Shown piece after piece: positions 1 through 64,000 of a stretch of 64,000 nucleotides of DNA (the first letter of the stretch is position 1; the number at the start of each line of letters is the position of its first letter). This DNA comes from a virus. The stretch covers positions 32,001-96,000 of the IMG/VR virus record IMGVR_UViG_3300021478_000015; one strand, written 5' to 3'. A program made the translations under genes and the position numbers. Under the pieces are notes generated by a model that did not search any database, had not been told where the DNA came from, and saw only the letters and a program-made list of their open reading frames with translations.

Positions 1-1707
1 GGCATCGGGTCCGCCTATGTGCTGTGGCATTACATCTGTAAAGGCGATCCTCAGGCCTTTTACGGCATCGACCGGGACAAGCGCCTGGCCATGATGGTCT
101 TCGCCGGGAAGAAGGAGCAGGCCACCGCCAACCAGTGGAAGGATGTCACCGACATCATCAAAGGCGGCCGGTGCTTCGCCCCGTACTTCTCGAAGTCCCT
201 GGGCGAGAGCCTCACCCTGCGCGCCCCCCATGACAACAAACGGATCAATGCCCGTGAGGACCTCGGCATCTACGAGGACGGCGACATGGCCACGTTTATC
301 ATCCTGCCCAAGGAGTCCACGCCCATGGCCTCCCGAGGCCCGGCCGTGTTCGCGCTGCTCTTCGATGAGATGGCCCATGTGGTCCGCCAGGTGGCCAAGT
401 CCGACGCCGCTGAGGTGTACCAATCGGCCTCCCCGGCGCTCGACACCTTCGGGGTGGACGCCTGGATGTACGAGGCCTCCTCTCCCTGGGCCAAGACCGG
501 TCAGTTCTACGAGAACTGCGTGCAGGCCCTGGCCGTCTCGGATGGCACCGATGGGCTGGAGCCGGGCGAGATCGTCCGGCCCGAGATGCTCATGATCCAG
601 TTGACCTCATGGGATCCCTACGTGGACTGGGAGCGGGCCGAGCACCTGCCCACCATGAGCCGCACCGAATACGACCACCCTCGCCGTCGCCCGGTGGCGG
701 ACCGCCCCCACCCTCGCCCATTCAGCTTCTGTTTACCGGCCCAGCGCCGGGCTCAGCAGGTCTACGACCGTCAGCTACAGCGCATCGAGGCCGCCAATCC
801 TGAGACCTTCGCTGTCGAGCGCCGCTCCAAGTGGGCCGCAGTCCTCGATGCATACCTCAACGAGGATCGTGTCAAAGCTATTTGGCTGCCCTGGCCAGAA
901 GAGAACCCCCTCAACCTGTACATGCGCGAAGAGGGCAAGCTGGCCGTGCTCTACAAGGCGCACGGGGATCCCTCGAAGTCGGGGGCGAACTTCGGGTTCG
1001 CAGTGGCGCACGTCGTCCGTTACGGGGACGACGAGTTCCCTCACGTTGTCTTTGACTACATCACCCATTGGGAGCCAGCCAGCTTCCCGGAGAATGGTTA
1101 CCAGATTGATTACGATCTCATTGAGAAACGCATCCGCGATTTCATCAATGTCTTCATCCCGACCGAGGTCACCTTCGACCAGGGGTACTCGAACTGGATG
1201 ATATCACGTTTGATCAAGTGGGTCGCCACCCGCAACTTCCCCAAGCGGGTGGCAGTCTTTGAGCGCACCGCCACCGCTCCAGTGAACTGGACCATAGCCG
1301 AGACATTCAAAACGGCCATCGGATTGGGCCTGGTCCATGCTCCGTTTTACGAGCAGGCTCAGGACGAACTCCTTTTCCTGCAAAAGGTGGCCGAGAACAA
1401 GGTCGATCATCCGACATCAGGGCCGGTGCAGACCAAGGACGTTGCTGACTGCATGATGATCCTGGTGCATGCCCTGATCGGAAATGAGATATCCGCCTTC
1501 ATCGGAGAGGCGTTTTCATCGCTGTCACCACGCTTCGCACAACAGGGTGGTTTCCCGACACAAGCCGAACAAGCGGCGGAGGAGACCATGGGCGACCCGG
1601 TGAGTGCGCTGCGGAACTGGGGTGGTCAGCACCGTAGCTTCAGCAGTGGCTATTCCCCTGCCCGAGGACGCTTCAGCGGTAGCTCGATGAGACGGCGGCG
1701 GCGATAA
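1..1707 (+). CDS. Terminase large subunit (5' truncated by window edge)
   Basis: Frame open from base 1; Walker B-like LLFDEMAH, coupling motif ASSPW, RNase H-like nuclease motifs HGDPS, TFDQ, VDHP..TKDVAD. Confidence 0.85.
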   Translation, partial: GIGSAYVLWHYICKGDPQAFYGIDRDKRLAMMVFAGKKEQATANQWKDVTDIIKGGRCFAPYFSKSLGESLTLRAPHDNKRINAREDLGIYEDGDMATFIILPKESTPMASRGPAVFALLFDEMAHVVRQVAKSDAAEVYQSASPALDTFGVDAWMYEASSPWAKTGQFYENCVQALAVSDGTDGLEPGEIVRPEMLMIQLTSWDPYVDWERAEHLPTMSRTEYDHPRRRPVADRPHPRPFSFCLPAQRRAQQVYDRQLQRIEAANPETFAVERRSKWAAVLDAYLNEDRVKAIWLPWPEENPLNLYMREEGKLAVLYKAHGDPSKSGANFGFAVAHVVRYGDDEFPHVVFDYITHWEPASFPENGYQIDYDLIEKRIRDFINVFIPTEVTFDQGYSNWMISRLIKWVATRNFPKRVAVFERTATAPVNWTIAETFKTAIGLGLVHAPFYEQAQDELLFLQKVAENKVDHPTSGPVQTKDVADCMMILVHALIGNEISAFIGEAFSSLSPRFAQQGGFPTQAEQAAEETMGDPVSALRNWGGQHRSFSSGYSPARGRFSGSSMRRRRR

Positions 1708-1946
1708 GCGACCACATCAAGCGAGTGGTACGGATCCTGTGCAGGGGGTATTATAGGAGGCATCCTGGTCACCGCCTCTGCGTTTCAGCCTCAGATCTCG
1801 GCCTGACCCGTAGGGTTACAGGATGCGGACAGGGGTCATTCCGATCCCGACAATCCTCCGTCGATCCAGCCCGATGGAGGATTGGACCGCGCCCTTCGAT
1901 CAGGGGGCGAGGCCCTTTATCAAGAAAGCTTATGTATGCTGGTAGC

Positions 1947-2456
1947 ATGACCGCCGTGGTAGAGGCCTCGCCTAACTCCAGTCGAGATTACCTAGTTCAA
2001 AAGAACTGCACCTCCTGCAACCATCCCTACAGCTTCCACGGCAACGGTCGGTCCGGCTGCAAGGCCATGGGCTGCAAGTGTGGGGTCTGGGAGGACGCTG
2101 ATCCCTGGGTCTCCAGGGAGCACTACGCGGCGGTGGTGAGCATGCTGCGGGCCATGGAGGTCTCCTCTCGGCTGGTGACCCAGGGGGAGCGATCCCTGCT
2201 CTATGTGGGTGGCTACACCGAGACTCTGCCTGAGGACCTCCCGGAGGCCCCTGAGGGCTACGTGGCCGTGCCCGGCGAGTGGAAGCCGCCCTTCGCGGTG
2301 TGGGCCAACCACGGCGGATCCTGGGGCTACTCGGTGATCGATGACAACGGCGAGATGACCGACACCGGCTCCGATGTCATGCCCCATGACACCGATCCGG
2401 AGGAGGTGGCCCGGATCGTGGCAACCTGGACCTACCCCTCAGAGGAGACGCCATGA
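1947..2456 (+). CDS. Hypothetical protein with N-terminal Cys/His cluster
   Basis: ATG 6 nt after TATGCT -10-like box; CTSCNHPYSFH..CKAMGCKC; ATGA overlap with next gene. Confidence 0.6.
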   Translation: MTAVVEASPNSSRDYLVQKNCTSCNHPYSFHGNGRSGCKAMGCKCGVWEDADPWVSREHYAAVVSMLRAMEVSSRLVTQGERSLLYVGGYTETLPEDLPEAPEGYVAVPGEWKPPFAVWANHGGSWGYSVIDDNGEMTDTGSDVMPHDTDPEEVARIVATWTYPSEETP

Positions 2457-2746
2457 CCGCTACCGATCCTGCCTACGCCCCCATCCCCGAGTTGGCCTGC
2501 GTGATCCCAGGCTGCACCAACGTCGCCACCACCCACCTGACCATCATCAGCGCCCCGGACGAGCATGAGCTTCCCCTGTGCGCCACCCACCACCTGGAGT
2601 ACTCTCAGCCCGGTCACCTGAAGCTACTCAAGGAGTTGGCAGGCCTGAGCTTGAGCGGAGTGGTCCAGGTCCATCAGGCTGGGGAGCATATCCCCCAAGC
2701 GGACGAGCCCGGACCCGAGGTGGTCAAGGCCAAGGCTGCCAAGTAG
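2453..2746 (+). CDS. Hypothetical protein
   Basis: ATGA-coupled ORF with GC-rich codon usage; CxxxxC..CxxH. Confidence 0.55.
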   Translation: MTATDPAYAPIPELACVIPGCTNVATTHLTIISAPDEHELPLCATHHLEYSQPGHLKLLKELAGLSLSGVVQVHQAGEHIPQADEPGPEVVKAKAAK

Positions 2747-2758
2747 CTATAGGGTTAC

Positions 2759-2796
2759 TTGACAACCAGAAGGGGCTTCGCTAGGGTCGTCGCGTG
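2759..2796 (+). promoter_or_regulatory. Sigma-70-type promoter, probably leaderless
   Basis: TTGACA-17 nt-TAGGGT then 6 nt to GTG at 2794. Confidence 0.6.
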
Positions 2797-3030
2797 CTCG
2801 CGATGCTGCCTCTAGCAAACTCTGACTGGCTGCTTGCCATCCTCGGAATACTGGTGGTAATGCTCCTGGTAGTCATGTTCGTAGTCCTCTACATGCAGAG
2901 CGTGGCTGAACGAGCATATGATGACGGTGATGAAGAGTATGTGCAGTACACCAACGTGAGAGTGCTGGACAAACATCCCTACGACTACAACCAGCTTCCC
3001 CGCCCTTATGACTATGAGGTCGATGGGTGA
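2794..3030 (+). CDS. Small single-TM membrane protein
   Basis: Hydrophobic WLLAILGILVVMLLVVMFVVLY followed by acidic tail. Confidence 0.55.
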   Translation: MLAMLPLANSDWLLAILGILVVMLLVVMFVVLYMQSVAERAYDDGDEEYVQYTNVRVLDKHPYDYNQLPRPYDYEVDG

Positions 3031-3596
3031 TCCTGGTAGACACTGACATCCGCAAGGCGCTGGCGGCCAGGGTCATCGAGATCGACCCCTACGACGACGC
3101 CTGTCTGCAACCGGCCTCCTACGACATCCACCTGAGCCCGGCCATCCGCCGCCTGGATCCCCGCATCGAGGTCCTCGACCCCAGCCTGGAGCAGCCCTAC
3201 ACCTTCGGGGAGGTCCTCCAGCACTCCTTCGCCCTGCACCCCGGCGAGTTCATCCTGGCCTCCTCGATCGAGCGCATCCGCCTGGATGACTTCATCGTGG
3301 CCCAGCTATCGGGCAAGTCCTCTCTGGCCCGACTCGGCCTGCAGATCGAGGCGGCCGGGTACTTCGACCCCGGTTGGAACGGCCAGGCCACCATGGAACT
3401 GCTCAACATGACCCAGCGGCCCATCCGGCTCTTCCCCGGCATGAAGGTGGCCCAGATGGTCTTCATCCGGGGCTCGAACCGGGCTGAGCGCCCTTACGGC
3501 CATCCCTCCCTGGGCTCCAAGTACCTGGGCCAGCAAGGCCCCACCCCATCTGAGATGTGGCGCGAGGATCCGCCCGAGGTCTTCCCTACAACGTGA
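3027..3596 (+). CDS. dcd: dCTP deaminase
   Basis: LQPASYD, LHPGEFIL, GKSSLARLGL, AGYFDPGWNG, AQMVF, YG....SKYLGQ motifs. Confidence 0.93.
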   Translation: MILVDTDIRKALAARVIEIDPYDDACLQPASYDIHLSPAIRRLDPRIEVLDPSLEQPYTFGEVLQHSFALHPGEFILASSIERIRLDDFIVAQLSGKSSLARLGLQIEAAGYFDPGWNGQATMELLNMTQRPIRLFPGMKVAQMVFIRGSNRAERPYGHPSLGSKYLGQQGPTPSEMWREDPPEVFPTT

Positions 3597-3757
3597 CCGT
3601 CACCTATCAATCCGTGGGCTTCATCCATCAAGACGAACCGGACGGTGTGCGTGCTCATACCGAGGTGCTGGAGTGCAACCGGTGCGGAGCCCTGGTATCG
3701 GCCAACTCGCTGGCCAACCACGACCGTTGGCATGCCGAGACCGTCACACCCTCCTGA
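3593..3757 (+). CDS. Small Zn-binding protein
   Basis: GTGA overlap with dcd stop; CNRCGALV...HDRWH. Confidence 0.5.
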   Translation: MTVTYQSVGFIHQDEPDGVRAHTEVLECNRCGALVSANSLANHDRWHAETVTPS

Positions 3758-3769
3758 CACGATCCGGCC

Positions 3770-4138
3770 ATGGCTCTGTACCTCGTTCATTTCGAGCGCC
3801 CCTACCGGCACGCCTCCCACTACCTGGGCTTCGTGGACACCTCCCGACACCCCCTGGAGGTAGCTCTGGAGTCCCGGCTGGCCTTCCACCGCAAGGGACG
3901 GGGATCGAGGCTCCTGGCTGCCGTCAGCGCCGCTGGGATCGACTGGGAGGTGGTCAGGGTGTGGGAGGAGGGCACCCGCTCCGACGAGCGCCGCCTGAAG
4001 GGCAAGGCCAGCACCCGACTGTGCCCCAACTGCAACCCTCACTGGCAGCGCTGGGGGCAACTGAGTAAAGTGATCGTGCTCGCTCAGGCTGGAGCGGGAG
4101 AAGGGCTGGGATTGTTGTCTCATGACCTGGAGAACTGA
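3770..4138 (+). CDS. GIY-YIG-like endonuclease
   Basis: LYLVHF..HYLG, RL..H..G.G, ERRLK, C-terminal CPNC. Confidence 0.65.
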   Translation: MALYLVHFERPYRHASHYLGFVDTSRHPLEVALESRLAFHRKGRGSRLLAAVSAAGIDWEVVRVWEEGTRSDERRLKGKASTRLCPNCNPHWQRWGQLSKVIVLAQAGAGEGLGLLSHDLEN

Positions 4139-4376
4139 TGCTGATCAGGCGATTCGTCGGTTGGCTGCCACTGGAGAGCCATTTACCTCTGATGACCTAT
4201 TAGAGATTGTTGGACATCCGGATCAAGGGCATGCTCCTAACAGGCGCAACAATGCTATTGGAACGGTGTTCAGGGATGCATCGCGGTTGAAGTTGATCCA
4301 GATGGTAGGTGTGAAGAACTCTAATCAACCTCATCGTAAGGGCGGGATTATCCGGATCTGGCGAGGCTGTTTTTAA
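4122..4376 (+). CDS. Small putative winged-helix protein (paralogue of the 22899..23471 C-terminus)
   Basis: AIR...FTSDD...AIG.V...A....I...IWR pattern shared with 22899..23471. Confidence 0.5.
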   Translation: MTWRTDADQAIRRLAATGEPFTSDDLLEIVGHPDQGHAPNRRNNAIGTVFRDASRLKLIQMVGVKNSNQPHRKGGIIRIWRGCF

Positions 4377-4427
4377 GCATTCCGTTTTCGGTGTGTGCTG
4401 GACACACTTATAGAGATCAGAGGACGA

Positions 4428-6950
4428 ATGGAACTATCAGATAATGCGCGCCGGATCATGGATCTTCGCTACTCGCGCAAAGACGAGCACGGCAATCCCA
4501 CCGAGACTCCCGAGCAGGTGGTGGCCAGAGTGGCGGCCAACGTGGCCGATGTCACCAACAGGTTCACGGCCATCGGGGATCGCACCACCCGCCAGGAGGT
4601 CTACGAGCGCTATCGGGACCTGCTCGACCAGCGGCTCATGTTCCCCAACAGCCCCACCTGGACCGGGGCCGGGACTCCGCTGGGGCAGTTATCGGCGTGT
4701 TTCGTGCTGCCCATCGAGGATGATCTGGGCCGGGCGCGGGCCGGGATCTACTCCACCCTCAAGGACGCGGTTCTGATCCAGCAGACTGGCGGTGGCAACG
4801 GCTTTGACTTCTCCAGCCTGCGTCCGGCCAACGCCATCGTCTCCAGGTCCATGGGCCGAGCTTCCGGACCGGTGGGCTTCCTGGGCAGCTACGACGCCGT
4901 GTTTGGCACCATCGCTCAGGGTGGATCGCGCCGGGGGGCCAACATGGCCGTCTTGCGTTGTGACCACCCCGACGTGCGCCGGTTCATCAGAGCCAAGATC
5001 GAAGAGGGCAAGATCTCCAACTTCAATATCTCGGTGGCCGTGACCGAGGACTTCATGATCGCCGTCAGCGAAGGCACCGAGTTTGATCTCGTCCATAACG
5101 GCACGGTTTACGAGACCATCAAGGCCGAGGATCTCTTCAGTGAGATCGCTGAGGATGCCTGGAAGTTCGGGGATCCCGGATTGCTGTTCATCGACCGGGC
5201 CAACAAAGACAATCCCTGTCCTATCCGCTACAAGTACGAGGCCACCAACCCCTGCGGAGAGCAATGGCTGCCACCGTATGGGTCATGCAATCTCGGATCA
5301 ATCGCCCTGCAAAGATTCGTCCACTACGGCCAGAACAGCGCTGCTCCGTTCATCCATTGGGATCACCTGGCAGAGGTGATCCATACCTCGGTGGAGTTCC
5401 TGGATGACATCATCGATGCCAACCACTACGTCGAATCGGTACCCGAACTGGCCGACATGGCCAAGAACGAACGCCGTATCGGGCTTGGCTACATGGGGGT
5501 GGCCGACGCCATGGCCATGATGGGCATCCGCTACGGCTCGGCGGACGGCATGGACTTCGTCAGCCAGGTCACCGAGTTCCTGCGCTACCACGCCATGCTG
5601 GCCTCCATCGACCGGGCCAAGGAGCGCGGCCCCTTCCCCTGGATCGAGGGGTCCATCTACGACCCCGGCCTGCTGACCAAGGGCTTCGGGGTCGAGGTCT
5701 CCTCCGACATCGTCACCTGGAAGGCTCCCAGCCCCCTCTCCGGGCACGTCGAGCACGTCAGGGGCTGGGGACGGCCGGTGCTCGACTGGGACGCCCTCAG
5801 CGAGCGCCTGGCCCTGTACGGCATCCGCAACGCCTGCCTGCTGACCTACGCCCCCACCGGCACCATCTCCAACGTGGCCGACTGCGAGGGCTCCGGCATC
5901 GAGTGCTTCTTCGCCCTGGTGTTCGAGCGAAAGGTCATGCAGGAAGGTCAGAACATCAGCTTGCACTACGCCTCCAAACTGTTTGAGCAGGCCCTGATCG
6001 GGGCGGGCTACGTCGATCAGTCGCGTCGCCAGGCCATCATCGAGCAGGTGGCGGCCGAGGGAGGGTCCTGCCAGCGGGTGGGGGATCTGTCCCATGCCAT
6101 CAAGGACGCCTTCGTGGTGGCCGGAGATCTTACCTACGCCGAGCACATCGGCATGCAGGCGGCCGCCCAGGTCTGGGTGGACAACTCCATCTCCAAGACC
6201 ATCAACCTGCCGCACAGCGCCACCCCCGCCGATGTCGGCTTCGCCTACGAACTGGCCCATTCCCTGGGCTGCAAGGGCATCACCGTCTACCGCCAAGGCA
6301 GCCGGTCCCTTGAAGTGTTGTCCGCTTCTCCGGAGGGGAGCGCGGAGGGGTCGAAGAGCCAGGTCGCGCCTGGTCTACTACCCGACGAGGAACGGTCGGG
6401 ACCCTCCGCGTCATCCTCGGGGTGGCCGGTCATCACTCCGCAGCCCATCCCGGTCTCGGCCGCCATCGATGGGTTACCTACCCGGACCTTCCCGGTCACA
6501 ACCGGCTTCGGCACCCTCCAGGTCTACGTCACCGAGCACCCTGACCACCCCGGCCGTCCTTTCGACTGCCGCATCTCAGTCGGCAAGCACGGCTCGGACA
6601 AGAACGCCGATGTGGAGGCCCTGGCCCGCATGATCTCCATCGCCCTGCGCTCCGGGGTGTCGGTGGCGGCCATCTGCGATCAACTCAAGGGCATCGGTGG
6701 CCGGACCGTCAACGGCTTCGGCCCCGGCAAGGTCCTCAGTGTCGCTGACGGGGTCGGCAAGCTCCTGGAGCGTCTCTATCAGCCCAGCCTGCTAGAGGAG
6801 GTCCTGGAGGCTCCTGGAGCCCTCTCCGAGGCCCCTGACCGCGGCCAGACCTGCCCCCGGTGCGGCAACGCCTCCCTGGTCTTCGAGGCCGGGTGCCTGC
6901 ACTGCGATGTACGGTTCGGTGGTTGTGGCGACTTCACTCGGTGCGATTGA
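4428..6950 (+). CDS. nrdJ: Class II (adenosylcobalamin-dependent) ribonucleotide reductase
   Basis: [59 protein letters not shown]; C-terminal TSCPD-like region and Zn ribbon. Confidence 0.95.
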
Positions 6951-7683
6951 GACCTGGGCTTCTCGGCCCCACCCGGCCACATGGTCGGTGCCGGTCCTGG
7001 CTGAGATCTCCGCCCGGCTGCCGGTGGGAGTCATCGTCCTCGACCCCTTCGCCGGGACCGGTGGCCTGGCTGACATCGCCCACATCCGCCCGGTGTGCGT
7101 GGAGATCGAGCCCGAGTGGGCCACCCAGGTGGTCGGCAACACCTTGACCCTCCCCTTCCGCTCCGGCACCTTCCTGTACGTGGCCACCTCCCCTTGCTTC
7201 GGCAACCGCATGGCCGACCACCATGACGCCAGGGACCGGTGCAAGAAGTGCGGGGGCACCGGGACGGACCCGCCCACTGCCCTCTGCGACGACCAGATGT
7301 ACCCGGCGGCCGACTGCAAGGTCTGCGGCGGCACCGGGCTGTCCAAGCGGCACACCTACAAGCACTACCTGGGCCGCGACCCCCACCCGGAGTCCTCGGC
7401 CATCCTGCAGTGGGGTCCGGAGTACCGGGCCTTCCATGAACAGGCCTGGGTCGAGATCACCCGCGTCTGCGGCCGGTGGGCGCACCTGCTCCTGGACATG
7501 AGCGACCACATCCGCCGGGGCGAGGTCCAGCCGGTCACACAATGGCACCAGGAGGCCCTGGAGGCCGCTGGGTGGTTCTGCCTGGCCCGCACCCCTATCG
7601 ACGTGCGTCGTCAGCGCCACGGGCAGAATGGGGACCTTAGAGTGGACCAGGAATGGCTCCTGGAGTTTGTGAGGATCGGATGA
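6907..7683 (+). CDS. DNA amino-methyltransferase-like protein with inserted CxxCxGxG zinc module (start uncertain)
   Basis: SAM-binding VLDPFAGTG; TSPCF at the SPPY-like position; CKKCGGTG..CKVCGGTG insertion. Confidence 0.65.
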   Translation: MYGSVVVATSLGAIETWASRPHPATWSVPVLAEISARLPVGVIVLDPFAGTGGLADIAHIRPVCVEIEPEWATQVVGNTLTLPFRSGTFLYVATSPCFGNRMADHHDARDRCKKCGGTGTDPPTALCDDQMYPAADCKVCGGTGLSKRHTYKHYLGRDPHPESSAILQWGPEYRAFHEQAWVEITRVCGRWAHLLLDMSDHIRRGEVQPVTQWHQEALEAAGWFCLARTPIDVRRQRHGQNGDLRVDQEWLLEFVRIG

Positions 7684-7874
7684 CCCCTGCCCGTTGCCCT
7701 AACTGCGCTCAGCCCTTGCCGGACGAGCGCCACCCTCAGGACAAGCTCGTCGCCATGGGTGGCCTGGAGATCCCGGTGATCGTGTGCCCGTCCTACACCG
7801 AGGACACCTTGATGCTGGCTCCCAGTGGCTCTAGCCTTGTGGGCCTCGCCGGGGAAGCTAGTCTCGAAGCATGA
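7680..7874 (+). CDS. Hypothetical protein
   Basis: ATGA-coupled on both sides; CPNC. Confidence 0.5.
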   Translation: MTPARCPNCAQPLPDERHPQDKLVAMGGLEIPVIVCPSYTEDTLMLAPSGSSLVGLAGEASLEA

Positions 7875-8128
7875 CTGATACCGCGCCCCCGCCCGAGCCC
7901 GAAGACTCCTCCGCCGCCCTATCTGACCTGAAGGCCAGCGTGACCGCTGTGGTCACCGAACTTCAGGGCCTGGTAGACGAGGTGCAGTCCCGAGGCGAGG
8001 AGATCCGCACCGCTGCTCAGACCGCCGCCGAGGACGTAAAGACGGCCGTAGGCGTGGCGGTGGACAAGCTGACTCAGGCGGTGCAGACCAAGGTGTCCGA
8101 GATCCAGGACAAGCTGGCCGCGGCGTGA
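7871..8128 (+). CDS. Amphipathic helical protein, paralogue 1
   Basis: DLKA...VQTK....KLA shared with next ORF. Confidence 0.6.
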   Translation: MTDTAPPPEPEDSSAALSDLKASVTAVVTELQGLVDEVQSRGEEIRTAAQTAAEDVKTAVGVAVDKLTQAVQTKVSEIQDKLAAA

Positions 8129-8394
8129 CCGACGCCCCCTCGGCCGCGACCACTGGGGCCAAGAGCAACAAGCCCGCCCAGCCTCCCGGCCAGGCCAAGA
8201 AGGACGAGGTCGAGCCTGAAGCTGCGCCCGAAGCTGAGCCGGAGGCGTCCACCACCCCGGTGGCCGACGCCGCGGCCGAGGTGATCAACGACCTCAAGGC
8301 CCTGGTGGTCGAGGTGCAGCAAGCCTTCGATGAGATCCGGGTCACGGTCCAGACCAAGATCGAGGAGGCCCTGGCTAAGTTGGCCGAGGCTTAG
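8125..8394 (+). CDS. Amphipathic helical protein, paralogue 2
   Basis: GTGA-coupled; DLKA...VQTK....KLA. Confidence 0.6.
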   Translation: MTDAPSAATTGAKSNKPAQPPGQAKKDEVEPEAAPEAEPEASTTPVADAAAEVINDLKALVVEVQQAFDEIRVTVQTKIEEALAKLAEA

Positions 8395-8432
8395 TCCTGG
8401 TTCAGCTTCTGGGGGATGGGTAGAGCCCCTGT

Positions 8433-8594
8433 ATGGGTCTAGCCGGATTACTCATCGTCCTGGGGGTCGTCATCTGGCTCCTGCTCAACCCCTTACTGGG
8501 CATCATCCTGTTGGTGGCGGGCCTGGTCATGCTGGTCTGGGCCGGGGGCTCCTACCGGAGCGGCTATAGCGGGCGCAGCCGGACCTACTACTGA
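8433..8594 (+). CDS. 53-aa two-TM membrane protein (not in ORF track)
   Basis: Own translation: MGLAGLLIVLGVVIWLLLNPLLGIILLVAGLVMLVWAGGSYRSGYSGRSRTYY*. Confidence 0.6.
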   Translation: MGLAGLLIVLGVVIWLLLNPLLGIILLVAGLVMLVWAGGSYRSGYSGRSRTYY

Positions 8595-9632
8595 TCAGGC
8601 GGCGTCTCCGCTCAGCAGGTTCACCACGTCGTCCCAGCGATCCGAGACGCCCTGCAGCAACTCTGAGGCGGTCTCCTCGGCGGCGATGGCCTCGTCCCAG
8701 GCCTCCTCGTTGCGCTCGCCCTCGACATGCTCGCGGATCAGGGCGGACAGGGTGGCCGGGTCCAGGGCGTCAAGCTCCCAGGACTCGTCGCCGTAGAGGC
8801 CGACGTAGCCCTCGGCGCGGGCGTCGGTCATCTTGGCCGGGTTGGGCGGCGGCTGGTACTCGTTCACCTGATCCATGGTCAGAGCGATGCGGCGGATCTC
8901 CAGGTGGCCGCAGGTGTCCTCGTACTCGTCCAGCCGGGTGCGGGCCACCGTCTTGTAGTCGTCGGCGTCGGGGTCGATCTCGCCGTCGCGGATCCACTTG
9001 CGGAGCATGGTGGTCATGCGGCGGATCATGTCCTTGCGGGTGAACAGGCGCAGCCGGTCCTCGATGTCGCGGCTCATGTCGATGCCGGAGGGGTCATGGT
9101 CGCCCAGGTGCAGGATGAGGACGTTTTGGCCCTTCCACAGGTACTCGTTGAGGCGCTGGGCCGCCCCCCAGATCTCGGACTGGCTGGTGTAGCCCCGGCA
9201 GGAGAAGTACGGCACGTCCAGGTCCGGGCAGACCACGTCCAGCACGCCGACCAGGGCATCCTTCTCGATCCAGACCTCGATGCGGGTGGGCTGACTGGCC
9301 CACTTGTCGGTGCGGAACTGCCGGGCGGCGGCCTTGATCAGGTCGGTGGGCTCGTCCCAGTGGGCCAGGGAGCGCAGGTTGCGGGTCCGGTCCACGATGT
9401 AGTCCCAGTCCAGCATCCCGGCCAGGCGGGCGTCGTTGATGATCGAGCCCAGGCGCTTGTACTCGGTCTGCTTGTTGGCGATCAGGCCCCGGCTGACGAA
9501 CTGGTAGTAAAGCTGCCGCAGGGTCAGGTCGTAGCCCTGGGCGGCGTAGTTGGCGCAGATGGCCTCGGCCTGGCCGATGATCTTCAGCGAGCCGGGCGAG
9601 AACTTCTTGGGGGTGTACTCGATCTTGGCCAT
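8595..9632 (-). CDS. Toprim-domain protein (Topo VI-A/DUF2399/JetD-like)
   Basis: N-terminal TLRQLYY winged helix; EVWIEKDAL, RGY.S, LGDHDPSG, ELDAL. Confidence 0.75.
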   Translation of the reverse strand: MAKIEYTPKKFSPGSLKIIGQAEAICANYAAQGYDLTLRQLYYQFVSRGLIANKQTEYKRLGSIINDARLAGMLDWDYIVDRTRNLRSLAHWDEPTDLIKAAARQFRTDKWASQPTRIEVWIEKDALVGVLDVVCPDLDVPYFSCRGYTSQSEIWGAAQRLNEYLWKGQNVLILHLGDHDPSGIDMSRDIEDRLRLFTRKDMIRRMTTMLRKWIRDGEIDPDADDYKTVARTRLDEYEDTCGHLEIRRIALTMDQVNEYQPPPNPAKMTDARAEGYVGLYGDESWELDALDPATLSALIREHVEGERNEEAWDEAIAAEETASELLQGVSDRWDDVVNLLSGDAA

Positions 9633-9665
9633 CAAATGGCCTCGGTGGTGGTGGTTATGGCGGGC

Positions 9666-9697
9666 ACGTTAGCAAACTTTCCTAGAGAGTGCAAGTC
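9666..9697 (-). promoter_or_regulatory. Repeated phage promoter, copy 1
   Basis: GAC TTGCAC tctctaggaaagtttgc TAACGT. Confidence 0.85.
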
Positions 9698-9774
9698 GGG
9701 GTAGGTCCCCTACCCTTGTTGTCAGGTACAGGCCCCTCAAGTGCATAGATCCTTCGAAGCTCCTGAAAGTTAAG

Positions 9775-9800
9775 GGAGCCCCCTCCGAAGAAGGGGCTCC
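9775..9800 (-). terminator. Hairpin terminator after the ArdC-like gene
   Basis: GGAGCCCC/GGGGCTCC stem followed by CTTAACTTT on minus strand. Confidence 0.65.
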
Positions 9801-9830
9801 AGGTCGTCGGTGGGGATCAGCACGGTGGTC

Positions 9831-10889
9831 TCAAGCAGCCACCTCCACGGGGCGCTCCTTGGCCCCCTCGCCGTCTGACTCGCCGTCCTTGGTCCAGCGG
9901 ATGCCCTGGACCCAGTCGGCGGCGTACTGGGCCTGGGAGGCGGCCTGCATGAGCCACTTGGGCTCGCTCTGCAGCTTGGACAGCCAGCCCTGTAGGTAGG
10001 CGGCCGAGTTGTCGATGGTGGAGTTCTCGATCCCGGCGATCCCGCACAGCATGGCGGCGGTCATCTCCGCGGTTAGCTCCTCCTTGGAGTAGCTGGTGTC
10101 CCCGAAGGAGTGCGACTCCATCAGGTCCTTGCGGGCCAGGCGGCTGGCGTGGCCCGTCGAGTGGCCCATCTCATGGAACAGGGTCGAGTAGTAGGCCTCG
10201 GGGGTGGTGAAGGCGGTGGGCTCGGGCATGCCGATGAAGTCCCGGCTGGGCGAGTAGTAGGCCCGGTTGCCGCCGTGGTGGACCTCGACCTCGGTGTAGC
10301 CGTCCGCCAGGGCCTGAGCCGCCTCGATGGCGTCGAACTCGGGGGCATCCTCGGCGGCCTCGGAGGGCTGGAACTTCTTCGGGAGCGTGCCCTGGTGGAC
10401 CTGATCCTGGTTCCAGACGTTGAACTCCTTGGGGAAGCGGATCCGGACCTTGCGGACCTTGCCGGTGGCCTCGTCCTTCTCCTCCTTGACGAAGCTCCCC
10501 CACCAGATGACCTTGGTGCATTTCTCGCCCTTGCGGACCCCGAAGTCGAGCCCCTCGGGATGGACCCAGGAGTTGCCCTCCTTGACCGCCCCGGCCTGGC
10601 GCGCCCACTCGTCGTAGGTGGCCCAGAAGGTGGACTTGTAGCCCTTCTCCAGGGCCTCGCCCAGGAGCAGCCAGAGGTTGATGCCCCGGTAGAGCTTGCC
10701 GGTGGAGACCGAGCGGGGGAACATGGAGCCGCCGTCCGCGGCCTTCCATTCCTGCAGCCAGATCAGCTTCTTGGTCTGCAGCGACAGGGCGCAGATGCGG
10801 TCAACGACCGACTGGTAGAGGTCCTTGCGGGGCTTGGCGGGGGTGACCCGGCCGGACTTGGTGGACTTGGACTTGGTGGTGGTGGCCAT
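9831..10889 (-). CDS. ardC: ArdC-like anti-restriction protein (ssDNA-binding domain plus zincin metallopeptidase)
   Basis: YRGIN, WATY..W, VRKGEK, F.VWN.DQ, AYYSP..D.I.MP, STLFHEMGHSTGH..RL.R, YSKEELTAE, SAAYLQGW; true start is the leaderless ATG at 10889. Confidence 0.88.
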   Translation of the reverse strand: MATTTKSKSTKSGRVTPAKPRKDLYQSVVDRICALSLQTKKLIWLQEWKAADGGSMFPRSVSTGKLYRGINLWLLLGEALEKGYKSTFWATYDEWARQAGAVKEGNSWVHPEGLDFGVRKGEKCTKVIWWGSFVKEEKDEATGKVRKVRIRFPKEFNVWNQDQVHQGTLPKKFQPSEAAEDAPEFDAIEAAQALADGYTEVEVHHGGNRAYYSPSRDFIGMPEPTAFTTPEAYYSTLFHEMGHSTGHASRLARKDLMESHSFGDTSYSKEELTAEMTAAMLCGIAGIENSTIDNSAAYLQGWLSKLQSEPKWLMQAASQAQYAADWVQGIRWTKDGESDGEGAKERPVEVAA

Positions 10890-10896
10890 GGGAAGT

Positions 10897-10928
10897 ACGT
10901 TAGCAGACTTTCTTAGAGGGCGCAAGTC
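10897..10928 (-). promoter_or_regulatory. Repeated phage promoter, copy 2
   Basis: GAC TTGCGC cctctaagaaagtctgc TAACGT acttccc ATG. Confidence 0.9.
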
Positions 10929-10947
10929 ACCTTTGGCAAGAATGGCA

Positions 10948-10986
10948 AGAAAAGCGAGAGCCCCCGGTTGTAAGTCGGGGGCTCTC
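10948..10986 (-). terminator. Intrinsic terminator
   Basis: Perfect 11-bp stem GAGAGCCCCCG/CGGGGGCTCTC followed by GCTTTTCTT. Confidence 0.85.
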
Positions 10987-11362
10987 ATTCCAGGTTGTGC
11001 TCGGTCCTGCGGTCCTGCCTGACGTGACCCGGAGCTTGGTTGCATCGCAGCTTGGTGGGCCAGGAGGCCCTCCCACTCTCTCCGGCAGGGTTAGCGTCCC
11101 TGCGTACTCTGTGGTTTTGATTGTCAGCGGTCAGTTCCCTGGGCTCAAGCCGTTCGCCCGAGGGCTCCCCGGATTCGACTACGCACGCCCTGGTGACCCG
11201 ACACTTAGCCCCGAGGGGCACTTCAGTGCCGGTGCCACTTCGAGTCGCGGTACCGGGGATGTAAGAGGGATGGGACGGGTGCGGAGGCTGGCCACTGGGC
11301 GGGCCTCCCTTCTGACTGCGGTGCGGGTTACGCCATAGCTTCCTTTCTCGATCGGTGAGTAC
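10948..11362 (-). ncRNA. Candidate ~415-nt structured non-coding RNA of unknown family
   Basis: Bounded by promoter copy 3 and a terminator; no start codon at predicted +1; many hairpins and a 5'/3' closing helix. Confidence 0.65.
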
Positions 11363-11369
11363 AGGAAGC

Positions 11370-11401
11370 ACGTTAGCAAGGATTCCTAGAGAAGTCAAGT
11401 C
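11370..11401 (-). promoter_or_regulatory. Repeated phage promoter, copy 3 (drives candidate ncRNA)
   Basis: GAC TTGACT tctctaggaatccttgc TAACGT gcttcct G. Confidence 0.85.
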
Positions 11402-11579
11402 ACCTGCGGCGGGACTTGGAGTTCTCCCGGCGGGGATTACCGATGTGCCAGCAGGAGCACCAGGCGCACCGGTAGCTCCGGGTGGCCCAGCCTCGCGCCC
11501 GTGCTGCCTTGGCCACGTCGTTGGCTACCTCCCGCGTGGCGTACTGGTGCTTGCCGGTGACGCAGTCGCTGCCCTTCAT
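11400..11579 (-). CDS. Small basic Zn-binding protein
   Basis: C.TGK..Y.T...A...A; YRCAWCSCWHIG. Confidence 0.55.
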   Translation of the reverse strand: MKGSDCVTGKHQYATREVANDVAKAARARGWATRSYRCAWCSCWHIGNPRRENSKSRRR

Positions 11580-11583
11580 GGGC

Positions 11584-11919
11584 TCACGCCTGGTGCAGGA
11601 GGGCCTGCTCCTTGGTGGTGAGCAGCTTCTCGATGTCATGCTCCCAGATGGACTCGCAGACACTGGCCAGGGTGCCGTCCTTTAACCGCCAGCGGACGGT
11701 GTAGGAATACTCCCCGGCCTCCTGGTGGATGTGGACGGTGACGATCTCGGCGTGGCGGGGAGCCCGGCCATGGCGGCCTGGGAGCTTCCTGAAGGCCCGC
11801 ACGGTGTCGCCTTCGTGGTACTTCGAGCCCGCCACCTGAGCGGCGTACAGCGCCTCCTGGGCGGCCTCCAGAGCCTCCTGGCACCGGGTCACCTCAGCGG
11901 CTAGCTCCTTGATGGTCAT
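11584..11919 (-). CDS. Hypothetical protein
   Basis: TGATG-coupled ORF in minus-strand operon. Confidence 0.6.
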   Translation of the reverse strand: MTIKELAAEVTRCQEALEAAQEALYAAQVAGSKYHEGDTVRAFRKLPGRHGRAPRHAEIVTVHIHQEAGEYSYTVRWRLKDGTLASVCESIWEHDIEKLLTTKEQALLHQA

Positions 11920-12503
11920 CAGAAGTACAGGCCTTTCGGGTTCACGTCGGTGACCATGCCCAGCACGTCGATGGGGATCATGGCCCTCAGCTTGGGGGTG
12001 GCGTCCATGGCGGTGAAGATCTCCCTAGCAGGCCAACCGCCGACCGGGGCGTGGGCCAAGACTCTCCAGCCCTCCTGATCGAGCCCTGTGGGGCTCGCCA
12101 AGCGGAGAAAACGGCTCGCCTCACGTCCTGGGTCTACGGCAAGCTCTATGACCTCTGAGACGGGCTCAGGGGGCCGTCCCCACGCCCAGATGGATCCGGA
12201 GCCGTGAGGGACGTGGGGACGGTCGGACGCCCTGGCCATCAGGATGGTAGGGGCGCTGGTGTCGTAGCTCCACAGCGTGGCGTCCACTACCGTCACCTCG
12301 GGGTCGTAGGGGTCGCCCAGGACGGCCCAGGAGTGTTGCGAGCCCACGCCGCGGCAGCCTCCGCGGGCCACTCGGGCTCCCTCGGGCAGCAGACCGGAGC
12401 GGACGATGGCCAGGCTGACCGAGTGGCACTGGTGTGCCCAGTGGTCCTTGGGGATGTCGATGGCAGCCTCGACCGCCTCGACGGTGGGTGCGGTGAAGGT
12501 CAC
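11919..12503 (-). CDS. Possible transglutaminase/papain-like protein
   Basis: Candidate Cys-His-Asp triad: QCHSVS, QHSW, VDAT. Confidence 0.45.
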   Translation of the reverse strand: MTFTAPTVEAVEAAIDIPKDHWAHQCHSVSLAIVRSGLLPEGARVARGGCRGVGSQHSWAVLGDPYDPEVTVVDATLWSYDTSAPTILMARASDRPHVPHGSGSIWAWGRPPEPVSEVIELAVDPGREASRFLRLASPTGLDQEGWRVLAHAPVGGWPAREIFTAMDATPKLRAMIPIDVLGMVTDVNPKGLYF

Positions 12504-12709
12504 TTGTACATCTCCTTATGGCGGGGGCAGTAGTCGAAGCCGTCCACCTTCCAGCCTGCGGCCTTGGCCGCTTTGCGGATGGCGGGCCGGGACTGGATGC
12601 CGTCGTAGGCGAAGGCGGCGGTGCAGGACTTCATGTCCCGCAGGGGATCGCCGCCTGCAGGCAGGTCGGCCCCGTCGCAGGTCACGGTCATTTGCTGGCG
12701 GACGCTCAT
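12500..12709 (-). CDS. Small Zn-binding protein
   Basis: TCD...C...A...GW.....DYCPRH; ATGA-coupled. Confidence 0.6.
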   Translation of the reverse strand: MSVRQQMTVTCDGADLPAGGDPLRDMKSCTAAFAYDGIQSRPAIRKAAKAAGWKVDGFDYCPRHKEMYK

Positions 12710-12945
12710 GGCTTGGCCACCGCATCCCGGCCCGTGTACCAGCCGATGGGACGCTGGTCAGCCCCAGGGTTGGGGCCAGCGTGGAAGTGGTTGGGGGTGT
12801 AGCGATGGTGCTGGTTGGCGTGCCAGCGGCTCATCTCGGTGAAGGTCCAGCTATGGCGCTTGACCGAGGACCGGGCCGCCTGGGTGCCGTGCATCTCTTG
12901 GATGTGATCGAACAGCACCTGCTTGGGGGTGGTGGTCTGTGGCAT
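12706..12945 (-). CDS. His-rich hypothetical protein, leaderless
   Basis: ATG 7 nt after promoter copy 4; starts MPQTTT. Confidence 0.65.
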   Translation of the reverse strand: MPQTTTPKQVLFDHIQEMHGTQAARSSVKRHSWTFTEMSRWHANQHHRYTPNHFHAGPNPGADQRPIGWYTGRDAVAKP

Positions 12946-12952
12946 GGCAAGC

Positions 12953-12984
12953 ACCTTAGCAGGAATCCTTAGAGGGCGCAAGTC
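12953..12984 (-). promoter_or_regulatory. Repeated phage promoter, copy 4
   Basis: GAC TTGCGC cctctaaggattcctgc TAAGGT gcttgcc ATG. Confidence 0.88.
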
Positions 12985-12992
12985 GCCCAGGA

Positions 12993-14279
12993 CTACCAGC
13001 CCCAGGGGGCGATGGGCTCCCAGCCCAGCTTGGCCGTCACCTTGTTGATGGCGTCCTGGATGGCGTGCTGGGTCGCGTCTTCGCGGGCCTCGGGATGGCC
13101 CTGGTCGGCCACCCAGTCAGAGCCCTCACAGACACGGCCTTCGAGGTCAGCCCGCTGGAGCTTCCCGGTGCTGATCTCGCTGAGTATCAGCGTGACCATG
13201 CGGTGGACGGTAACGCCGCCCATGTGAGAGGGCATCTGATAAGGGGGAATCTCGCTCTTGGCCGGGCACTTTGATTTCGGTTGTGTCTTAGTAGTGGTCA
13301 TGGTGGACATCTTATCAAACTTCCTTATAGTAGCGGCGGTAGTTGTGGGGATTTGTGTCTTTGTTGTGAGGAAGGGGTCCAGGAGATCGCGGAAGTCTTC
13401 GTTCGTAGTGAGATCCCATATCGGAAACTTAATATCCTCGTTGTACTTCCGGTATAACCGGGCTGCTTCTAAATAATCAGGATCGCACCACTCACCCTCA
13501 TGCACCAGTCCGGTGATGCGGAAGTCACTATTCTCAAGGTCTGGGTAGTCCATCCAGCCCTTGGCCGGGGTAACGAGATGTCTGGGTGTCCTATGCCGCT
13601 CTTCCGGGCTGGCGGCGTCGTACCAGGCCTGCCATTCAGGTGTCCTTCTAAACCTGGAGTCCCTACTACTAGTATCCTTCCAGATCTTTCGTTGCTGTGC
13701 GTATCGTTGCACCCATCTCTTTATCTCAGTATCAGGCCAATCCTTGATTGCAGCCTGGGTTAACGCAGGTGGTACGTTGATCACATACATCAGCTTTGGT
13801 ATCTTGTGACCGGCTGCATAGTCTCTTGCTATTGCTTCGCTGAACTGAGTATGGGGGACTACTAGTGTCTGATCTGTTATCAGGCTGGATCCGACTCTTA
13901 TATTGGTGGATCCGAGTTCTCCATATCCACCGTAGCAAGGATGAATCAGTATCTTGGCCTTAGGGGGTCCTCCACTCACGTTTCTCACGTATTCAGGCGG
14001 TAGTAGCCTGTGGTGTAAGCGCTTGCTCTTGCCCTCGTCGTAGTTTCTGATCGTGGCTGGCCCATATACTTCAGCTATGCAATGCTCTCCTGTCTGTTGA
14101 GTCATGTCCGTCAACAGAGGATCGACAATGGATGTCACGATTTCCCACCAGGGCCAGCAGTTCGTGTTGGGTATGTACGATCCTGAGCCCTGACTGCCGT
14201 TCAGTAGCTGGCGGGAATCGATCACTGATCCATCGGTCAGGGTCATGGGGCCGCCGATGAGGATTATGGTGATGCTCAT
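12993..14279 (-). CDS. AT-rich paralogue B, fused in frame to a downstream ~102-aa gene (12993..13301)
   Basis: ATG overlaps stop of paralogue A; shares N- and C-terminal blocks with 14276..15067. Confidence 0.65.
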   Translation of the reverse strand: MSITIILIGGPMTLTDGSVIDSRQLLNGSQGSGSYIPNTNCWPWWEIVTSIVDPLLTDMTQQTGEHCIAEVYGPATIRNYDEGKSKRLHHRLLPPEYVRNVSGGPPKAKILIHPCYGGYGELGSTNIRVGSSLITDQTLVVPHTQFSEAIARDYAAGHKIPKLMYVINVPPALTQAAIKDWPDTEIKRWVQRYAQQRKIWKDTSSRDSRFRRTPEWQAWYDAASPEERHRTPRHLVTPAKGWMDYPDLENSDFRITGLVHEGEWCDPDYLEAARLYRKYNEDIKFPIWDLTTNEDFRDLLDPFLTTKTQIPTTTAATIRKFDKMSTMTTTKTQPKSKCPAKSEIPPYQMPSHMGGVTVHRMVTLILSEISTGKLQRADLEGRVCEGSDWVADQGHPEAREDATQHAIQDAINKVTAKLGWEPIAPWGW

Positions 14280-14455
14280 GTCGCCACCAGGAAGGGATCC
14301 AGGAGATCGCGGAAGTCTTCGTTCGTAGCGAGATCCCATATCGGGAACTTGATGTCCTCGTTGTGCTCCAGGTACCGCCGGGCTGCCTCCAGGTAGCAAG
14401 GGTCACACCACTTGCCACCCTTGACAAGACCTGTGATGCTGAAGTCACCATCCTC
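13371..14455. repeat. Diverged ~165-bp direct repeat (13371-13535 and 14291-14455), the 3' ends of the two paralogues
   Basis: CCAGGAGATCGCGGAAGTCTTCGTTCGTAGyGAGATCCCATATCGG present in both copies. Confidence 0.85.
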
Positions 14456-15067
14456 AGTGAATAGATCGCTGTTAGGAGATGCTTTAGTTTGAGGATGTTG
14501 ATTCTGGCGGTTCCAGCGATGTTCGCTGAACTGGTTGTGCGGAAGGATTATTATTTGCGCTGAATCAAAGCCTCTGATGTCTTGATTGTAATATGAGCGA
14601 ATCTGTATTCTCACATCACGCTTATACTTGGGTGAGCGTTGAGGATAGTACTCTATATCTGGGTTGGATGAGAGTAGGAGTTGGTTCAATCTAGAGTACT
14701 TGGCTAAGGCTATCCTATAAGGTCCTTCAATGATAGGCCTAATAGTGGGGATGCTTGATCTTAGGAGGGTTTCTAGATTTCTTCTTCTTGGCTTACCATT
14801 GCTAAACTCCATAGTCCACAGCGGGCAATCCTTGATCTCAGCTAGGGAGTGATCTCCGATCTGAGTTTCGAAGTCCTTTTGTCCGAAGCCTTGAAGTAAT
14901 GGATTGACTATTGAAATCACTGTTTCCCACCATGACCAACAGTTCGTATGTACTCTCATACTCGGGTATGTATACGGTAGTTGTCTAGAGTCAATGGTAG
15001 ATCCATCGGATAGGGTTATGAGACCACCGATGAGAATGATGGTGGTAGGCTCCTTAGCTAGCGACAT
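14276..15067 (-). CDS. AT-rich paralogue A
   Basis: TIILIGG..TL.DGS.IDSRQL..NCW.WWE and DF.ITGLV..G.WCDP.YLEAAR.Y...NEDIKFPIWDL.TNEDFRDLLDPFL shared with paralogue B. Confidence 0.65.
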   Translation of the reverse strand: MSLAKEPTTIILIGGLITLSDGSTIDSRQLPYTYPSMRVHTNCWSWWETVISIVNPLLQGFGQKDFETQIGDHSLAEIKDCPLWTMEFSNGKPRRRNLETLLRSSIPTIRPIIEGPYRIALAKYSRLNQLLLSSNPDIEYYPQRSPKYKRDVRIQIRSYYNQDIRGFDSAQIIILPHNQFSEHRWNRQNQHPQTKASPNSDLFTEDGDFSITGLVKGGKWCDPCYLEAARRYLEHNEDIKFPIWDLATNEDFRDLLDPFLVAT

Positions 15068-16949
15068 GGTATTGATCCTGGTAGGCAAGGAGTCTTTCTC
15101 TAAGTCTTTTGTTGCGTGAAGCTGCCAGAGCAAGAGTCGTAGCATCGACGGTTACTAGCTTGCCACGTTGTCTTTGATCTTCGATGTACAACTCGGCGCA
15201 CTCGATGAGCTTGACGGTGCCATATCCCCCTTGGGTGTCATAGGCGTCTCCTAGCTCAGCCACGGTGCCCAGGGGCTCGAATCGGACTCTCGGCTTAGGA
15301 GCACCCCGGACCTTGACTACCGGGGGATTAGCAGGCTCACCCTCGATCACGGTGAGGGGTGGTAACAGAGGGACCTCTCGTCTTATCCGTTCGGCCATGG
15401 AGATCAGGTCGGGATCGGCGGGCATGTAGATCCGGCCGATGTTGGTCGGGTCGTTGGGATCGATTCGCATCACCCGGCCCACGATCTGGCGGAAAGCCAG
15501 CTTGGTCTTGGTATTGGTCAGGTAGACCACGGCTCGCAGACGGCGGATGTCGATGCCCTCCGAGATCATGTTGACGGCCACCAGCCAGCGCTTGCTGGCA
15601 TGGTGGGCCTTGAACTGGCGGATGACATCGGCGGCATTTTGATCGTCAGGGTTGGTGTCCTTGGACCAGGCCTTCATCGGTTTGATACCGGTGATCTTCT
15701 CTAGGCGCTTGGCGATGCGTTCGGCGTGATCACAGTCGTAACACACCACTAATCCGGCAGCATCAGGATCACCATTGTCGCGGATATCGATCAGCCAATC
15801 ATTGGCTTTGTGTATTAGCTGATCGGTGATGGTCCCATCCCCGATGCAATCCAGGGCGGTAAGCAGACGGCGTTTCTTTCCGAGTGTGCTTACATCCGGG
15901 TCGTTAAAGTCGAGGGTGTGCTCGGTGCCGTCCTCGTTGCGGAAGGTGGTCGATCCCTGGGTAGTGAGGAACTGCACCCGGCGGCAGGCCGGAGGTTTGT
16001 CCCGAAGAGCATGGCCATAGGTGTAGCGATAGAGCGGTTTGGCAGCACCTCCGGTATGGGGCACGAAGGCAATCTTCTTGGCGTCGGTACGGAACGGGGT
16101 CCCTGACATCGACAGGATGCACCGGGCTCCCTGGGCGAAGGCGGTCTGGGCGGCCAGGCCCCAGGTCTTGTCGGTGGCGACGTGGTGGACCTCATCGAAG
16201 ATGACCAGGGTGTTGTGGTGAACGTTGGTGGTCGTCCGGCCCTTTTTCTCGATACTGATGTCAGTGGCGTGGGCCAGGAAGGTGTCAGTCATTCTGGCCA
16301 GGGATTGGTAGCTGAGGACCGCTCCCACAGCGTTGTCTGGGATGGCCCTGGTGGGCCTCCAGATCGCCCCTCTGGTGCTAACCAGGGGCAGGGTGGGGTT
16401 GTCGGGCTCTCGCTTGCTGGCGGCTAGCAGCCAGCCGTCTGCGATGCCGATGGTGTGAACCACCACCAACACCCGCGAGATCTCCCCAGCCTTGATCAGA
16501 TGGTGGGCTACCTCCAGGGCCAGGCGGGTCTTGCCTGCACCGGGGCAGGCCTCGATCAGTACCGGGTCGTTCAGGATACGGGGTAGGATCTTGTCCAGAG
16601 CCTGCTCCTGCCAGTGCCGGAGCCTGTCGTCCCCGGCTGCCAGCAGGTCCAGGTTGAACTGCTTGGCCAGGGTCTCGTAGGTCTGGTTGCCCTTGCGGGC
16701 GTTGCAATGACGGCACAGGGCCATGAGGTTGGAGTAGACGGTGCGGCCACCCTTGCTCCAGGGGAAGACGTGGTCGCCGTCGAAGAGGTCACGGGGAAGC
16801 TCGCGCTGGCAGGGCGGGCACTTCCTGCCTTGGGCCTCCCACTTGCGGATCACCTCGGCGCGGCTGAACCTCCGGTGAGGATCCCGTTGATCCAGGGGTA
16901 CGTCAGGGATCTTGGGCTCGCCCAGCAGGACGGCTCCGGTGAGGTTCAT
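15054..16949 (-). CDS. HNH endonuclease fused to SF2 (DEAD/ResIII-like) helicase
   Basis: CPPC..DHVFPWSKGG.T..SNL..LCRHCN..KG; LRHWQ, PGAGKT, FDEVHH, SGTPFR, SEGIDI, QIVGRVMR. Confidence 0.88.
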   Translation of the reverse strand: MNLTGAVLLGEPKIPDVPLDQRDPHRRFSRAEVIRKWEAQGRKCPPCQRELPRDLFDGDHVFPWSKGGRTVYSNLMALCRHCNARKGNQTYETLAKQFNLDLLAAGDDRLRHWQEQALDKILPRILNDPVLIEACPGAGKTRLALEVAHHLIKAGEISRVLVVVHTIGIADGWLLAASKREPDNPTLPLVSTRGAIWRPTRAIPDNAVGAVLSYQSLARMTDTFLAHATDISIEKKGRTTTNVHHNTLVIFDEVHHVATDKTWGLAAQTAFAQGARCILSMSGTPFRTDAKKIAFVPHTGGAAKPLYRYTYGHALRDKPPACRRVQFLTTQGSTTFRNEDGTEHTLDFNDPDVSTLGKKRRLLTALDCIGDGTITDQLIHKANDWLIDIRDNGDPDAAGLVVCYDCDHAERIAKRLEKITGIKPMKAWSKDTNPDDQNAADVIRQFKAHHASKRWLVAVNMISEGIDIRRLRAVVYLTNTKTKLAFRQIVGRVMRIDPNDPTNIGRIYMPADPDLISMAERIRREVPLLPPLTVIEGEPANPPVVKVRGAPKPRVRFEPLGTVAELGDAYDTQGGYGTVKLIECAELYIEDQRQRGKLVTVDATTLALAASRNKRLRERLLAYQDQYHVAS

Positions 16950-17088
16950 GACTCCACCTGGACCCGGCCCCGGCAGGCGCGCTTAGCGGCCACCTTCTTC
17001 TTGGACTGGACGGTCTTGGCCCGCAGGGGGACGTGGGGGTTCATGACCCGCGCCCCAGGGCGGGCGGAGGTGCGTCTGGGCTTGGCCA

Positions 17089-17340
17089 TCAGACCTCCAC
17101 CTCCACGGTGACCTTGCCACCCTCGATGGCGACCAGCTTGGCCCCCAACCGGCGCACACGGGCCAACACGGCCCCGGAGGAGGAGTGGGCGTAGCCCACG
17201 ATCTCAGCCCCGGTGAAGGTCTTCTCGAAGCCCACGCCCCGGCCGTTCCGGACGATCATCTCGCCCTTGGCGTAGTGGGCCTTGACCAAAGCGAACTTGG
17301 CCCCGGAGCGGGTCTTGATGGTGACGGTGGTGGTGGTCAT
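17089..17340 (-). CDS. Small basic protein, leaderless
   Basis: ATG 7 nt after promoter copy 5; starts MTTTT. Confidence 0.65.
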   Translation of the reverse strand: MTTTTVTIKTRSGAKFALVKAHYAKGEMIVRNGRGVGFEKTFTGAEIVGYAHSSSGAVLARVRRLGAKLVAIEGGKVTVEVEV

Positions 17341-17347
17341 GGGAAGT

Positions 17348-17379
17348 ACCTTAGCAAACTTTCTTAGAGGGTGCAAGTC
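17348..17379 (-). promoter_or_regulatory. Repeated phage promoter, copy 5
   Basis: GAC TTGCAC cctctaagaaagtttgc TAAGGT acttccc ATG. Confidence 0.9.
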
Positions 17380-17390
17380 ACCCCGGACGC

Positions 17391-17420
17391 GAAGAAGGAG
17401 GTCCCTTAGAGGACCTCCCT
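17391..17420 (-). terminator. Hairpin terminator
   Basis: GGAGGTCC/GGACCTCC stem followed by TTCTTC on minus strand, just upstream of promoter copy 5. Confidence 0.65.
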
Positions 17421-17448
17421 CTTGCTTCCTGCCGCCCCTGCAGGAGAC

Positions 17449-17694
17449 TTAGATCTTGACGGGCTGCTTCACCTCCCGGACGAACCGGCGCACCGGCCCG
17501 GCCTGGGGGTAGGTGTGGTAGATCCCCACCGAGGTCACCTCGGGGTGCTCGGCCAGGAAGGTCTCGGCAAAGCCCAGGGCGGACTGCTCGGCGGCGGCCT
17601 GGCGCTTACCGGCTGAGGCCTGGATCATCAGGCTGCGCCGGTCGCCCTGGCGGGGCTCGATCTCGTATTCGTGCTTGTCACTGGGGGTACGCAT
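17449..17694 (-). CDS. Hypothetical protein
   Basis: AAGGAA Shine-Dalgarno upstream; GC-rich codon usage. Confidence 0.6.
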   Translation of the reverse strand: MRTPSDKHEYEIEPRQGDRRSLMIQASAGKRQAAAEQSALGFAETFLAEHPEVTSVGIYHTYPQAGPVRRFVREVKQPVKI

Positions 17695-17719
17695 GGCGTT
17701 TTCCTTACTTACTAGTAGG

Positions 17720-18094
17720 TCAGATGATGGTGTCTTTGTTCACGGTCCCGCAGCGGCTGCAGGTCCGGTATTCGTAGGTCCCACCGGCCACCACGTAGTC
17801 ATGAGGAAGATGGGCCGGGGTCCGGCCGCAGACCGGGTCGTACTCGATGGTGCGAGCCTCGCCCAGGTGCTCCCAGCCGATGATGTCCAGGATGTGCCGG
17901 TCGGTCTGGGTGTAGAAGTCATGGACGACCATGCCCTGGCCATCACAGGGCTCTGTCTGCTCCCAGGGCTCACTCTGCTCCGCCCGGACGCTCAGGAAGC
18001 CTCCACAGGCCTCACAGCGGGGCTGGACGGCCTCCTGGCCCTCGTAGTCAGGCTCCCTGGTCGCCCAGGCGTCGTAGCCGCGCAGGCCTACCAT
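17720..18094 (-). CDS. Cys-rich hypothetical protein
   Basis: CEACG..CSRCG; start reassigned to the ATG overlapping the upstream gene. Confidence 0.5.
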   Translation of the reverse strand: MVGLRGYDAWATREPDYEGQEAVQPRCEACGGFLSVRAEQSEPWEQTEPCDGQGMVVHDFYTQTDRHILDIIGWEHLGEARTIEYDPVCGRTPAHLPHDYVVAGGTYEYRTCSRCGTVNKDTII

Positions 18095-18276
18095 CCCCGG
18101 TTCTCCTTGCGAAGCTCGGCCCGCCGCTCGGCGGCATCTTCCTCCTGGTCGGCCATCCAGGCATTGAACTGGTCCTGGGCCTCGATCGAGTCGGTGTCCA
18201 GGTCGGCTGGGGTGATCTCCTCGGCCCAGCGGGTGAAGGCCTCCTCGTAGGCCTCGTCGTAGGGGGATGCCCTCAT
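18088..18276 (-). CDS. Small acidic protein
   Basis: ATGA-coupled to the upstream leaderless gene. Confidence 0.55.
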   Translation of the reverse strand: MRASPYDEAYEEAFTRWAEEITPADLDTDSIEAQDQFNAWMADQEEDAAERRAELRKENRGW

Positions 18277-18584
18277 GACTGCACCTCCAGGTACGCCTCG
18301 ATGCTGGACAGGGACACCTTGTGGCCACGGGCGATCTGCTGACCGGCCTGGCGGCCTGAGTGGGCTAGGCCCCGGTAGGATTCACTGGCCGAGACGCGGC
18401 CCTGGGCATCGATGCTGAACTCCCAGAAGTTTGAGCCCTGAGGCATGTGGTTGGCGATGGTGACGTGGCGGTAGCTGCCGTAGAAGCGCTCCTCGACCAC
18501 AAAGTGGCGGCGGTAGGCGGCGGCGATGATGGCTTCGACCCGGCGCACTGACCGGGAGCGAACTGGTGTGGTGGTCTCAGGCAT
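18273..18584 (-). CDS. Hypothetical protein, leaderless
   Basis: ATG 7 nt after promoter copy 6; starts MPETTT. Confidence 0.65.
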   Translation of the reverse strand: MPETTTPVRSRSVRRVEAIIAAAYRRHFVVEERFYGSYRHVTIANHMPQGSNFWEFSIDAQGRVSASESYRGLAHSGRQAGQQIARGHKVSLSSIEAYLEVQS

Positions 18585-18591
18585 GACTGGT

Positions 18592-18623
18592 ACATTAGCA
18601 GATTCGCTTAGAGAGGGCAAGTC
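18592..18623 (-). promoter_or_regulatory. Repeated phage promoter, copy 6
   Basis: GAC TTGCCC tctctaagcgaatctgc TAATGT accagtc ATG. Confidence 0.88.
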
Positions 18624-18783
18624 AGTCCACCACCAGGAGCCAGAGCAGGTAGCCGACCGTGGCCCAGAACGTCAGGCACAGGACCAGCAGGAGTAGCAGG
18701 AATCCGAGGTCGAGCAGGTACTGCCGCCGCCGGACGCGGCTGACGATGCGTTGTGCCTCCCGGACCGGAGTGCGCCGCCTCAC
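18622..18783 (-). CDS. 53-aa membrane protein (not in ORF track)
   Basis: Own translation: basic N-terminus then LLDLGFLLLLLVLCLTFWATVGYLLWLLVVD*. Confidence 0.5.
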   Translation of the reverse strand: MRRRTPVREAQRIVSRVRRRQYLLDLGFLLLLLVLCLTFWATVGYLLWLLVVD

Positions 18784-18802
18784 CTGATCGAGCCTGGCAC
18801 AT

Positions 18803-19141
18803 TCAGGCGACCTTGACCTTTGCCTTTGTGCGCCTTCTCACTAGCAGGCTGCGATTGATCATCTCGGCTCGCATCTTCGGTCTCATCGGCTCACCGAAGC
18901 TGGAGATGGTGGTGTATTGCTCGGGATAGCGATAGTAGCGCTGGAATACCTTCATGTCGTTGCCGATGTAATCGAAGCGCTCGGTGGTGCAACGGGTGCA
19001 ACGAAGAGCCAGGCAAGCTTGGGCGGCTCGGAAGAGATCGCTGTTCACCTCGGCGGTGGGGTTGTCATCCCAGGAGTGTCCGATGGTTCGGCAGATGACA
19101 TAAGTATCCTGTAGATCCGAGATCTCCATACGGATTGCCAT
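18803..19141 (-). CDS. Zn-binding hypothetical protein
   Basis: CRTIGHSW...LRCTRC...Y.YP. Confidence 0.6.
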   Translation of the reverse strand: MAIRMEISDLQDTYVICRTIGHSWDDNPTAEVNSDLFRAAQACLALRCTRCTTERFDYIGNDMKVFQRYYRYPEQYTTISSFGEPMRPKMRAEMINRSLLVRRRTKAKVKVA

Positions 19142-19419
19142 CAGCGTTCCATCCTTTCAGCTAGCCACATATGACCATCCTGATCCTCCAACACAATAAA
19201 GGGCAACACCTTGAACTTTGGCGCGGTCGGTTTCGGAGGGTTGAACACCTCCACCGCCTGGCTGTTGTTAGTCGGCCGTGGAGGCATGCCTTTCTTACGC
19301 AACCGGCCGGTCTTACCTCCCCAGATGCCGTGCGCTTTTCGCATGTGATCGCCCCAGAGATAGACAGAGGCATAGCTTTTGCCGCAGTGTGGGCACTTCT
19401 CTTTGACTCCGGCCATCAC
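19141..19419 (-). CDS. C2H2 zinc-finger protein
   Basis: CPHC-x12-H-x4-H. Confidence 0.6.
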   Translation of the reverse strand: MMAGVKEKCPHCGKSYASVYLWGDHMRKAHGIWGGKTGRLRKKGMPPRPTNNSQAVEVFNPPKPTAPKFKVLPFIVLEDQDGHMWLAERMER

Positions 19420-20228
19420 ACCGGGCTTTCATCCACGATGGACAGGTCGCTGCGAACCTCGTCGCGCCACTCATCGATCTGATCGGAGGTGGGCTCATCG
19501 GGCTCGACCCGGCCACTGCCGTCGCAGGTGTCGCAGGCGATCTCCGCCTCGGAGTTCTCGGCCTCCTCGTCGTAGTCGGGGTTCTCGATCACGCCGGTCC
19601 CGCCGCACTCGGAGCACTCGTCTTCCTCGGGCTCGGGGAAGTCCGGGATGGTGGCGTTCTCGATCTCGTCCGCCCAGGAGTCCAGTTGCTCGGAGATGTC
19701 CCGAAGCTCCTGGGACTGCTCCGTCTCATGCTGGAAGCCGGACTCGATGTTGTCGGCCGACTCGCCCTTCTCCTGGGCGATCTCGCGCACTGCCTCGGCC
19801 GCCTCGTTGAGGGCTGTCTGGGCATCATCCTCGGATTCGGCCGAGTCGATGGCCTCGGAGAAGTTGTGGCTGACCTCGGCCAGGCGGGCGCTCAGGCTGG
19901 AGGAGTACTCCCAGACCTGCCAGGAGGGGCAGTTGGCGCAGCGGTACATGGTCCGGCCGCCGTAGGGGCCGGAGCGGGGGCTGATGTGCTTGTAGGGGCT
20001 GCCCACCGTGATCTCGACGCCGCAGGCATCGCACTTGCGATTGGGCAGAGGCTTGGTCTTGTCAGCTACCGTGACCGACAGGAACACCGGCCGACCGGTC
20101 TTGGTCTGCTTCTGCTGGCCGTTCTTACCCATGACCGGAGTCTGCTTCTGCTGACCCGTCTCAGGGTCGATGACAGGGACTTGCTCATACCGCTGTTGAG
20201 CGGCCTTGACGTGGGTGATGCGAGCCAT
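19416..20228 (-). CDS. Hypothetical protein with Zn ribbon, acidic helical region and DnaJ-type CxxCxGxG pair
   Basis: AAGGAG SD; CDACG..CANC; CSECGGTG..CDTCDGSG. Confidence 0.7.
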   Translation of the reverse strand: MARITHVKAAQQRYEQVPVIDPETGQQKQTPVMGKNGQQKQTKTGRPVFLSVTVADKTKPLPNRKCDACGVEITVGSPYKHISPRSGPYGGRTMYRCANCPSWQVWEYSSSLSARLAEVSHNFSEAIDSAESEDDAQTALNEAAEAVREIAQEKGESADNIESGFQHETEQSQELRDISEQLDSWADEIENATIPDFPEPEEDECSECGGTGVIENPDYDEEAENSEAEIACDTCDGSGRVEPDEPTSDQIDEWRDEVRSDLSIVDESPV

Positions 20229-20356
20229 GAAAAACTCCTTGTTGTGGTGGTTGTTCCCACCCTACACGAAAAGGTGGTGTGTTGGCAAGTCGGCTTAGAG
20301 AGACTCCGGGTCGAGAGGGTCCCTGTCCAGAGGGGATGCAGGACCCCGAAGGGGTG

Positions 20357-20629
20357 ATGAGGGATCGGCGCTACCGAGGAGGTGATCAGTCCTGGAAGAG
20401 AAAGGGTGCTTGCGCGGGTGACCCTCTAGCCACTGATTTGCTCTTCGCCACCGAACTCAAGGACCAGGCCGCCGCAGCCAAGCGGTGGTGCAGCGAGTGC
20501 CCGGTCCGGCGGGAATGCCTGGACTACGCCATCTCCCACCATGAGGTATTCGGGGTCTGGGGTGGAGTCATCGAGAGCAGACGGCGTAATCGGCGCTGGC
20601 AGACCAGCATGCGGAGCTTGGCCTCATGA
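20357..20629 (+). CDS. whiB: WhiB-family Fe-S transcription factor
   Basis: W...GAC..D...F, AKRWCSECPVRRECLDYA, GVWGG. Confidence 0.9.
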   Translation: MRDRRYRGGDQSWKRKGACAGDPLATDLLFATELKDQAAAAKRWCSECPVRRECLDYAISHHEVFGVWGGVIESRRRNRRWQTSMRSLAS

Positions 20630-21036
20630 CCCACCTCCGCCAGGCCTGGGCCAAGCTGGTGATGGCGGCCGAGGAGGTTTACTACCACGGCACGGCCAAG
20701 GTGCCGTCCTGGCATCCCACCGAGATCACCCCGCAGACCGGGCGCTACGGCAGGCCCACCTTCCCCCATGACACCGATCCGGACTACGCCTACGCCACCA
20801 AGGACCCCGAGGTGGCCTGGAACTACGCCGAGAAGGCCTGGCACAACACCACCGTGGGGCACCCCAGGGTGTTCAGGGTGAAGCCCCGAGGTCCCGTGGA
20901 GGATGATCCCCACCGGGATGAGCGCGGCGAGCTACGGGGCAACTGGGAGGGTGACATCCGCTCCCGGCACGGCTTCGACGTGGTGGGTGAGGAGCCCATG
21001 CCCGAGCACATGGGTGAACCGGAGGACTGGAAATGA
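20626..21036 (+). CDS. Arr-like ADP-ribosyltransferase
   Basis: YYHGT, YAYAT...A..YA, RVFRVKPRGPVEDDP, RS....VVGE follow the Arr (rifampin ART) motif order. Confidence 0.7.
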   Translation: MTHLRQAWAKLVMAAEEVYYHGTAKVPSWHPTEITPQTGRYGRPTFPHDTDPDYAYATKDPEVAWNYAEKAWHNTTVGHPRVFRVKPRGPVEDDPHRDERGELRGNWEGDIRSRHGFDVVGEEPMPEHMGEPEDWK

Positions 21037-22289
21037 ACCACCTCCGCCAGGCCTGGGGACGGCAGGTCGAGGCCTGGCGCGTCCCCGAGACCATCCGGGG
21101 ATATCCCCTGCCCGTTGGCGGCCAGTTCGCTCATACCCAGGACACCCTGGACCCCGACCTGTTCGACCACAACGAGAGGATGCATCCCTGGATCCGGGAC
21201 TCCCTCATTGACATCCTGGAGGCCTTCTGGCGGCCCCGCTACGGCGACTGGCACTCCTGGACCCGGATCTACCTGGCGGGCTCCCTGGCCAGCTACTGGT
21301 GGTCCACCTTGGACTTCGACACCCTGGTCGGCGTGGACACCCATCGCTTCGTCAGGGACCACCCTGAGTTCGGGGGCATGTCCGATCCCGAGATCTGCCA
21401 GGCCCTCACCCATGAGTTCATCCTGGAGCTTGACCCTCTGTTGAAGGATTGGAGCTTCCCGCCTGAGCCCAACCTGCACCGGCTCATGGACACCCTTAAT
21501 GGCCCGGATCCAACAGATGTGTATAAGTCGGTGCCTTACACATTGGTGACCGGTATTGGGCCGATGGAAATGACTTGGTACGTGAATCCTTCGGCCTATG
21601 ACATCCGGGTCATTAAGCCCTATGCCGCCTACGATGTCACCCAGGATCGCTGGGCTGTGCATCCTGACAAGATGTCTAAGACCTGGGGAGCCCATGCTCT
21701 GGGCAACGTCTTCTGGGAGCACTTGGCCGACGTGGCTGATCACATCAAGGCGGCCCTGGCCCTGCCGGAGCCCGAGCGCACCGCCCATTGTTTGTCCATC
21801 TACGACGCCATCCACGCTGCCCGTGGCAAGGCTTTCTCCCCGGCCGGGAAGGGCGTGACCGATCCCCGCTCTCTACAGTGGATCGTCCTCAATAGATGGG
21901 GTCTCCTTGGTCCCCTGGAGGTGGCTGCTCATCCTGGCCGGGAGATGGCTCACCTACCGCCCGCCCGAGCTTCCTCCTGGCGGGCTCTGGATCCCGGCTT
22001 TGAGGAGGGTGGTCACGGCTCCTGGCGTGAGCATCCGGCAGTGATCATTCCCGAGGGCGGTGCAGCCGGGCGTAAGCGGTATACCGTCCATGTCCATGGC
22101 AACCCGGTGGCCAGCCGGTCCACCCTGCGAGAGGCCAAGGAAGTGCTCGAAGCCGAGCACGGGCCGCTGCCCTGGAAGCGGGTCCGACCCAAGAAGCAAG
22201 AGGCCGAGCATTACTACTTCGGCCCCACCACCGAGTTCTCCGATCCGGGCGAGTATCACTACGTGGAGCATCTGCCGGAGAAAGAATGA
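21033..22289 (+). CDS. Pol-beta-superfamily nucleotidyltransferase-like protein with C-terminal extra module
   Basis: LDPDLF, LAGSLASY.W..LDFDTL (GS..DxD), YVN, AAYDV..DRW...P. Confidence 0.7.
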   Translation: MNHLRQAWGRQVEAWRVPETIRGYPLPVGGQFAHTQDTLDPDLFDHNERMHPWIRDSLIDILEAFWRPRYGDWHSWTRIYLAGSLASYWWSTLDFDTLVGVDTHRFVRDHPEFGGMSDPEICQALTHEFILELDPLLKDWSFPPEPNLHRLMDTLNGPDPTDVYKSVPYTLVTGIGPMEMTWYVNPSAYDIRVIKPYAAYDVTQDRWAVHPDKMSKTWGAHALGNVFWEHLADVADHIKAALALPEPERTAHCLSIYDAIHAARGKAFSPAGKGVTDPRSLQWIVLNRWGLLGPLEVAAHPGREMAHLPPARASSWRALDPGFEEGGHGSWREHPAVIIPEGGAAGRKRYTVHVHGNPVASRSTLREAKEVLEAEHGPLPWKRVRPKKQEAEHYYFGPTTEFSDPGEYHYVEHLPEKE

Positions 22290-22576
22290 CCGCTGAAGAT
22301 CCACCTCGACCGGAGCTTCGAGAGGTGAAGTGGATCTTCCCCAAGGATCTCGAAGATGGTCAAGCCATCTTTATTCATGTACAAGGGTTTGCTATATGTC
22401 CGTACTTCGACTATCACGGTGATGGACTCGGAAGCTTCGGTAGTCACTTCTATCAAGGAAGAGTCCAGCGAATCGTAGATGAGAATGGTGATCTCATCGC
22501 AGTACAGATAGGGATGTATGTAGTCCCTGATTTCCTACTCGATCATCCCAGAGTGACGGCGCTGATCGAGCAATGA
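22286..22576 (+). CDS. Hypothetical protein (AT-rich)
   Basis: ATGA-coupled ORF. Confidence 0.5.
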   Translation: MTAEDPPRPELREVKWIFPKDLEDGQAIFIHVQGFAICPYFDYHGDGLGSFGSHFYQGRVQRIVDENGDLIAVQIGMYVVPDFLLDHPRVTALIEQ

Positions 22577-22601
22577 ACCTTCAAGGCTGGAAGGGAAAGC
22601 T

Positions 22602-22889
22602 ATGCCCAGAGGAGTATGCTTCGTAACAGAACGTCATAAGGCCGGGATGCTATGGGTGACCGGAGACCCACCAAAGCCTGACGACGCGGTGCTGTACGCC
22701 GAGACTGAGAAGGCCTTCGAGTACGTGGACTGGCAGGTCCTGGTCATCTTCGAGAGCATCCACGGCGGGGACGTGGCCCACGCCGCCGAGCGCCTGGTCA
22801 AGCGTTACGGAGGCAAGACCGTGTCCTACTCGGTTGTCTTAGATCCGGAGGAGGCCGAGAGCCTGGTTGAGCAAGCACTCTTACATTAG
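22602..22889 (+). CDS. Hypothetical protein
   Basis: AAGGGA SD-like upstream; fills operon gap. Confidence 0.55.
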   Translation: MPRGVCFVTERHKAGMLWVTGDPPKPDDAVLYAETEKAFEYVDWQVLVIFESIHGGDVAHAAERLVKRYGGKTVSYSVVLDPEEAESLVEQALLH

Positions 22890-22898
22890 ACTCGGCTC

Positions 22899-23471
22899 AT
22901 GACCACCTGTGGGGCCGAGCATCCCACCAAGCCCGGCGTCTACTGCGATCGGCCCTTCGAGCCCGAGCACGATCCTCACCAGCGAGGTGAAGGAGGTCTG
23001 GCTGAGCGCTGGCCCAACCGGGCCTACGGGGCGTCCTTCACCGGGGTCCCTCCCACTCGGCAGGGCAAAGATGAGGCCATGCTGGGGCTGGTTCGCCGCG
23101 CCAGAACGGCTGATCATGCTCCTGATCCTGAGCGACCTTCTCTCTTTGATCCTGCGGCTGCCGCGGCGGCGCGAAGTGATGGGATCAATGCTGCTGATGA
23201 TCATGCTAATGAGATCTGGAAACAGGATGCGTATGAAGCCATACGAATCGTCTCTGGCAGGTTGGATGATTTCACCAGTGATGAGGTTTGGGAAGAGCTT
23301 CAAGGGACTTCGACTTGGACTCATGAACCGGCAGCATTGGGACCAGTGATGCTCAAAGCCTGCCGGGACGGCATCATCATTAAGACCGATGAACTTCGGA
23401 AAACCAAAATCCCGCGTCGGCACCGGGAACTCGTCGTCTGGAGATCTGCGCTAAGAATCCCTCAGGTCTGA
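22899..23471 (+). CDS. Hypothetical protein with putative winged-helix C-terminus
   Basis: N-terminal C..H..C..H; FTSDEVW...ALGPVM..A...GII...VWRS (paralogue of 4122..4376). Confidence 0.6.
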   Translation: MTTCGAEHPTKPGVYCDRPFEPEHDPHQRGEGGLAERWPNRAYGASFTGVPPTRQGKDEAMLGLVRRARTADHAPDPERPSLFDPAAAAAARSDGINAADDHANEIWKQDAYEAIRIVSGRLDDFTSDEVWEELQGTSTWTHEPAALGPVMLKACRDGIIIKTDELRKTKIPRRHRELVVWRSALRIPQV

Positions 23472-23520
23472 GCCTGTCCCCCTCATCCTCTGGCCCACGA
23501 AGGAGTGAAGTTACCCCTTC

Positions 23521-26500
23521 GTGAGGAGTGGCCGGATGACGTTGCAAGGCTTCGAGGTGCAGGCGGCCAAGCCGAAAGGCGAGCGCGCCAGCGAGGATGA
23601 ACCGGCTCAGCAGCCCATCCGGCCGGGGGAGAAATCCCCTGCTGACCGGCGCAATCTGACCAACGACGAGCGCACCGTCAAGCGCCGCCGTCGCCGCGTC
23701 CACGCTGCCTACAGCGCGCCGGGCTACTACTTGGTGGACAAGGACGCCACCCCGCAGTCGGAGCGCTTCGAGACGGTGAGCGAGGCCGAGGCTCAGCTAG
23801 AGCCCGACTCCGGGCAACTGATCCAGTACCTGGACCAGGCCCCTAACTCCTCCCACGTCGCTGAGCCCTTCCCGCCCAACCTCAACCAAGTCAATGGGAG
23901 CCTCCGGATGTCCGCACACACTGACGACGAGTTCCTGTTCGTGGCCGCCGACGCCGATGGCGACAGCGACGAGGACATGGACACCCAGGACGAGGGGATG
24001 GACGACAAGACCGCGGCTCTCTCCGACGATCGCATCAACGACGCTTACGAGCGCCACCTGCAGTGGTCCAAGGCCAACGGCCACAACGACCCCGACACCG
24101 TGTCGGCCCTGCGCGCCCATGAGCGCTCCGGGGGCATCACTCGGGCCGAGGCCAATGGCGTGGCAGACCTGCAGGGCATCGGCGGAGGCGACAGTGACTG
24201 GCGCAGCCAGGGGCATCGAGACGAGCCCTGGCCGGTCAAGGAAGGTCAGCTACTGGCGGCCATGGCCAAGGCCACCGGGCCGGAGCAGCAGCGCCTCATG
24301 GGCGAACTGGAGGGCCTCCGGCGCGAAGCCCGGCAGAAGGTCCTGGCTGACCGGGAGATCGACCTGGCCGACGCCTACATCCATGACACCTTGACCCCGG
24401 TCCGGGTCCATGAGCACCACACCGCCGCCACCGACTGGATCGAGGATGTAGCCGAGCCCGACCTCTCCGCCCAGGCCGTCCACCAGGCCATGGTGGTCGA
24501 GGCCCAGGAGTGGCGGAGGAGCGTCTCTGCCGCGGTCAGGCAGGATCGGGAGGAGTACCTGGAGCAGGCTCGCGGCCGAGCCCGGATCACCGCCTCGGCC
24601 ATGGGACCGCACCGGGAGATGGCCTTCCAGACCTTCATGCGGACCGCTGTCGAGGAGGACCAGGACCAGCAAGGCCCGGCCTCCATGATCCAGCCCTGGG
24701 CTATGCCACCCATGCCGCTGCCTCCGACCGGTGGCGGTGATGCCCCCTTCGGCATCCCCTCCGGCAATGCTCCGCTCAACGGCCAGAACTTCAACCCCAT
24801 GGCCACCGAGGTCTACCCCGGATCGCAGATACTGCCCCTCGACAACGGGGCCAGTGCCTGGCCACCGGCTGACAACCTCGAAGGCGAAGAGCCCCTGCCG
24901 CCGGTCGCCCCTGACAACTACAACGCGGTGGGGGCCGAGACCCATATGTCGTCCCGGCGTGAGGCCGCCAGTGACTATTCACCCAGGTCTGGCATGGGTG
25001 GTCGAGGAGGAGACAAGCCGTTCAAGGCCACCCACACCTATTCCCCCATCGGTTGGGACGCCTTCGACGCCCGGCCCCATCCCGGCTCCAAGTCCATTAC
25101 CCCCGGCGTGCCGGTCCAGAATCACGGCTACATGAGCCCCCGAGGCCCCGGTGGCATGCGCCTGGTCCACGTCTCGGATGAGTCCGGCAATCACCAGACC
25201 ATCGACAGCCGTAGCCTGGGCAAGCTCAGCCGTGGAGACGACGCCTTCGATCGTGAACAGGACCAGGACATCCTGGAGCGCAACGAGGAGCGCCGTCAGC
25301 CCTACGACTGGGATCCCCAGCGTCGGGAATCCGGGGGATCAATCTTCGAGAGTAACCGTCGTCAGGCCGGGTACAGCGATGAGTTCCCCCATCGGCGGCA
25401 CATGGAAACCCAGCATCCGGGTTATTCAGGTGATGATGGTGGGGATCCCGAGGCCGCCCATCGTCAACTCCACGGTGGGGACTGGTCCACCCCGGCCACT
25501 GATGGCGACAGCATCATGTCTGCCCATCCGGACCTGGCCGAGCATGAGAAGTACCCCGGCCTCTACGACCTCTCGACCGACCTGGGACGGCGGTTCCTGT
25601 CATCACAGAACTTCAACGGCCCCAAGCAGACCTACCAGGAGTACGTGTCCCGGCTCTCCGAGGGCTCCACCCCCATGGATCAGGAGCATTGGGCTGGGTC
25701 CATGGCCGCCGTGACCCCGGCCCCGTCGAACACCTCGATCCCGGTCACCTCCATGATGCGCTGGGGTGAGCGTGGCACGAACCCTGACCCCACCGGGGCC
25801 GACCTGGCCGGTAACCCCATGGCCGGGTATCCCGAGGGTGGTAACTGGGACAAGGACGAGGCCCACGCCCAGTCCGGCGAGGCCCAGTCCAACTTGCCGC
25901 TGGCTCCCGAGGGTCCCATGGTGGCCGAGCACTTGGACTACATCACCGACTTCCCCGATACCGGCCCGGCAGAAGTGCCATCGGATCGGGCCTGGAACAT
26001 CGATGCCAACCAAAGTGCAGCAGGCCACGATTCCGGCGTGACTCACGGTGCCGCGGCGTCCACCTACGACACTTACCACGACACTCCTTACGACGATGAC
26101 ACGCTCGGTGAGAGCCAGTACATGAGCGAGGTCCCTCATGACTTCGAGTCCGGCGGGGGATCCCAGTACTGCAGGCACTGCGGTGAGGCCCGTCGCCACC
26201 CTATGCACGTTTACGCGGCCCGGATGGCGGCCGGGAAGCCACCGCTGGAGCCCGACCGCTCGAACTACGCCACCACCCCCGGCGGGGAAGCTCAGTCCAC
26301 CGAGCAGTACGAGCAGGCCTACTCCTCGGGTCGCAACATCGACTACTCCGAAACTGGCATCGGCCAGCTAGGCACCGTGCCGGTCCAGGGCTACGGGGTG
26401 ACTCCCAACGGCGAGATGTTCCCCTGGCAGGTACCCCCTGGACCTGGCCCGGTGGGAGCCGCCGACGTGGCTGACGTACCGCCCCCAGGGGCCGGACAGG

Positions 26501-26613
26501 TCGGAGCGGCTCAGCCCACTGATCTCAACAACCCGGAGGCTCCTGAGGGCAAGCAGGCCGCTCTCAGGGCCATGCAGAGACGCATCCGTCACAACATGGG
26601 AGCACGGCGATGA
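23521..26613 (+). CDS. 1030-aa modular, low-complexity head-region protein
   Basis: Long ORF with GC-rich codon usage in the operon leading to the portal; acidic and Pro-rich linkers. Confidence 0.75.
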   Translation: MRSGRMTLQGFEVQAAKPKGERASEDEPAQQPIRPGEKSPADRRNLTNDERTVKRRRRRVHAAYSAPGYYLVDKDATPQSERFETVSEAEAQLEPDSGQLIQYLDQAPNSSHVAEPFPPNLNQVNGSLRMSAHTDDEFLFVAADADGDSDEDMDTQDEGMDDKTAALSDDRINDAYERHLQWSKANGHNDPDTVSALRAHERSGGITRAEANGVADLQGIGGGDSDWRSQGHRDEPWPVKEGQLLAAMAKATGPEQQRLMGELEGLRREARQKVLADREIDLADAYIHDTLTPVRVHEHHTAATDWIEDVAEPDLSAQAVHQAMVVEAQEWRRSVSAAVRQDREEYLEQARGRARITASAMGPHREMAFQTFMRTAVEEDQDQQGPASMIQPWAMPPMPLPPTGGGDAPFGIPSGNAPLNGQNFNPMATEVYPGSQILPLDNGASAWPPADNLEGEEPLPPVAPDNYNAVGAETHMSSRREAASDYSPRSGMGGRGGDKPFKATHTYSPIGWDAFDARPHPGSKSITPGVPVQNHGYMSPRGPGGMRLVHVSDESGNHQTIDSRSLGKLSRGDDAFDREQDQDILERNEERRQPYDWDPQRRESGGSIFESNRRQAGYSDEFPHRRHMETQHPGYSGDDGGDPEAAHRQLHGGDWSTPATDGDSIMSAHPDLAEHEKYPGLYDLSTDLGRRFLSSQNFNGPKQTYQEYVSRLSEGSTPMDQEHWAGSMAAVTPAPSNTSIPVTSMMRWGERGTNPDPTGADLAGNPMAGYPEGGNWDKDEAHAQSGEAQSNLPLAPEGPMVAEHLDYITDFPDTGPAEVPSDRAWNIDANQSAAGHDSGVTHGAAASTYDTYHDTPYDDDTLGESQYMSEVPHDFESGGGSQYCRHCGEARRHPMHVYAARMAAGKPPLEPDRSNYATTPGGEAQSTEQYEQAYSSGRNIDYSETGIGQLGTVPVQGYGVTPNGEMFPWQVPPGPGPVGAADVADVPPPGAGQVGAAQPTDLNNPEAPEGKQAALRAMQRRIRHNMGARR

Positions 26614-29600
26614 CTGACCTTTGGACCATGGCCGGAGAAGAGGCGGAGCGTGACGCCGCCGCTCACAAGCTGGCCCTGGCTCGGGTGGCCTGCGCCAACT
26701 ACTGGCCTGTCCTGGCATCAGCCGGGACCAAGGACGAGTATGAGCACGCCAAGGCCCTGATCTCCGATGGGGTCACCACCTCGGTGGCCTCAGTGGCCGT
26801 CTCTCCGGCCGACCAGGCCATCCTGGCCTCACGGGTCCTCGACAGCTTTGATGAGGACTGGGATGCCCACCAGGCCGCTCGCACCGCCGTGGTCGAGGAC
26901 GCTCCCGGTTATGGCCAGCAGATGGGCTTTGGCTTCCCGGCCGAGCCGCTGCCCAACGAGGCTCCCGAGCTAGAGAACGAGATCGCGGGTTGGGAGGGCT
27001 CCGACCGCGAGCAACGGGTGAACATGGGCAACGGCATCGGGGTGGCCGACGACTCCTCTGGCCCCAACGTGGAAGGCCCCGGCCAGAACCAGGGTGAGGA
27101 TCCCTTGCTGCACGCCAGCGCCCTGGACATCGAGGCCGGGCTGGAGCCGGGCGACTATCGCCTGGACGCCTTCGGAGCCCTTATCCCGGTAGAGGCAGCC
27201 GCTAACTACGATTCCCAGTGCCCTCTCTGTGATGAGAGAATCCATTCAAAGGACTATGCCTTTGATGAGGATAGTAATGGTGCGAGTGTCACCCATCCTG
27301 GAGTGATCCATAGTCGTCCTTCAGGTCATCCTGACCTTGAGAAGGCCAAGACTCCGATCATGAAGAGGAGGAAGACCTCGGTCTTTCACACTGCCCCCGG
27401 CGGAGGAGAGCACGCCCCGTACTACGTCCGGCGCGAGGGTGACAAGTACAAGGTGGTCAACCGCAATGGTGACGTGAAGGGCACCTTTAACACCAAGGAG
27501 GAGGCCCGTTCCCAGCAAAAGGCTCTCTACGCCAATGTGCCAGGGGCCAGTGAGGAGGCTGAGAAGCGCCACGGCGAAACCCCAAAAGCAGTGGAGGAGG
27601 AAGGTAAGAAAGCCTCCCTCCAACTGACTGCTCTGCAGCGCCAGGCCATTCAGGTGGCCCGCAACATGGTCGATCAGATGCCCGCCGGGGTAGAGCACCA
27701 CGCCGTGGCCAAAGCCATGTACATGCGGGCCAAGGGATTTGACCTGGATGAGGCCGAGACCGATCTGGTGATCAATGCTGCTCTAGAGAGGATCAATGAG
27801 CGCCTGGATTTTACCAAAGAGGGGGCCTATGACAACCTAGCTGGTGACCTCCATCGCATGAACCATGGAGACCGGTCGCGTTATGAGAGCGAAGGCCATG
27901 CCTTCGAGGTCTCCTACCACGAACGTCCGGCGTATGGCGATATGGGTCAGCCGGTACCCAAGAGTGACAAGTACTCGGGTACGACTGGTGAGTACACCCT
28001 GTACCACCCCCACGGTCAGGCCCAGGAGTTTCATGTAGGACCGTCTGTGCATGCCAAGGGTTACCAGGCCGAGAAGGTTCGGGACACCATGATGGACACT
28101 TGGTCTCGCAAGAAGATGGATCGGCTTATGAGCCAGGGCAATCTTCACACCGCCGATGGCGTCTCCGAGGAGAAGCGGGATCGAGCCGAGTCATCCGGTG
28201 ACACCCTGCCTGGCACCGACAAGTTCCCGATCACCAACAAGACCGATCTGGAGAATGCCAAGCACGATATCGGCCGCACCAATGAGCCCCATGACAAGGT
28301 GGTCAACTACATCAACCGCAAGGCTGATGAGCTAGGGGCTCCCAAGGTTGGTGAGGAGAAGACCTCCCGGATGCGCCGATTGTGGGCCAAGGTGACCGGG
28401 CGTCGTATCACTGCGGTGAACATCCACCACTTTGATAGCTCTGGTGGCAGCTACGACCGTACCCAGACCGATGACAGCATCAAGGACGGGGATGTGTTCC
28501 ACATTCCCAGCGAGAAGATCACCGGCTATATGCACGCGGCGTGGCCGGTGGCGGTCACCGAGAGCAAGGGTCAGTTTCACGGGTTGACCGATCCTCATCG
28601 GCCGCCTGCAGGAGAGGAGGACAGGACCTGTCCCTCCTGTGGGGGCTCAGGGCAAGCCGAGTCCACCGCCAATGCCCCTTACCGCAAGCCGGGTGACACC
28701 ACCTGCTGGGGCTGTGGAGGCAAGGGCTACTACCCCGGTGATCCGCCGGAGCGGGTGGCCCAATGGCACGAAGGCTGGAGTCAAGCTCGGGACCTGGCCC
28801 AGCAGAAGGGCTATCCCCTCGACAGTGGCACCCATGAGGCGTCGCGCCGGACCGCCCAGGGCGACATGAGCAATCCCATGGATCCCTCCTCGACGGGCAA
28901 TCCATTTTCCCCGGCTCAGGATGTCAACTCGGCCATGACCGACCAGAACCCCACCATGGGGGCGGGGGCCGGAGCGGGCGGGGCCATGAGCCCCAACACC
29001 GCTCCGCCCGACGAGATCCCTGGCCAGACCCAGCCTGGCTCAGCCACCGGCACGGCGGCCTCCTCGAAGCCCCGGACCAAGCCGTCCGAGAACCCCAACG
29101 CTCCGAACAAGCCAAGGCCGATGCAGCCACAGGGTATGCCCATGACCATGCCCGGCCAGATGATGACCGGCATGCCCATGATGGGTGTCAGGGTGCCGAC
29201 ACCGCCGGATCACAAGCGTCATATTCAGTGGCTCATGCATCAGTACGCCTTGAACCCTGATGAAGCCGAAGAAGAGGCGCAACGGCGATACCAAAGCTAT
29301 CCCGATACCCAGAAGCAGTGGGGGGCTAAGCCTGAGGATATCAGTACGGGTCCCAATCGTGATTTCACCAATCCGATCTCTGATCAGAATGAGAAGTATG
29401 GACCGAAGGTTTCCAGTAAGGCTCAGGTGATCATTGCAGAGTCGATCCTGGAGAACAACCCCGATCTCAGTGATGAGGAAGCTCTGCATCTGGCGATCAA
29501 GACCATCGAGCGTTATCCCCATGTGGTCAAGGAGGCCTACGGAGGGTCCGACTACCCTTTTGACTCAGCGACCGGGGGTTACAGCGTCTGCAGCCAATGC

Positions 29601-29747
29601 GGAGTTGAGGCCTTTGACAGCCGCACCGGTCACTGCCACAACTGCGGCTATGTCGCCGGGGCCGGGAGGGTCGGCTTCGACCCTCTGGTAGGCCCCACCA
29701 CCATCCGGCCGGGGCGGGCTGACCTTCGTAACCCTGGACTCAGGTAA
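26610..29747 (+). CDS. 1045-aa modular head-region protein
   Basis: ATGA-coupled; small modules strung together (PYYVRREGDKYKVV..ALYAN; FPITNKTDLENA...GR; IKDGDV..AWPVAVT; Zn ribbons). Confidence 0.75.
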   Translation: MTDLWTMAGEEAERDAAAHKLALARVACANYWPVLASAGTKDEYEHAKALISDGVTTSVASVAVSPADQAILASRVLDSFDEDWDAHQAARTAVVEDAPGYGQQMGFGFPAEPLPNEAPELENEIAGWEGSDREQRVNMGNGIGVADDSSGPNVEGPGQNQGEDPLLHASALDIEAGLEPGDYRLDAFGALIPVEAAANYDSQCPLCDERIHSKDYAFDEDSNGASVTHPGVIHSRPSGHPDLEKAKTPIMKRRKTSVFHTAPGGGEHAPYYVRREGDKYKVVNRNGDVKGTFNTKEEARSQQKALYANVPGASEEAEKRHGETPKAVEEEGKKASLQLTALQRQAIQVARNMVDQMPAGVEHHAVAKAMYMRAKGFDLDEAETDLVINAALERINERLDFTKEGAYDNLAGDLHRMNHGDRSRYESEGHAFEVSYHERPAYGDMGQPVPKSDKYSGTTGEYTLYHPHGQAQEFHVGPSVHAKGYQAEKVRDTMMDTWSRKKMDRLMSQGNLHTADGVSEEKRDRAESSGDTLPGTDKFPITNKTDLENAKHDIGRTNEPHDKVVNYINRKADELGAPKVGEEKTSRMRRLWAKVTGRRITAVNIHHFDSSGGSYDRTQTDDSIKDGDVFHIPSEKITGYMHAAWPVAVTESKGQFHGLTDPHRPPAGEEDRTCPSCGGSGQAESTANAPYRKPGDTTCWGCGGKGYYPGDPPERVAQWHEGWSQARDLAQQKGYPLDSGTHEASRRTAQGDMSNPMDPSSTGNPFSPAQDVNSAMTDQNPTMGAGAGAGGAMSPNTAPPDEIPGQTQPGSATGTAASSKPRTKPSENPNAPNKPRPMQPQGMPMTMPGQMMTGMPMMGVRVPTPPDHKRHIQWLMHQYALNPDEAEEEAQRRYQSYPDTQKQWGAKPEDISTGPNRDFTNPISDQNEKYGPKVSSKAQVIIAESILENNPDLSDEEALHLAIKTIERYPHVVKEAYGGSDYPFDSATGGYSVCSQCGVEAFDSRTGHCHNCGYVAGAGRVGFDPLVGPTTIRPGRADLRNPGLR

Positions 29748-30241
29748 TGCAACAGATATCCGTCCCCGAGGGCGCGAAGGTCGCCTATGCCGGTGTGGCT
29801 AACCGCGAGCACATCGACATTGGTGACGAGGGCAAGGTGCTGCGGACCAGCGGTGGGGTCTGCCATGTGATCATGCGGACCGGGGCCAGGGTGGGTGAGG
29901 TCATCATCATCCCCGGCGAGGACCTCACCATGCTGGGCTCCCGGCGGCCCTCGGTGGACGACTCTCTTTCGGACGGTTCCCTGGACGATCCGGTCCTGAT
30001 CCACACCGCAGTACGGACCGTCTACGACCGCCACGGCGAGCAAGGGCTCATCACCGCCCTGGCCAACCACGATGAGCTACCGGACTTCTACGGGGTGGCC
30101 GAGGAGGCGGTACAGCGCGTCATCGCCACTGTTCGCAACCATCCGGTGATGCTGAGGGTACTGGCAGAGCTAGATGATGAGGAGGGGGAGAACTTCATCC
30201 AATCGTTGGCCATGTCCGCCATCGATGAGGTGGTGGGATGA
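29747..30241 (+). CDS. Head-region hypothetical protein
   Basis: TAATG-coupled. Confidence 0.7.
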   Translation: MQQISVPEGAKVAYAGVANREHIDIGDEGKVLRTSGGVCHVIMRTGARVGEVIIIPGEDLTMLGSRRPSVDDSLSDGSLDDPVLIHTAVRTVYDRHGEQGLITALANHDELPDFYGVAEEAVQRVIATVRNHPVMLRVLAELDDEEGENFIQSLAMSAIDEVVG

Positions 30242-31008
30242 GTGATACCGAGACCCCTACCAATCGGAGTTCAACATCGGATACTCCTATGTTCTGCACC
30301 AAGTGTCATCAGATTGTGCAGAAGCCAGGACCCTGCCCCAAAGGCGGAAACCATCATCTTGTCTCCATCTCTGACAAAGGGGTGCAGGGTCAGGGGGAGA
30401 ATGCCGGGACTGAGAGCACCAAGACCGATAAGCCTGATGATCCCAAGAAGTCTCCCAAGGATCAGGATATGAAGAATAAGCCCAATGGTCGGCAGGCCTC
30501 AGTAGCTAACCAGAATGATCGTATTCGGGCTTATGCCATGCAGTATTTGGCTCATGACTCCGGTGATGGCCAGACGGTGTATCACTGCCCGTTCTGCGGT
30601 GGTGGCAACGTCATCGGCCGATCGGACGGCACCATCGCCTGTGGCTTCTGCAATACCCACTTCACCGTGCAGGTCCAGCCCGAGTTCGCGGGCATGCCCC
30701 AGACCATCGACGGCCAGCCCTACGACATCCCCGGCATGCCTGGTGGGGTCGATCCCAACACCGGCATGCCGCCCCAGATGGACGGCATGGCAGACGGGGA
30801 AGAGGGCGAGGACGGAGGCTTTCCACCCGAGGAACCGCCGGATGGAGCGGACATGGGCAGCCCTGAGGATGAAGAGGCCCAGGGCAAGAACGGCACCTCG
30901 GTGCCCTGGGAGCATCAGTCGAGACGGCTCTACCGCACGGCGGCCGGAACCATGACCGAGGAGCAGTACCTGGCCCATCTCGCGCTCATACACAGTGTGT
31001 CCGAGTGA
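30238..31008 (+). CDS. Zn-ribbon head-region protein
   Basis: HCPFCGGG..IGRSDGTIACGFC..FTVQVQP. Confidence 0.7.
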   Translation: MSDTETPTNRSSTSDTPMFCTKCHQIVQKPGPCPKGGNHHLVSISDKGVQGQGENAGTESTKTDKPDDPKKSPKDQDMKNKPNGRQASVANQNDRIRAYAMQYLAHDSGDGQTVYHCPFCGGGNVIGRSDGTIACGFCNTHFTVQVQPEFAGMPQTIDGQPYDIPGMPGGVDPNTGMPPQMDGMADGEEGEDGGFPPEEPPDGADMGSPEDEEAQGKNGTSVPWEHQSRRLYRTAAGTMTEEQYLAHLALIHSVSE

Positions 31009-31011
31009 TGC

Positions 31012-31353
31012 ATGACCGTGCCGGTTTTGATTCAGCAGTATACGGCCAATATCTACCCGAACGCGGGCTCAGCTTATTCGTCTGAGCATGAATGTGAAGG
31101 ATCGAAGTTTCATTCCCCTAATCCGCTACTGGTCCATGAGGTAGATCTTGTTCCCTGGGATGGTCATCCGACATCACATACCGCTTGGCTGTGCGGAACC
31201 TGCCGCGGAAATCTGTGGGTCTACCAGAAGATCCTCTATGAGCGTAAAGGCGACATCCCCTGGGATGTGCAGCGCTCCTTCGGCAATGGGATCCGAGCCT
31301 TGGCCAAGCGAGGTTGGGCCTTCTATACCAGCTACCTGGCAGGTTTGAGATGA
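31012..31353 (+). CDS. Hypothetical protein
   Basis: ORF between Zn-ribbon gene and portal; LCGTC. Confidence 0.6.
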   Translation: MTVPVLIQQYTANIYPNAGSAYSSEHECEGSKFHSPNPLLVHEVDLVPWDGHPTSHTAWLCGTCRGNLWVYQKILYERKGDIPWDVQRSFGNGIRALAKRGWAFYTSYLAGLR

Positions 31354-33521
31354 GTTCGTTCTGGACACCGACCGGTGAGCACCCCATACCTAACGAGCGT
31401 GACACCGATGTCCTGGGCAGGTTGGCCGCGGCCTCCCTGCGCCGGGGCGTGGCCGATGGTCCAGGGGAGGAGTCCCCTGAGGTCCAGGAGATGCGGAAGA
31501 ACCGCCGGGTCAACCGCCGTCTGAACGGGATCAGTCGGACGGCCGATCTCATGTCGGGCTCGGGGGCCTCGTCCCTGTCGTTTGCCACCGGGCGTCCACA
31601 GGACCCCATGTTCTATTGGAAGCAGGCCAACCTTCCCTATGACATCTGGAAGGAAGAGGAGCTTGTAGTCATCCGGCATTACTGTCGGTTGCTCTACCTC
31701 ACGCATCCACTGCTGGCCTCAGCCATTGATATCTTCAGCAAATACCCCATGCAAGGCATGGAGCTAGCCTGCAAGGACAACGAGCTTGTTGACTTCTATA
31801 GCACACACTTCTTGGAGGATCTGAACTACCCAGAGTATCTGACCGATGTCTTGCATGAGCGTTGGCTGGTAGGAGAAGCGTGGCCATTAGGGCAATGGAA
31901 TGACACCCTGGGTATCTGGGAGGACGACGAGCTAATCAACCCCGATGACGTGGATGTCATCAAGAGCCCGTTCATCAAAGAGCCCCGCTTCGAGATGCGC
32001 CTGCCGGAGTCCCTCCGCAAGATCCTGAAGGAGCGCCAGCCCGAGTGGGAGTACAAGAAGCTGGTCAACGCCTACCCCGAGCTTCTGGCCTTCCTGGCCG
32101 ACGACGCCCGCATGCCGGTGTCCAACATCCTGCTCAAGCAGATCAAGTTCAAGGCCGACACCTTCCATCCCCGCGGCGTGCCCATCCTGATGCGAGGCTT
32201 CCGGGCCGTCTTCCAGGAGGAGATGCTGAACGCGGCCCAGGACGCCATCGCCTCCCGGCTGTACACCCCGCTCATCCTGGCCAAGATCGGAGCCTCGGCT
32301 ACTGATCTGGGCACCCAGTACCCCTTCATCCCCACCTCGGCCGACCTGGCCGACTTCGAGGAGGCCCTGGACGAGGCTCTGGCCGCCGACTTCCGGGTGT
32401 TGACCCACCACTTCGCCCTGACCATGGAGTCGGTGTTCGGCCGCGAGGTCATGCCCGATCTCAGCGGGGACTTCGATCGCCTGGCCGAGCGCCAGCTACA
32501 GGTCTTCGGCATCTCCAAGACCATGCTATCCGGAGCCCAGAATGGTGAGACCTACGCTGCTGACGCCTTGAACCTGGACATCATGAGTCAGCTATTGGGC
32601 GGGGCACAACGGCTGATAAAGAGATTCTTCAAAGAGCGAGCATTGGTGGTAGCCGAAGCTCAGCAGCACTGGGATTACGAGATAAGAGGTGGCAAGAAGT
32701 ACCCGGTGATGGAGGAGGTCCTCGAAGTGGATGAGGAGACCGGTGAGAAGCGCATCATCGAGCAGCCCAAGCTGTTGGTGCCTGATCTGGTCCTCAAGTC
32801 CATGGACATGAAGAACGACACTCTGCGCCGCCAGCTACTCGAAGAGCTACGCAGCACCGGGGTGCCCATTTCCATGAAGACCCGACTTACCAACATCGAC
32901 ATCGATCTGGACGACGAGATCGAGCAAACCCGCGACGAGCAGATCAAGATCGCGGTGGCCACCCAAGAGACCCGCCGGGACACCTTCTCCGCCCTCACCG
33001 CCCAGGGCCTGCCTATCCCCGAGGACCTGGAGACCGACTTCCGGGCCAAGGCCATCGACGCTGAGGAAGGCGGTCCAGCGGCCGAGCAGTTACCCCCGCC
33101 CAACATGGCCATGGATCCCGCCGGAGGAGCCCCCACTGCTCTGGTCCCTGGTCCCGAGGACTATGCCATGGCTGACCAGGCCGAGGAGGAAGGTGGGCTG
33201 CCACCTGACACCGGAGCCGCCACCGGGGCAGTACCACCGAGCCCGCCTCTAGCCACCATCATCCCCCTGCCGCGCCAGCGCATGCGCCCTGAGGAGTCCG
33301 ACGAGCGCCGAGGGGACATGCCCAAGCGATCTGCCCTCTTCAACAGCGATGACATCGTCTTCGATCCCTGGGTGGCCAAGGCGGTCATCAGGGGTGACGA
33401 CGGCGAGGACCATGAAGAGGGTGCCCACCGGCTGATCACCGGCCCGGCTCACATCGGCATGCGCCGCTACGTCCGCCTCGATCCCACCGAGCCCCTGCCG
33501 GACGCTGAATCAGAGCGATGA
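31350..33521 (+). CDS. Portal protein
   Basis: CRLLYLTHPLL...IDIFSKYP, W.VGEA, LINPDDV, RGVPILMRGFR, PLILAK.G; size and acidic tail fit large actinophage portals. Confidence 0.8.
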   Translation: MSSFWTPTGEHPIPNERDTDVLGRLAAASLRRGVADGPGEESPEVQEMRKNRRVNRRLNGISRTADLMSGSGASSLSFATGRPQDPMFYWKQANLPYDIWKEEELVVIRHYCRLLYLTHPLLASAIDIFSKYPMQGMELACKDNELVDFYSTHFLEDLNYPEYLTDVLHERWLVGEAWPLGQWNDTLGIWEDDELINPDDVDVIKSPFIKEPRFEMRLPESLRKILKERQPEWEYKKLVNAYPELLAFLADDARMPVSNILLKQIKFKADTFHPRGVPILMRGFRAVFQEEMLNAAQDAIASRLYTPLILAKIGASATDLGTQYPFIPTSADLADFEEALDEALAADFRVLTHHFALTMESVFGREVMPDLSGDFDRLAERQLQVFGISKTMLSGAQNGETYAADALNLDIMSQLLGGAQRLIKRFFKERALVVAEAQQHWDYEIRGGKKYPVMEEVLEVDEETGEKRIIEQPKLLVPDLVLKSMDMKNDTLRRQLLEELRSTGVPISMKTRLTNIDIDLDDEIEQTRDEQIKIAVATQETRRDTFSALTAQGLPIPEDLETDFRAKAIDAEEGGPAAEQLPPPNMAMDPAGGAPTALVPGPEDYAMADQAEEEGGLPPDTGAATGAVPPSPPLATIIPLPRQRMRPEESDERRGDMPKRSALFNSDDIVFDPWVAKAVIRGDDGEDHEEGAHRLITGPAHIGMRRYVRLDPTEPLPDAESER

Positions 33522-33533
33522 AGGGGTGAGGCC

Positions 33534-36500
33534 ATGCCTTTCTCTTCCTTCCCTCACCTGCGAAAGACGGCCCGAGCCGAGGCCAACGTGGCCAGCCGCG
33601 ACTACCCCGAGCTTGAAGAGGTGCTGGTCGAGAGGCCCCCGCCTAACTCTCACCAGGCCAAGGGCGTGGACGGCCTGTGCGCCCTCTGTAACGCCGAGCC
33701 TGCCACCCAGGAGATCTCCGGGACCACCGTAGGGGAGCGCTGCGCCGAGCACCTCATGGGCGTCCCTGGGGCCGGTACAGCCCCTCCTGAGTTCGGTCAG
33801 GCCATCTATGGCAGCCGAGAAGTTGTGGATAAGTTGTATCCGAAGACCGGCGGGATCCTGGACTGGCTGGACCGCAAGATCGGTCCTCTGGCCCCTCCCC
33901 AGGGCAACCGATGGAGCTTTGACTGGTGTCGGTACCGCCATGACTCCCACTGCTTCTACCCCTCCGGGCTCGATCCGCAGGCCACCTCCCTGGCGGGCTA
34001 CGCCGTCTGGTCCCCTCAGGACCGAGGCACCTGCCCTCGCATCTCCTGGGAGTCCCAGGAGGCCTGCCCTATCGGCGCGCCCGGTCCCAACTCCGGGGTA
34101 TCCGGAGCCGCCCCCGACGCTTACACCCTGCAGCAACCGGCTCGACCCCGAGGGTTCCTCAACCGGCTCTTTGGATCGCTGGATCAAAAGGATCCGGATT
34201 TCCGTTTTCACTTCATAGCAACCTGGGCTGATGTCAGAGCTAAGGCCAATGAGCTAAAGACAACGGGTTGTGTAAGGATCATCAGTTCTCCCACTGCTAC
34301 GAATCCGTATACGATGGCCGAGGTTAAGAGCGGTGATCGTGTTTATCAAACTACTATTCTTCGCACCCTTGGGGGCAGATCGGTAGCTGGGTGGGAATGC
34401 ACCTGTGCATGGGCGCATTATGCTTGGGGTAGATCAGGTAGATGGCAGAGATTCGAGGGACGTATGTGCTCTCATGCCTTGGCTACTTATATGACTCCGA
34501 AGAAAACCCCGGAGTACGATAAGACTAAGGAAGTGGATGAGAAGAATAAGTGGCCTGAGCCTTATCGAAGTCCCTTAGGACCATCTCCGGTTATCCCTGT
34601 TACTACGCAAACATTCTCACCGGGGGATCCAATACCAGAGTTTAAACCCTCTGACAAAATGCAGAGGTATCTTGAAACAGGCACATCTGCAGAGAAGGAT
34701 CGAGAAGGTAATCCTATTGAGAACTGGAGACAAGACATATCCAAGCGGGAGCCTGAGGTTCTGCAATGGATGGAGGATTACGAGAAGCGGGGCAGCCTTC
34801 ACAAGCTGAGCAACTTCTCCCCTGAGCGACCCATCGCCATGGAGGTCGAGGCTCGCCTGGAGGCCGGTGAGCACCCCAATGTGGTCCTGAGCTACCTGCG
34901 GGAGGCCGGAGCCCCCTGGCCGGAGTACATCCTCACCGAGGCCATGCAGAAGCCCTTCATCGCCCGCGATCCGGCCGATGAGCTACATACCATCGTCCAT
35001 CTGGACGGGGGTGAGGCGGTCACCGACGCTGGGGAGCGGATCCCGGCCGAGCACCTGTTCCATCCGGAGTTCGACTGGCATAGCGGGCTGGAACCTCCGG
35101 CGCAGCTTCAGTCGCATGCTGCGAAGATCCAGCGGGACCCCAGTCCCCACCTCAATGCTGACGGCAGCGTTCACTCCGGGGTCATGATCGCCCTGGTTCC
35201 ACCGGACAAAGTGCGTCAGAACCTGGCGGTTGAAGACGGCGAGACCCCGGAAAACATGCACGTCACCGTTGGGTATCTGGGCAAGAAGGACAGCGTTGAC
35301 CCCGACGCTCTCCATCGAGCCGTCTCTTCCTTTGCCAAGGAGGCCCCGCCGCTTCGGGGCAAGGTCTCCGGCTTCGGCAACTTCGAAGTGGATCCCGATC
35401 GTAACGATGGCTATTCCCATGCCCATGTCGGCCTGGTGGACATCCCCGGCATCTCGGGCTTCCGCTCCAAGCTCGAAGAGCATCTCGGGCGCGAGGGTCT
35501 CAAGATCAACGACGAACATGGTATTCAGCCACATCTGACAGTCGCTTACGGCCATGAGCCTGCCGAGTACGACCAGATGCCCGATACCACCGACCATTTT
35601 GATCTCCCTCACGTCACCGTGGGCCATGGCGGTGAATGGACCCATTATCCCCTCGAAGGCAGCCCGCCCGTGCCAAAAGAGGGCATGCTGCGCTGGGTGG
35701 CGGTGGGAGGCTACGGCGACCTGCTGGCTCCGCACTGGCAGCCCTCTGAGCCAGCCCAGGGCCGGGGCCGCGGTCGGGCGCACAATCCCGATGCCACCAA
35801 GTTCTCCACCTACGACCCGAACTTCCAGAAGAAGATCTCCACTCAGTTCCATGACAACGTGCCGTCCGAACTCGGCGTCAACAGTCATAAGGACTTGGTC
35901 GAGAACATCAAGGGCATGTACCGGGAGGCCAAGAAGACCAATCCCAATGCGGTGCGAGCCGGGATGTCCTGGTACCGGGATGCTCACAACTTCAACAAGC
36001 AGCTAGCCGATAAGCACCCGGATGGGAACCTGAGGAAAGCTCTCGGTATGACGGCGGCTTTGTCGCCGCAGAACCACTGGGAGGAGAACAAGACTCAGGC
36101 CGAGTACATCCACCATCACCTGAGCGCCGATCCGGACTCCGAGGATGGCCGGTTCAACATCTCGACCGAGCACGCCCAGGCGGCCATGGACAAACAAGCC
36201 GAGCAGGCCAGCGTGGTCAAAGGCAATCGTCAGGTGCAGCAACTTACGCCGGGCAAGCGCTTTGCCGACATGAGCCATGAAGAGGCGGCCCACTCCCTCA
36301 AGGCCCAGGCCCAGTACACCCACCAGTTGAAGGTCCCCGGCCGCCTGAAGAACAACGGCGAGCCCTGGTCGGCCACCTTCGCCAACGGCACCGGGGCGAT
36401 CACCAAGGCAGTGCGGATCCATCGCGGCGAGGATCCCGATGATGTCCTGCAGGGTCACAAGGTCCGTTCTTTCTTCAACAACATGGCGGATCACACCAAC

Positions 36501-37964
36501 CGTAAGAAGCAGGACGATCTCACTATCGACACCCATGCAGTCTCGCTGGCGGCCGGAGCCAAGTTCGGAGCCAGCGCCCCGGAGATCAAGACCATGTTCG
36601 CCAATGGGGCCAACAAGGAGCAGAATGTCACCGGCACCTACGGTTACTTGGCCGATGCCTACCGCAAGGCCCACAAGGATCTGGTGGACTCCGGCGAGAT
36701 GCCCAAGACCAGTTCGCCCCATCACCTGCAGGCCGTCACCTGGACCCACTGGCGCGACATCAACGACGAGCCCGGTCCGCTGAAGGAAGCCAACAAGGGC
36801 CGCTTCCGCGACTACTCCGGTGAGAACGCCGCCCGGCTGAAGAAGTTCCGCCAGGAGCGGGCGCAGAGCCAACAGGTGGCCGCCAGCATTCACTGGGCGG
36901 CCGATGACACCGATCCTGACGATTCTGGCGACCTGCTCGATCCCACCGCCTACGACCCCGACGCCATCGATCCGGACTTCGATCCGGACCTGGCTGACGA
37001 GGCCGAGCAGGCTGAGTGGGATGCCGAGCCCGAGGAGATGGCCCAGCGCCAGGCCGAGCGCACCGAGAGCGATGCCCTGGCCCGGCGGAATGACCACGGT
37101 CAGCTACCCCGCATCTCCATGCTGCATTGGTCAAGTGTCCAAGACAGCGGGATTTCCGAGGATGTCGATCCCGGCACCGCCGATGCCATGGACGAGGCCT
37201 CATCGGTGCAGAAGGCCTACAACGACGAGGCGGAGGCGGCTCAGGATGACTGGTACTTCAACCAGCCCAACAACACCAAGCCCTTCGCGGACAACTCGGC
37301 CAACGTCCCCACCTACATGAGCGCCCTCCCCCATGGGGCCTCGATGGTGCGTTGGGGTGCGGAGGCGGCCGAGGAGATGCTCAGAGACGAGCCCGAGGGG
37401 GCCTTGCCCTCTACGGACGGTGGAGCGCCCTCAGAGGACTGGGAGGCCCAGCACTCCACCACGGCCGCCGATCCCATCAGCGCCGGTCCTGCGGGCTTTG
37501 GGAGCCCTTTGGACCCCGGCTACAGCCATGAGGACCTGGGCTACCCCGAAGCCGACGAAGCGGTTCTGCGGCCATCCGGCGGGCCAGGGGCCGGGTCCTT
37601 CATGAACAAGATGGAAGACCAGTTCACATCGCTGGACGCGACAGGCTCTCTGGACCCCGGAGCCGGGAGTAGAGCTTGGCTGCTTCAAGGAGATCCCTCT
37701 CGAAATGCTGGTGGTGACCAGGGCATCAGGGATTCCGACATCGCAGCCATGGCTCGGCGCTTCTTAGATACGGGTGAGCTACCCGAGGGGTCGGGACCGC
37801 AAGCCAAGGTGGCGGCCAAGGTGTTCTCTCCGGCCGAGCAGCAGGAGTTGATCCAGGAGGGCTCAGACGGCACCAGGGCCTCCAACCTCGATCGCCTGCA
37901 GTTGGAGGGCACCCACTACCAGCCGGACGAAGACGAGGAACTTGAGGGGCTCTTTGATGCCTGA
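33534..37964 (+). CDS. 1476-aa polyvalent head-associated protein: Cys-rich domain, SWIM finger, 2H phosphoesterase, HhH-glycosylase-like domain
   Basis: Follows portal; CTC..CSH (SWIM); HVT and HLT (2H); WYRDAH..AALSPQ..W..N..GHKV..F..N..TIDTHA..Y...Y..LQAVTW. Confidence 0.8.
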   Translation: MPFSSFPHLRKTARAEANVASRDYPELEEVLVERPPPNSHQAKGVDGLCALCNAEPATQEISGTTVGERCAEHLMGVPGAGTAPPEFGQAIYGSREVVDKLYPKTGGILDWLDRKIGPLAPPQGNRWSFDWCRYRHDSHCFYPSGLDPQATSLAGYAVWSPQDRGTCPRISWESQEACPIGAPGPNSGVSGAAPDAYTLQQPARPRGFLNRLFGSLDQKDPDFRFHFIATWADVRAKANELKTTGCVRIISSPTATNPYTMAEVKSGDRVYQTTILRTLGGRSVAGWECTCAWAHYAWGRSGRWQRFEGRMCSHALATYMTPKKTPEYDKTKEVDEKNKWPEPYRSPLGPSPVIPVTTQTFSPGDPIPEFKPSDKMQRYLETGTSAEKDREGNPIENWRQDISKREPEVLQWMEDYEKRGSLHKLSNFSPERPIAMEVEARLEAGEHPNVVLSYLREAGAPWPEYILTEAMQKPFIARDPADELHTIVHLDGGEAVTDAGERIPAEHLFHPEFDWHSGLEPPAQLQSHAAKIQRDPSPHLNADGSVHSGVMIALVPPDKVRQNLAVEDGETPENMHVTVGYLGKKDSVDPDALHRAVSSFAKEAPPLRGKVSGFGNFEVDPDRNDGYSHAHVGLVDIPGISGFRSKLEEHLGREGLKINDEHGIQPHLTVAYGHEPAEYDQMPDTTDHFDLPHVTVGHGGEWTHYPLEGSPPVPKEGMLRWVAVGGYGDLLAPHWQPSEPAQGRGRGRAHNPDATKFSTYDPNFQKKISTQFHDNVPSELGVNSHKDLVENIKGMYREAKKTNPNAVRAGMSWYRDAHNFNKQLADKHPDGNLRKALGMTAALSPQNHWEENKTQAEYIHHHLSADPDSEDGRFNISTEHAQAAMDKQAEQASVVKGNRQVQQLTPGKRFADMSHEEAAHSLKAQAQYTHQLKVPGRLKNNGEPWSATFANGTGAITKAVRIHRGEDPDDVLQGHKVRSFFNNMADHTNRKKQDDLTIDTHAVSLAAGAKFGASAPEIKTMFANGANKEQNVTGTYGYLADAYRKAHKDLVDSGEMPKTSSPHHLQAVTWTHWRDINDEPGPLKEANKGRFRDYSGENAARLKKFRQERAQSQQVAASIHWAADDTDPDDSGDLLDPTAYDPDAIDPDFDPDLADEAEQAEWDAEPEEMAQRQAERTESDALARRNDHGQLPRISMLHWSSVQDSGISEDVDPGTADAMDEASSVQKAYNDEAEAAQDDWYFNQPNNTKPFADNSANVPTYMSALPHGASMVRWGAEAAEEMLRDEPEGALPSTDGGAPSEDWEAQHSTTAADPISAGPAGFGSPLDPGYSHEDLGYPEADEAVLRPSGGPGAGSFMNKMEDQFTSLDATGSLDPGAGSRAWLLQGDPSRNAGGDQGIRDSDIAAMARRFLDTGELPEGSGPQAKVAAKVFSPAEQQELIQEGSDGTRASNLDRLQLEGTHYQPDEDEELEGLFDA

Positions 37965-38310
37965 TGTCGAGCGCCATCCCGAGGGTGATGTCGAGGACGT
38001 GGTCTCCGGCTACCGGGTGTACAAGCCCTTCGTTCCGCATGTCCTGGACGAGGAACTGGCCACCGAGCTTGGCCGGGACAAGGTCGATATCGCCTTTGAG
38101 GGTGATCCGGCCACTGCCTCAGAGGATGAGCCGGTCATCATCTACATCCCTCATGACATCCCGGTCAAGCAGGTCACCCGCATCCTGGCCGCCCATGAGA
38201 CTGCTCCGGCGGTGGATGCCTTGGCTGATGTCAGGGGAAAGTTGGAGCGAGACGAAGAGCTAAGTGATCGTGAGGTCAGGGCTGTTCTCAAGTTCTTGCT
38301 GGGGATCTGA
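37957..38310 (+). CDS. Hypothetical protein, probably virion-associated
   Basis: Overlap-coupled between polyvalent protein and fibre genes. Confidence 0.6.
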   Translation: MPDVERHPEGDVEDVVSGYRVYKPFVPHVLDEELATELGRDKVDIAFEGDPATASEDEPVIIYIPHDIPVKQVTRILAAHETAPAVDALADVRGKLERDEELSDREVRAVLKFLLGI

Positions 38311-39305
38311 TGGCCACATCCATCTCAGCCCGGAACTACTCCTCTACCACTCTGCCCACGCAGATCACCACCAATATCGATAATCAGACCACCACCAATA
38401 ACATTCCGGTGGTATCCACTGCTGGCTATCCTCCGGCTCCTTTCACCGGTTGTTTCGAACGCAATACCATCAATCAAGAGTTCTGTCTGGTCACTGGCAT
38501 TCCTGATGCCTATCACTTCACTGTGGTTCGAGGGTATGACGGTACTCCTCCGGTGCAACACCTGGCCCCGGCCACATTCGAGCATTGTGTCGGAGCCATT
38601 GACTACCGCGAGGCCAACTGGCATCACACCGACAACACCCGCGACGATCACCTCCAGTATCTCCTGACCAACGGGTCGAGGCCCTCCACCGGCCCGCAGG
38701 CCTTTCCGGCTGGGATCAGCACCAACATCCTGTCGGTGGCCGGGAACACCCCTGGCTCCTACGTGGCCACTCGGTACGTCGGAGGGACGGCCGGTCCTGG
38801 GCCGCCGGGAGCGGGGACCTATCAGGTAGGGGACTGGGCGCTCGACACCATCAACTCCCGCTGGCTGTGCGTGCTGGCTGGCACCCCCGGTACCTGGATC
38901 CCTGAGACCGGCCATGTCTACGCCCGTGTCTATGGACCTGCTGCATCTACAGACATCGTCAATACCACCATCAATGTACTGACCTATACCTTCACTGCAG
39001 TGAAGGGCGTGCAGTATGTGGTGGATGCTCGGTTCCAGGCCTCGATAGTCACGGCTCTTCCTAACTACGTCAACTCCGCCTTGTATTGCTCGGGTGGATT
39101 GCTGACGCCTACGGTTTACATCTGCAGCTTCAACTCGGCGGCGTTGGCTGTAGGTGGGGCCTTCAATGGATCAGCGACGGCAGCCTTGAACATTCCGGCG
39201 GCTACGGCCACTGTCACTCTGACCTTGCAAGCCACCTCATCGGGAGCCGGAGCAGCGGCCAGGTGTGGAGGATACAACGGTGAACTGATCTTGAGGAGAG
39301 GCTGA
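38310..39305 (+). CDS. Tail-fibre/minor tail-like protein, paralogue 1
   Basis: Conserved N-terminal domain (GYP..PFT, E.VLVT, VVRGYDGT, DDHLQY); Gly/Thr/Ala-rich beta C-terminus. Confidence 0.7.
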   Translation: MATSISARNYSSTTLPTQITTNIDNQTTTNNIPVVSTAGYPPAPFTGCFERNTINQEFCLVTGIPDAYHFTVVRGYDGTPPVQHLAPATFEHCVGAIDYREANWHHTDNTRDDHLQYLLTNGSRPSTGPQAFPAGISTNILSVAGNTPGSYVATRYVGGTAGPGPPGAGTYQVGDWALDTINSRWLCVLAGTPGTWIPETGHVYARVYGPAASTDIVNTTINVLTYTFTAVKGVQYVVDARFQASIVTALPNYVNSALYCSGGLLTPTVYICSFNSAALAVGGAFNGSATAALNIPAATATVTLTLQATSSGAGAAARCGGYNGELILRRG

Positions 39306-40300
39306 TGCCCACCGCTATCTCGGCTCGCAACTTCAATAACACCGCTCCTCCCACCAACATCACCGCCAACATCGACAATGCCCTGACCACCACCAACATC
39401 CCGGTCACCTCCACCGCCGGATATCCTCCGGTCCCCTTCACCGGCTGCCTGGAGCGCAACACCCTCAACCAGGAGTTCGTGCTGGTCACCAACGTCATCG
39501 ACGCCAACCACTTCAGCGTGGTGCGCGGCTACGACGGCACCCCGGCCATCAACCACGTCGCCCCAGCCACCTTCGAGCACTGCACCGGAGCCATCGACTT
39601 CCGGGAGGCCAACCAGCACCATACCGACACCACCAGGGACGACCACCTGCAGTACGTGCCGACCAATGGCTCCCGAGCCATCACCGGGCCACAGACCTTC
39701 AACGCCGGGATCAGCGCCCAGACCTTGGCTCTGGCCGGATTCCCCGGTGCCAACATCGCCACCCGATACGTGGGCGGCACTGGTCCTACCGCTCAGGGTC
39801 CGCCAGGAGCGGGGACCTTCCTGGTCGGTGACTGGGTCCGCGACATCGTTGGGGTGGTCTGGACCTGCGTGGTGGCTGGCTCTCCGGGCACCTGGATACC
39901 TGAGTGCGGTCGCACCATATGGAACGTCAAGGGGCCAGGCGCGCCCATGGACGTGGTCAACACCACCCGGACCCTGATCTCTCACACCTTCTCAGCGGTG
40001 AAGAACGTTCAGTACATCGCTAATGTGAGCATCCAGGGAACCATCGTCACGGCTATTCCTGGTTACATCAACTGTGTTGTCACCGGATCAGCCGGGACAT
40101 TGACCGGAAGCATTTTCGTGATGTCCTACAATGCTACGGCGTTGGCGGTAGGTGCTGTCATGGGCGGCAGCTTGACCATTGGGCTCAACGTGCTCGGGGC
40201 TACGGCCAATACCACCATCACGGTGACGGCAGCAGCATCTATTCATGGGGCCTATCGATTGGGTGCAGGGGCGGCGCAGTTGATGATCTGGAGAGGCTGA
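39305..40300 (+). CDS. Tail-fibre/minor tail-like protein, paralogue 2
   Basis: Same N-terminal domain; C-terminus similar to paralogue 1. Confidence 0.7.
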   Translation: MPTAISARNFNNTAPPTNITANIDNALTTTNIPVTSTAGYPPVPFTGCLERNTLNQEFVLVTNVIDANHFSVVRGYDGTPAINHVAPATFEHCTGAIDFREANQHHTDTTRDDHLQYVPTNGSRAITGPQTFNAGISAQTLALAGFPGANIATRYVGGTGPTAQGPPGAGTFLVGDWVRDIVGVVWTCVVAGSPGTWIPECGRTIWNVKGPGAPMDVVNTTRTLISHTFSAVKNVQYIANVSIQGTIVTAIPGYINCVVTGSAGTLTGSIFVMSYNATALAVGAVMGGSLTIGLNVLGATANTTITVTAAASIHGAYRLGAGAAQLMIWRG

Positions 40301-41302
40301 ATGGCTACTCCCATCGCGGTCAGGAACTACTCCTCCACCGCTCTTCCCACCCAGATCAGCACCAATATCGACAACCAGTTGACCACCACCAACATCCCGG
40401 TGGTCTCCACGTCGGGATATCCACCGGCTCCTTTCACTGGCTGCTTCGAGCGTAATACCATCAATCAGGAGTTCGTACTGGTCACGGGTGTTCCCGATGG
40501 GTTTCACTTCATCGTGGTGCGGGGTTATGACGGCACGCCTCCAGTGCAGCATCTCGCTCCAGCTACCTTCGAGCACTGTGTGGGTGCCATCGATTATCGA
40601 GAAGCGAACTGGCATCACACTGACACCACTCGGGATGATCATCTGCAGTATGTCCCAGCTAATGGATCGAGGCCTTTCACCGCCCCTATGTCGGCTCCGG
40701 GCGTAGCCTCGAACCTGACCGGCACCAGTGGACGTTATGTCGGTGTGACCCACGGGGCTCCCACCGGAACCAGCGTGACCTATCAGGTCAACGACTACGC
40801 CAGTGATCCTACGAATCATTGCTTCTGGTATTGCACTACGGCAGGCGCGCCGGGGACCTGGACATCTTCCTTGGTCCTCCCCGCCGCCCGACTCTTTGCC
40901 TCAGCGCAGACGGTGATAGGAGTCAACGCCTATGCTCAGGTCGTCTCATTAGCTCAGGATCACGCGGTGGGTGGATGTACGACAGCCTCCAACGCCATCA
41001 AGCTTCCTATCAGTGGGATCTACCGGGTGTCCTGTGCGATCATGTGGCAAACCAGCAACAATCCAGCGGGAGCAGGTCGTTACGTCGCGGCTATCTTTCG
41101 TAATGGAGCCATGGTTCGACAGTACAATCAATACACCTATGGATCGGCATTTGCTCATCCTGGGGGGTCAGATACCGGGCAGTACGCCGCTAATGATCTC
41201 ATTACTCTTTACGGCTGGCAGGGCAGTAGTGGGGTAGAAGGCACTTATGCTGGTTCGCCGTACACGTATATTGCTGTTGAGTTTGTGAGCATGCTCTCAT
41301 GA
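40301..41302 (+). CDS. Tail-fibre/minor tail-like protein, paralogue 3
   Basis: Same N-terminal domain; different C1q/jelly-roll-like tip (SGIYRV, NDLITLYGWQ). Confidence 0.7.
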   Translation: MATPIAVRNYSSTALPTQISTNIDNQLTTTNIPVVSTSGYPPAPFTGCFERNTINQEFVLVTGVPDGFHFIVVRGYDGTPPVQHLAPATFEHCVGAIDYREANWHHTDTTRDDHLQYVPANGSRPFTAPMSAPGVASNLTGTSGRYVGVTHGAPTGTSVTYQVNDYASDPTNHCFWYCTTAGAPGTWTSSLVLPAARLFASAQTVIGVNAYAQVVSLAQDHAVGGCTTASNAIKLPISGIYRVSCAIMWQTSNNPAGAGRYVAAIFRNGAMVRQYNQYTYGSAFAHPGGSDTGQYAANDLITLYGWQGSSGVEGTYAGSPYTYIAVEFVSMLS

Positions 41303-41318
41303 CGCGAAAGGTTGTGGC

Positions 41319-42155
41319 ATGACCATTTACGTGCAGATGGACAACTCGGCTGCCGTCGAGCATTACCGAGATGATCCTGACTCCGAGGAACTCAAGACTC
41401 GCGCCTTGACCGGCGAGCGTATCTTCGAGATCTCCTTTCCCGATGGTGACGAGGAGAACCCCGTCACTCTGCGGGAGATGATCATGACCACCATGGCCAC
41501 CTACCGGCATCACCAGGAGGCCGGGAACACCGAGGGCCGTGCTCTGGTCCGGCCCAGGTGGGTGCGCTCCAATGACGATCGGCTGGAGGCTGCCCTGGTC
41601 GATGAGTACCGCATCACCAAGAACGAGATCCCGAGTGGCTTCGGCTCCGAGCATGGCTCCTGGGATCAGGTGGCCATGCCCTCCCTGCGGACCATCACCC
41701 AGACGGCCAGCTTGCTCAGCCTGAGCTTGTACGTCTTGGCCGCCTGGAGCCTGTTCCGCCTCACCCGGCTCAACCTGAGGACCACGGTCGGGCGCGACTG
41801 GCAGGCCAACCTCATGGGCAACCCGGCCAACAATGGCACCGGGGTCTACGCCGCGGCCGCCTGGATCGGGCTCACCGCCGACAGCACTGCGCCCACCTTG
41901 GCCGACACGGTCTTGCCGGGCGAGATCATCTCAGGTACCTTGACCCGTGCCCAGGGGGCCTACGGGCATACCACCGGAGCAGCCAGCTATACGGTCAGCA
42001 AGCTGTTCGTGTCCGACCAGAGCATCACCATTCCTAAGATCGGAATCTTCAATGGTCCTACCGGTGGGTCACCATTCATCGAGACCATGTTGTCGGCTAC
42101 TGCAGTATTGAACTCGGGGGACCAGTTGCAGATAGTCTCAACTGTCACTTTGTAG
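41319..42155 (+). CDS. Virion structural protein (tail/baseplate-like C-terminal domain)
   Basis: IGLTADSTAP...DTVL.GEI...L.RA...Y.HT.G, IGIFN, L.SGDQL. Confidence 0.6.
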   Translation: MTIYVQMDNSAAVEHYRDDPDSEELKTRALTGERIFEISFPDGDEENPVTLREMIMTTMATYRHHQEAGNTEGRALVRPRWVRSNDDRLEAALVDEYRITKNEIPSGFGSEHGSWDQVAMPSLRTITQTASLLSLSLYVLAAWSLFRLTRLNLRTTVGRDWQANLMGNPANNGTGVYAAAAWIGLTADSTAPTLADTVLPGEIISGTLTRAQGAYGHTTGAASYTVSKLFVSDQSITIPKIGIFNGPTGGSPFIETMLSATAVLNSGDQLQIVSTVTL

Positions 42156-42827
42156 ATGCGCTCTGATGGTACCCATTCCGACAATGGTCGGAAGATGTAC
42201 TGCTATGTGTGCGCTCATCCATGGCGGAATCTCATTGATCTAGAGATCCACGAAGATAAGCCGCCGGGCACCATCTGGGGCCATCTGCCGGTCACCCCCT
42301 CAGTCCCGTTGCCCACCATCCCCGAGATCAAGCGCCATCAGCAACGGAGCCACATGCGGCCCAAGGACGTGATCCTGGCTGAGCAGGCCTACAAGCTCAA
42401 GCTGCTCAACGATCTCATCGACGGTCCGGATCCCATCGAGGCTATGCACGCCTCCCTGGTCGCTCCCATCCCCCCTCTTCCACCCCGGCCCAAGCCGCGC
42501 AACACCAAGCCTGCGCCCCGGCTGTCCACCAAGCCTCCAGAGGCGGCCTGGAGCCCCTGGGTGCTCCGCTACCGCCAGACCAAGTCCGGATGGACCCCGG
42601 AGGCCCAGATGGCCCTCAGGGACCTCCAGCACAACCGCTGCTGGGTCTGTGACGCCGACAACCCCACCTGCTTCGATGTCATCACCAAGGACGAAGGCCA
42701 GACGGTGTACGGTTACCTGTGCCAACGCTGTAAGGGGGCGGTGTCCATGCTGGATCACAACCCGATCCTCCTTGGTCGAGCGCAGGATTACCTGTTGAAC
42801 CCCCCGTCGAAAAGGATGCTGCAGTAG
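42156..42827 (+). CDS. Protein with C-terminal endonuclease VII-like domain, possibly inactive
   Basis: Q..RCWVC...VYGYLCQRC...M.DHNP.LL.RA.DYL; canonical DH and N residues not evident. Confidence 0.55.
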   Translation: MRSDGTHSDNGRKMYCYVCAHPWRNLIDLEIHEDKPPGTIWGHLPVTPSVPLPTIPEIKRHQQRSHMRPKDVILAEQAYKLKLLNDLIDGPDPIEAMHASLVAPIPPLPPRPKPRNTKPAPRLSTKPPEAAWSPWVLRYRQTKSGWTPEAQMALRDLQHNRCWVCDADNPTCFDVITKDEGQTVYGYLCQRCKGAVSMLDHNPILLGRAQDYLLNPPSKRMLQ

Positions 42828-42847
42828 TCCATAGAAAAGGGGTTGGA

Positions 42848-43510
42848 ATGTCCATGCATCAAGAGCTACAGCCTGAGCATCGAGCCCGATGGGGACCGGC
42901 CTGTGGGGTGGCCTTCGTGGTGCTGCTGGTGGCGAGCTTCCTGGTCGGAAGCACGCCCAACACCAACAAGTCACCCGCCTACATCCTGGCCTGGTACAAC
43001 AAGAGCAGTCACCAGACCCAGTTGAAGGTCTCTCTGCTGCTGACCGACATCGCCATCGTGTTCGCCATCTTCTGGTTCGGCTACCTGCGGGACCGCTGGG
43101 GTCGTACCGACATCGGAGCCCGGTTGGCCCCGGTCCTGTTGGTGGGGGCCGGGATATCGGTCCTCGGAGGTTTGATCTTCTCGGGGACCTCGTTGGCCCT
43201 CTTCGATGAGCCCAAGCACATGACCCCCGACACCGCTCAGACCCTGAACTTCCTCAACTCCGATCTCGGTGCCCTGGCCACCGTCGTCGGGGTGTCGATC
43301 CTCATGTTCGCGGCAGGGTTCATCATCCTGAAGACCAGGATCGTGCCGGTGTGGCTGGCCTGGGTTAGCTTCGTGTTGGCCGTGGTGGCCCTGGCCGGGC
43401 CGATCGGGTTCTTCGCCTTCCTGGGCATGGGCATCTGGACCCTGATCGTGGCCTTTCTGATGTGGCGTTATGAGGAGACCTTGCCAGTGGAGGTAGTCGC
43501 CCCGGCATAG
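42848..43510 (+). CDS. Multi-pass (about 6 TM) membrane protein, host-like
   Basis: Several hydrophobic segments; P.WLAW motif. Confidence 0.75.
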   Translation: MSMHQELQPEHRARWGPACGVAFVVLLVASFLVGSTPNTNKSPAYILAWYNKSSHQTQLKVSLLLTDIAIVFAIFWFGYLRDRWGRTDIGARLAPVLLVGAGISVLGGLIFSGTSLALFDEPKHMTPDTAQTLNFLNSDLGALATVVGVSILMFAAGFIILKTRIVPVWLAWVSFVLAVVALAGPIGFFAFLGMGIWTLIVAFLMWRYEETLPVEVVAPA

Positions 43511-43513
43511 GCC

Positions 43514-43545
43514 GACTTGCGGGCTCTAAGAAAACCTGCTAAGCT
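43514..43545 (+). promoter_or_regulatory. Repeated phage promoter, copy 7
   Basis: GAC TTGCGG gctctaagaaaacctgc TAAGCT ggtggg ATG. Confidence 0.85.
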
Positions 43546-43577
43546 GGTGGGATGACCACCAAACTGAGTAATCCATC

Positions 43578-44204
43578 ATGAGACCGCGTGACAGTCAGCG
43601 GAGCAAGCTCTACGCCGCCGAGGCTATCTTGCAGGGCGCTCCCGACTTTAAGACCGTCCAGGAATGCCAGGCCTTTGCCGATTCGGTTATGGCCAACCGC
43701 TGGGTCCGAGCCCGCTGGAATCGCTACATCGAAGTGCGTCCCGGCAAGGGTCATACCCGAGCCACCGGCAGTCACTCCTCGGGCATCATTCAGCTACCGC
43801 TGTGGTCCCGTCAACGCTTGGTCGTTTTGCATGAAGTGGCCCACGTCCTGACCCCCGGCAACTATGCCCATCACGGCCCGGAGTACGCTGGGGTTCTGCT
43901 CTCCCTGGTCCACCACGTCCTCGGGGCTGAACAAGCGGCCAAGCTGCGAGTCAGCTATCGAGAACACCGGGTCCGGTACAACCTCAAGGGCGTTCCATCT
44001 TCGCCTCGCTATACCGTGCCCACCCAGGCCTCGGTGGCGGCCAAGCAGCGTGAGCGCAACACCCGGCCGTTGTCCTCTGACGAGAAGGTCGCCATGGCGG
44101 CTATGTTGCGCCGGGGAGCCAAGGCCGGTCAGTTCGGTCCCTCGGGACGCAAGCCCCGAGCGAATGCCTTGGCCCTGGCCAGGCTGCTGGAGGTGGCCCC
44201 ATGA
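43578..44204 (+). CDS. HExxH zincin (SprT-like) metallopeptidase
   Basis: RDSQRSKLYAAE; VVLHEVAH...HGPEY. Confidence 0.75.
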   Translation: MRPRDSQRSKLYAAEAILQGAPDFKTVQECQAFADSVMANRWVRARWNRYIEVRPGKGHTRATGSHSSGIIQLPLWSRQRLVVLHEVAHVLTPGNYAHHGPEYAGVLLSLVHHVLGAEQAAKLRVSYREHRVRYNLKGVPSSPRYTVPTQASVAAKQRERNTRPLSSDEKVAMAAMLRRGAKAGQFGPSGRKPRANALALARLLEVAP

Positions 44205-44674
44205 TGACCCCTCGACGGCGCAGTGAGGCCGAGGTAGTGATGCGCCTGCGCCAGAACCATGATGACTTCCTGGGCTTCAAGCGGGAGGTGCTGGCCGATC
44301 ATCTCAGCGTCGAGGCACTCCGAGAGTTTGCCACCAAGGATTCGGACCTGAGTGACTGGCGGCCCCGTTCTTTGGACCTGGAGCCGGTCATGACCGAGCT
44401 TGGTGACTACATGGAGTTCGCCTGGGGCAAGGTCGCAGATCACCGGGGTATCTCTGCCAATCGCAGCGTGGACAAAGTGGGAGAATATGTCTGGTTACTC
44501 GGACTTGATGACCTGTTGGCTGAGATGGAAGCAGCCGACTATCCTCAATATGGAGCGCCAAAGTTAGCTGTGGTATGCCAAGCCTTGATGCTGGTCATTC
44601 CAGATGATGAAGGCATTCAGCGTATGATCCAGGGTCTACCATGCGAACCTGGATGTGATGAGGGATGTGGCTAG
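44201..44674 (+). CDS. Hypothetical protein
   Basis: ATGA-coupled; YMEFAWGK...HRGISA.RS, YGAPKL. Confidence 0.65.
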   Translation: MMTPRRRSEAEVVMRLRQNHDDFLGFKREVLADHLSVEALREFATKDSDLSDWRPRSLDLEPVMTELGDYMEFAWGKVADHRGISANRSVDKVGEYVWLLGLDDLLAEMEAADYPQYGAPKLAVVCQALMLVIPDDEGIQRMIQGLPCEPGCDEGCG

Positions 44675-44833
44675 TTCATCAATATGGCGAGTAGTATGCC
44701 TAAGGTAAATGCCAGTACTCCCGTCAATATCGCAATGCTTAACCAGATCAACAGGATGCCCGTATGCTTCCGCCGGACTTGGGTCACCCCGTCATCGTAG
44801 AGGTGGCGGGAGTGACCCCCAGGTATAGAGAGC

Positions 44834-44865
44834 GACTTGCGTTCTCTAAGAGATTCTGATAGAGT
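44834..44865 (+). promoter_or_regulatory. Repeated phage promoter, copy 8
   Basis: GAC TTGCGT tctctaagagattctga TAGAGT. Confidence 0.75.
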
Positions 44866-44903
44866 ACCGATCCTATGACCACCACTCATAATCAGGCCTG
44901 CTA

Positions 44904-46958
44904 ATGGAAGAACTCCATCTGCCGAACAGCGAGCGGTTCGCTGACATCCCACCCGAGGTCCAGGTGGGGTTCAACCGCTTCGTGGGCAAGCTCAAGGATG
45001 TCTCCGGGGCTTGGCCCAAGGACCTAGAAGCTCAGACGACCGTTGTCCTGCGGCTCATCGTTGACGCGAACGAGGAGACGCTCGATGACATCGTTCAGAC
45101 TGAGCGACTGTTCAAGAACTCCGCCAACGTCCGGTGGTACGACGACGTGGTGGAAGCTGATCTACCGGTTGAAGCTCGGGATCCTGACAACGTTCAGTGG
45201 TATGAGCTTCCTGAGTACCATTCCCGTCGTCAACGAGCCCGTCGCTTAGCCAGTTGCTTACAGCACTCCATTGACTCGGCTCAAGCCAGGGTGGATGCCG
45301 AAGTCCTCCAGGAGCATGTGGCCTGGGAGGAGCGGGCTATGAGCTTTATTGAAAAGCTCGGGTTCTGGGACCGACATAATCGTGAGGCCCAGTTAACTGC
45401 TCTGGCTGAGATAGCTCTGGATACTGATGAAGAGACCTTGGCTGCTATTGAAGCCATAGAGGATGGACTCAAGACAGACAACCTGGCTTGGTATCCACTT
45501 CCTGAGGACCATACCAGAGAAGATCGACTGCGTCGTTTGGCCGCCGTATTGCAATGGTTCATAGAGGATCGTGAGGCCCAGGAGTACGTGAAGAACAATC
45601 CTCCTCCTGGTGCCGATCCCTGGATCTGTCCTCGCTGTGGTGGGGACATTCCCATGCCCGGTCGCAAGGGTGAGTACGAGGGAGGAGTGAGTCGTACCAC
45701 TCGCGATGGCCAGGAGGAGATACGGGTCTGCTCCCCCTGTAGCAACGAGGAGGCCTATGAGCAGGCCGCGGGTTGCCTCACTCCTCGAAGCGAGTGGCCC
45801 GTCCCGGCCGAGAAGCTCCTGCCCCGCATGCAGCCGGACCAGTACGCCGGGTGGCGTGACACCTGGGAGGAGTATCGCTCCTCTCATCGCCGGGCCATCG
45901 CCCCTCCGCCCCTGCCCCGAGAGCTACCGGATCTGCGCTTGCACCTGATGGAGCGCTGGATCCCCAAGGGCATGTTCGAGAAGAGCCTGGTGGCCCGTGG
46001 CATCTGGGAGGATCGTGGTCCCGACACCGTCAACCTCATGAGGGAGCGGGCCAGGGGCGAGCGGGAGTCGCTGCGGAAGGCCTCGCTGTGGTGGGTCCGG
46101 GACGAGATGGTCAACCTCACTCTGGCCGGAGCCAAGTCCATCCCCGACGACGTGCGCGGTGGGGATGTCAAGTTCCCCGGTGAGCAACTGTTCGGCCTGG
46201 TAGTGCTCGGCACCCCTTGGCTCGGCATGGACGCCAACGACCCCAACGAGGTGGTCCAGACCGATGCCATCGTCTGGGCTGCTACCAACATCGATGGCGG
46301 GGACTGCATCAGTTTGTCCATGTACCGCTACTTCGATTTCACCGCCGGACTGACCCCGGCTGACATGCGGGAGGCGGTGGCCACCGGAGCTATCCTCGAT
46401 GCCTACCAGGAGGAGGTGGGCAACGGTCCGCCCGATACCCGCGCCAAGCGGCTGCGGGGTGGCTCCTGGATCTTCATGGGCCGGTCTGACTGGCCTCTCA
46501 CCGAGACGCTGGGCGGCTTCGAGGTGCTCAAGGCCGAGTACCCCGAGGGCACGCCTTACGACGAGCTTCGCATGGCCTCCATGATCGAGGACCGCAAGTT
46601 CTTCGCCAGCTTCTGTGTCCTGGTCAATCACAAGCTGAGCCAGACCGAAATGGTCTGGGCTCCCCGCGCCGTTCGCAAACGGGCTGAGAAGGCCGGGGTG
46701 GACTCCGAGAAGGAGCCCTCTCACGTCCGCCTCATCCGCCTGCGGGAAGTCCGCCGGGCGGCAGGGGTCACCGACGAGGAGCATGAGAAGCGCAAGGTGG
46801 AGTGGACGCATCGCTGGATCAGTAGTGCTCACATCGGCTGGCGTCGTTGTGGCCCAGGGAGGAAAGAGCGCAGGCTGTCCTATATCCCAGCTTCGATAAA
46901 GGGACCGGAAGACAAAGAACTGATCATCAAAGAGAATGTGCGAGTGTGGACACGATGA
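44904..46958 (+). CDS. 684-aa multidomain hypothetical protein
   Basis: Internal repeat (WYELPEYHSR..R.RRLA..LQ / WYPLPEDHTR..R.RRLA..LQ), CPRC..CSPC, C-terminal HRW...H...CGPG...R....I....KGP. Confidence 0.75.
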   Translation: MEELHLPNSERFADIPPEVQVGFNRFVGKLKDVSGAWPKDLEAQTTVVLRLIVDANEETLDDIVQTERLFKNSANVRWYDDVVEADLPVEARDPDNVQWYELPEYHSRRQRARRLASCLQHSIDSAQARVDAEVLQEHVAWEERAMSFIEKLGFWDRHNREAQLTALAEIALDTDEETLAAIEAIEDGLKTDNLAWYPLPEDHTREDRLRRLAAVLQWFIEDREAQEYVKNNPPPGADPWICPRCGGDIPMPGRKGEYEGGVSRTTRDGQEEIRVCSPCSNEEAYEQAAGCLTPRSEWPVPAEKLLPRMQPDQYAGWRDTWEEYRSSHRRAIAPPPLPRELPDLRLHLMERWIPKGMFEKSLVARGIWEDRGPDTVNLMRERARGERESLRKASLWWVRDEMVNLTLAGAKSIPDDVRGGDVKFPGEQLFGLVVLGTPWLGMDANDPNEVVQTDAIVWAATNIDGGDCISLSMYRYFDFTAGLTPADMREAVATGAILDAYQEEVGNGPPDTRAKRLRGGSWIFMGRSDWPLTETLGGFEVLKAEYPEGTPYDELRMASMIEDRKFFASFCVLVNHKLSQTEMVWAPRAVRKRAEKAGVDSEKEPSHVRLIRLREVRRAAGVTDEEHEKRKVEWTHRWISSAHIGWRRCGPGRKERRLSYIPASIKGPEDKELIIKENVRVWTR

Positions 46959-47344
46959 GTACGGAGAATGGAGTATCCCATCCAAAGGAAGTGGCCAAGC
47001 ATATTAAGTACTTGCGTAAGCGCATTGCTTATATAGAGAGCCGCATTCGCCATGGTCAAGGCAATATGTACCATGAGCGTGAGCTTGCAGCCATGGAGTG
47101 GGCCATGCCCGTCCTCGAAGCGGAGGAGGCCTGGATTCGCAATCACACCATCTATGCCCATGATCGTCGTCGCGACGATGATCGGGTGGTTGATGAGAAG
47201 TGCCCGGCTTGTGGCTCTCACCCTGGCCAGATCCGCAAGCGGGGCAACCGGGTGAGGTTCACCTGGAGTGGGGAGGCCTCATCCGATGAGGAGCTTGACT
47301 TGTCCGGGGACGCGCCTACCGTGCCAAGTGGTGACGAGGGGTGA
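46955..47344 (+). CDS. Hypothetical protein
   Basis: ATGA-coupled; CPAC. Confidence 0.5.
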   Translation: MSTENGVSHPKEVAKHIKYLRKRIAYIESRIRHGQGNMYHERELAAMEWAMPVLEAEEAWIRNHTIYAHDRRRDDDRVVDEKCPACGSHPGQIRKRGNRVRFTWSGEASSDEELDLSGDAPTVPSGDEG

Positions 47345-47394
47345 CCCATCAACTTACTGCCCCTTCGTTGGTGCCGGAGCCTCTCGTCACCCCT

Positions 47395-47426
47395 GACTTG
47401 ACTGCTCTAAGCAAGTCTGCTAACGT
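47395..47426 (+). promoter_or_regulatory. Repeated phage promoter, copy 9
   Basis: GAC TTGACT gctctaagcaagtctgc TAACGT atttccc ATG. Confidence 0.9.
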
Positions 47427-47433
47427 ATTTCCC

Positions 47434-47943
47434 ATGCAGACCACCACGCAAACCCAAGACCTGCACATCGTGATCGCCGCCCTCGGGGGCCGCAGCGATC
47501 GTGCCCTCATCGGCCACACCGCGGTGTCAGCCCCGCTGACCTGGAGCGATGCTCAGGCCCTCTTCGACCGCCTCGATACCGAGCGTCGCGCTGGCGTGTG
47601 GACCTCCGGCAACGGGGTGCGTCACCCTGGCCACGTCCTCCACTACGCCGTCCGCAGCATCGAGGACCCCCGCTGGGCCAGCCTGGTCGGCCGGGGCTAC
47701 GCCAACGGCATCAGCCGCCGCACCGGCTACCCCAACGGGGACCGGGGCATCGAGAAGGCGGCCAAGGCCTGGGCCAAGGAGTTCGGCTACGAGGGCCGCG
47801 CCGGGGGCTGGATCTACAATCCCTCCGGCCGGACCGTGACCCAGGGATGGGGCAGCTTCGCTGACACCCTCCGCCGCCAGGGCAAGATCGCCCAGGGCTC
47901 GGACGGCCTGTGGTACGTGCTCGACCGGGAGTTGGTGGCCTGA
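47434..47943 (+). CDS. Hypothetical protein, leaderless
   Basis: ATG 7 nt after -10; starts MQTTTQT. Confidence 0.7.
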   Translation: MQTTTQTQDLHIVIAALGGRSDRALIGHTAVSAPLTWSDAQALFDRLDTERRAGVWTSGNGVRHPGHVLHYAVRSIEDPRWASLVGRGYANGISRRTGYPNGDRGIEKAAKAWAKEFGYEGRAGGWIYNPSGRTVTQGWGSFADTLRRQGKIAQGSDGLWYVLDRELVA

Positions 47944-48194
47944 TGACCAAGCTCACCACCCGCCAGGCCGACAAGCTGATCGAGGCCGCCCAGAACGCCG
48001 TCACCTTCTCCGTAGTCGGTCATGGGGAGTTCCCCGCCGACATGCTGCGCTACGACCTGTGCTGGCCTGCCAGTCATGGTGACTCAGCCCTGCTGGGCTA
48101 CAGCACTGGGACGCGCCGCATCGAACTGAAGGGCCTCAAGCTGCCCACCGCAGCCCGCTGGGAGTCCTTCGGCTGGAAGCTGGTCCAAGCTTGA
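47943..48194 (+). CDS. Hypothetical protein
   Basis: TGATG-coupled; FP.DMLRYD.CWP...PT.ARWESFGW. Confidence 0.7.
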   Translation: MTKLTTRQADKLIEAAQNAVTFSVVGHGEFPADMLRYDLCWPASHGDSALLGYSTGTRRIELKGLKLPTAARWESFGWKLVQA

Positions 48195-48289
48195 TTCTCC
48201 ACCCCCAACCATTAGGATGAGCCCAGATCGCCATCCCAAAGGTCCACCTCAGCGGAATGTACTGTGGTGGTCTGACCGCTGAGGTCACC

Positions 48290-48346
48290 TACCGCCGCCG
48301 CTCCCCTGGAATAGATACCCAGAGGGGCGGCGGCGGTACATTTTTT
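48290..48346 (+). terminator. Intrinsic terminator
   Basis: TACCGCCGCCGC..CCCTGG / CCAG.GGGGCGGCGGCGGTA stem then CATTTTTT. Confidence 0.85.
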
Positions 48347-48364
48347 GAACTAGGAATCCGGGGT

Positions 48365-48396
48365 GACTTGCCCTCTCTAGGGAAACCTGCTAACGT
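48365..48396 (+). promoter_or_regulatory. Repeated phage promoter, copy 10
   Basis: GAC TTGCCC tctctagggaaacctgc TAACGT. Confidence 0.88.
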
Positions 48397-48404
48397 GGTT
48401 GGTG

Positions 48405-49160
48405 ATGAGCACCGACCACCACAGTGAGGAAATCAAAGTGACCGTGACCATGTCCCGCGACGAGCTTCTGGCCGCCATGAACGCCAACAAGCCCGCTCCC
48501 CGCCTGTCCACCACCCAGCAGTCCGCCGCCGCGGGCTCCAAGTTCGCCCGGCCCGACTTCGATCAGCAGCAGGCTGCGGTCCGGCGCACCGGCCAGCCCG
48601 CCACCGAGAAGCAGTCGGCCTTCATCCGCAAGCTCCTGGCCGAGCGGGTCGGCATCACCGAGGCCGAGGACATCCGCAACGCCCTCAACATCGCCCGTAC
48701 CAACAAGACCCTGGACCGGAGCATGGTCAGCGCCTTCATCACCCGCCTGCTGGCCATCAAGCCCAACCCGGTCGAGGCTCCCCAGGCCCCTCAGGCCCCC
48801 GTCAGCGCCCCCCAGGGCGGCGACGAGGCCTGGAAGCGCCCCAACTGCGTCCCCAACGGCCAGTACGCCCTCAAGGGCGAGGACGGGGTCGTCAAGTTCT
48901 ACTCGGTCAACACCCCCGACGAGGGCAAGTTCGCCGGGACCTGCTTCGTGGCCGTCCACGCCTCCGATGAGCGCCACAACATCAAGGGCCGGGCTCGCCA
49001 CCAGATCCTCGACGCCATCGCCGCCGATCCTCAGGCCGCCGCCATCCTGTTCGGTCATGAGACCAACCACTGCGGGCGCTGCGGCCGGGAGTTGACCGAC
49101 GAGGTCAGTCGGGCCAACGGCATCGGCCCGGTGTGCGCCAAGAAGGCCGGGTGGGCGTGA
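48405..49160 (+). CDS. DUF6011-type Zn-finger protein
   Basis: ATEKQ..FI..L; C-terminal CGRCGRELTD..SR..GIGPVC. Confidence 0.75.
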   Translation: MSTDHHSEEIKVTVTMSRDELLAAMNANKPAPRLSTTQQSAAAGSKFARPDFDQQQAAVRRTGQPATEKQSAFIRKLLAERVGITEAEDIRNALNIARTNKTLDRSMVSAFITRLLAIKPNPVEAPQAPQAPVSAPQGGDEAWKRPNCVPNGQYALKGEDGVVKFYSVNTPDEGKFAGTCFVAVHASDERHNIKGRARHQILDAIAADPQAAAILFGHETNHCGRCGRELTDEVSRANGIGPVCAKKAGWA

Positions 49161-49777
49161 TGGCCTCCCTGGCCATCATCATCGTGGGTTGCTTCGTCCT
49201 CTTCCTGATCATCCGAGCGATGATCAGGAGGGGCGGGGCCAACCTCCCTATCGATGCCCGATCCAACGACTATCGCACGGTCCTTTTCACCAAGCACTAC
49301 ACGGCCTGGGATCCCCAGACGGGTAGCAAGACCCTCCACTTCACTTATCCTGATGGCAGCCGTTACCTTCCTGGCCGTATCCCGCTGAACTACGACGTGG
49401 TCTCTGATATCGAGGGTGTCACCGTGGCGCAGATTGAGGGTCCTATCGTCAATCGCACCTACCCCGCCCAGCCTCCCATGCCGGTTCAGCCCTCCTGGGC
49501 TCCGGCCCTGGCCGCGGGAGCCATCGGATTCATCGCCGGGGAGATGGTCGAGCGCCATCACCACCATAAGGTCGAGGCCCGTGCTCAGGCTCACGCTCAG
49601 TTCCAGGCCGACATGGACCGGATCATCCATCCCCAGCCAGTCCACCATCAGCCTCAGCCGGTCTGGGATGCCGCGGGCGCTGATCATCGTCCCTACTGGG
49701 GTGATGCCCCGAATCAGGCTCCCTTCGATCCCTACAACAGCGATGGTGGCCACCACTTCGGGCACCATTCCTGGTGA
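49160..49777 (+). CDS. Membrane-anchored protein with His/Pro-rich tail
   Basis: N-terminal TM; AAGAIGFIAG segment; HHHH. Confidence 0.6.
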   Translation: MASLAIIIVGCFVLFLIIRAMIRRGGANLPIDARSNDYRTVLFTKHYTAWDPQTGSKTLHFTYPDGSRYLPGRIPLNYDVVSDIEGVTVAQIEGPIVNRTYPAQPPMPVQPSWAPALAAGAIGFIAGEMVERHHHHKVEARAQAHAQFQADMDRIIHPQPVHHQPQPVWDAAGADHRPYWGDAPNQAPFDPYNSDGGHHFGHHSW

Positions 49778-49934
49778 CGTGATCAGCTAGGGTCCTCGGG
49801 CTCAGGCTCGATGGGTCGCTGCGAGTACATCTCCTTGGCCATCTGCACCGCCTGGTCGAAGGCCTCCTGCTCCTCCGGGGACAGGGGGATCTTCGGCTTT
49901 AACGGGTCTCCCATATATTCTGAGAGCTACCACT

Positions 49935-50105
49935 ATGTCACCTGATGCAAAAGAGCCCTTTCACGAAGACTATTTTGGGACGTTCTGCATTTACTGCCAA
50001 CGGGACTACAGCACCGAGCGAAAGCTGTTTGCTCACATCAAGCGCAGCCATCCGAACACCTATGCCTTGAACGCGGTGAGGGAGCGGGAGGAGCGCAGGA
50101 AGTAG
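49935..50105 (+). CDS. 56-aa C2H2 zinc-finger protein (not in ORF track)
   Basis: Own translation contains CIYCQRDYSTERKLFAHIKRSH (C-x2-C-x12-H-x4-H). Confidence 0.6.
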   Translation: MSPDAKEPFHEDYFGTFCIYCQRDYSTERKLFAHIKRSHPNTYALNAVREREERRK

Positions 50106-50184
50106 TTGCGCTCACCGGGCGAAGGGGTATCATCAGATCTTCGATGCCATCGGAGGCCATCTGACGAAAGGTAAGGCGCATACT

Positions 50185-50724
50185 ATGCCTGGTGCTGCCA
50201 CAAAGAAAGCCCGTAAGGACCGCTACACCGGTCCGATCAAGTTAGAGGACACGAAGATGGAGACGGTCGAGCCCCGGACCAACGTTTCCAAGGTGGACCT
50301 GCGCGAGTACATCGAGGGCCTGAAGGCGTCCAAGCAGAGTGGTCAGTCGGTGGGACACACCATCGTGGCGGACTCGGTCAACATCTTGAAGTCCCGGTAT
50401 CGCCAGGCCGCCCAGCAGCTTGGCTACGGGGTGAGCTTCACCCTGGCCCTGCCCGACAGCGACCTGGCCAAGGAGCGGGGCTACGAGCTTGCCCCCGGCG
50501 ATGCCCGGTTGCTTGTCAAAGCCGGACCCAAGCAGGTTCGCAACCGGCCTGCTGCCCCTACCAACGCTGAGACATCTGAGACCACTGACACCGCGGCATC
50601 TGGTACTGATGATGCAGAGACGGCCGAGGTCGCAGAAGGCGCTGAGGAGGCCCCAGAAGCCGCTATGAGCCCCGAGGAGCTTGCGGAGGCAGCCGAGGTA
50701 GTCGCAGCCGCCAACCCGGCCTAG
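50185..50724 (+). CDS. Hypothetical protein with basic N-terminus and acidic tail
   Basis: AAGG SD; TTGCGC..TATCAT promoter-like boxes upstream (~50106-50133). Confidence 0.65.
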   Translation: MPGAATKKARKDRYTGPIKLEDTKMETVEPRTNVSKVDLREYIEGLKASKQSGQSVGHTIVADSVNILKSRYRQAAQQLGYGVSFTLALPDSDLAKERGYELAPGDARLLVKAGPKQVRNRPAAPTNAETSETTDTAASGTDDAETAEVAEGAEEAPEAAMSPEELAEAAEVVAAANPA

Positions 50725-50751
50725 AAACGTCCCCTACTCATGTGAGGACTG

Positions 50752-51144
50752 ATGCCCTCGAAGTTTTGCCGACATCAACGAGGGGCTCCGCTACAGGAGC
50801 TTCCGGTGACTACGGAGATATCCATCGCGGAGCGCACCGCCCTTCTCAACCAGATCCAGCGCATGGTGAACGAAGGGATGTGCGTATCGGCCATGGTCAT
50901 GGCTCGGGATCGCAACGTGCAGTTCAATGCTGACACCTTGCGATCCTGGGCTAAGGACCAGCGTAAGACCCAGCAGTATCGTCATCGCAAGACGTATGCC
51001 TGGCTGGCTCGTAGTGCCGCCCCCATCACCGTGCCTGCTCCGGCCAAGCCTGCCACCGTGACCTCCATCACCACTCCGGTCGTCCATCCCCTATCCATGC
51101 CCAGGAGGCCGTGGTTTGTGAGGCGTCCCTCTAAGGTGGCTTGA
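50752..51144 (+). CDS. Possible HTH protein
   Basis: GAGGA SD; G....A...A......N.DTLRSW. Confidence 0.5.
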   Translation: MPSKFCRHQRGAPLQELPVTTEISIAERTALLNQIQRMVNEGMCVSAMVMARDRNVQFNADTLRSWAKDQRKTQQYRHRKTYAWLARSAAPITVPAPAKPATVTSITTPVVHPLSMPRRPWFVRRPSKVA

Positions 51145-51169
51145 TAATCCTGGGTGGACGTGATAACGT
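51127..51169 (+). promoter_or_regulatory. Variant promoter with CTCTAAG upstream of -35
   Basis: CTCTAAG gtggc TTGATA-17 nt-TAACGT acctccc ATG. Confidence 0.75.
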
Positions 51170-51176
51170 ACCTCCC

Positions 51177-51470
51177 ATGACCACCACCAACCCTCAGCCC
51201 ATCTCTAACCCTGACCCCTTCGTCAACCGCCCGTCCTGGGAAGAAGTCATCGACCCCCTGGCGGACAGCCCCCTTTGGCCCTTCATCCGTAAGGCCGCCA
51301 CCCTGGTCCTCGAAGCCCGCCTCCACGATGCCGGTGACTACGACAGTGGCATCTCCTCCTCTGACATCAACCACACCATCTTTGCTGTCGCTTCCTGGGT
51401 ACCCCGTACCTCGGCCAGCTACCCCGGCGATGTCCTCACCCGCCTGGTCCATGAGGTGCCCCAGTCATGA
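51177..51470 (+). CDS. Hypothetical protein, leaderless
   Basis: ATG 7 nt after -10; starts MTTTN. Confidence 0.65.
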   Translation: MTTTNPQPISNPDPFVNRPSWEEVIDPLADSPLWPFIRKAATLVLEARLHDAGDYDSGISSSDINHTIFAVASWVPRTSASYPGDVLTRLVHEVPQS

Positions 51471-51647
51471 GCTACCGGGTCGTCCAGTCCTCCTGGGACC
51501 AGAGCGGCCGTCGCACTGACCAGGCCGTCACCGGCCCGGTCCGCGAGGCCCTGGCCACCATCGCCGCTCAAGCCTTAGAGCAGTTCCCGGCCATTGGCTC
51601 GGTGGTCTTCGAGGCCCCCGACCACCACTCCCGCATCACCGTGGTCC

Positions 51648-52025
51648 ATGCCTAGCACCCGCATCTATATGTCCTGCCAGGACCCCGCTCACAAGCAGCA
51701 CTGGTACGTGACTCAGCGCAACGGCAATGCCTCGGCCTTCAACGGCTACCGCTGGCAGTGGAGCGCCTACAGCCGGGTCCGCTGTCCTATCGACGGGTTG
51801 ACCTGGCGGACCAAGGCCAAGTTCGTGGACACCCTGCCGGACGCCCCGGCGGGGTGGTCGAAGGATCCTCCTCCAGGTCAACTCTGGGACCCCGAGCATC
51901 CGGTCTGGCGCGAGCACAAGCTGCTCGGCTCCGACCTCCAGTATCACCTCTCCGAGTGCGTGCTCACGCTCATGCCGGTCAGCGACGGCTTCCACTGCAC
52001 CTGCCGGGATTACTCCCCCGATTGA
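51648..52025 (+). CDS. Hypothetical protein
   Basis: W.V.QR..N.SAFNG....SAYS.VRC......WRTKA.FV..LPD. Confidence 0.6.
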   Translation: MPSTRIYMSCQDPAHKQHWYVTQRNGNASAFNGYRWQWSAYSRVRCPIDGLTWRTKAKFVDTLPDAPAGWSKDPPPGQLWDPEHPVWREHKLLGSDLQYHLSECVLTLMPVSDGFHCTCRDYSPD

Positions 52026-52110
52026 CATGGCGACCGACATCGTCCATGCCGCCAACAATCAGGCCTTCATCGAGGAGATGGCCCGGTGGCTCCAGGAGCA
52101 TCCCGAAGGC

Positions 52111-52142
52111 GACTTGCCCTCTCTAGCCTTTTCTGCTAATGT
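52111..52142 (+). promoter_or_regulatory. Repeated phage promoter, copy 11
   Basis: GAC TTGCCC tctctagccttttctgc TAATGT ctcagtc ATG. Confidence 0.85.
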
Positions 52143-52149
52143 CTCAGTC

Positions 52150-52467
52150 ATGGCCACCACCTTCGCTTGTGCCACCTGCTTCGACACCGAGACCATCGAT
52201 GTAGGCGGGCGTGAGATCGTCTGCCCGGATTGCACCTCGGTCACCATCAAGCTGACTGGCCTGGCCCACGGGCTCGGGCTGGAGGGCGAGCGCTACGCCA
52301 CCGCCACCGCCTGGACCTCCTCGACCATCACCTTCACCGCCGCCACCAAGGCCGCCATCCTGGCCGACGTGACCGCGGTCGAGCGCAAGGCCAAGGCCGG
52401 GACCAAGGGCCGCACCTCGGCCTCGTCCTGGGCCATCGCCATCGCCAAGCGGGTGCGTCGGTCATGA
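52150..52467 (+). CDS. Small Zn-ribbon protein, leaderless
   Basis: ATG 7 nt after -10; MATTFACATC..CPDC. Confidence 0.65.
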   Translation: MATTFACATCFDTETIDVGGREIVCPDCTSVTIKLTGLAHGLGLEGERYATATAWTSSTITFTAATKAAILADVTAVERKAKAGTKGRTSASSWAIAIAKRVRRS

Positions 52468-52651
52468 CCGCCAGCAAGGACGACTTCCGCCGTCACACCC
52501 TGCGGACCTTCGAGCACGATGAGGACCGCTACATCGCCTGCTGCGTGGGCTGTAGCTGGCGCAGTGACCCCGAGGAGACCAAGCGTGACGCCCGCCGGGC
52601 GCACTCCGACCACGTCCTCTCCGAGCGACTCAAGCCCCACACAGGAGAACC

Positions 52652-53227
52652 ATGACCGTCATCGACACCGAGTTCCTGGAGGGCTGGGGCAATCGCCCGG
52701 ACGCCTTTCGGCCGTTCTTCGTCACCGCCCGCGACGACATCCGCATCACCATGCTGGACGCCCTGATCCACGCCTGTCGCTTCGTGGAGGACGGCGAGTA
52801 CGGCACCTCCGACCCCGATGGTCAAGTCTTGTTGGCCTGGGCGCAACTGTGGCGGCCCAAGCTGCAGCGCTATCGGCACAAGGACTGGATCCCCGGCGGG
52901 GTGGCCGACCGCAACGGGCTCATGGACGTGGTGGCGGACTTCGTGGCCTACGAGGAGACCATCCGCGACTTCGGTGGCTGGGACAAGCTCAAGCGCTACG
53001 AGGACGATCCTCAGGGCGAGTACCTGCCCGACGAGTGCGACCCGGACTGCCTGGAGCGGTACCTGATCTACAGCATCCTGTCGGGCTACCAGATGGTCCT
53101 GGACGCCGACTACATCGGCACCGGTATCCGCAAGCGCCAGGCCGAGGACCAGAGGCGCTACGAGGCCGCTCTGCGCCGCTGGGAGGCCGGTCCTCGCTGG
53201 CTGCCCCAGCCCCAGCCCCCGTCATGA
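52652..53227 (+). CDS. Hypothetical protein
   Basis: AGGAG SD; strong GC3 bias; ATGA-coupled. Confidence 0.7.
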   Translation: MTVIDTEFLEGWGNRPDAFRPFFVTARDDIRITMLDALIHACRFVEDGEYGTSDPDGQVLLAWAQLWRPKLQRYRHKDWIPGGVADRNGLMDVVADFVAYEETIRDFGGWDKLKRYEDDPQGEYLPDECDPDCLERYLIYSILSGYQMVLDADYIGTGIRKRQAEDQRRYEAALRRWEAGPRWLPQPQPPS

Positions 53228-54412
53228 GCCTGCCTCGCTTCTACGTGCGCCAGGAGGGCTCTGTGCGCCACTGGGTGGTCATGGACCGCACCACCGGCAC
53301 CACGGCCACTCTGGGCACCTCACCGACCTTAGATTGGCGCTCAGCCACCCACGTCAGCTTCTCGCAGGCCCTCATGGAGGAGCGTGCCCTGGAGTTGAAC
53401 CGCCGCTTTGACGGCTGGAGGCAACCATGACCACCGAGCCCCAGGAGCCCTCTCAGGACGCCCTGGAGGCCCTCAAGCGCCTGCCGAGGCGTATCGGGTG
53501 GGTGCAAGGCTACCAGCGCCGCCAGCGCCAGCCTGACGGCACCTGGCGGGACGTGCCGGTCAAGGGCCACGTCCGGGTCTACCCCAGGGTCAAGTCATGA
53601 AAGGGCGCGCAGTTTTGGCTCCAGGTGGATATACGAGGGCTACAACGACCTGGCGGCAACTGCGCCTCCTGGATTGGATGCGCGACCCCCGCCATCCTGA
53701 CTTGCCCACCCATGAGGCCATCCGCTGGTCCGAGGCCCTGTGGCCGGTGTCGGCCTTGGTGCGCCTGTCCGAAGTGGCCGAGCCCTACACCTACGCCCGC
53801 TGCCGACGTGACCTGGAGGCCCTCCAGGCCCAGAATCTGGTCAACCAGATCGTGCCCGGCCGCTGGCGGGTGGGAGCCCTGTCCTGAGCATAGAAGCCCG
53901 CCTGACCGCGCTGGCCCGGCGGACCATCCCCGATCGGTACGGCCGGGAGGGCATCACCGTGAACTGGTACCCGCGCTCGGATGACCGGGGGGAGTGGGTC
54001 ATCCGGCTGGCCGTCTTCCAGGTGAAGGCCGGAGCCAACCGCAGATGGGTCGAGGTGCGTTACCCCAGTCTGGAGGTCGCGGTCTCCGAGGCCGAGAACA
54101 AGCTGACTGCCGAGGGACGATGAGCGACATCGAGGCCGAGCCCATCCGTTTGTGGTTCGAGCCCGATCGCATCGTCATCGAGGGCTCCTGGGTGGCGGTG
54201 CCGTTGACGCTACGGCCGGGTGACTCCCTGCACCTGGCCCACAGCTACCGGCGGGTGCTGGTCTACTACCTGCTGGGCGACGAGGAGTTCCCGCCCGAGA
54301 CCTTGACGCGCCTGGTCCGCTGGGGTGCCGATCGGGGTCTGGACCTGCAGCAGGAAGACTTCCTGGCGCTACTCCGCATCCTGCATGGCGCGGACCTGCC
54401 GTGACAACGAGA

Positions 54413-54437
54413 AGGACCCCCCGAGATGGGGGGTCCT
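54413..54437. terminator. Hairpin between convergent genes
   Basis: AGGACCCCCC/GGGGGGTCCT 10-bp stem. Confidence 0.7.
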
Positions 54438-54456
54438 CCCTGGTAGCTGGTGGGGA

Positions 54457-54999
54457 TCAGTGCAGGTCGATGAAGCCCACCGCCACCGCGTTGTCGGTCT
54501 CGAAGGCCGAGAACTGGGCATTGAAGTTGCAGTTGCCGTTCAGTAGTCGAGGCTGGAAGCCGTTGACGTTGACGGTGACCACGAAGCCGCCCGTGGCGTG
54601 ACGGTAGAACCCGGTGCCGCCCACCACGCGGGCGGTGATGCCGGTGATGCGAGCGGTGAAGCCGCAGGTGAAGATGTTCTCGCGGCCGGGGAAGAAGTTG
54701 CCCCCGGTGGTGAGCACGGTGATGGAGCCGACCGGATCGATCAGGAGCACCCGACCGCTGTTGACCGGGTCAGTCTTGAGCGACGGAATGCCGGTGATGT
54801 TGCCCCGGTTGGTGGAGATGGGGCCACGGCCGGTCCAGGGGCCGACGCCGAAGCCGGAGCCGACCTCGTACTGGGTGGAGTGGATGACCTCGGGGCCGCG
54901 GGTGGGTATGGCGTTGGCCGAGGCCACCAGGCCTCCGGTGACCGAGCCGACCAGGGCCAGTGCGGATAGGGCGAGCAGCCCTCGTTTCCAGATGTGCAT
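54457..54999 (-). CDS. Secreted beta-rich protein
   Basis: Signal peptide MHIWKRGLLALSALALVG..ASANA; V.GGTG.Y..ATG motif; two Cys. Confidence 0.7.
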   Translation of the reverse strand: MHIWKRGLLALSALALVGSVTGGLVASANAIPTRGPEVIHSTQYEVGSGFGVGPWTGRGPISTNRGNITGIPSLKTDPVNSGRVLLIDPVGSITVLTTGGNFFPGRENIFTCGFTARITGITARVVGGTGFYRHATGGFVVTVNVNGFQPRLLNGNCNFNAQFSAFETDNAVAVGFIDLH

Positions 55000-55090
55000 T
55001 CGGTACCCCTTGCTGCTGAGACGCTGGGCGGATTGTCCGAGCGCACCAGCGACCGTACTGGGAGGACCTTGACCGGTCAATAGTCGGGGT

Positions 55091-55122
55091 GACTGGACTC
55101 CTCTAAGCTAGTCTGCTAATGT
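55091..55122 (+). promoter_or_regulatory. Repeated phage promoter, copy 12
   Basis: GAC TGGACT cctctaagctagtctgc TAATGT gcttggcg ATG. Confidence 0.85.
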
Positions 55123-55130
55123 GCTTGGCG

Positions 55131-55502
55131 ATGACCACCACCCAGTTCCCATCGCTTGTGGTCCTGCGCTCGGGTCGCATCGCTTACGTCGATGCCGATC
55201 GCAAGGCCACCCTAGAGACCTGCCCCTGGCTCGTCCGGGTGCCCTCCAATCATCCCGAGCCCGACTCCGAGGCCGATTGCTGGCTCGAAGTCGCCTGCGG
55301 CGCTCCCCTGTTCGCCATCGACGGTGACATCGAGGCCGGTTGGCATTGCGCCCACGGCCACCGTCACCTGACCTACGGCTCGCCTGCTCAGATCGCGGAA
55401 GAGCGCCTCGAAGCCGAGGTCGAGCTTGCCGCCTCCCACGATCCTCGTATCGCCGCCCGGCTGGACGCGGGCGAGTCCTGGCAGTCGGTGATGTACTCAT
55501 GA
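55131..55502 (+). CDS. Hypothetical protein, leaderless
   Basis: Starts MTTTQ; CGA...W.C..GH.H. Confidence 0.65.
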   Translation: MTTTQFPSLVVLRSGRIAYVDADRKATLETCPWLVRVPSNHPEPDSEADCWLEVACGAPLFAIDGDIEAGWHCAHGHRHLTYGSPAQIAEERLEAEVELAASHDPRIAARLDAGESWQSVMYS

Positions 55503-57343
55503 TCATCCTGGCCACCGGCTTCGTCCGCGACGAGGGCACCCTGGTGCTCTTGTCCGGGCTGACCGAGTACAACCGCCCGGTGATCTTCGCCGTCGAGCAC
55601 CGCTACGCCGGAGACATCCTGGCCGCCGTCGAGGCCGGTGAGGAGCCCGAGTGCGAGGTGCCCCACTACCTGATCGTGAGTAGCTCATGACCGCCGAGGA
55701 GATGCTGGCCGCCATGCTGGCCACCCTGGAGGCCTGGCGGGACTCGCTGCCGACCGGCCATCAGGAGAAGCCCGGAGCCATCCGCTCCGTCGAGGTCCTG
55801 CGGGCCTACGGCACCAAGGCGCTGCGGTCATGACCCACTCCCTGTCCCTGGCCATCGCCATCGTGCTGGGTGGTATCGGGGCCTTTGTGGCCCTGTGGTA
55901 CCTGATCGGCATGGGCATCGGCATCGCTCAGCGCGGCTACAACCGCATCGCCCCCTACCGCATCACCACCAAGGTGGTCGAGCCCCCGCCCCTCTCGGGC
56001 ATGCGTCGGCCGCCCTACACCTGGGAGAACTGGGAGTCGAGACGATGAGCAATGATGACCCCACCACCAATGTGCTCCTGGCCGACCTGCTCAATCGGGT
56101 CGAGGCCCTCGAAGAGTGGTCCAAGACGGTGCATGATCTGCTGGAGTCGGTCGGCAAGATCCATCAGGAGATGCTGGGCCTGGCCATCGAGTTGGCCGAG
56201 GCCGTCACCAAGCTGCAGGCCAAGCCGTCATGAACACCTTCTGGGCCGCATTCGTGGGTGGTCTGTCAGGAGCTATGACCACCCAGTTGTTCAACTGGCT
56301 ACGCCAGCGTGATGCCCGGCGTAAGGCCCGGCAGAGATGGATGGAGCGATGAGCCGCGAAGACCAGCGCCGGGAGGATCAGGAAGAGGCCATCGACACCG
56401 CTTGTCGCCGGGTCATCGATGTGACCGGCCTGGTCAAAGCGACCGATGATGTACTGGAGTTCCTCCGAGAGATGGCCGAGAAGTATGACCATGCCTGATG
56501 TCCCCTACAACCGCCGGGCTGAGGCCGGGGCCAAAGCCGCTCGCATGCTGGGCGTCGATGTGTCCTGGCTACCGCACATCGTGCAGGTCTTGTACCGGGA
56601 CTATCCCAACGAGCTTGACACCGCCATTGGCACGGCCGTAACCGAGCATCTCGAAGATCGGAATAACGATCCCGAGCGTCACCCTTATACTGGAGATGGC
56701 ACCAGCAGTTGTGTCTTCTGTAACTATCCCATGAATGCCCACCTAGAAGGAACAGGACTATGACCACCACACCGAACACCGATGACATCCGCCGGGACAT
56801 GATCGAGACCGGCCAGACCAGGGAGGACCTGATGGCCAACATCGGCCCCACCTGGGACACCACGGCCATGCAGAAGGAGTTTGAGCCCCTCGGCTTCGCC
56901 GCCCCCTTCATCGTGGTCCGTCGCCGCTCAGACGGGGCCAAGGGATCCCTGGAGTTCACCCACTCGCCCAGGGTGTACTTCAACTGGGTGGCGGACTGAT
57001 GGCCACCACACCTCGCACCAGCTTCGGCTGGGAGACCGACAGTGCCTTCGGACCCCGCGCCATCATCGCCACCCCGGAGCGCTCCATGGCAGGCAACATC
57101 GTGTTGCGGGCTGGACCGGCCTACGAGGATGGTGGCTGGTCGCAATCCCTCCACATCGTCCTCACCCCCACCGAGGCGGCTGAGCTTGTGGCCGCCATCC
57201 AGGCCCAGATCGGAGATGACACCTCGGCTCGTTGGCAACAGCTTGCCCGGCGCATCCTCAAGGCCAACGACGATCCCGAAGAGGCCGCCAAGCTGCACGC
57301 CGACACCATGGCGGCCATCCTGAGTGAGGTCCCGGAGACGTGA
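55499..57343 (+). other. Run of small translationally coupled hypothetical ORFs (e.g. 55499..55690, 55830..56048, 56045..56233, 56760..56999, 56999..57343)
   Basis: ATGA/TGATG overlaps and GC3 bias; no recognisable domains. Confidence 0.6.
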
Positions 57344-57512
57344 GCGTCTACGAGCCCCACTTCTGGGGCGACCTGTGGTACGAGGTGTTCCCCGAGGACC
57401 GGCCGGAGTCAGAGCCCGGCGGATTGGGCCACGTTGAGCAGCCACCACATGGTGAAGCCGAGCACGATGGCCTCGATCAGCAGGCAGACGAGTAGGACCC
57501 GGCCGGGGTGTC

Positions 57513-58283
57513 TCAGGTCACCGGGGCGGTGAACACCGAGTTCCAGGTCTGGGGACCTACCAGGCCGTCCGCGGTGAGATGCTTCTCGCGTTGGTACTGA
57601 ACGGTGACCTGCTCACTCTGCGGCCCGAATATGCCATCGACACCAATGGCCCAGCCCCGGTTTTTCATCTGCTGCTGGTACGTCCGCACATCGGGCACCG
57701 TCGAGTTGTGGGTGCGGCCAAAGTAGTCCACATGCAGCGGCGGCACCCCCGCTGGAGGCTTGGGGGCCGGGGTGGGAGGCTTGGGATCAGGAGCAGGGGC
57801 GCTGCCCTGAGCGGCGGTCAGGATGGCTTGGCGGCGGTTCTTGCGGAGATCACCAGGGCAACCGGTGTGACCACCCCAGGCCGCCCCGCCCATCCCATGC
57901 CATCCGAAGCCGCGAACACCGGGGCTCTCAGCCAGGCTGTAGGGCCAGCCGTAGACATCGTGGCCCCACTTGTACAGCCGGGCCAGGGTGGCCTCAGCGG
58001 CGGCGGTGAGGGGCTCGGTGGTGTAGCCCTCACTCTCGATGGAGTTGTAGGTGCTGTTGCCCTGGGCTTGTGCCCAGGCCGACACGTTGGCGTCCACGTA
58101 CTGCTCCAGCACGCCGGTCTTGGACACCCACCACGTCGAGGAGGCCCCGGCCCCAGGATTGTTGAACCATCCGGCCAGCGAGTTGTTGCCCTGCTGGACG
58201 TGCAGCACCAGGCCCAGGTGGCTGGCCATGACCCCGCCATGGCCGGACACCGGCTTCCATACTGCGAACGGGCAGACGGTCAT
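57513..58283 (-). CDS. Endolysin: N-acetylmuramoyl-L-alanine amidase plus peptidoglycan-binding domain
   Basis: VLH, ASS...V...G..EQYVD....WAQ..GN, SIE.EG, H..CPG; Pro linker; VDGIFGP, ADGLVGPQTW. Confidence 0.9.
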   Translation of the reverse strand: MTVCPFAVWKPVSGHGGVMASHLGLVLHVQQGNNSLAGWFNNPGAGASSTWWVSKTGVLEQYVDANVSAWAQAQGNSTYNSIESEGYTTEPLTAAAEATLARLYKWGHDVYGWPYSLAESPGVRGFGWHGMGGAAWGGHTGCPGDLRKNRRQAILTAAQGSAPAPDPKPPTPAPKPPAGVPPLHVDYFGRTHNSTVPDVRTYQQQMKNRGWAIGVDGIFGPQSEQVTVQYQREKHLTADGLVGPQTWNSVFTAPVT

Positions 58284-58456
58284 GCCTGGTCCTCCTCGGG
58301 GATGGGCTGCTCGGGTACGTCGGGCTCATCGGGATGCTCCCCCGAGAACTCGGTGCCGCCCTTGTCATCTACCGGCTCGACATTGCTCATGGCACTCCTT
58401 CCAGCTAGGAAGCTCACCTGTCAGGAGCCTACTCACCTGGGCACGTACCCTTGACC

Positions 58457-61400
58457 ATGACCGATGAGGTGCGGCGCAAGCCGCTGGATATCGCTTTAGC
58501 CGAAGAGGCGGCCTGGCGTCAAGGCCTGCTGGTAGTGGGCAACATCAAGAAGGCGTATTTGCGAGAGCGCAAGCATCTGCTTGATGTAGGATTCCCAGCC
58601 GGACACGCCCTGTGTGAGGACTTCGACAAGGGGGCCGAGAAGTGGGCCGCTATCGAGACCAACATGCGACGGGACTACCATAAGCACATCGAGGAGAATC
58701 AGATCCGGATATGAGCGAGGAGGAGCCCGAGGAGATGACGTACTTCCTCGGCTGTACCTGTGACCATGACCCGGAGGAGCACGGCTGGGGTCATTGTGAG
58801 GTGGATGGATGTCCTTGCGAGGGAGGGTGGGAGGAATGAGCGCGGCCTATCACATCCGCTGGACCGACGACGAAGGCGAGCATCGCGAGGTGCGCTGGAA
58901 TCAGGGGGATGCCATTACCCTGTTCGTCCTGGTCATCGCCAAGGGCGAAGCGGAAGATGTCGAACTGGTGTTCTCGTCATGAGCACCTGGGATGAGGTCA
59001 TCGGCCTGGTCAACGCCCAGGCCATGGACGAGGGCTTGTGGTTTCGGGCTGAGACCGTGGCGGAGGCCTACCTGCAGCGAGAGCTACGCCGCCTGCACGC
59101 CGCCGTTGAGGGCCTCTTAGAGGACCGTCGTCACATCGTTCAGTTTGAGGAGGACGACTGGATGATCGCCCATCCCCTGGCCGAGCGCCTGGAGGGATCC
59201 TTGCTCGACTGCCCTATGCGCTGGGATGAGCCCGACCCAGGCTTACGAGGCCGGTACTGGCTGCACGATGACGGCACCCTGGGCGAGGAGATCCCATGAG
59301 CTACGGCTGCCGGGACTTGGACGACGGCCGTCACCTGTGCGTAGTCGATCTCACCTATGGGCGCGCCCGGCTGCTGATCTCCTCCAACGCCTGTCACCTC
59401 ACCTATGACGACGCCTACTGATATGACCTCCCTGTGGTTGCGGTCGCAACCATGCATCAATGGGATGGCCAAGGTGAGCCCACTGGCTGGATGCGAAACC
59501 CCATGACCGGACGACGACGGCCGGACGGGGATCCGGAGCGGGAGTACGTGGACCCATGAGCGCAGCATCATCGACCACGGGGCGTGGATCGCTGGTTGTA
59601 GAGCTACCTGAACCGGTGCAGGTGGCTGACGGTAGATGGCTGGTGGCCGTATGGATCAATGCCCGGCGTCCCGACATCACCGCGGCGAGAGCGGTCCCGA
59701 TGTACGTTCCGAATCGAGATCAGTGGGTGCCCTCTATCGACAGATCCGAGGCATCATGAGCGTGTTGCGACCGACTGCCTCCGAGCGCAAGCACCGAGCC
59801 TTCATCCCCCGAGGTGGTGACCGATCGACGTGGACCAGCCTGGACTACGCCTATGAGATCACCGATGCCACCGACACTGGGCACCTGGGCTGGGCCGAGT
59901 TGCTCATGATGGAGTTCCGCCGCAAGTTCCTGGCCAAGCCATGAGCGACGAGGACCAGGACCTGCTGCGCTACGGCCCCTGCGAGCACTGTGGCGGCCCG
60001 AGGACGGTCAAGGTCACCGAGCACCCAGACGGCATCAGTCTGGTCTACGAGCTTGGATGCCCGACTTGCGACCAAGAGGGCCAGGAGCGCCGTAAGGCCA
60101 GCGACCTCGAACCCTGGGAACGCTACGCCGGGGAGCGCTTCGGGCTACCGGATCCCTGGGCATGATCCACGTCGAGGGGAAGGTGGTCATCCGCTACGAG
60201 GTGTGGTGTGACCAGTGCAGTTGGACCGGTGAGTATGCTGATTCGAGAGAAGCTCATGATCGTGGCAACGACCATGAGAAGCATCATCGACAGGCCCGTG
60301 CTGCCCGAGGTGAGAAGTGATTTTGGCTCCGCATCACATCTTCGGTCCGGCCAGGGAGGGCCACATCACCTGCCTGGCCTGCCATCACACCTACACCGTG
60401 GAGACGGCCTGGCAGGCCCTGGTCGATCCCTGCATCGACGGTGTACCCACCGGCATCACCGAGATCGAGGCCCTGGAGCGTTACCGGGCGGCGCTCAACG
60501 ACACGCAAGGGAGTGTTGTGAGCAAGGACGAGCTACGGGAGCAGATGGCCATGCTGGTGGCCGGGCGTATGGCCCTGCACTGGCCCCTGCAGTGCCCCAT
60601 GTGCCCCGATCGATCGGCCATGGCCATCGACATCGTGGACTCTCTGCTGGCCAGCCGCGACCTGATCATCACCGGCATCGAGAGCCCTCATGACTGACGC
60701 CGATCCAGTCGAACTACCCGACGCCAGGATCAAGTTCTGGGACTGCCCGGAGGATCACCCCAGAGAGCCCCAGAGGGTCCGTATCGTCTGGGACGGGGAT
60801 CTGGCCACCTGCCTGGACTGCGGGCGCACCAACCGTGACTGAGGACTCCTGGGCCAAGTGGCTGGCCCACATCGCCACCTGTGACGCCGCCCACTGCCAG
60901 AACGCCAACGCCCTGCGGCTGGTGCTGGTGGGAGCCGGGCTCGACCCCCGCACCTTCAAGATCGAATCCAAGACGGACGGCACTCATGTGATCAAGACCT
61001 GGGCGGACAGCCATGACCTCTGAGCAGATCGTTGACGCCATCATCTCCGACCTGGCCGGTCGCAGTGCGATCGGCAAGGCCTGGGAGCAGATCGATGCTG
61101 ACATCCAGGCTGAGATCCGCGCTATCTGGCTCGGTTATATCGAGGACAAGAGCGAGGTCTTCTTTGGCTCGCAGGGAGATGACCCCCATGGCATCGACCC
61201 GCCATGAGTAGCGCCCCCTGCTCGACCTGCCCTTGGCGCAAGTCCTCGACCCTGGGTGGCTACGACATACCGGGCTTCGGCCTGGATCTCATGAGAGGCC
61301 TCTCCTGCACCGTCTCCGCCCGTGGGATCCGCACCGATGAGTTCCGGCCCACTATGGCCTGCCACGGCTCCTCAGAGGACCACAACCAGATCTGCCGGGG

Positions 61401-62492
61401 CTACGCCTATGTCGAGGGCTGGTCCAACCTCAGCTTCCGGCTGATGGCCATGCGGGGAGAGATCGTCCTGGACGAGCTTGACCGGGCCTGCGGGGGGCTC
61501 GACCTGTGGGACAACTTCTGGGAGATGCTAGACGCCTACGAGGAAGTGAGGAGGAATGATAACTCCACAGGATTTTCATCTTCAAGATCTGTTGGTCCTG
61601 TCTGTTGATGATTTTGGTGATTTAGCCATCCATCACCTGGATGCACTTAGAGAGCTTTTCCCATTAGATGTAGATGTGGCAGAGCCTCAGGAGTTCATAA
61701 TAAAGGCGGAGGACTTTGACATTGATAAGATTGATATCATCTTTCTAAAGTCTTTTCGTGAGTACATGCAATCTGGTTCTGATCCACAGGCCAAAGCCAT
61801 TATTGAGCACCTTCTCAAGTGTGTAGCTAATGTTCACGAAACAAGTTCGGGTGGTAGTTTTGATTACAGGCTCAATGACTGACGCCACCATCATCGAGCG
61901 CATCAAGGAACTGGGCATTGATGCCACCCGGCTGAAGGCTTGTATGGACTCAAAGGATCATTGGGGCGACATGATCCACGCCTTCGAATACCTCACGGTA
62001 TGTGGGGTGGTTTGTGATGCCATGCTGGCTGCCGAAGCAGAAAGGAAGTGAACAGGACATGAATCTGATCATCGATCATCAATGGAAGGTCATTGGTAAG
62101 CCATGGCTACATCGTAAGGAGAGGAATGGAGTCATCCATTATTCGGCTCTTGATCTCTTTACTGGACGTAGGACCAGGCGTATTCAAAGGCCAGGGTACG
62201 AGAACTATGATCGGCTCCTGGAGTTGATGGGATGACCTATCAGACGCATCCGGCTGAACGCCGGGATGACAGCGGCAACATCATCCCCATGGATCACCGC
62301 TATCTCCACCTGGCGGAGGCCCGTGGCAAGGCCCATCGTCTCAGCCCTGAGCAGCTAGCCGTGGAGCTTGACACGATGGGCGATGCCATCGAGGCCAACG
62401 TCATCCTGACCCGCAAGTGGCACCAGGCCATAGTCGAGGAAGCCGCCCAGCGCCTGCGGGGCGTGGACGGCTCCCTCAAAGGTCAGGCTTAG
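58457..62492 (+). other. Array of about 15 small, mostly coupled hypothetical ORFs, several Cys-rich
   Basis: ATGA overlaps (e.g. 59756..59944, 59941..60165, 60317..60697, 61013..61207, 62232..62492). Confidence 0.6.
61204..61608 (+). CDS. DUF6283-like Cys-rich protein
   Basis: PCSTCPWRK...MACH......CRG...N...RL. Confidence 0.6.
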   Translation: MSSAPCSTCPWRKSSTLGGYDIPGFGLDLMRGLSCTVSARGIRTDEFRPTMACHGSSEDHNQICRGYAYVEGWSNLSFRLMAMRGEIVLDELDRACGGLDLWDNFWEMLDAYEEVRRNDNSTGFSSSRSVGPVC

Positions 62493-62803
62493 GGAGCGGG
62501 TGGCGTCTCTGGGGTGGTCAGCCCCTGGACGCTGTCGGTGGCGTTGGTGAGATCAGCGATGGCCTGATCGAGTTCACTCCAGTCCATGTCGGGGTTTTGG
62601 GCCTTGGCCGCGTCCATGGCGGTCTTGACGGCCGCGACGGCTGTGTTCAGGTCCACGATCTCGGCCTGGATCGCGGACACTCGCCTATCGAGGTTCTCCT
62701 GGTTGGACATGAGCCTTGCCACCTGCCTTTCTAGTAAGCGAACTCTCTCCCATATATTCCACCGCTCCCACCGTGTCCACATCCACGCCCACACCGTGGT
62801 CAC
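62489..62803 (-). CDS. Coiled-coil protein
   Basis: Heptad-like LERQVARLMSNQENLD...ELDQAIADL. Confidence 0.6.
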   Translation of the reverse strand: MTTVWAWMWTRWERWNIWERVRLLERQVARLMSNQENLDRRVSAIQAEIVDLNTAVAAVKTAMDAAKAQNPDMDWSELDQAIADLTNATDSVQGLTTPETPPAP

Positions 62804-63154
62804 CTTAGGCGCGGCGGCGAGAAGTTCCCGGCTTCCAGCCTCGGGCGGAGAGATTGAGGACTAGATGGGTGCCGGGTTGCCCCTCGCCGCCAAATCAATC
62901 TTGACACTCCGGACACCAAGCCTCCTTCCTCCGTATGGGAGGAGATGTGAAGGCCAAGTTGGTAACCCGCGCCGAGCTAGCCGCCCTGGTGGGGCCAGGC
63001 CATGCCACCGGGGTGGTCCGCAACGGTTGCTCGCCGGAGGACTGGCGAGTGTGGACCAAGCACGTCGAAGAGCAGGGTCAGCCCACCCAGCCGAACCGGG
63101 CCGGGCGGCGGGCGACCAAGCGCCTCAAGCAGAAGGCCTTGACCAAGAAGCGCA

Positions 63155-64000
63155 TTAGGAGCGCTTGAACCGGCGGGTCAGCAGCACGATCACCCCACCG
63201 GCCATGACCAGCAGCAGGCCCGAGCCCAGGCCCAGGCGGGTGTTGGAGCCGGTGAACGGCAGGGTGCCAGAAGCTGACGCCGGGGTGACCAGAGCGGGAA
63301 CAGCGGTCTCCGGGGTGATGGTCTGGACCGCAGGGGTGCCGGGGCCGCCAGGAGTGGTCTGACCCGGCGGGAGCGTGGTGCCCGAAGGGGCAACGGTGGT
63401 GCCCGTGGGGGCAATCGTGGTCGTTGCACTGGGCAGCGTTGTGCCGGTTGGTGCAGTGGTGGTGGCTCCCGGAGCCGTGGTGGTGGTCACCGCGAACTGG
63501 GTGGTGAAGTTGATCACGCACAGGGCGTCCTCACCCTGATCCAGAGTGGTGGAGGCCGGGGTGAAAGAAGCGCTGCCGACACAGGACCAGCCCGAGTTGG
63601 TGTACCCCTCCGACTGGGCCAGAGGAGACAAGGTGTCGAAGAGCCCATAGGTGCCGGGTGGCACCACCGCGAAGGTCACACCAGGGCTATCGGTGATGCC
63701 CGAGAGGCTGACCGGCCCAGAGGCATCCAGAGTGAAGTCAGCCAGGGTGGCCGTACCGCCGTTCACCGTCGCCGCCAGGGTCAGGATGGTCAGGTTGGGC
63801 TGCTCGGTGGTGGTCGTTTCACCAGGCTGCGTGGTAGTGGTCTCGGCCGGTTGGGTGGTGGTCGTTTGCTCCGGCTGAGTAGTGGTGGTCTCCATGGGTT
63901 GCGTAGTGGTGGTCTGTTCCGGCTGAGTAGTAGTGGTTTGCTCTGGTTGGGTGGTGGTCGTTTCGTGTGGCTGAGTGGTGGTGGTCATCTCAGGCTTGGT
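63155..64000 (-). CDS. Thr-rich LPxTG-anchored surface protein (5' truncated)
   Basis: Frame open to window end; TTTTQP repeats, SpaA/prealbumin-like domain, LPFTG + TM + RRFKRS. Confidence 0.8.
   Translation of the reverse strand, partial: TKPEMTTTTQPHETTTTQPEQTTTTQPEQTTTTQPMETTTTQPEQTTTTQPAETTTTQPGETTTTEQPNLTILTLAATVNGGTATLADFTLDASGPVSLSGITDSPGVTFAVVPPGTYGLFDTLSPLAQSEGYTNSGWSCVGSASFTPASTTLDQGEDALCVINFTTQFAVTTTTAPGATTTAPTGTTLPSATTTIAPTGTTVAPSGTTLPPGQTTPGGPGTPAVQTITPETAVPALVTPASASGTLPFTGSNTRLGLGSGLLLVMAGGVIVLLTRRFKRS
63800..63988 (-). repeat. Eight tandem ~24-bp units encoding xTTTTQPx
   Basis: MTTTTQPH ETTTTQPE QTTTTQPE QTTTTQPM ETTTTQPE QTTTTQPA ETTTTQPG ETTTTEQP. Confidence 0.85.

What the first reader, a model, noticed from the sequence alone, without database searches (positions are those of the whole stretch)
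10948..11401. Candidate ~415-nt structured phage ncRNA with its own promoter and terminator
Seen: promoter copy 3 (TTGACT-17-TAACGT) is the only one of 12 copies not followed by ATG/ATA and Thr-rich codons; predicted +1 is G11362. The unit ends at a perfect 11-bp hairpin plus U-tract (10948-10986), just before the ardC promoter. Minus-strand hairpins include GGAGGC..GCCTCC, CCGGTACC..GGCACCGG, GGCAC-TGAA-GTGCC, GCCC-CTCG-GGGC, CTCGGGC..GCTTGAG, GCAGGG-ACGCTAA-CCCTGC and GGGCC-TCCT-GGCCC. Long-range pairings are possible: GGCGTAACCCG (11324-34) with CGGGTCACGTC (11021-31), and TCCCA (11271-75) with TGGGA (11071-75). The only start near the 5' end is a minigene, GAAAGGAAG-CT-ATG-GCG-TAA. Inference: a multi-domain RNA co-regulated with early anti-defence genes, perhaps a decoy, scaffold or ribozyme. 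I do not recognise its family.
Basis: partly seen in the sequence, partly recalled or inferred. Interest (0 to 1): 0.85.

Follow-up and report, generated by a model that had tools for sequence, protein, structure and literature searches.

The report
Conserved early noncoding RNA of actinophage
A 157-kb uncultured soil phage of actinobacteria carries a promoter-to-terminator unit that makes a roughly 415-base RNA with no protein-coding capacity; part of it is kept almost unchanged in related phages and turns up in soil RNA libraries, but its job is unknown and its supposed elaborate fold is not demonstrated.

Summary
The unit is real. One copy of the phage's 12-copy early promoter (TTGACT-17-TAACGT) is the only copy with no start codon after it. 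About 415 nt downstream lies an 11-bp hairpin with a U-tract. The stretch between them is non-coding: it has no codon-position GC bias, the 137-aa ORF is broken in a close relative, and indels are not multiples of three. No Rfam family, tRNA or tmRNA matches. Five distinct homologues exist, all in uncultured soil phages. They show a modular RNA with two islands under purifying selection: block 1 (11337-11255) and a central core (11138-11026). The core is 88-94% identical where 4-fold synonymous sites are 67-85% identical. A fast-evolving linker separates the islands. In the more distant relatives, the core and terminator sit behind different protein genes as a 3' tail; here they have their own promoter. 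RNA contigs from three soil metatranscriptomes match 10990-11289 exactly. The "highly structured" claim is not supported. Without the terminator the folding z-score is about -0.8, like coding controls, and only one compensatory pair occurs in the core. Best reading: a new, accessory, trans-acting early phage RNA, probably binding a partner. Function is unproven.

The parts
11363..11401 (-). Early promoter copy: -35 TTGACT at 11398-11393, 17-nt spacer containing the family motif CTCTAGGAATCCTTGC, -10 TAACGT at 11375-11370, and a 7-nt spacer to the inferred +1.
   Evidence: Exact pattern match. Motif family has 11 copies in the window against 0.12 expected and 12 in the genome, all others followed by a leaderless start. 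Conserved in L058.
11338..11362 (-). 5' leader of the RNA; inferred +1 is G11362. Poorly conserved (61% identity to L058, with a 6-nt indel). Holds the SD-like GAAAGGAAG.
   Evidence: The SD-like run is degraded to GAAAGAACC in L058.
11255..11337 (-). Conserved island 'block 1' of the 5' domain. It includes the minigene ATG-GCG-TAA (11336-11328), the hairpin GGGAGGC...GCCUCC and a C-rich tract CCCAUCCCUCUU. Found only in the window and L058.
   Evidence: 94.1% identity to L058 (80/85), against 77-85% at 4-fold synonymous sites. Indels of 1 and 2 nt. No similarity to the 46-aa ORF that precedes the core in relatives.
11183..11254 (-). Hypervariable linker.
   Evidence: Only 56.9% identity to L058, with indels.
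10987..11182 (-). Conserved core module, shared by all five distinct homologues. The 5' flank (11182-11139) and 3' flank (11025-10987) are moderately conserved.
   Evidence: nhmmer E-values 1e-77 to 1e-81 against L058, L004, L005/L067 and L068. Alignments. Indels of 1 and 2 nt between lineages.
11026..11138 (-). Near-invariant central block of the core. Predicted three-way junction: closing helix ACCACAGAGU/GCUCCGGGU; hairpin GCAGGG-loop-CCCUGC; extended hairpin CGGAG...UGG-GGGCC-loop-GGCCC-CCA...CUGCG. Invariant single strands include CAAAACCAC and GGAGAGAGUGGGA.
   Evidence: 87.6% identity to L004/L005 and 93.8% to L058, against 67-78% and 77-85% at 4-fold sites. All 26 predicted pairs are kept in every sequence and 25 never vary. 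One compensatory C-G to U-A change. The hairpin loops vary.
10948..10986 (-). Intrinsic terminator: 11-bp perfect GC-rich stem, 9-nt loop, then GCUUUUCUU.
   Evidence: The hairpin is kept in all homologues, with six pairs changed on both sides.
10990..11289 (.). Span covered by exactly matching contigs from three soil metatranscriptome runs: 10990-11248, 10999-11179 and 11139-11289.
   Evidence: Contigs give no strand, no ends and no abundance.

Best explanation
This is a genuine RNA gene of an uncultured, probably lytic, soil actinophage. An early promoter starts a non-translated transcript of about 415 nt, probably at G11362, and an intrinsic terminator ends it at about 10950.

The RNA is modular. 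It has a lineage-specific 5' domain with one conserved island. It also has a core of about 195 nt whose central 113 nt are almost invariant. The core plus terminator is a portable 3' cassette. In more distant relatives it rides behind a 46-aa or a 110-aa leaderless gene. In this phage and one close relative it has its own promoter and no ORF.

The core stays under purifying selection even where nothing is translated upstream. The next gene has its own promoter, and its start codon has no Shine-Dalgarno sequence in front of it. I therefore infer that the RNA acts in trans, as a compact folded RNA that binds a conserved partner early in infection. That partner is most likely a host protein or complex, which would make the RNA a sponge, decoy or scaffold. 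A seed-type antisense RNA or a cis regulator is less likely.

Shown: the non-coding nature, promoter, terminator, modular conservation, selection, and presence in RNA libraries. Inferred: the transcript ends, the fold, trans action and the partner.
For: Non-coding:
- GC3 is flat (0.55-0.75) across 11400-10950, against 0.88-1.00 in the flanking genes.
- The 137-aa ORF is split into two frames in L058.
- Indels are 1, 2 and 6 nt.

Transcription unit:
- The promoter family is highly non-random, and this is the only copy without a start codon.
- The terminator is conserved through compensatory changes.

Selection:
- The central block is 99/113 identical to the L004-type sequences, where 4-fold sites are 67-78% identical.
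- It is 106/113 identical to L058, where 4-fold sites are 77-85% identical.
- The linker is only 57% identical.

Modularity:
- The core follows different upstream content in L004/L005/L067, in L068, and in the window/L058.
- The cassette is absent between the same flanking genes in L055.

Expression:
- Exact RNA-library contigs from three runs cover 10990-11289. In two of those runs nothing else in 9000-13500 matches exactly.

Against cis control of the next gene:
- In the window the downstream gene has its own promoter, and its ATG is 7 nt after the -10 hexamer with no Shine-Dalgarno sequence in front. The aligned relatives show the same promoter-then-ATG layout after the terminator.

Precedent:
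- Cluster A mycobacteriophages make abundant, stable, host-toxic non-coding RNAs from their early promoter (PMC5712189).
Against: - Predicted folding stability is ordinary once the terminator is removed: z is -0.8 to +0.6, like coding controls.
- Covariation in the core is one pair, and the long outer helix is only 80% paired. The fold is therefore unproven.
- Only five distinct sequences from two lineages are available.
- RNA-library contigs cannot show strand, ends or abundance, and they could stem from DNA carry-over. The runs were also chosen because they hold this stretch.
- No partner protein co-occurs with the element in the loci available.
- Host genomes could not be searched.
Confidence: 0.5

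Rival explanations
1. The core is a cis-acting 3'-end module. Together with the terminator it would stabilise early transcripts, or tune their termination or translation. The window's ORF-less version would then be a relic in which the upstream gene was lost.
For: In three of the five distinct homologues the core is the 3'UTR of a leaderless protein gene. It always abuts the terminator. The motif GAGCCC recurs in the core and in the terminator arm, so alternative pairings are conceivable. The sequence after the promoter (GTACTCACC) resembles a mutated ATGACCACC start.
Against: The window and L058 have no ORF to act on, yet they keep the core at 93.8% identity and a second island at 94%, above the synonymous-site level. 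The 5' domain shows no similarity to the 46-aa gene. A 113-nt near-invariant block is far more than 3'-end protection needs. Read-through would place a start codon with no Shine-Dalgarno sequence in front of it inside a longer transcript.
Confidence: 0.2
2. It is a base-pairing regulatory RNA of the 3'UTR-derived sRNA type. A conserved single strand such as AAUCAAAACCAC or GGAGAGAGUGGGAGGG would serve as the seed and target host mRNAs.
For: The layout (3' end of an mRNA, shared terminator, own promoter in some genomes) is that of 3'UTR-derived sRNAs, going by established knowledge of enterobacterial examples. A/C-rich and purine-rich invariant stretches are predicted to be unpaired.
Against: Conservation covers helices and junctions over 113 nt, not just a short seed. 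There is no complementarity beyond chance anywhere in the phage genome: thirteen matches of 12 nt or longer against about 8-10 expected. Host targets could not be tested because the host is unknown.
Confidence: 0.12
3. The conserved block works as DNA, for example as a protein-binding site, an origin-like element or another cis site, and its transcription is incidental.
For: The invariant stems CAGGG/CCCTG and GGGCC/GGCCC are also inverted repeats in DNA. Most predicted pairs never vary, so RNA structure is not proven.
Against: The element is packaged between a promoter and a terminator and is found in RNA libraries. It is accessory: it is absent within 10 kb of ArdC in several relatives, which is unlike an origin. 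It has no iterons and no AT-rich segment. There is no integrase or resolvase for an attP role. One stem shows a compensatory change, which keeps pairing rather than base identity.
Confidence: 0.08
4. It is a functionless remnant. A decayed early gene would have left the sequence behind, and a recent transfer between phage lineages would explain its similarity instead of selection.
For: The element lies at different places in different genomes and is missing from many relatives. The sample is small.
Against: Similarity is strongly uneven. Identity between lineages is 88% in the centre but 64-68% in the flanks, and between close relatives it is 94% against 57%. A recent transfer would give even similarity. 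The terminator hairpin is maintained by compensatory changes.
Confidence: 0.07
5. It encodes a protein or peptide: the 137-aa ORF at 10985-11398, the antisense 113-aa ORF, or the GUG-started 49-aa ORF.
For: Open frames exist in the window on both strands. A short stretch of the antisense frame and of the GUG frame stays open in all homologues, because the DNA there hardly varies.
Against: No frame shows the genome's GC3 bias. The 137-aa ORF is broken in L058. Indels of 1 and 2 nt shift every frame between lineages. In the central block, variable sites are spread over all three codon phases (9/5/4).
Confidence: 0.03

Closest known systems
[quoted passage not shown]
   Same: The host group is actinobacterial. 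A non-coding region of several hundred nt is transcribed from the early promoter. There is no conserved ORF and small indels are frequent. The function is unknown, and the RNAs are thought to act on the host (they are toxic to M. smegmatis).
   Different: There is no sequence similarity to any cultured phage record. The Pleft RNAs lie at the genome end and head the early operon, whereas this element is an internal, accessory cassette that ends at its own terminator. Here abundance, stability and toxicity are untested.
GOLLD, ROOL and OLE large ornate RNAs of bacteria and phages (Rfam; PMC12286853)
   Same: They are long non-coding RNAs. GOLLD and ROOL are often phage- or prophage-borne, were found by comparative genomics, and have no known function.
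   Different: There is no Rfam match even at E <= 10. This RNA is smaller. It lacks the rich covariation and the folding signal that define those families.
3'UTR-derived small RNAs of bacteria (established knowledge; enterobacterial examples such as CpxQ or SroC)
   Same: In three of the five distinct homologues the conserved RNA is the 3' end of a protein-coding transcript and shares its terminator. In the other two it has its own promoter. Both arrangements are known for this class.
   Different: The conserved part is about 195 nt, with helices and junctions invariant, and no short seed stands out. Actinobacteria lack Hfq. No target was found.
phi29 packaging RNA (pRNA, Rfam RF00044)
   Same: It is a phage RNA made from an early promoter that works as a folded RNA bound to protein and not as a message.
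   Different: There is no Rfam match. This element is missing from close relatives, so it cannot be an essential part of the virion assembly machinery.

Membership tests
Any curated RNA family (Rfam 15) | Covariance-model score at or near the family's gathering threshold | tested here: not met
   The best hits scored 13-20 bits against thresholds of 30-106 bits, with E-values of 1.4-7, and were biologically irrelevant (miRNAs, lncRNA pieces, a terminator look-alike). The gathering scan of the whole window found nothing.
tRNA / tmRNA (including vestigial tRNA arrays) | Cloverleaf with T-loop and acceptor stem; for tmRNA also a tag reading frame | tested here: not met
   ARAGORN found none in the window, in the whole 157-kb genome or in any homologue. 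At 80% of its thresholds it draws a 'tRNA-Gly' with mismatched acceptor stems and no T-loop motif. No tRNA genes occur in the related loci.
Protein-coding gene | Codon-position GC bias typical of the genome, and a frame conserved among homologues | tested here: not met
   GC3 is 0.55-0.75 in all phases, against 0.88-1.00 in neighbouring genes. The ORF is broken in L058. Indels are not multiples of three.
Intrinsic (Rho-independent) terminator | GC-rich hairpin followed by a U-tract, kept in homologues | tested here: met
   11-bp stem, 9-nt loop, then GCUUUUCUU. The hairpin is kept in all six loci, with six pairs changed on both sides.
Actinobacterial housekeeping-type promoter driving leaderless transcripts | -35 TTGAC-like and -10 TANNNT hexamers with about 17-nt spacing, recurring before gene starts | tested here: met
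   TTGACT-17-TAACGT. There are 12 copies in the genome, and 11 of them have ATG or ATA 7-10 nt (mostly 7) after the -10 hexamer. The E. coli-consensus scanner does not call it.
Ro60/Y-RNA or retron/DGR RNA components | A partner gene (TROVE protein, or a reverse transcriptase) in the same genome | tested here: not met
   No TROVE and no RVT_1 match in the complete phage genome.
Phage attachment site (attP) | An integrase or recombinase gene in the genome | tested here: not met
   No tyrosine integrase or serine resolvase match.
Riboswitch or attenuator controlling the downstream gene | Aptamer plus terminator in the leader of the regulated gene, with read-through giving a translatable message | tested here: not met
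   In the window a full promoter follows the terminator and the ATG lies 7 nt after its -10 hexamer, with no Shine-Dalgarno sequence in front. The aligned relatives show the same layout after the terminator. The neighbouring gene differs between genomes.
Structured RNA in general (conserved secondary structure) | Folding energy below shuffled controls and/or compensatory base changes | tested here: inconclusive
   z is -0.8 without the terminator. In the central junction all 26 predicted pairs are kept in every sequence: 25 never vary and one changes on both sides. Too few sequences are available to decide.

The most novel reading that the evidence does not exclude
The near-invariant 113-nt core is a compact tertiary-folded RNA of an undescribed class: an aptamer-like or RNP-forming effector. 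Actinophages would deploy it in the first minutes of infection to capture a host protein or metabolite, for host take-over or counter-defence. It would be built as a swappable 3' cassette that can be hung on any early transcript.
Probability: 0.2. Interest if true: 0.75.

Novelty: new variant of a known kind. Interest (0 to 1): 0.48.

Why it matters
Early, abundant non-coding RNAs of actinobacterial phages are known, but none has an assigned mechanism. This element adds a second, unrelated example and brings useful handles for experiments:
- a short, sharply bounded conserved core;
- natural versions with and without an upstream gene;
- natural genomes that lack it;
- a trace in environmental RNA.

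If the core binds a host factor, it would be an RNA counterpart of the small early proteins that phages use to seize or disarm the cell. For genome annotation, it shows that long "gaps" in high-GC phage genomes can be picked out as RNA genes by the loss of codon-position GC bias.

Tried and rejected
- **Wasted scans.** My single metagenome contigs and genome-contig scans used the pattern CAAAACCAC-N(20-40)-GGAGAGAGTGGGA. All 12 hits were the reverse complement of tRNA 3' ends placed after a terminator, not homologues. These collections therefore remain effectively unsearched.
- **Viral contigs patterns.** Four exact-pattern scans found only the two IMG/VR relatives plus one chance hit, L064. 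The 5'-domain pattern found nothing.
- **Cultured phages.** blastn in distant mode found no match.
- **Larger relative records.** Whole-record searches of the larger ArdC-related IMG/VR records found no extra copies. The assemblies behind L055-L058 could not be searched whole.
- **Relatives without the element.** There was no match within about 10 kb of ArdC in L055-L057, L059-L063 and L066. The last look-up returned no DNA.
- **tRNA-like reading.** Rejected.
- **5' domain as a decayed 46-aa gene.** Rejected: alignment scores equal those of shuffles.
- **Antisense targets in the phage genome.** None beyond chance.
- **Co-occurring partner protein.** None has the element's presence/absence pattern.
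- **Pfam.** Nothing for the 46/47-aa basic protein or for the 59-aa upstream protein.
- **RNA-library cover outside the element.** X5 and X7 gave no exact contig elsewhere in 9000-13500. X8 gave two others, at 12213-12482 and 12725-12875. Uncovered parts prove nothing, because these are contigs and the runs were selected with this stretch.
- **Literature.** Word searches gave no description of this element.

Full report
**What is there.** The window is bases 32001-96000 of a 156,983-bp IMG/VR phage record that CheckV rates complete. The genome is 62% G+C and has no tRNA genes. It encodes WhiB, ArdC, a class II ribonucleotide reductase and a dCTP deaminase/dUTPase, so the host is an actinobacterium. 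No integrase or resolvase is present.

On the minus strand, TTGACT-17-TAACGT lies at 11398-11370. It is one copy of a promoter family (CTCTARG-N-A-N4-TGCTAAnGT preceded by GACTTG). The family has 11 copies in the window against 0.12 expected by chance, and 12 copies in the genome. In the other eleven copies an ATG (once ATA) followed by ACC-rich codons begins 7-10 nt (mostly 7) after the -10 hexamer. Those are leaderless genes. Only this copy has no start there (GTACTCACC), which puts the likely +1 at G11362. The unit ends at an 11-bp perfect hairpin with a 9-nt loop and GCUUUUCUU (10986-10948). The ArdC promoter begins directly after it.

**It is not coding.** Genes of this phage have 88-100% G+C at third codon positions. 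Between 11400 and 10950 all three phases sit at 0.55-0.75, on either strand. Homologues differ by indels of 1, 2 and 6 nt. Variable sites in the best-conserved part are spread over all codon phases.

**It matches nothing known.**
- Rfam 15 gave no hit better than E = 1.4, on the window or on a homologue, and nothing at gathering level in the whole window.
- ARAGORN found no tRNA or tmRNA. The cloverleaf it draws at 80% of its thresholds is poor.
- No reverse transcriptase or TROVE protein is encoded.
- There is no similarity to any cultured phage record.

**Homologues and anatomy.** Six loci, five of them distinct, carry the element. All come from uncultured soil phages of the same ~155-kb group.
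- L058 (ArdC 89% identical) has the full unit, with promoter, no ATG and terminator.
- L004, L005 (identical to L067 in the core region) and L068 (ArdC 57-58% identical) have only the 3' part, about 240 nt.
- In L004, L005 and L067 the promoter drives a leaderless 46-aa basic protein gene. Its coding nature shows in third-position changes and a 3-nt indel. The core follows 55 nt after its stop.
- In L068 a 110-aa gene is joined to the last codons of that small gene, and the core follows.
- The window's own copy of the small gene lies elsewhere, at 16946-17089, coupled to an HNH-helicase gene.
- The window's 5' domain is not a decayed copy of that gene.

So the core plus terminator is a portable 3' cassette, and the window and L058 give it its own promoter and a non-coding 5' domain. 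The cassette is accessory. L055 (ArdC 87% identical) has the same flanking genes with only 80 nt between them. Eight other related loci lack the cassette within the DNA available.

**Selection.** I used identity at 4-fold synonymous sites of ArdC and the reductase as a neutral yardstick and compared it with segment identities.

| Comparison | 4-fold sites | Central block (11138-11026) | Block 1 (11337-11255) | Other segments |
|---|---|---|---|---|
| Window vs L004 type | 67-78% | 87.6% (99/113) | absent | flanks 64-68% |
| Window vs L058 | 77-85% | 93.8% (106/113) | 94.1% (80/85) | linker 56.9% |

The central block is thus about four standard deviations above the reductase value. This uneven pattern argues for purifying selection on two islands. 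It argues against a recent transfer or a dead remnant.

**Expression.** The k-mer index found the stretch in twelve soil runs, three of them metatranscriptomes. Their contigs match exactly at 10990-11248, 10999-11179 and 11139-11289. In two of these runs nothing else in 9000-13500 matches exactly. The third run also holds two other exact pieces from early genes. Two of the contigs stop just before the terminator stem. This is compatible with a relatively abundant RNA. However, contigs carry no strand, ends or level, DNA carry-over is possible, and the runs were selected with this stretch. I count it as moderate support.

| Segment folded | z-score |
|---|---|
| Full length | -3.0 / -2.5 |
| Full length without terminator | -0.78 |
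| 5' domain alone | -0.45 |
| Core alone | +0.64 |
| L058 homologue without terminator | +0.46 |
| Coding controls of equal length | -0.7 to +1.9 |

The consensus fold of the core is a three-way junction. Its 26 pairs are kept in every sequence, but 25 of them never vary. One pair changes on both sides (GGGCC/GGCCC to GGGCU/AGCCC), and both hairpin loops vary. The outer long-range helix is only 80% paired. The clear covariation lies in the terminator. The proposed 5'-3' pairings exist in the window and are largely kept in L058, but the L004-type RNAs lack the 5' partner altogether. The fold is therefore neither shown nor refuted. What stands out is near-invariance of the primary sequence.

**Mechanism.** Read-through into the next gene would be unproductive. 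In the window that gene has its own promoter, and its start codon has no Shine-Dalgarno sequence in front; the aligned relatives show the same layout. A riboswitch or attenuator role is therefore unlikely. A purely cis role for an upstream ORF cannot explain why the ORF-less versions keep the core and a second island under selection. No antisense target exists in the phage genome, and conservation is much broader than a seed.

I therefore favour a trans-acting folded RNA that binds a conserved partner early in infection. The partner is probably host-encoded, because no phage protein shares the element's distribution in the loci available. The nearest precedent is the abundant, stable, host-toxic non-coding RNA made from the early promoter of Cluster A mycobacteriophages, whose mechanism is also unknown (PMC5712189). 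The association with anti-defence genes is only adjacency to ArdC in this one genome.

**Limits.**
- Only five distinct sequences from two lineages are available.
- Host genomes could not be searched.
- Raw reads were not available.

**Verdict.** This is a real, conserved, probably expressed non-coding RNA gene of a new family. It has a modular build and an unknown function. The claim of an elaborate multi-domain fold is unproven.

Noticed in passing
window 16946-17089 (-), and L004 501-644, L005, L066 1836-1973: A conserved 45-47-aa, very basic protein (MAKPRRTSARPG...KRACRGRV...) with no Pfam match. In the window its stop overlaps the start of the HNH-helicase gene (ATGA). In the L004-type relatives (L004, L005) it is instead a leaderless gene placed directly in front of the RNA core. 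One JGI record names a homologue 'ribosomal protein L17', which looks unreliable.
   Followed up: partly
window 9635-9687 (-): After the promoter copy at 9666-9687, the usual start position holds ATA-ACC-ACC-ACC-ACC-GAG-GCC-ATT-TGA. This is an 8-codon frame whose stop overlaps the ATG of the WHD-TOPRIM (Topo VI-A-like) gene (TGATG). It may be a leaderless mini-ORF coupled to the gene.
   Followed up: no
whole genome (G000), 12 sites listed: All early genes driven by the 12-copy promoter start with Met/Ala followed by Thr-rich ACC repeats (ATGACCACCACC...). The conserved DNA therefore extends past the promoter into the first codons. This may be part of an operator or of a signal for leaderless translation.
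   Followed up: no
window 10874, 10932, 10938: The best DNA-run contig of the same phage population differs from the window by small deletions of 3, 5 and 5 nt. They lie in the ArdC promoter region and in the first ArdC codons (Thr/Lys/Ser repeat). No difference was listed inside the RNA core.
   Followed up: no
whole genome (G000) and loci L055-L057: A group of ~155-158-kb uncultured soil actinophages has WhiB, a class II ribonucleotide reductase and a dCTP deaminase/dUTPase. There are no tRNA genes in G000 or in the loci examined, and no close cultured relative: the best ArdC match in cultured phages is 37% identical, in Caulobacter phages.
   Followed up: partly
L068 3540-3565: A recombination scar. 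The last eight or so codons and the stop of the 46-aa gene survive directly after the stop of an unrelated 110-aa gene. This shows how the RNA cassette was re-attached to a new upstream gene.
   Followed up: yes

Follow-up and report, generated by a model that had tools for sequence, protein, structure and literature searches.

Two adjacent and otherwise unrelated enzyme genes of an uncultured actinobacterial phage with a genome of 157 kb start with almost the same DNA, which encodes the first 8 residues of a predicted N-terminal helix of 12-14 residues. This leader is conserved at the protein level, over a deep divergence of the orthologues of one of these genes, in a second, unrelated family of modules and in two further genes of a related phage. 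A recent local duplication, which the original prediction had named among the findings that would overturn it, is therefore not a sufficient account of the shared start. The best overall explanation, to which we give roughly even chances, is that this portable leader serves as an address or docking tag for separate effector modules and came onto the Arr-like gene by local duplication or recombination.

A repeat at the starts of two adjacent genes

The genes are located in a stretch of 64,000 nucleotides (the window) that belongs to a record of 156,983 bp. As predicted originally, the 25 nucleotides at positions 20626-20650 recur at 21033-21057 with one mismatch (24/25 identical), and both quoted peptides were confirmed. 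The lone mismatch is in codon 2 (ACC/AAC), and both copies contain a perfect 10-nt palindrome, CCAGGCCTGG, at 20640-20649 in copy 1. A third copy with 3 or fewer mismatches was absent from the window, and 100 shuffles gave no match to the repeat, the chance expectation thus being none. Across the whole record, the 19-nt core of the repeat was found at these two sites only, plus one match with 2 mismatches on the opposite strand. The two copies form the starts of ORFs 20626-21036 (136 aa, gene 1) and 21033-22289 (418 aa, gene 2), and each start overlaps the preceding stop codon as ATGA, the stop in front of gene 1 being that of a gene for a WhiB-like regulator. The features of the locus are as follows.

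20354..20629, + strand: WhiB-like regulator gene (Pfam PF02467, 4.6e-18; match from residue 39 of the long ORF)
20358..21046, + strand: 689-bp segment (WhiB, Arr-like gene and the initial 14 nt of gene 2), with a counterpart of only 38 bp in the related phage L004
20626..20650, + strand: repeat copy 1, codons 1-8 of the Arr-like gene
20626..20661, + strand: leader on the Arr-like protein, residues 1-12 (sequence and alignment with leaderless relatives)
20626..21036, + strand: Arr-like ADP-ribosyltransferase, 136 aa (Pfam PF12120, profile match, AF2 model)
21033..21057, + strand: repeat copy 2, codons 1-8 of the nucleotidyltransferase-like gene
21033..21074, + strand: leader of the nucleotidyltransferase-like protein, residues 1-14 (all homologues carrying the leader have its H, L and W)
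21102..21947, + strand: core of gene 2, residues 24-305, made up of a nucleotidyltransferase-like domain of the Pol-beta type and, behind it, a helical domain
22020..22289, + strand: small C-terminal alpha/beta domain of gene 2, residues 330-418 (AF2 model)

The WhiB-like gene is likely to start at GTG 20354 or ATG 20357 rather than at 20279. DNA homology with L004 ends at 20357, and the upstream part of the WhiB ORF thus represents leader DNA that is shared by the two phages. The lengths of 689 bp and 38 bp come from a blastn comparison of the window with L004 and L005, and the difference may reflect either gain or loss. The locus heads a rightward gene block that continues into portal and tail-fibre genes. 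A search for a promoter-like site where this operon begins found none.

The two enzymes

The assignment of gene 1 as Arr-like held up, as an Arr-type fold is supported by Pfam, profile and Foldseek matches. The match to PF12120 is marginal (25.6 bits at a cut-off of 25), and a profile built from 7 relatives finds solved structures of Arr with an E-value of 6e-5. The top Foldseek matches of the AF2 model (pLDDT 76) are the Arr structures 9iaf and 2hw2 (E-values of 3.5e-6 and 6e-6, TM 0.53-0.56, 24-28% identity over the Foldseek alignments), and toxin ADP-ribosyltransferases come after them with E-values of 0.03 or weaker. The candidate catalytic triad H21, Y56 and D94 aligns with the H-Y-D motifs of Arr, where we take the catalytic residues of the M. 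smegmatis enzyme to be H19, Y49 and D84, and is invariant in the 7 relatives. Rifampin should not be assumed to be the substrate. Directly after the leader of gene 1 there is an in-frame ATG at 20662, the sequence beyond which resembles the N-termini of leaderless Arr relatives. This ATG looks like the original Arr start codon, with the leader placed ahead of it.

Gene 2 had been proposed to encode a nucleotidyltransferase, and it probably specifies one of the Pol-beta type with an extra C-terminal domain, as suggested by an invariant signature, although the fold matches are only weak. Residues G83, S84, D94 and D96 of the G-S...D-x-D motif are invariant in 42 aligned homologues and agree with the Pol-beta signature hG[GS]-x(9-13)-Dh[DE]h. 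VIA-align comparisons with the minimal nucleotidyltransferases HI0073, MNT and 1ylq gave Z-scores of 5.0-5.3 over residues 40-204. Foldseek returned weak matches only (GLD-2, TUTase, CD-NTase and ANT, with E-values of 0.2 or weaker), the look-alikes in the Atlas were viral clusters at TM 0.52-0.54, partly with PF01909, and there was no match to Pfam, including PF01909 and related families, at an E-value of 0.1 or better. A disordered linker (residues 311-328) precedes the C-terminal domain in the AF2 model, and this domain is missing from many homologues, which have a length of about 310-320 aa. The gene is conserved and single-copy in these phages of about 150 kb. The leaders of both proteins are predicted as helices outside the catalytic folds (residues 3-15 in gene 1, with low confidence, and residues 2-15 in gene 2, with a pLDDT of about 65), and the structural look-alikes of gene 2 align from residue 24 on only.

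Conservation and position of the leader

The leader follows the motif M-x-H-L-R-x-x-W-x-[RK]-x-[VI], or M-x-H-L-R-x-x-W-x-[RK]-x-[VI]-x-A in its longer form, and the models suggest that it is an amphipathic N-terminal helix that is portable between genes. Of 55 homologues of the nucleotidyltransferase, 30 were found to have it, the most divergent of them at about 37% identity. The codons used vary between genomes, all four CTN leucine codons being found, and in L004, L005, L008 and L009 neither the bases nor the palindrome are retained, whereas the amino acids are. This shows selection on the protein and not on the DNA. Within one genome, the adjacent leaders are near-identical patches of DNA (24/25 nt in the window and, by eye, 15/16 nt in L005), which points to local duplication or conversion. 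No leader was seen in the gene 2 copies embedded in larger proteins, nor in about 80 more distant stand-alone nucleotidyltransferase loci. Judging from this distribution, the leader is native to the clade of stand-alone nucleotidyltransferases of this group of actinobacterial phages of roughly 150 kb.

Conservation in orthologues, the lack of which would have counted against the original prediction, was thus found for the nucleotidyltransferase, but not for the Arr-like protein, the orthologues of which have no leader beyond about 88% identity. Arr relatives at 48-65% identity lack it, as does the solo Arr at the same position in the related phage L132; only the nearest relatives carry it. Two of the four Arr sequences with the leader have no internal Met, so that translation must begin at the leader there, and these two genes are on contigs whose nucleotidyltransferase leader has diverged. 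Furthermore, residues 9-14 of the Arr-like protein obtain 11.7 bits with a matrix derived from the nucleotidyltransferase leaders of other genomes, a score that none of 20,000 random 6-mers attained. The Arr leader therefore fits the profile beyond the 25-nt repeat.

The position of the leader is strictly N-terminal. A 12-column matrix gave no internal match of at least 12 bits in about 109,000 residues (about 68,000 of large proteins and about 41,000 of the long ORFs of this genome), and we therefore rejected the idea that the leader is an inter-module spacer of polyvalent proteins. Likewise, it is not the G-L-x-A-F-V-A-A junction peptide of the 3116-aa protease polyprotein, as the motifs differ, and no protease cut site was recognisable downstream of it. 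In the genome-wide search for the tag that had originally been proposed as a check, six-frame and matrix scans identified two carrier genes only. The other six-frame matches, one of them a small ORF near position 150 of the genome, look off-frame or due to chance in our reading. Two strings that had been regarded as similar do not belong to the motif. PHLRKTA at the start of the 1476-aa protein (33534) has only H-L-R in common with it and lacks the Trp; this N-terminus is not conserved in the closest available orthologue, though the two proteins are 83% identical just downstream. The other, RMRRLWAKV..RRITA in a 1045-aa protein, is internal (near residue 589) and lies outside the motif.

Other carriers in related phages

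In the second module family, 8-13 of the 97 small members carry the leader, compared with 0.06-0.3 expected, and none of the 53 multidomain members does. The carriers are proteins of L009 and L008 and six 50%-identity cluster representatives, and the leader is kept across members that are only 26-55% identical. The nucleotidyltransferase next to the second-family gene of G004 has no leader, and hence there is no neighbouring leader to copy there. Three scans of IMG/VR with degenerate DNA patterns added L008 and L009 as the only real carriers, the remaining matches being short ORFs or apparent chance matches. Further carriers in L005, where the leader of the nucleotidyltransferase is degenerate, are a GNAT-like gene and a split-off version of the C-terminal domain of gene 2. 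Free-standing forms of this domain with the leader (L005 6682-7050 and P0065) represent a single lineage. The L005 form gets its start from the leader, and both edges of the split recur as a short extra linker in the fused forms P0059 and P0060, a sequence pattern that looks like the footprint of cassette gain or loss. The number of carriers per genome is 1-3, with two here and two to three in L005. All carriers other than nucleotidyltransferases for which the context is known directly adjoin a nucleotidyltransferase gene, and so do the second-family gene and a leaderless Arr gene of L132. All relatives are metagenomic. Cultured phages gave no DNA match and no Arr match, gene 2 and the second family had only weak matches there to proteins annotated as hypothetical, and none of these phages was found to carry the leader.

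Every leader-bearing domain is also found within head-associated 'polyvalent' multidomain proteins that are encoded in the vicinity of head or packaging genes. The Arr module is part of the genome's own 3116-aa protease polyprotein and also occurs in L006, and the nucleotidyltransferase domain is contained in larger proteins of L006, L009 and L132, accompanied in L006 and L009 by ParB-like segments (assigned by eye). The second family occurs in multidomain proteins alongside GNAT, 2H phosphoesterase and SprT domains, and phage Caron has a GNAT-like module in its minor capsid protein. That homologues are embedded in head-associated multidomain proteins fits the idea of effectors delivered with the virion. 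Solo versions of polyvalent-protein domains have been described among late genes as probable capsid cargo (PMC5512222). The present genome encodes dozens of presumed cargo modules, yet only two genes with the leader.

Possible roles of the leader

According to the explanation that we prefer, the leader would have been put in frame ahead of the original Arr start in the lineage of the window, by local duplication or recombination with the 5' end of the neighbouring gene, and short conversion patches would hold the adjacent copies alike. As a tag, it would bring effector modules that are encoded by separate genes to a partner shared by all of them. The most plausible candidate for this partner is the capsid during assembly, as in the case of the T4 capsid-targeting sequence, and an alternative is the nucleotidyltransferase protein itself. 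The leader may in this way stand in for the covalent linkage that the same modules have inside polyvalent head proteins, and the two enzymes would then ADP-ribosylate and nucleotidylate their targets early in infection. By analogy, a T4-like capsid-targeting role is plausible. A more far-reaching proposal, which we make tentatively and with clearly less than even chances, is that of a lineage-specific tag with which large actinobacterial phages place separately encoded effectors (ADP-ribosyltransferase, nucleotidyltransferase, acetyltransferase and others) either inside the capsid or on a hub protein that is packaged, with free-standing genes and polyvalent modules being interchangeable and the DNA of the tag doubling as a recombination handle.

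The identical patches of adjacent DNA and the adjacency to nucleotidyltransferase genes would look the same if the leader were purely a by-product of recombination. It would then matter for the nucleotidyltransferase only, and genes landing upstream of this gene or splitting it would inherit its ribosome-binding context, start and first codons, the peptide being functionless on the other carriers. The apparent original start just behind the Arr leader, the leaderless majority of Arr relatives and the L005 split, with its borrowed start and its edges recurring in the P0059/P0060 linker, agree with such a course of events. We nevertheless consider it rather improbable, since the second family retains the leader despite its divergence, no leader is available for copying in G004, the Arr leader fits the profile past the duplicated 25 nt, and it is intact where the internal Met has been lost. 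A reading as a nucleic-acid element (operator, recombination site or translational control, with CCAGGCCTGG as possible core) could draw on the palindrome in both copies and on a nucleotide identity above the codon-bias prediction, because the five synonymous codon choices all agree (p = 0.013 if these are independent draws from the codon usage of the genome). However, the genomes differ from one another in synonymous positions and do not keep the palindrome, which already refutes this reading in large part, and the genome has no further copy; we regard it as highly improbable.

The constant adjacency of a nucleotidyltransferase gene could also mean that the leader is a recognition peptide similar to RiPP-style leaders, a co-encoded enzyme (the adjacent nucleotidyltransferase or the head protease) recognising, modifying or processing the carriers there. 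MNT, for example, AMPylates HEPN, and such partner-modifying minimal nucleotidyltransferases are among the weak structural matches of gene 2. The leader does have an invariant His and a conserved Arg, but a conserved Tyr, Ser or Thr acceptor is absent from it, and synteny of this variable locus would account for the adjacency just as well, as the neighbours in L132 illustrate. This possibility therefore seems unlikely to us.

Should the leader be an address tag, it would constitute a signal for the loading of cargo in phages that are not related to T4 and would join the T4 capsid-targeting sequence with the polyvalent proteins, in that effector modules could pass out of the fused state and back into it. 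Effectors that are delivered with the virion could then be sought in uncultured actinophages by means of a simple sequence handle, which could also serve to load foreign proteins into such capsids of laboratory phages. Should it be no more than a scar of recombination, it still documents the insertion of new genes at a fixed junction, where the translation start of a neighbour is re-used.

Comparison with known systems

Gene 1 resembles the rifampin ADP-ribosyltransferase Arr (PF12120; PDB 2hw2 and 9iaf) in its fold and H-Y-D catalytic positions. Unlike known Arr proteins, it is phage-encoded, it has an extra N-terminal leader, and its relatives are embedded in head polyproteins. Gene 2 has the G-S...D-x-D signature of the minimal Pol-beta nucleotidyltransferases (MNT of HEPN-MNT and HI0073; PF01909), to which its structural match is weak, but it is much larger, with helical and C-terminal domains added, and it has no HEPN partner.

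As with the polyvalent proteins described by Iyer, Burroughs, Anand, de Souza and Aravind in 2017 (PMC5512222), the modules are fused or split near terminase and portal genes, and the module types in common include an H-Y-D-type ADP-ribosyltransferase, GNAT, Pol-beta nucleotidyltransferase, ParB-like and metallopeptidase modules. No common N-terminal leader was described on the solo versions in that work, and the present leader is never a spacer between modules.

The internal proteins of T4 are diverse, and the capsid-targeting sequence is their sole common part (PMC3012670). The leader differs from this sequence in having no similarity to it and no recognisable cut site. In addition, the present phage is of high GC content, has an actinobacterial host and a head protease that is fused to a polyprotein, and there are only 1-3 carriers per genome. 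However, as in the T4 proteins IPI-III (PMC3012670), a short N-terminal peptide is the sole common part of unrelated neighbouring accessory proteins, the genes are located in a variable locus, and the 5' end that they share is also able to promote recombination.

The shared start and its genomic setting

The claim that two adjacent, unrelated enzyme genes share a 25-nt start held true: the stretches at 20626-20650 and 21033-21057 differ by one mismatch and represent codons 1-8 of the first two of the following open reading frames.

20626-21036, rightward: gene 1, Arr-like, 136 aa
21033-22289, rightward: gene 2, nucleotidyltransferase-like, 418 aa
31314-33521, rightward: portal gene

The source record (156,983 bp, graded complete in IMG/VR) has a G+C content of 62% and encodes WhiB-like regulators, and the host is therefore presumably an actinobacterium. 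The large terminase is encoded at the left end of the window and a leftward gene block reaches up to 20228. A rightward block begins at about 20350 with genes 1 and 2 at its head, followed by genes for two 1000-aa proteins without assigned function, the portal, a 1476-aa multidomain protein and tail-fibre-like proteins. The long WhiB ORF (from 20279) probably starts at 20354 or 20357, and the 75 nt upstream of this start (window 20279-20357) share homology with the untranslated leader that precedes gene 2 in the WhiB-less related genome L004. Two small genes 3' of gene 2 (22286-22576 and 22602-22889), which had no significant Pfam or PHROG family match, are kept in L004 as similar ORFs with about 76% DNA identity; beyond them, DNA homology to L004 and to the related 37.6-kb contig L005 returns only at about 23494.

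Both gene starts overlap the previous stop codon as ATGA, and a Shine-Dalgarno-like GGAG or GGAGGA, as read from the printed sequences, lies 6-9 nt upstream of each. No third copy of the repeat was found in the window, nor any in shuffled sequence, and across the whole genome its 19-nt core has two sites plus one two-mismatch match on the opposite strand.

Assignment of the two enzymes

Gene 1 was confirmed, at the level of sequence and modelled fold, as an Arr-type ADP-ribosyltransferase, as originally predicted. Its Pfam Arr-ms match is barely over threshold, but a profile of gene 1 and six relatives matched solved Arr structures with an E-value of 6e-5 and brought the catalytic H, Y and D motifs into register, and the sole strong Foldseek matches of its model (pLDDT 76) were Arr structures. 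Gene 2 is probably a Pol-beta-type nucleotidyltransferase. The signature residues G83, S84, D94 and D96 are kept in 42 homologues, although Pfam gave no match and the structural matches of the model (pLDDT 83) were weak; these were enriched for minimal nucleotidyltransferases, TUTases and CD-NTases, and PF01909 is present in part of the Atlas look-alike clusters. A disordered linker (residues 311-328) separates the core from a small C-terminal domain that is missing from many homologues. The gene was single-copy in all five genomes searched.

A portable leader under selection as a peptide

Judged from these comparisons, the common start is genuinely a portable leader at the N-terminus, selected at the protein level, and it spreads locally through duplication. 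Residues 2-15 of both proteins were modelled as a low-confidence helix outside the catalytic fold, and structural look-alikes of gene 2 in the Atlas align only from residue 24 on. As to whether orthologues keep the leader or the repeat is a local duplication only, the two families differed. The pattern M-x(1-3)-H-L-x-x-x-W starts 30 of 55 gene 2 homologues, down to about 37% identity, with H, L and W invariant and followed by a basic residue, V/I and A; distant or embedded nucleotidyltransferase copies lack it, and in L005 it is degenerate. On the Arr-like family it was found in only four near-identical sequences, being absent from relatives at 48-65% identity. Codon choice in the leaders varies between genomes, leucine being encoded by all four CTN codons, and a perfect 10-nt palindrome, CCAGGCCTGG, present in both copies (window 20640-20649 and 21047-21056), is not kept in the related genomes compared. 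Together, these differences argue for selection on the peptide.

An in-frame ATG (20662) lies directly behind the leader of gene 1, and the sequence that follows it is similar to the N-termini of Arr relatives without the leader, so that the leader looks to have been added in front of the original start. In two of the four leader-bearing Arr sequences Ile replaces this internal Met, and translation there must start at the leader. Residues 9-14, outside the 25-nt repeat, scored 11.7 bits against a matrix from the nucleotidyltransferase leaders of other genomes, a score that 20,000 random 6-mers all failed to reach. That the window's five synonymous codons would all agree by chance has a p-value of about 0.013, and the two leaders of L005 are, by eye, alike at 15 of 16 nt over a stretch in their second half. 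We read such near-identical patches in adjacent leaders as probable local duplication or short-patch conversion between neighbours.

Further carriers

The genome-wide search returned only two carrier genes, and the additional examples originally proposed in head-region proteins do not fit the motif. The leader does not occur internally, as a spacer between modules would, and its motif differs from the junction peptide of the 3116-aa polyprotein encoded in the same genome. In L005, gene 2 is split within the linker, and the leader heads both the C-terminal domain thus set free and a GNAT-like gene of 246 aa; P0065 is a second leader-headed free-standing C-terminal domain.

A degenerate DNA-pattern scan of IMG/VR for further carriers revealed a second, unrelated module family in L008 and in the complete 151.6-kb phage L009. 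The gene for this 325-aa protein follows shortly after the terminase gene and, in L009, lies directly upstream of that for a larger protein whose nucleotidyltransferase domain is preceded by an apparent ParB-like segment. Among 482 relatives (exhaustive HMMER search), the leader starts 8-13 of 97 small cluster representatives (expected 0.06-0.3) and none of 53 multidomain proteins, in which ordinary linker sequence precedes the domain. Four large proteins that were checked also contain GNAT, 2H phosphoesterase, SprT, DUF7178, HipA-like or transglycosylase domains, which marks them as polyvalent-type proteins.

History of the locus

L004 and L005 have 38 bp that correspond to window positions 20358-21046, which span WhiB, gene 1 and the opening 14 nt of gene 2. 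This difference can be read as gain or loss, since two distant relatives also have Arr-like sequence just upstream of the nucleotidyltransferase domain:

L006:3300-5363: Arr-like C-terminal domain of a 687-aa protein with a GNAT match and, by eye, an HExxH motif and a ParB-like segment
L132:7803-8231: Arr-like solo gene without leader, upstream of a nucleotidyltransferase-domain gene

The pairing is thus older than the leader on Arr, and we infer a variable effector slot upstream of the single-copy nucleotidyltransferase gene. The fused homologues P0059 and P0060, from two relatives, have five to six extra linker residues near residue 318 that match the residues on either side of the L005 split (L005:5928-6727), which suggests the footprint of a leader-bearing cassette inserted and then lost at the exact split point. 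In the 155-kb relative L006, the nucleotidyltransferase domain (L006:5363-8671) matches as two pieces with a gap of about 180 codons containing an HNH-endonuclease-like ORF in another frame (L006:6964-7548); this gap may be a mobile insertion, intein or intron-like.

Possible roles of the leader

We give about even chances to the view that the leader functions as an address or docking tag. Its presence on the Arr-like protein could instead be a mere by-product of recombination, as every carrier with known context adjoins a nucleotidyltransferase gene; we consider this rather improbable. A docking or modification role centred on the nucleotidyltransferase would explain the adjacency equally well. 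The leaderless solo Arr in L132, the degenerate nucleotidyltransferase leader of L005 and the restriction to two carriers in the window's own genome count against the tag reading.

That the partner of a docking tag is specifically the capsid appears possible, but on balance unlikely; the observations that point towards the virion are all indirect. A second Arr-like module (E-value of 5e-11 against the Arr profile) resides in the 3116-aa head-protease polyprotein, beyond the right end of the window (G000:C1:101883-102230), and the L005 GNAT-like module matches the C-terminal part of the minor capsid protein next to the portal in Microbacterium phage Caron. The study in which polyvalent proteins were defined counts H-Y-D ADP-ribosyltransferases, GNATs, Pol-beta nucleotidyltransferases and ParB-like domains among their typical modules, and suggests that solo versions encoded by late genes are capsid cargo too (PMC5512222). 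Likewise, the internal proteins of T4 are diverse and have only the capsid-targeting sequence in common (PMC3012670).
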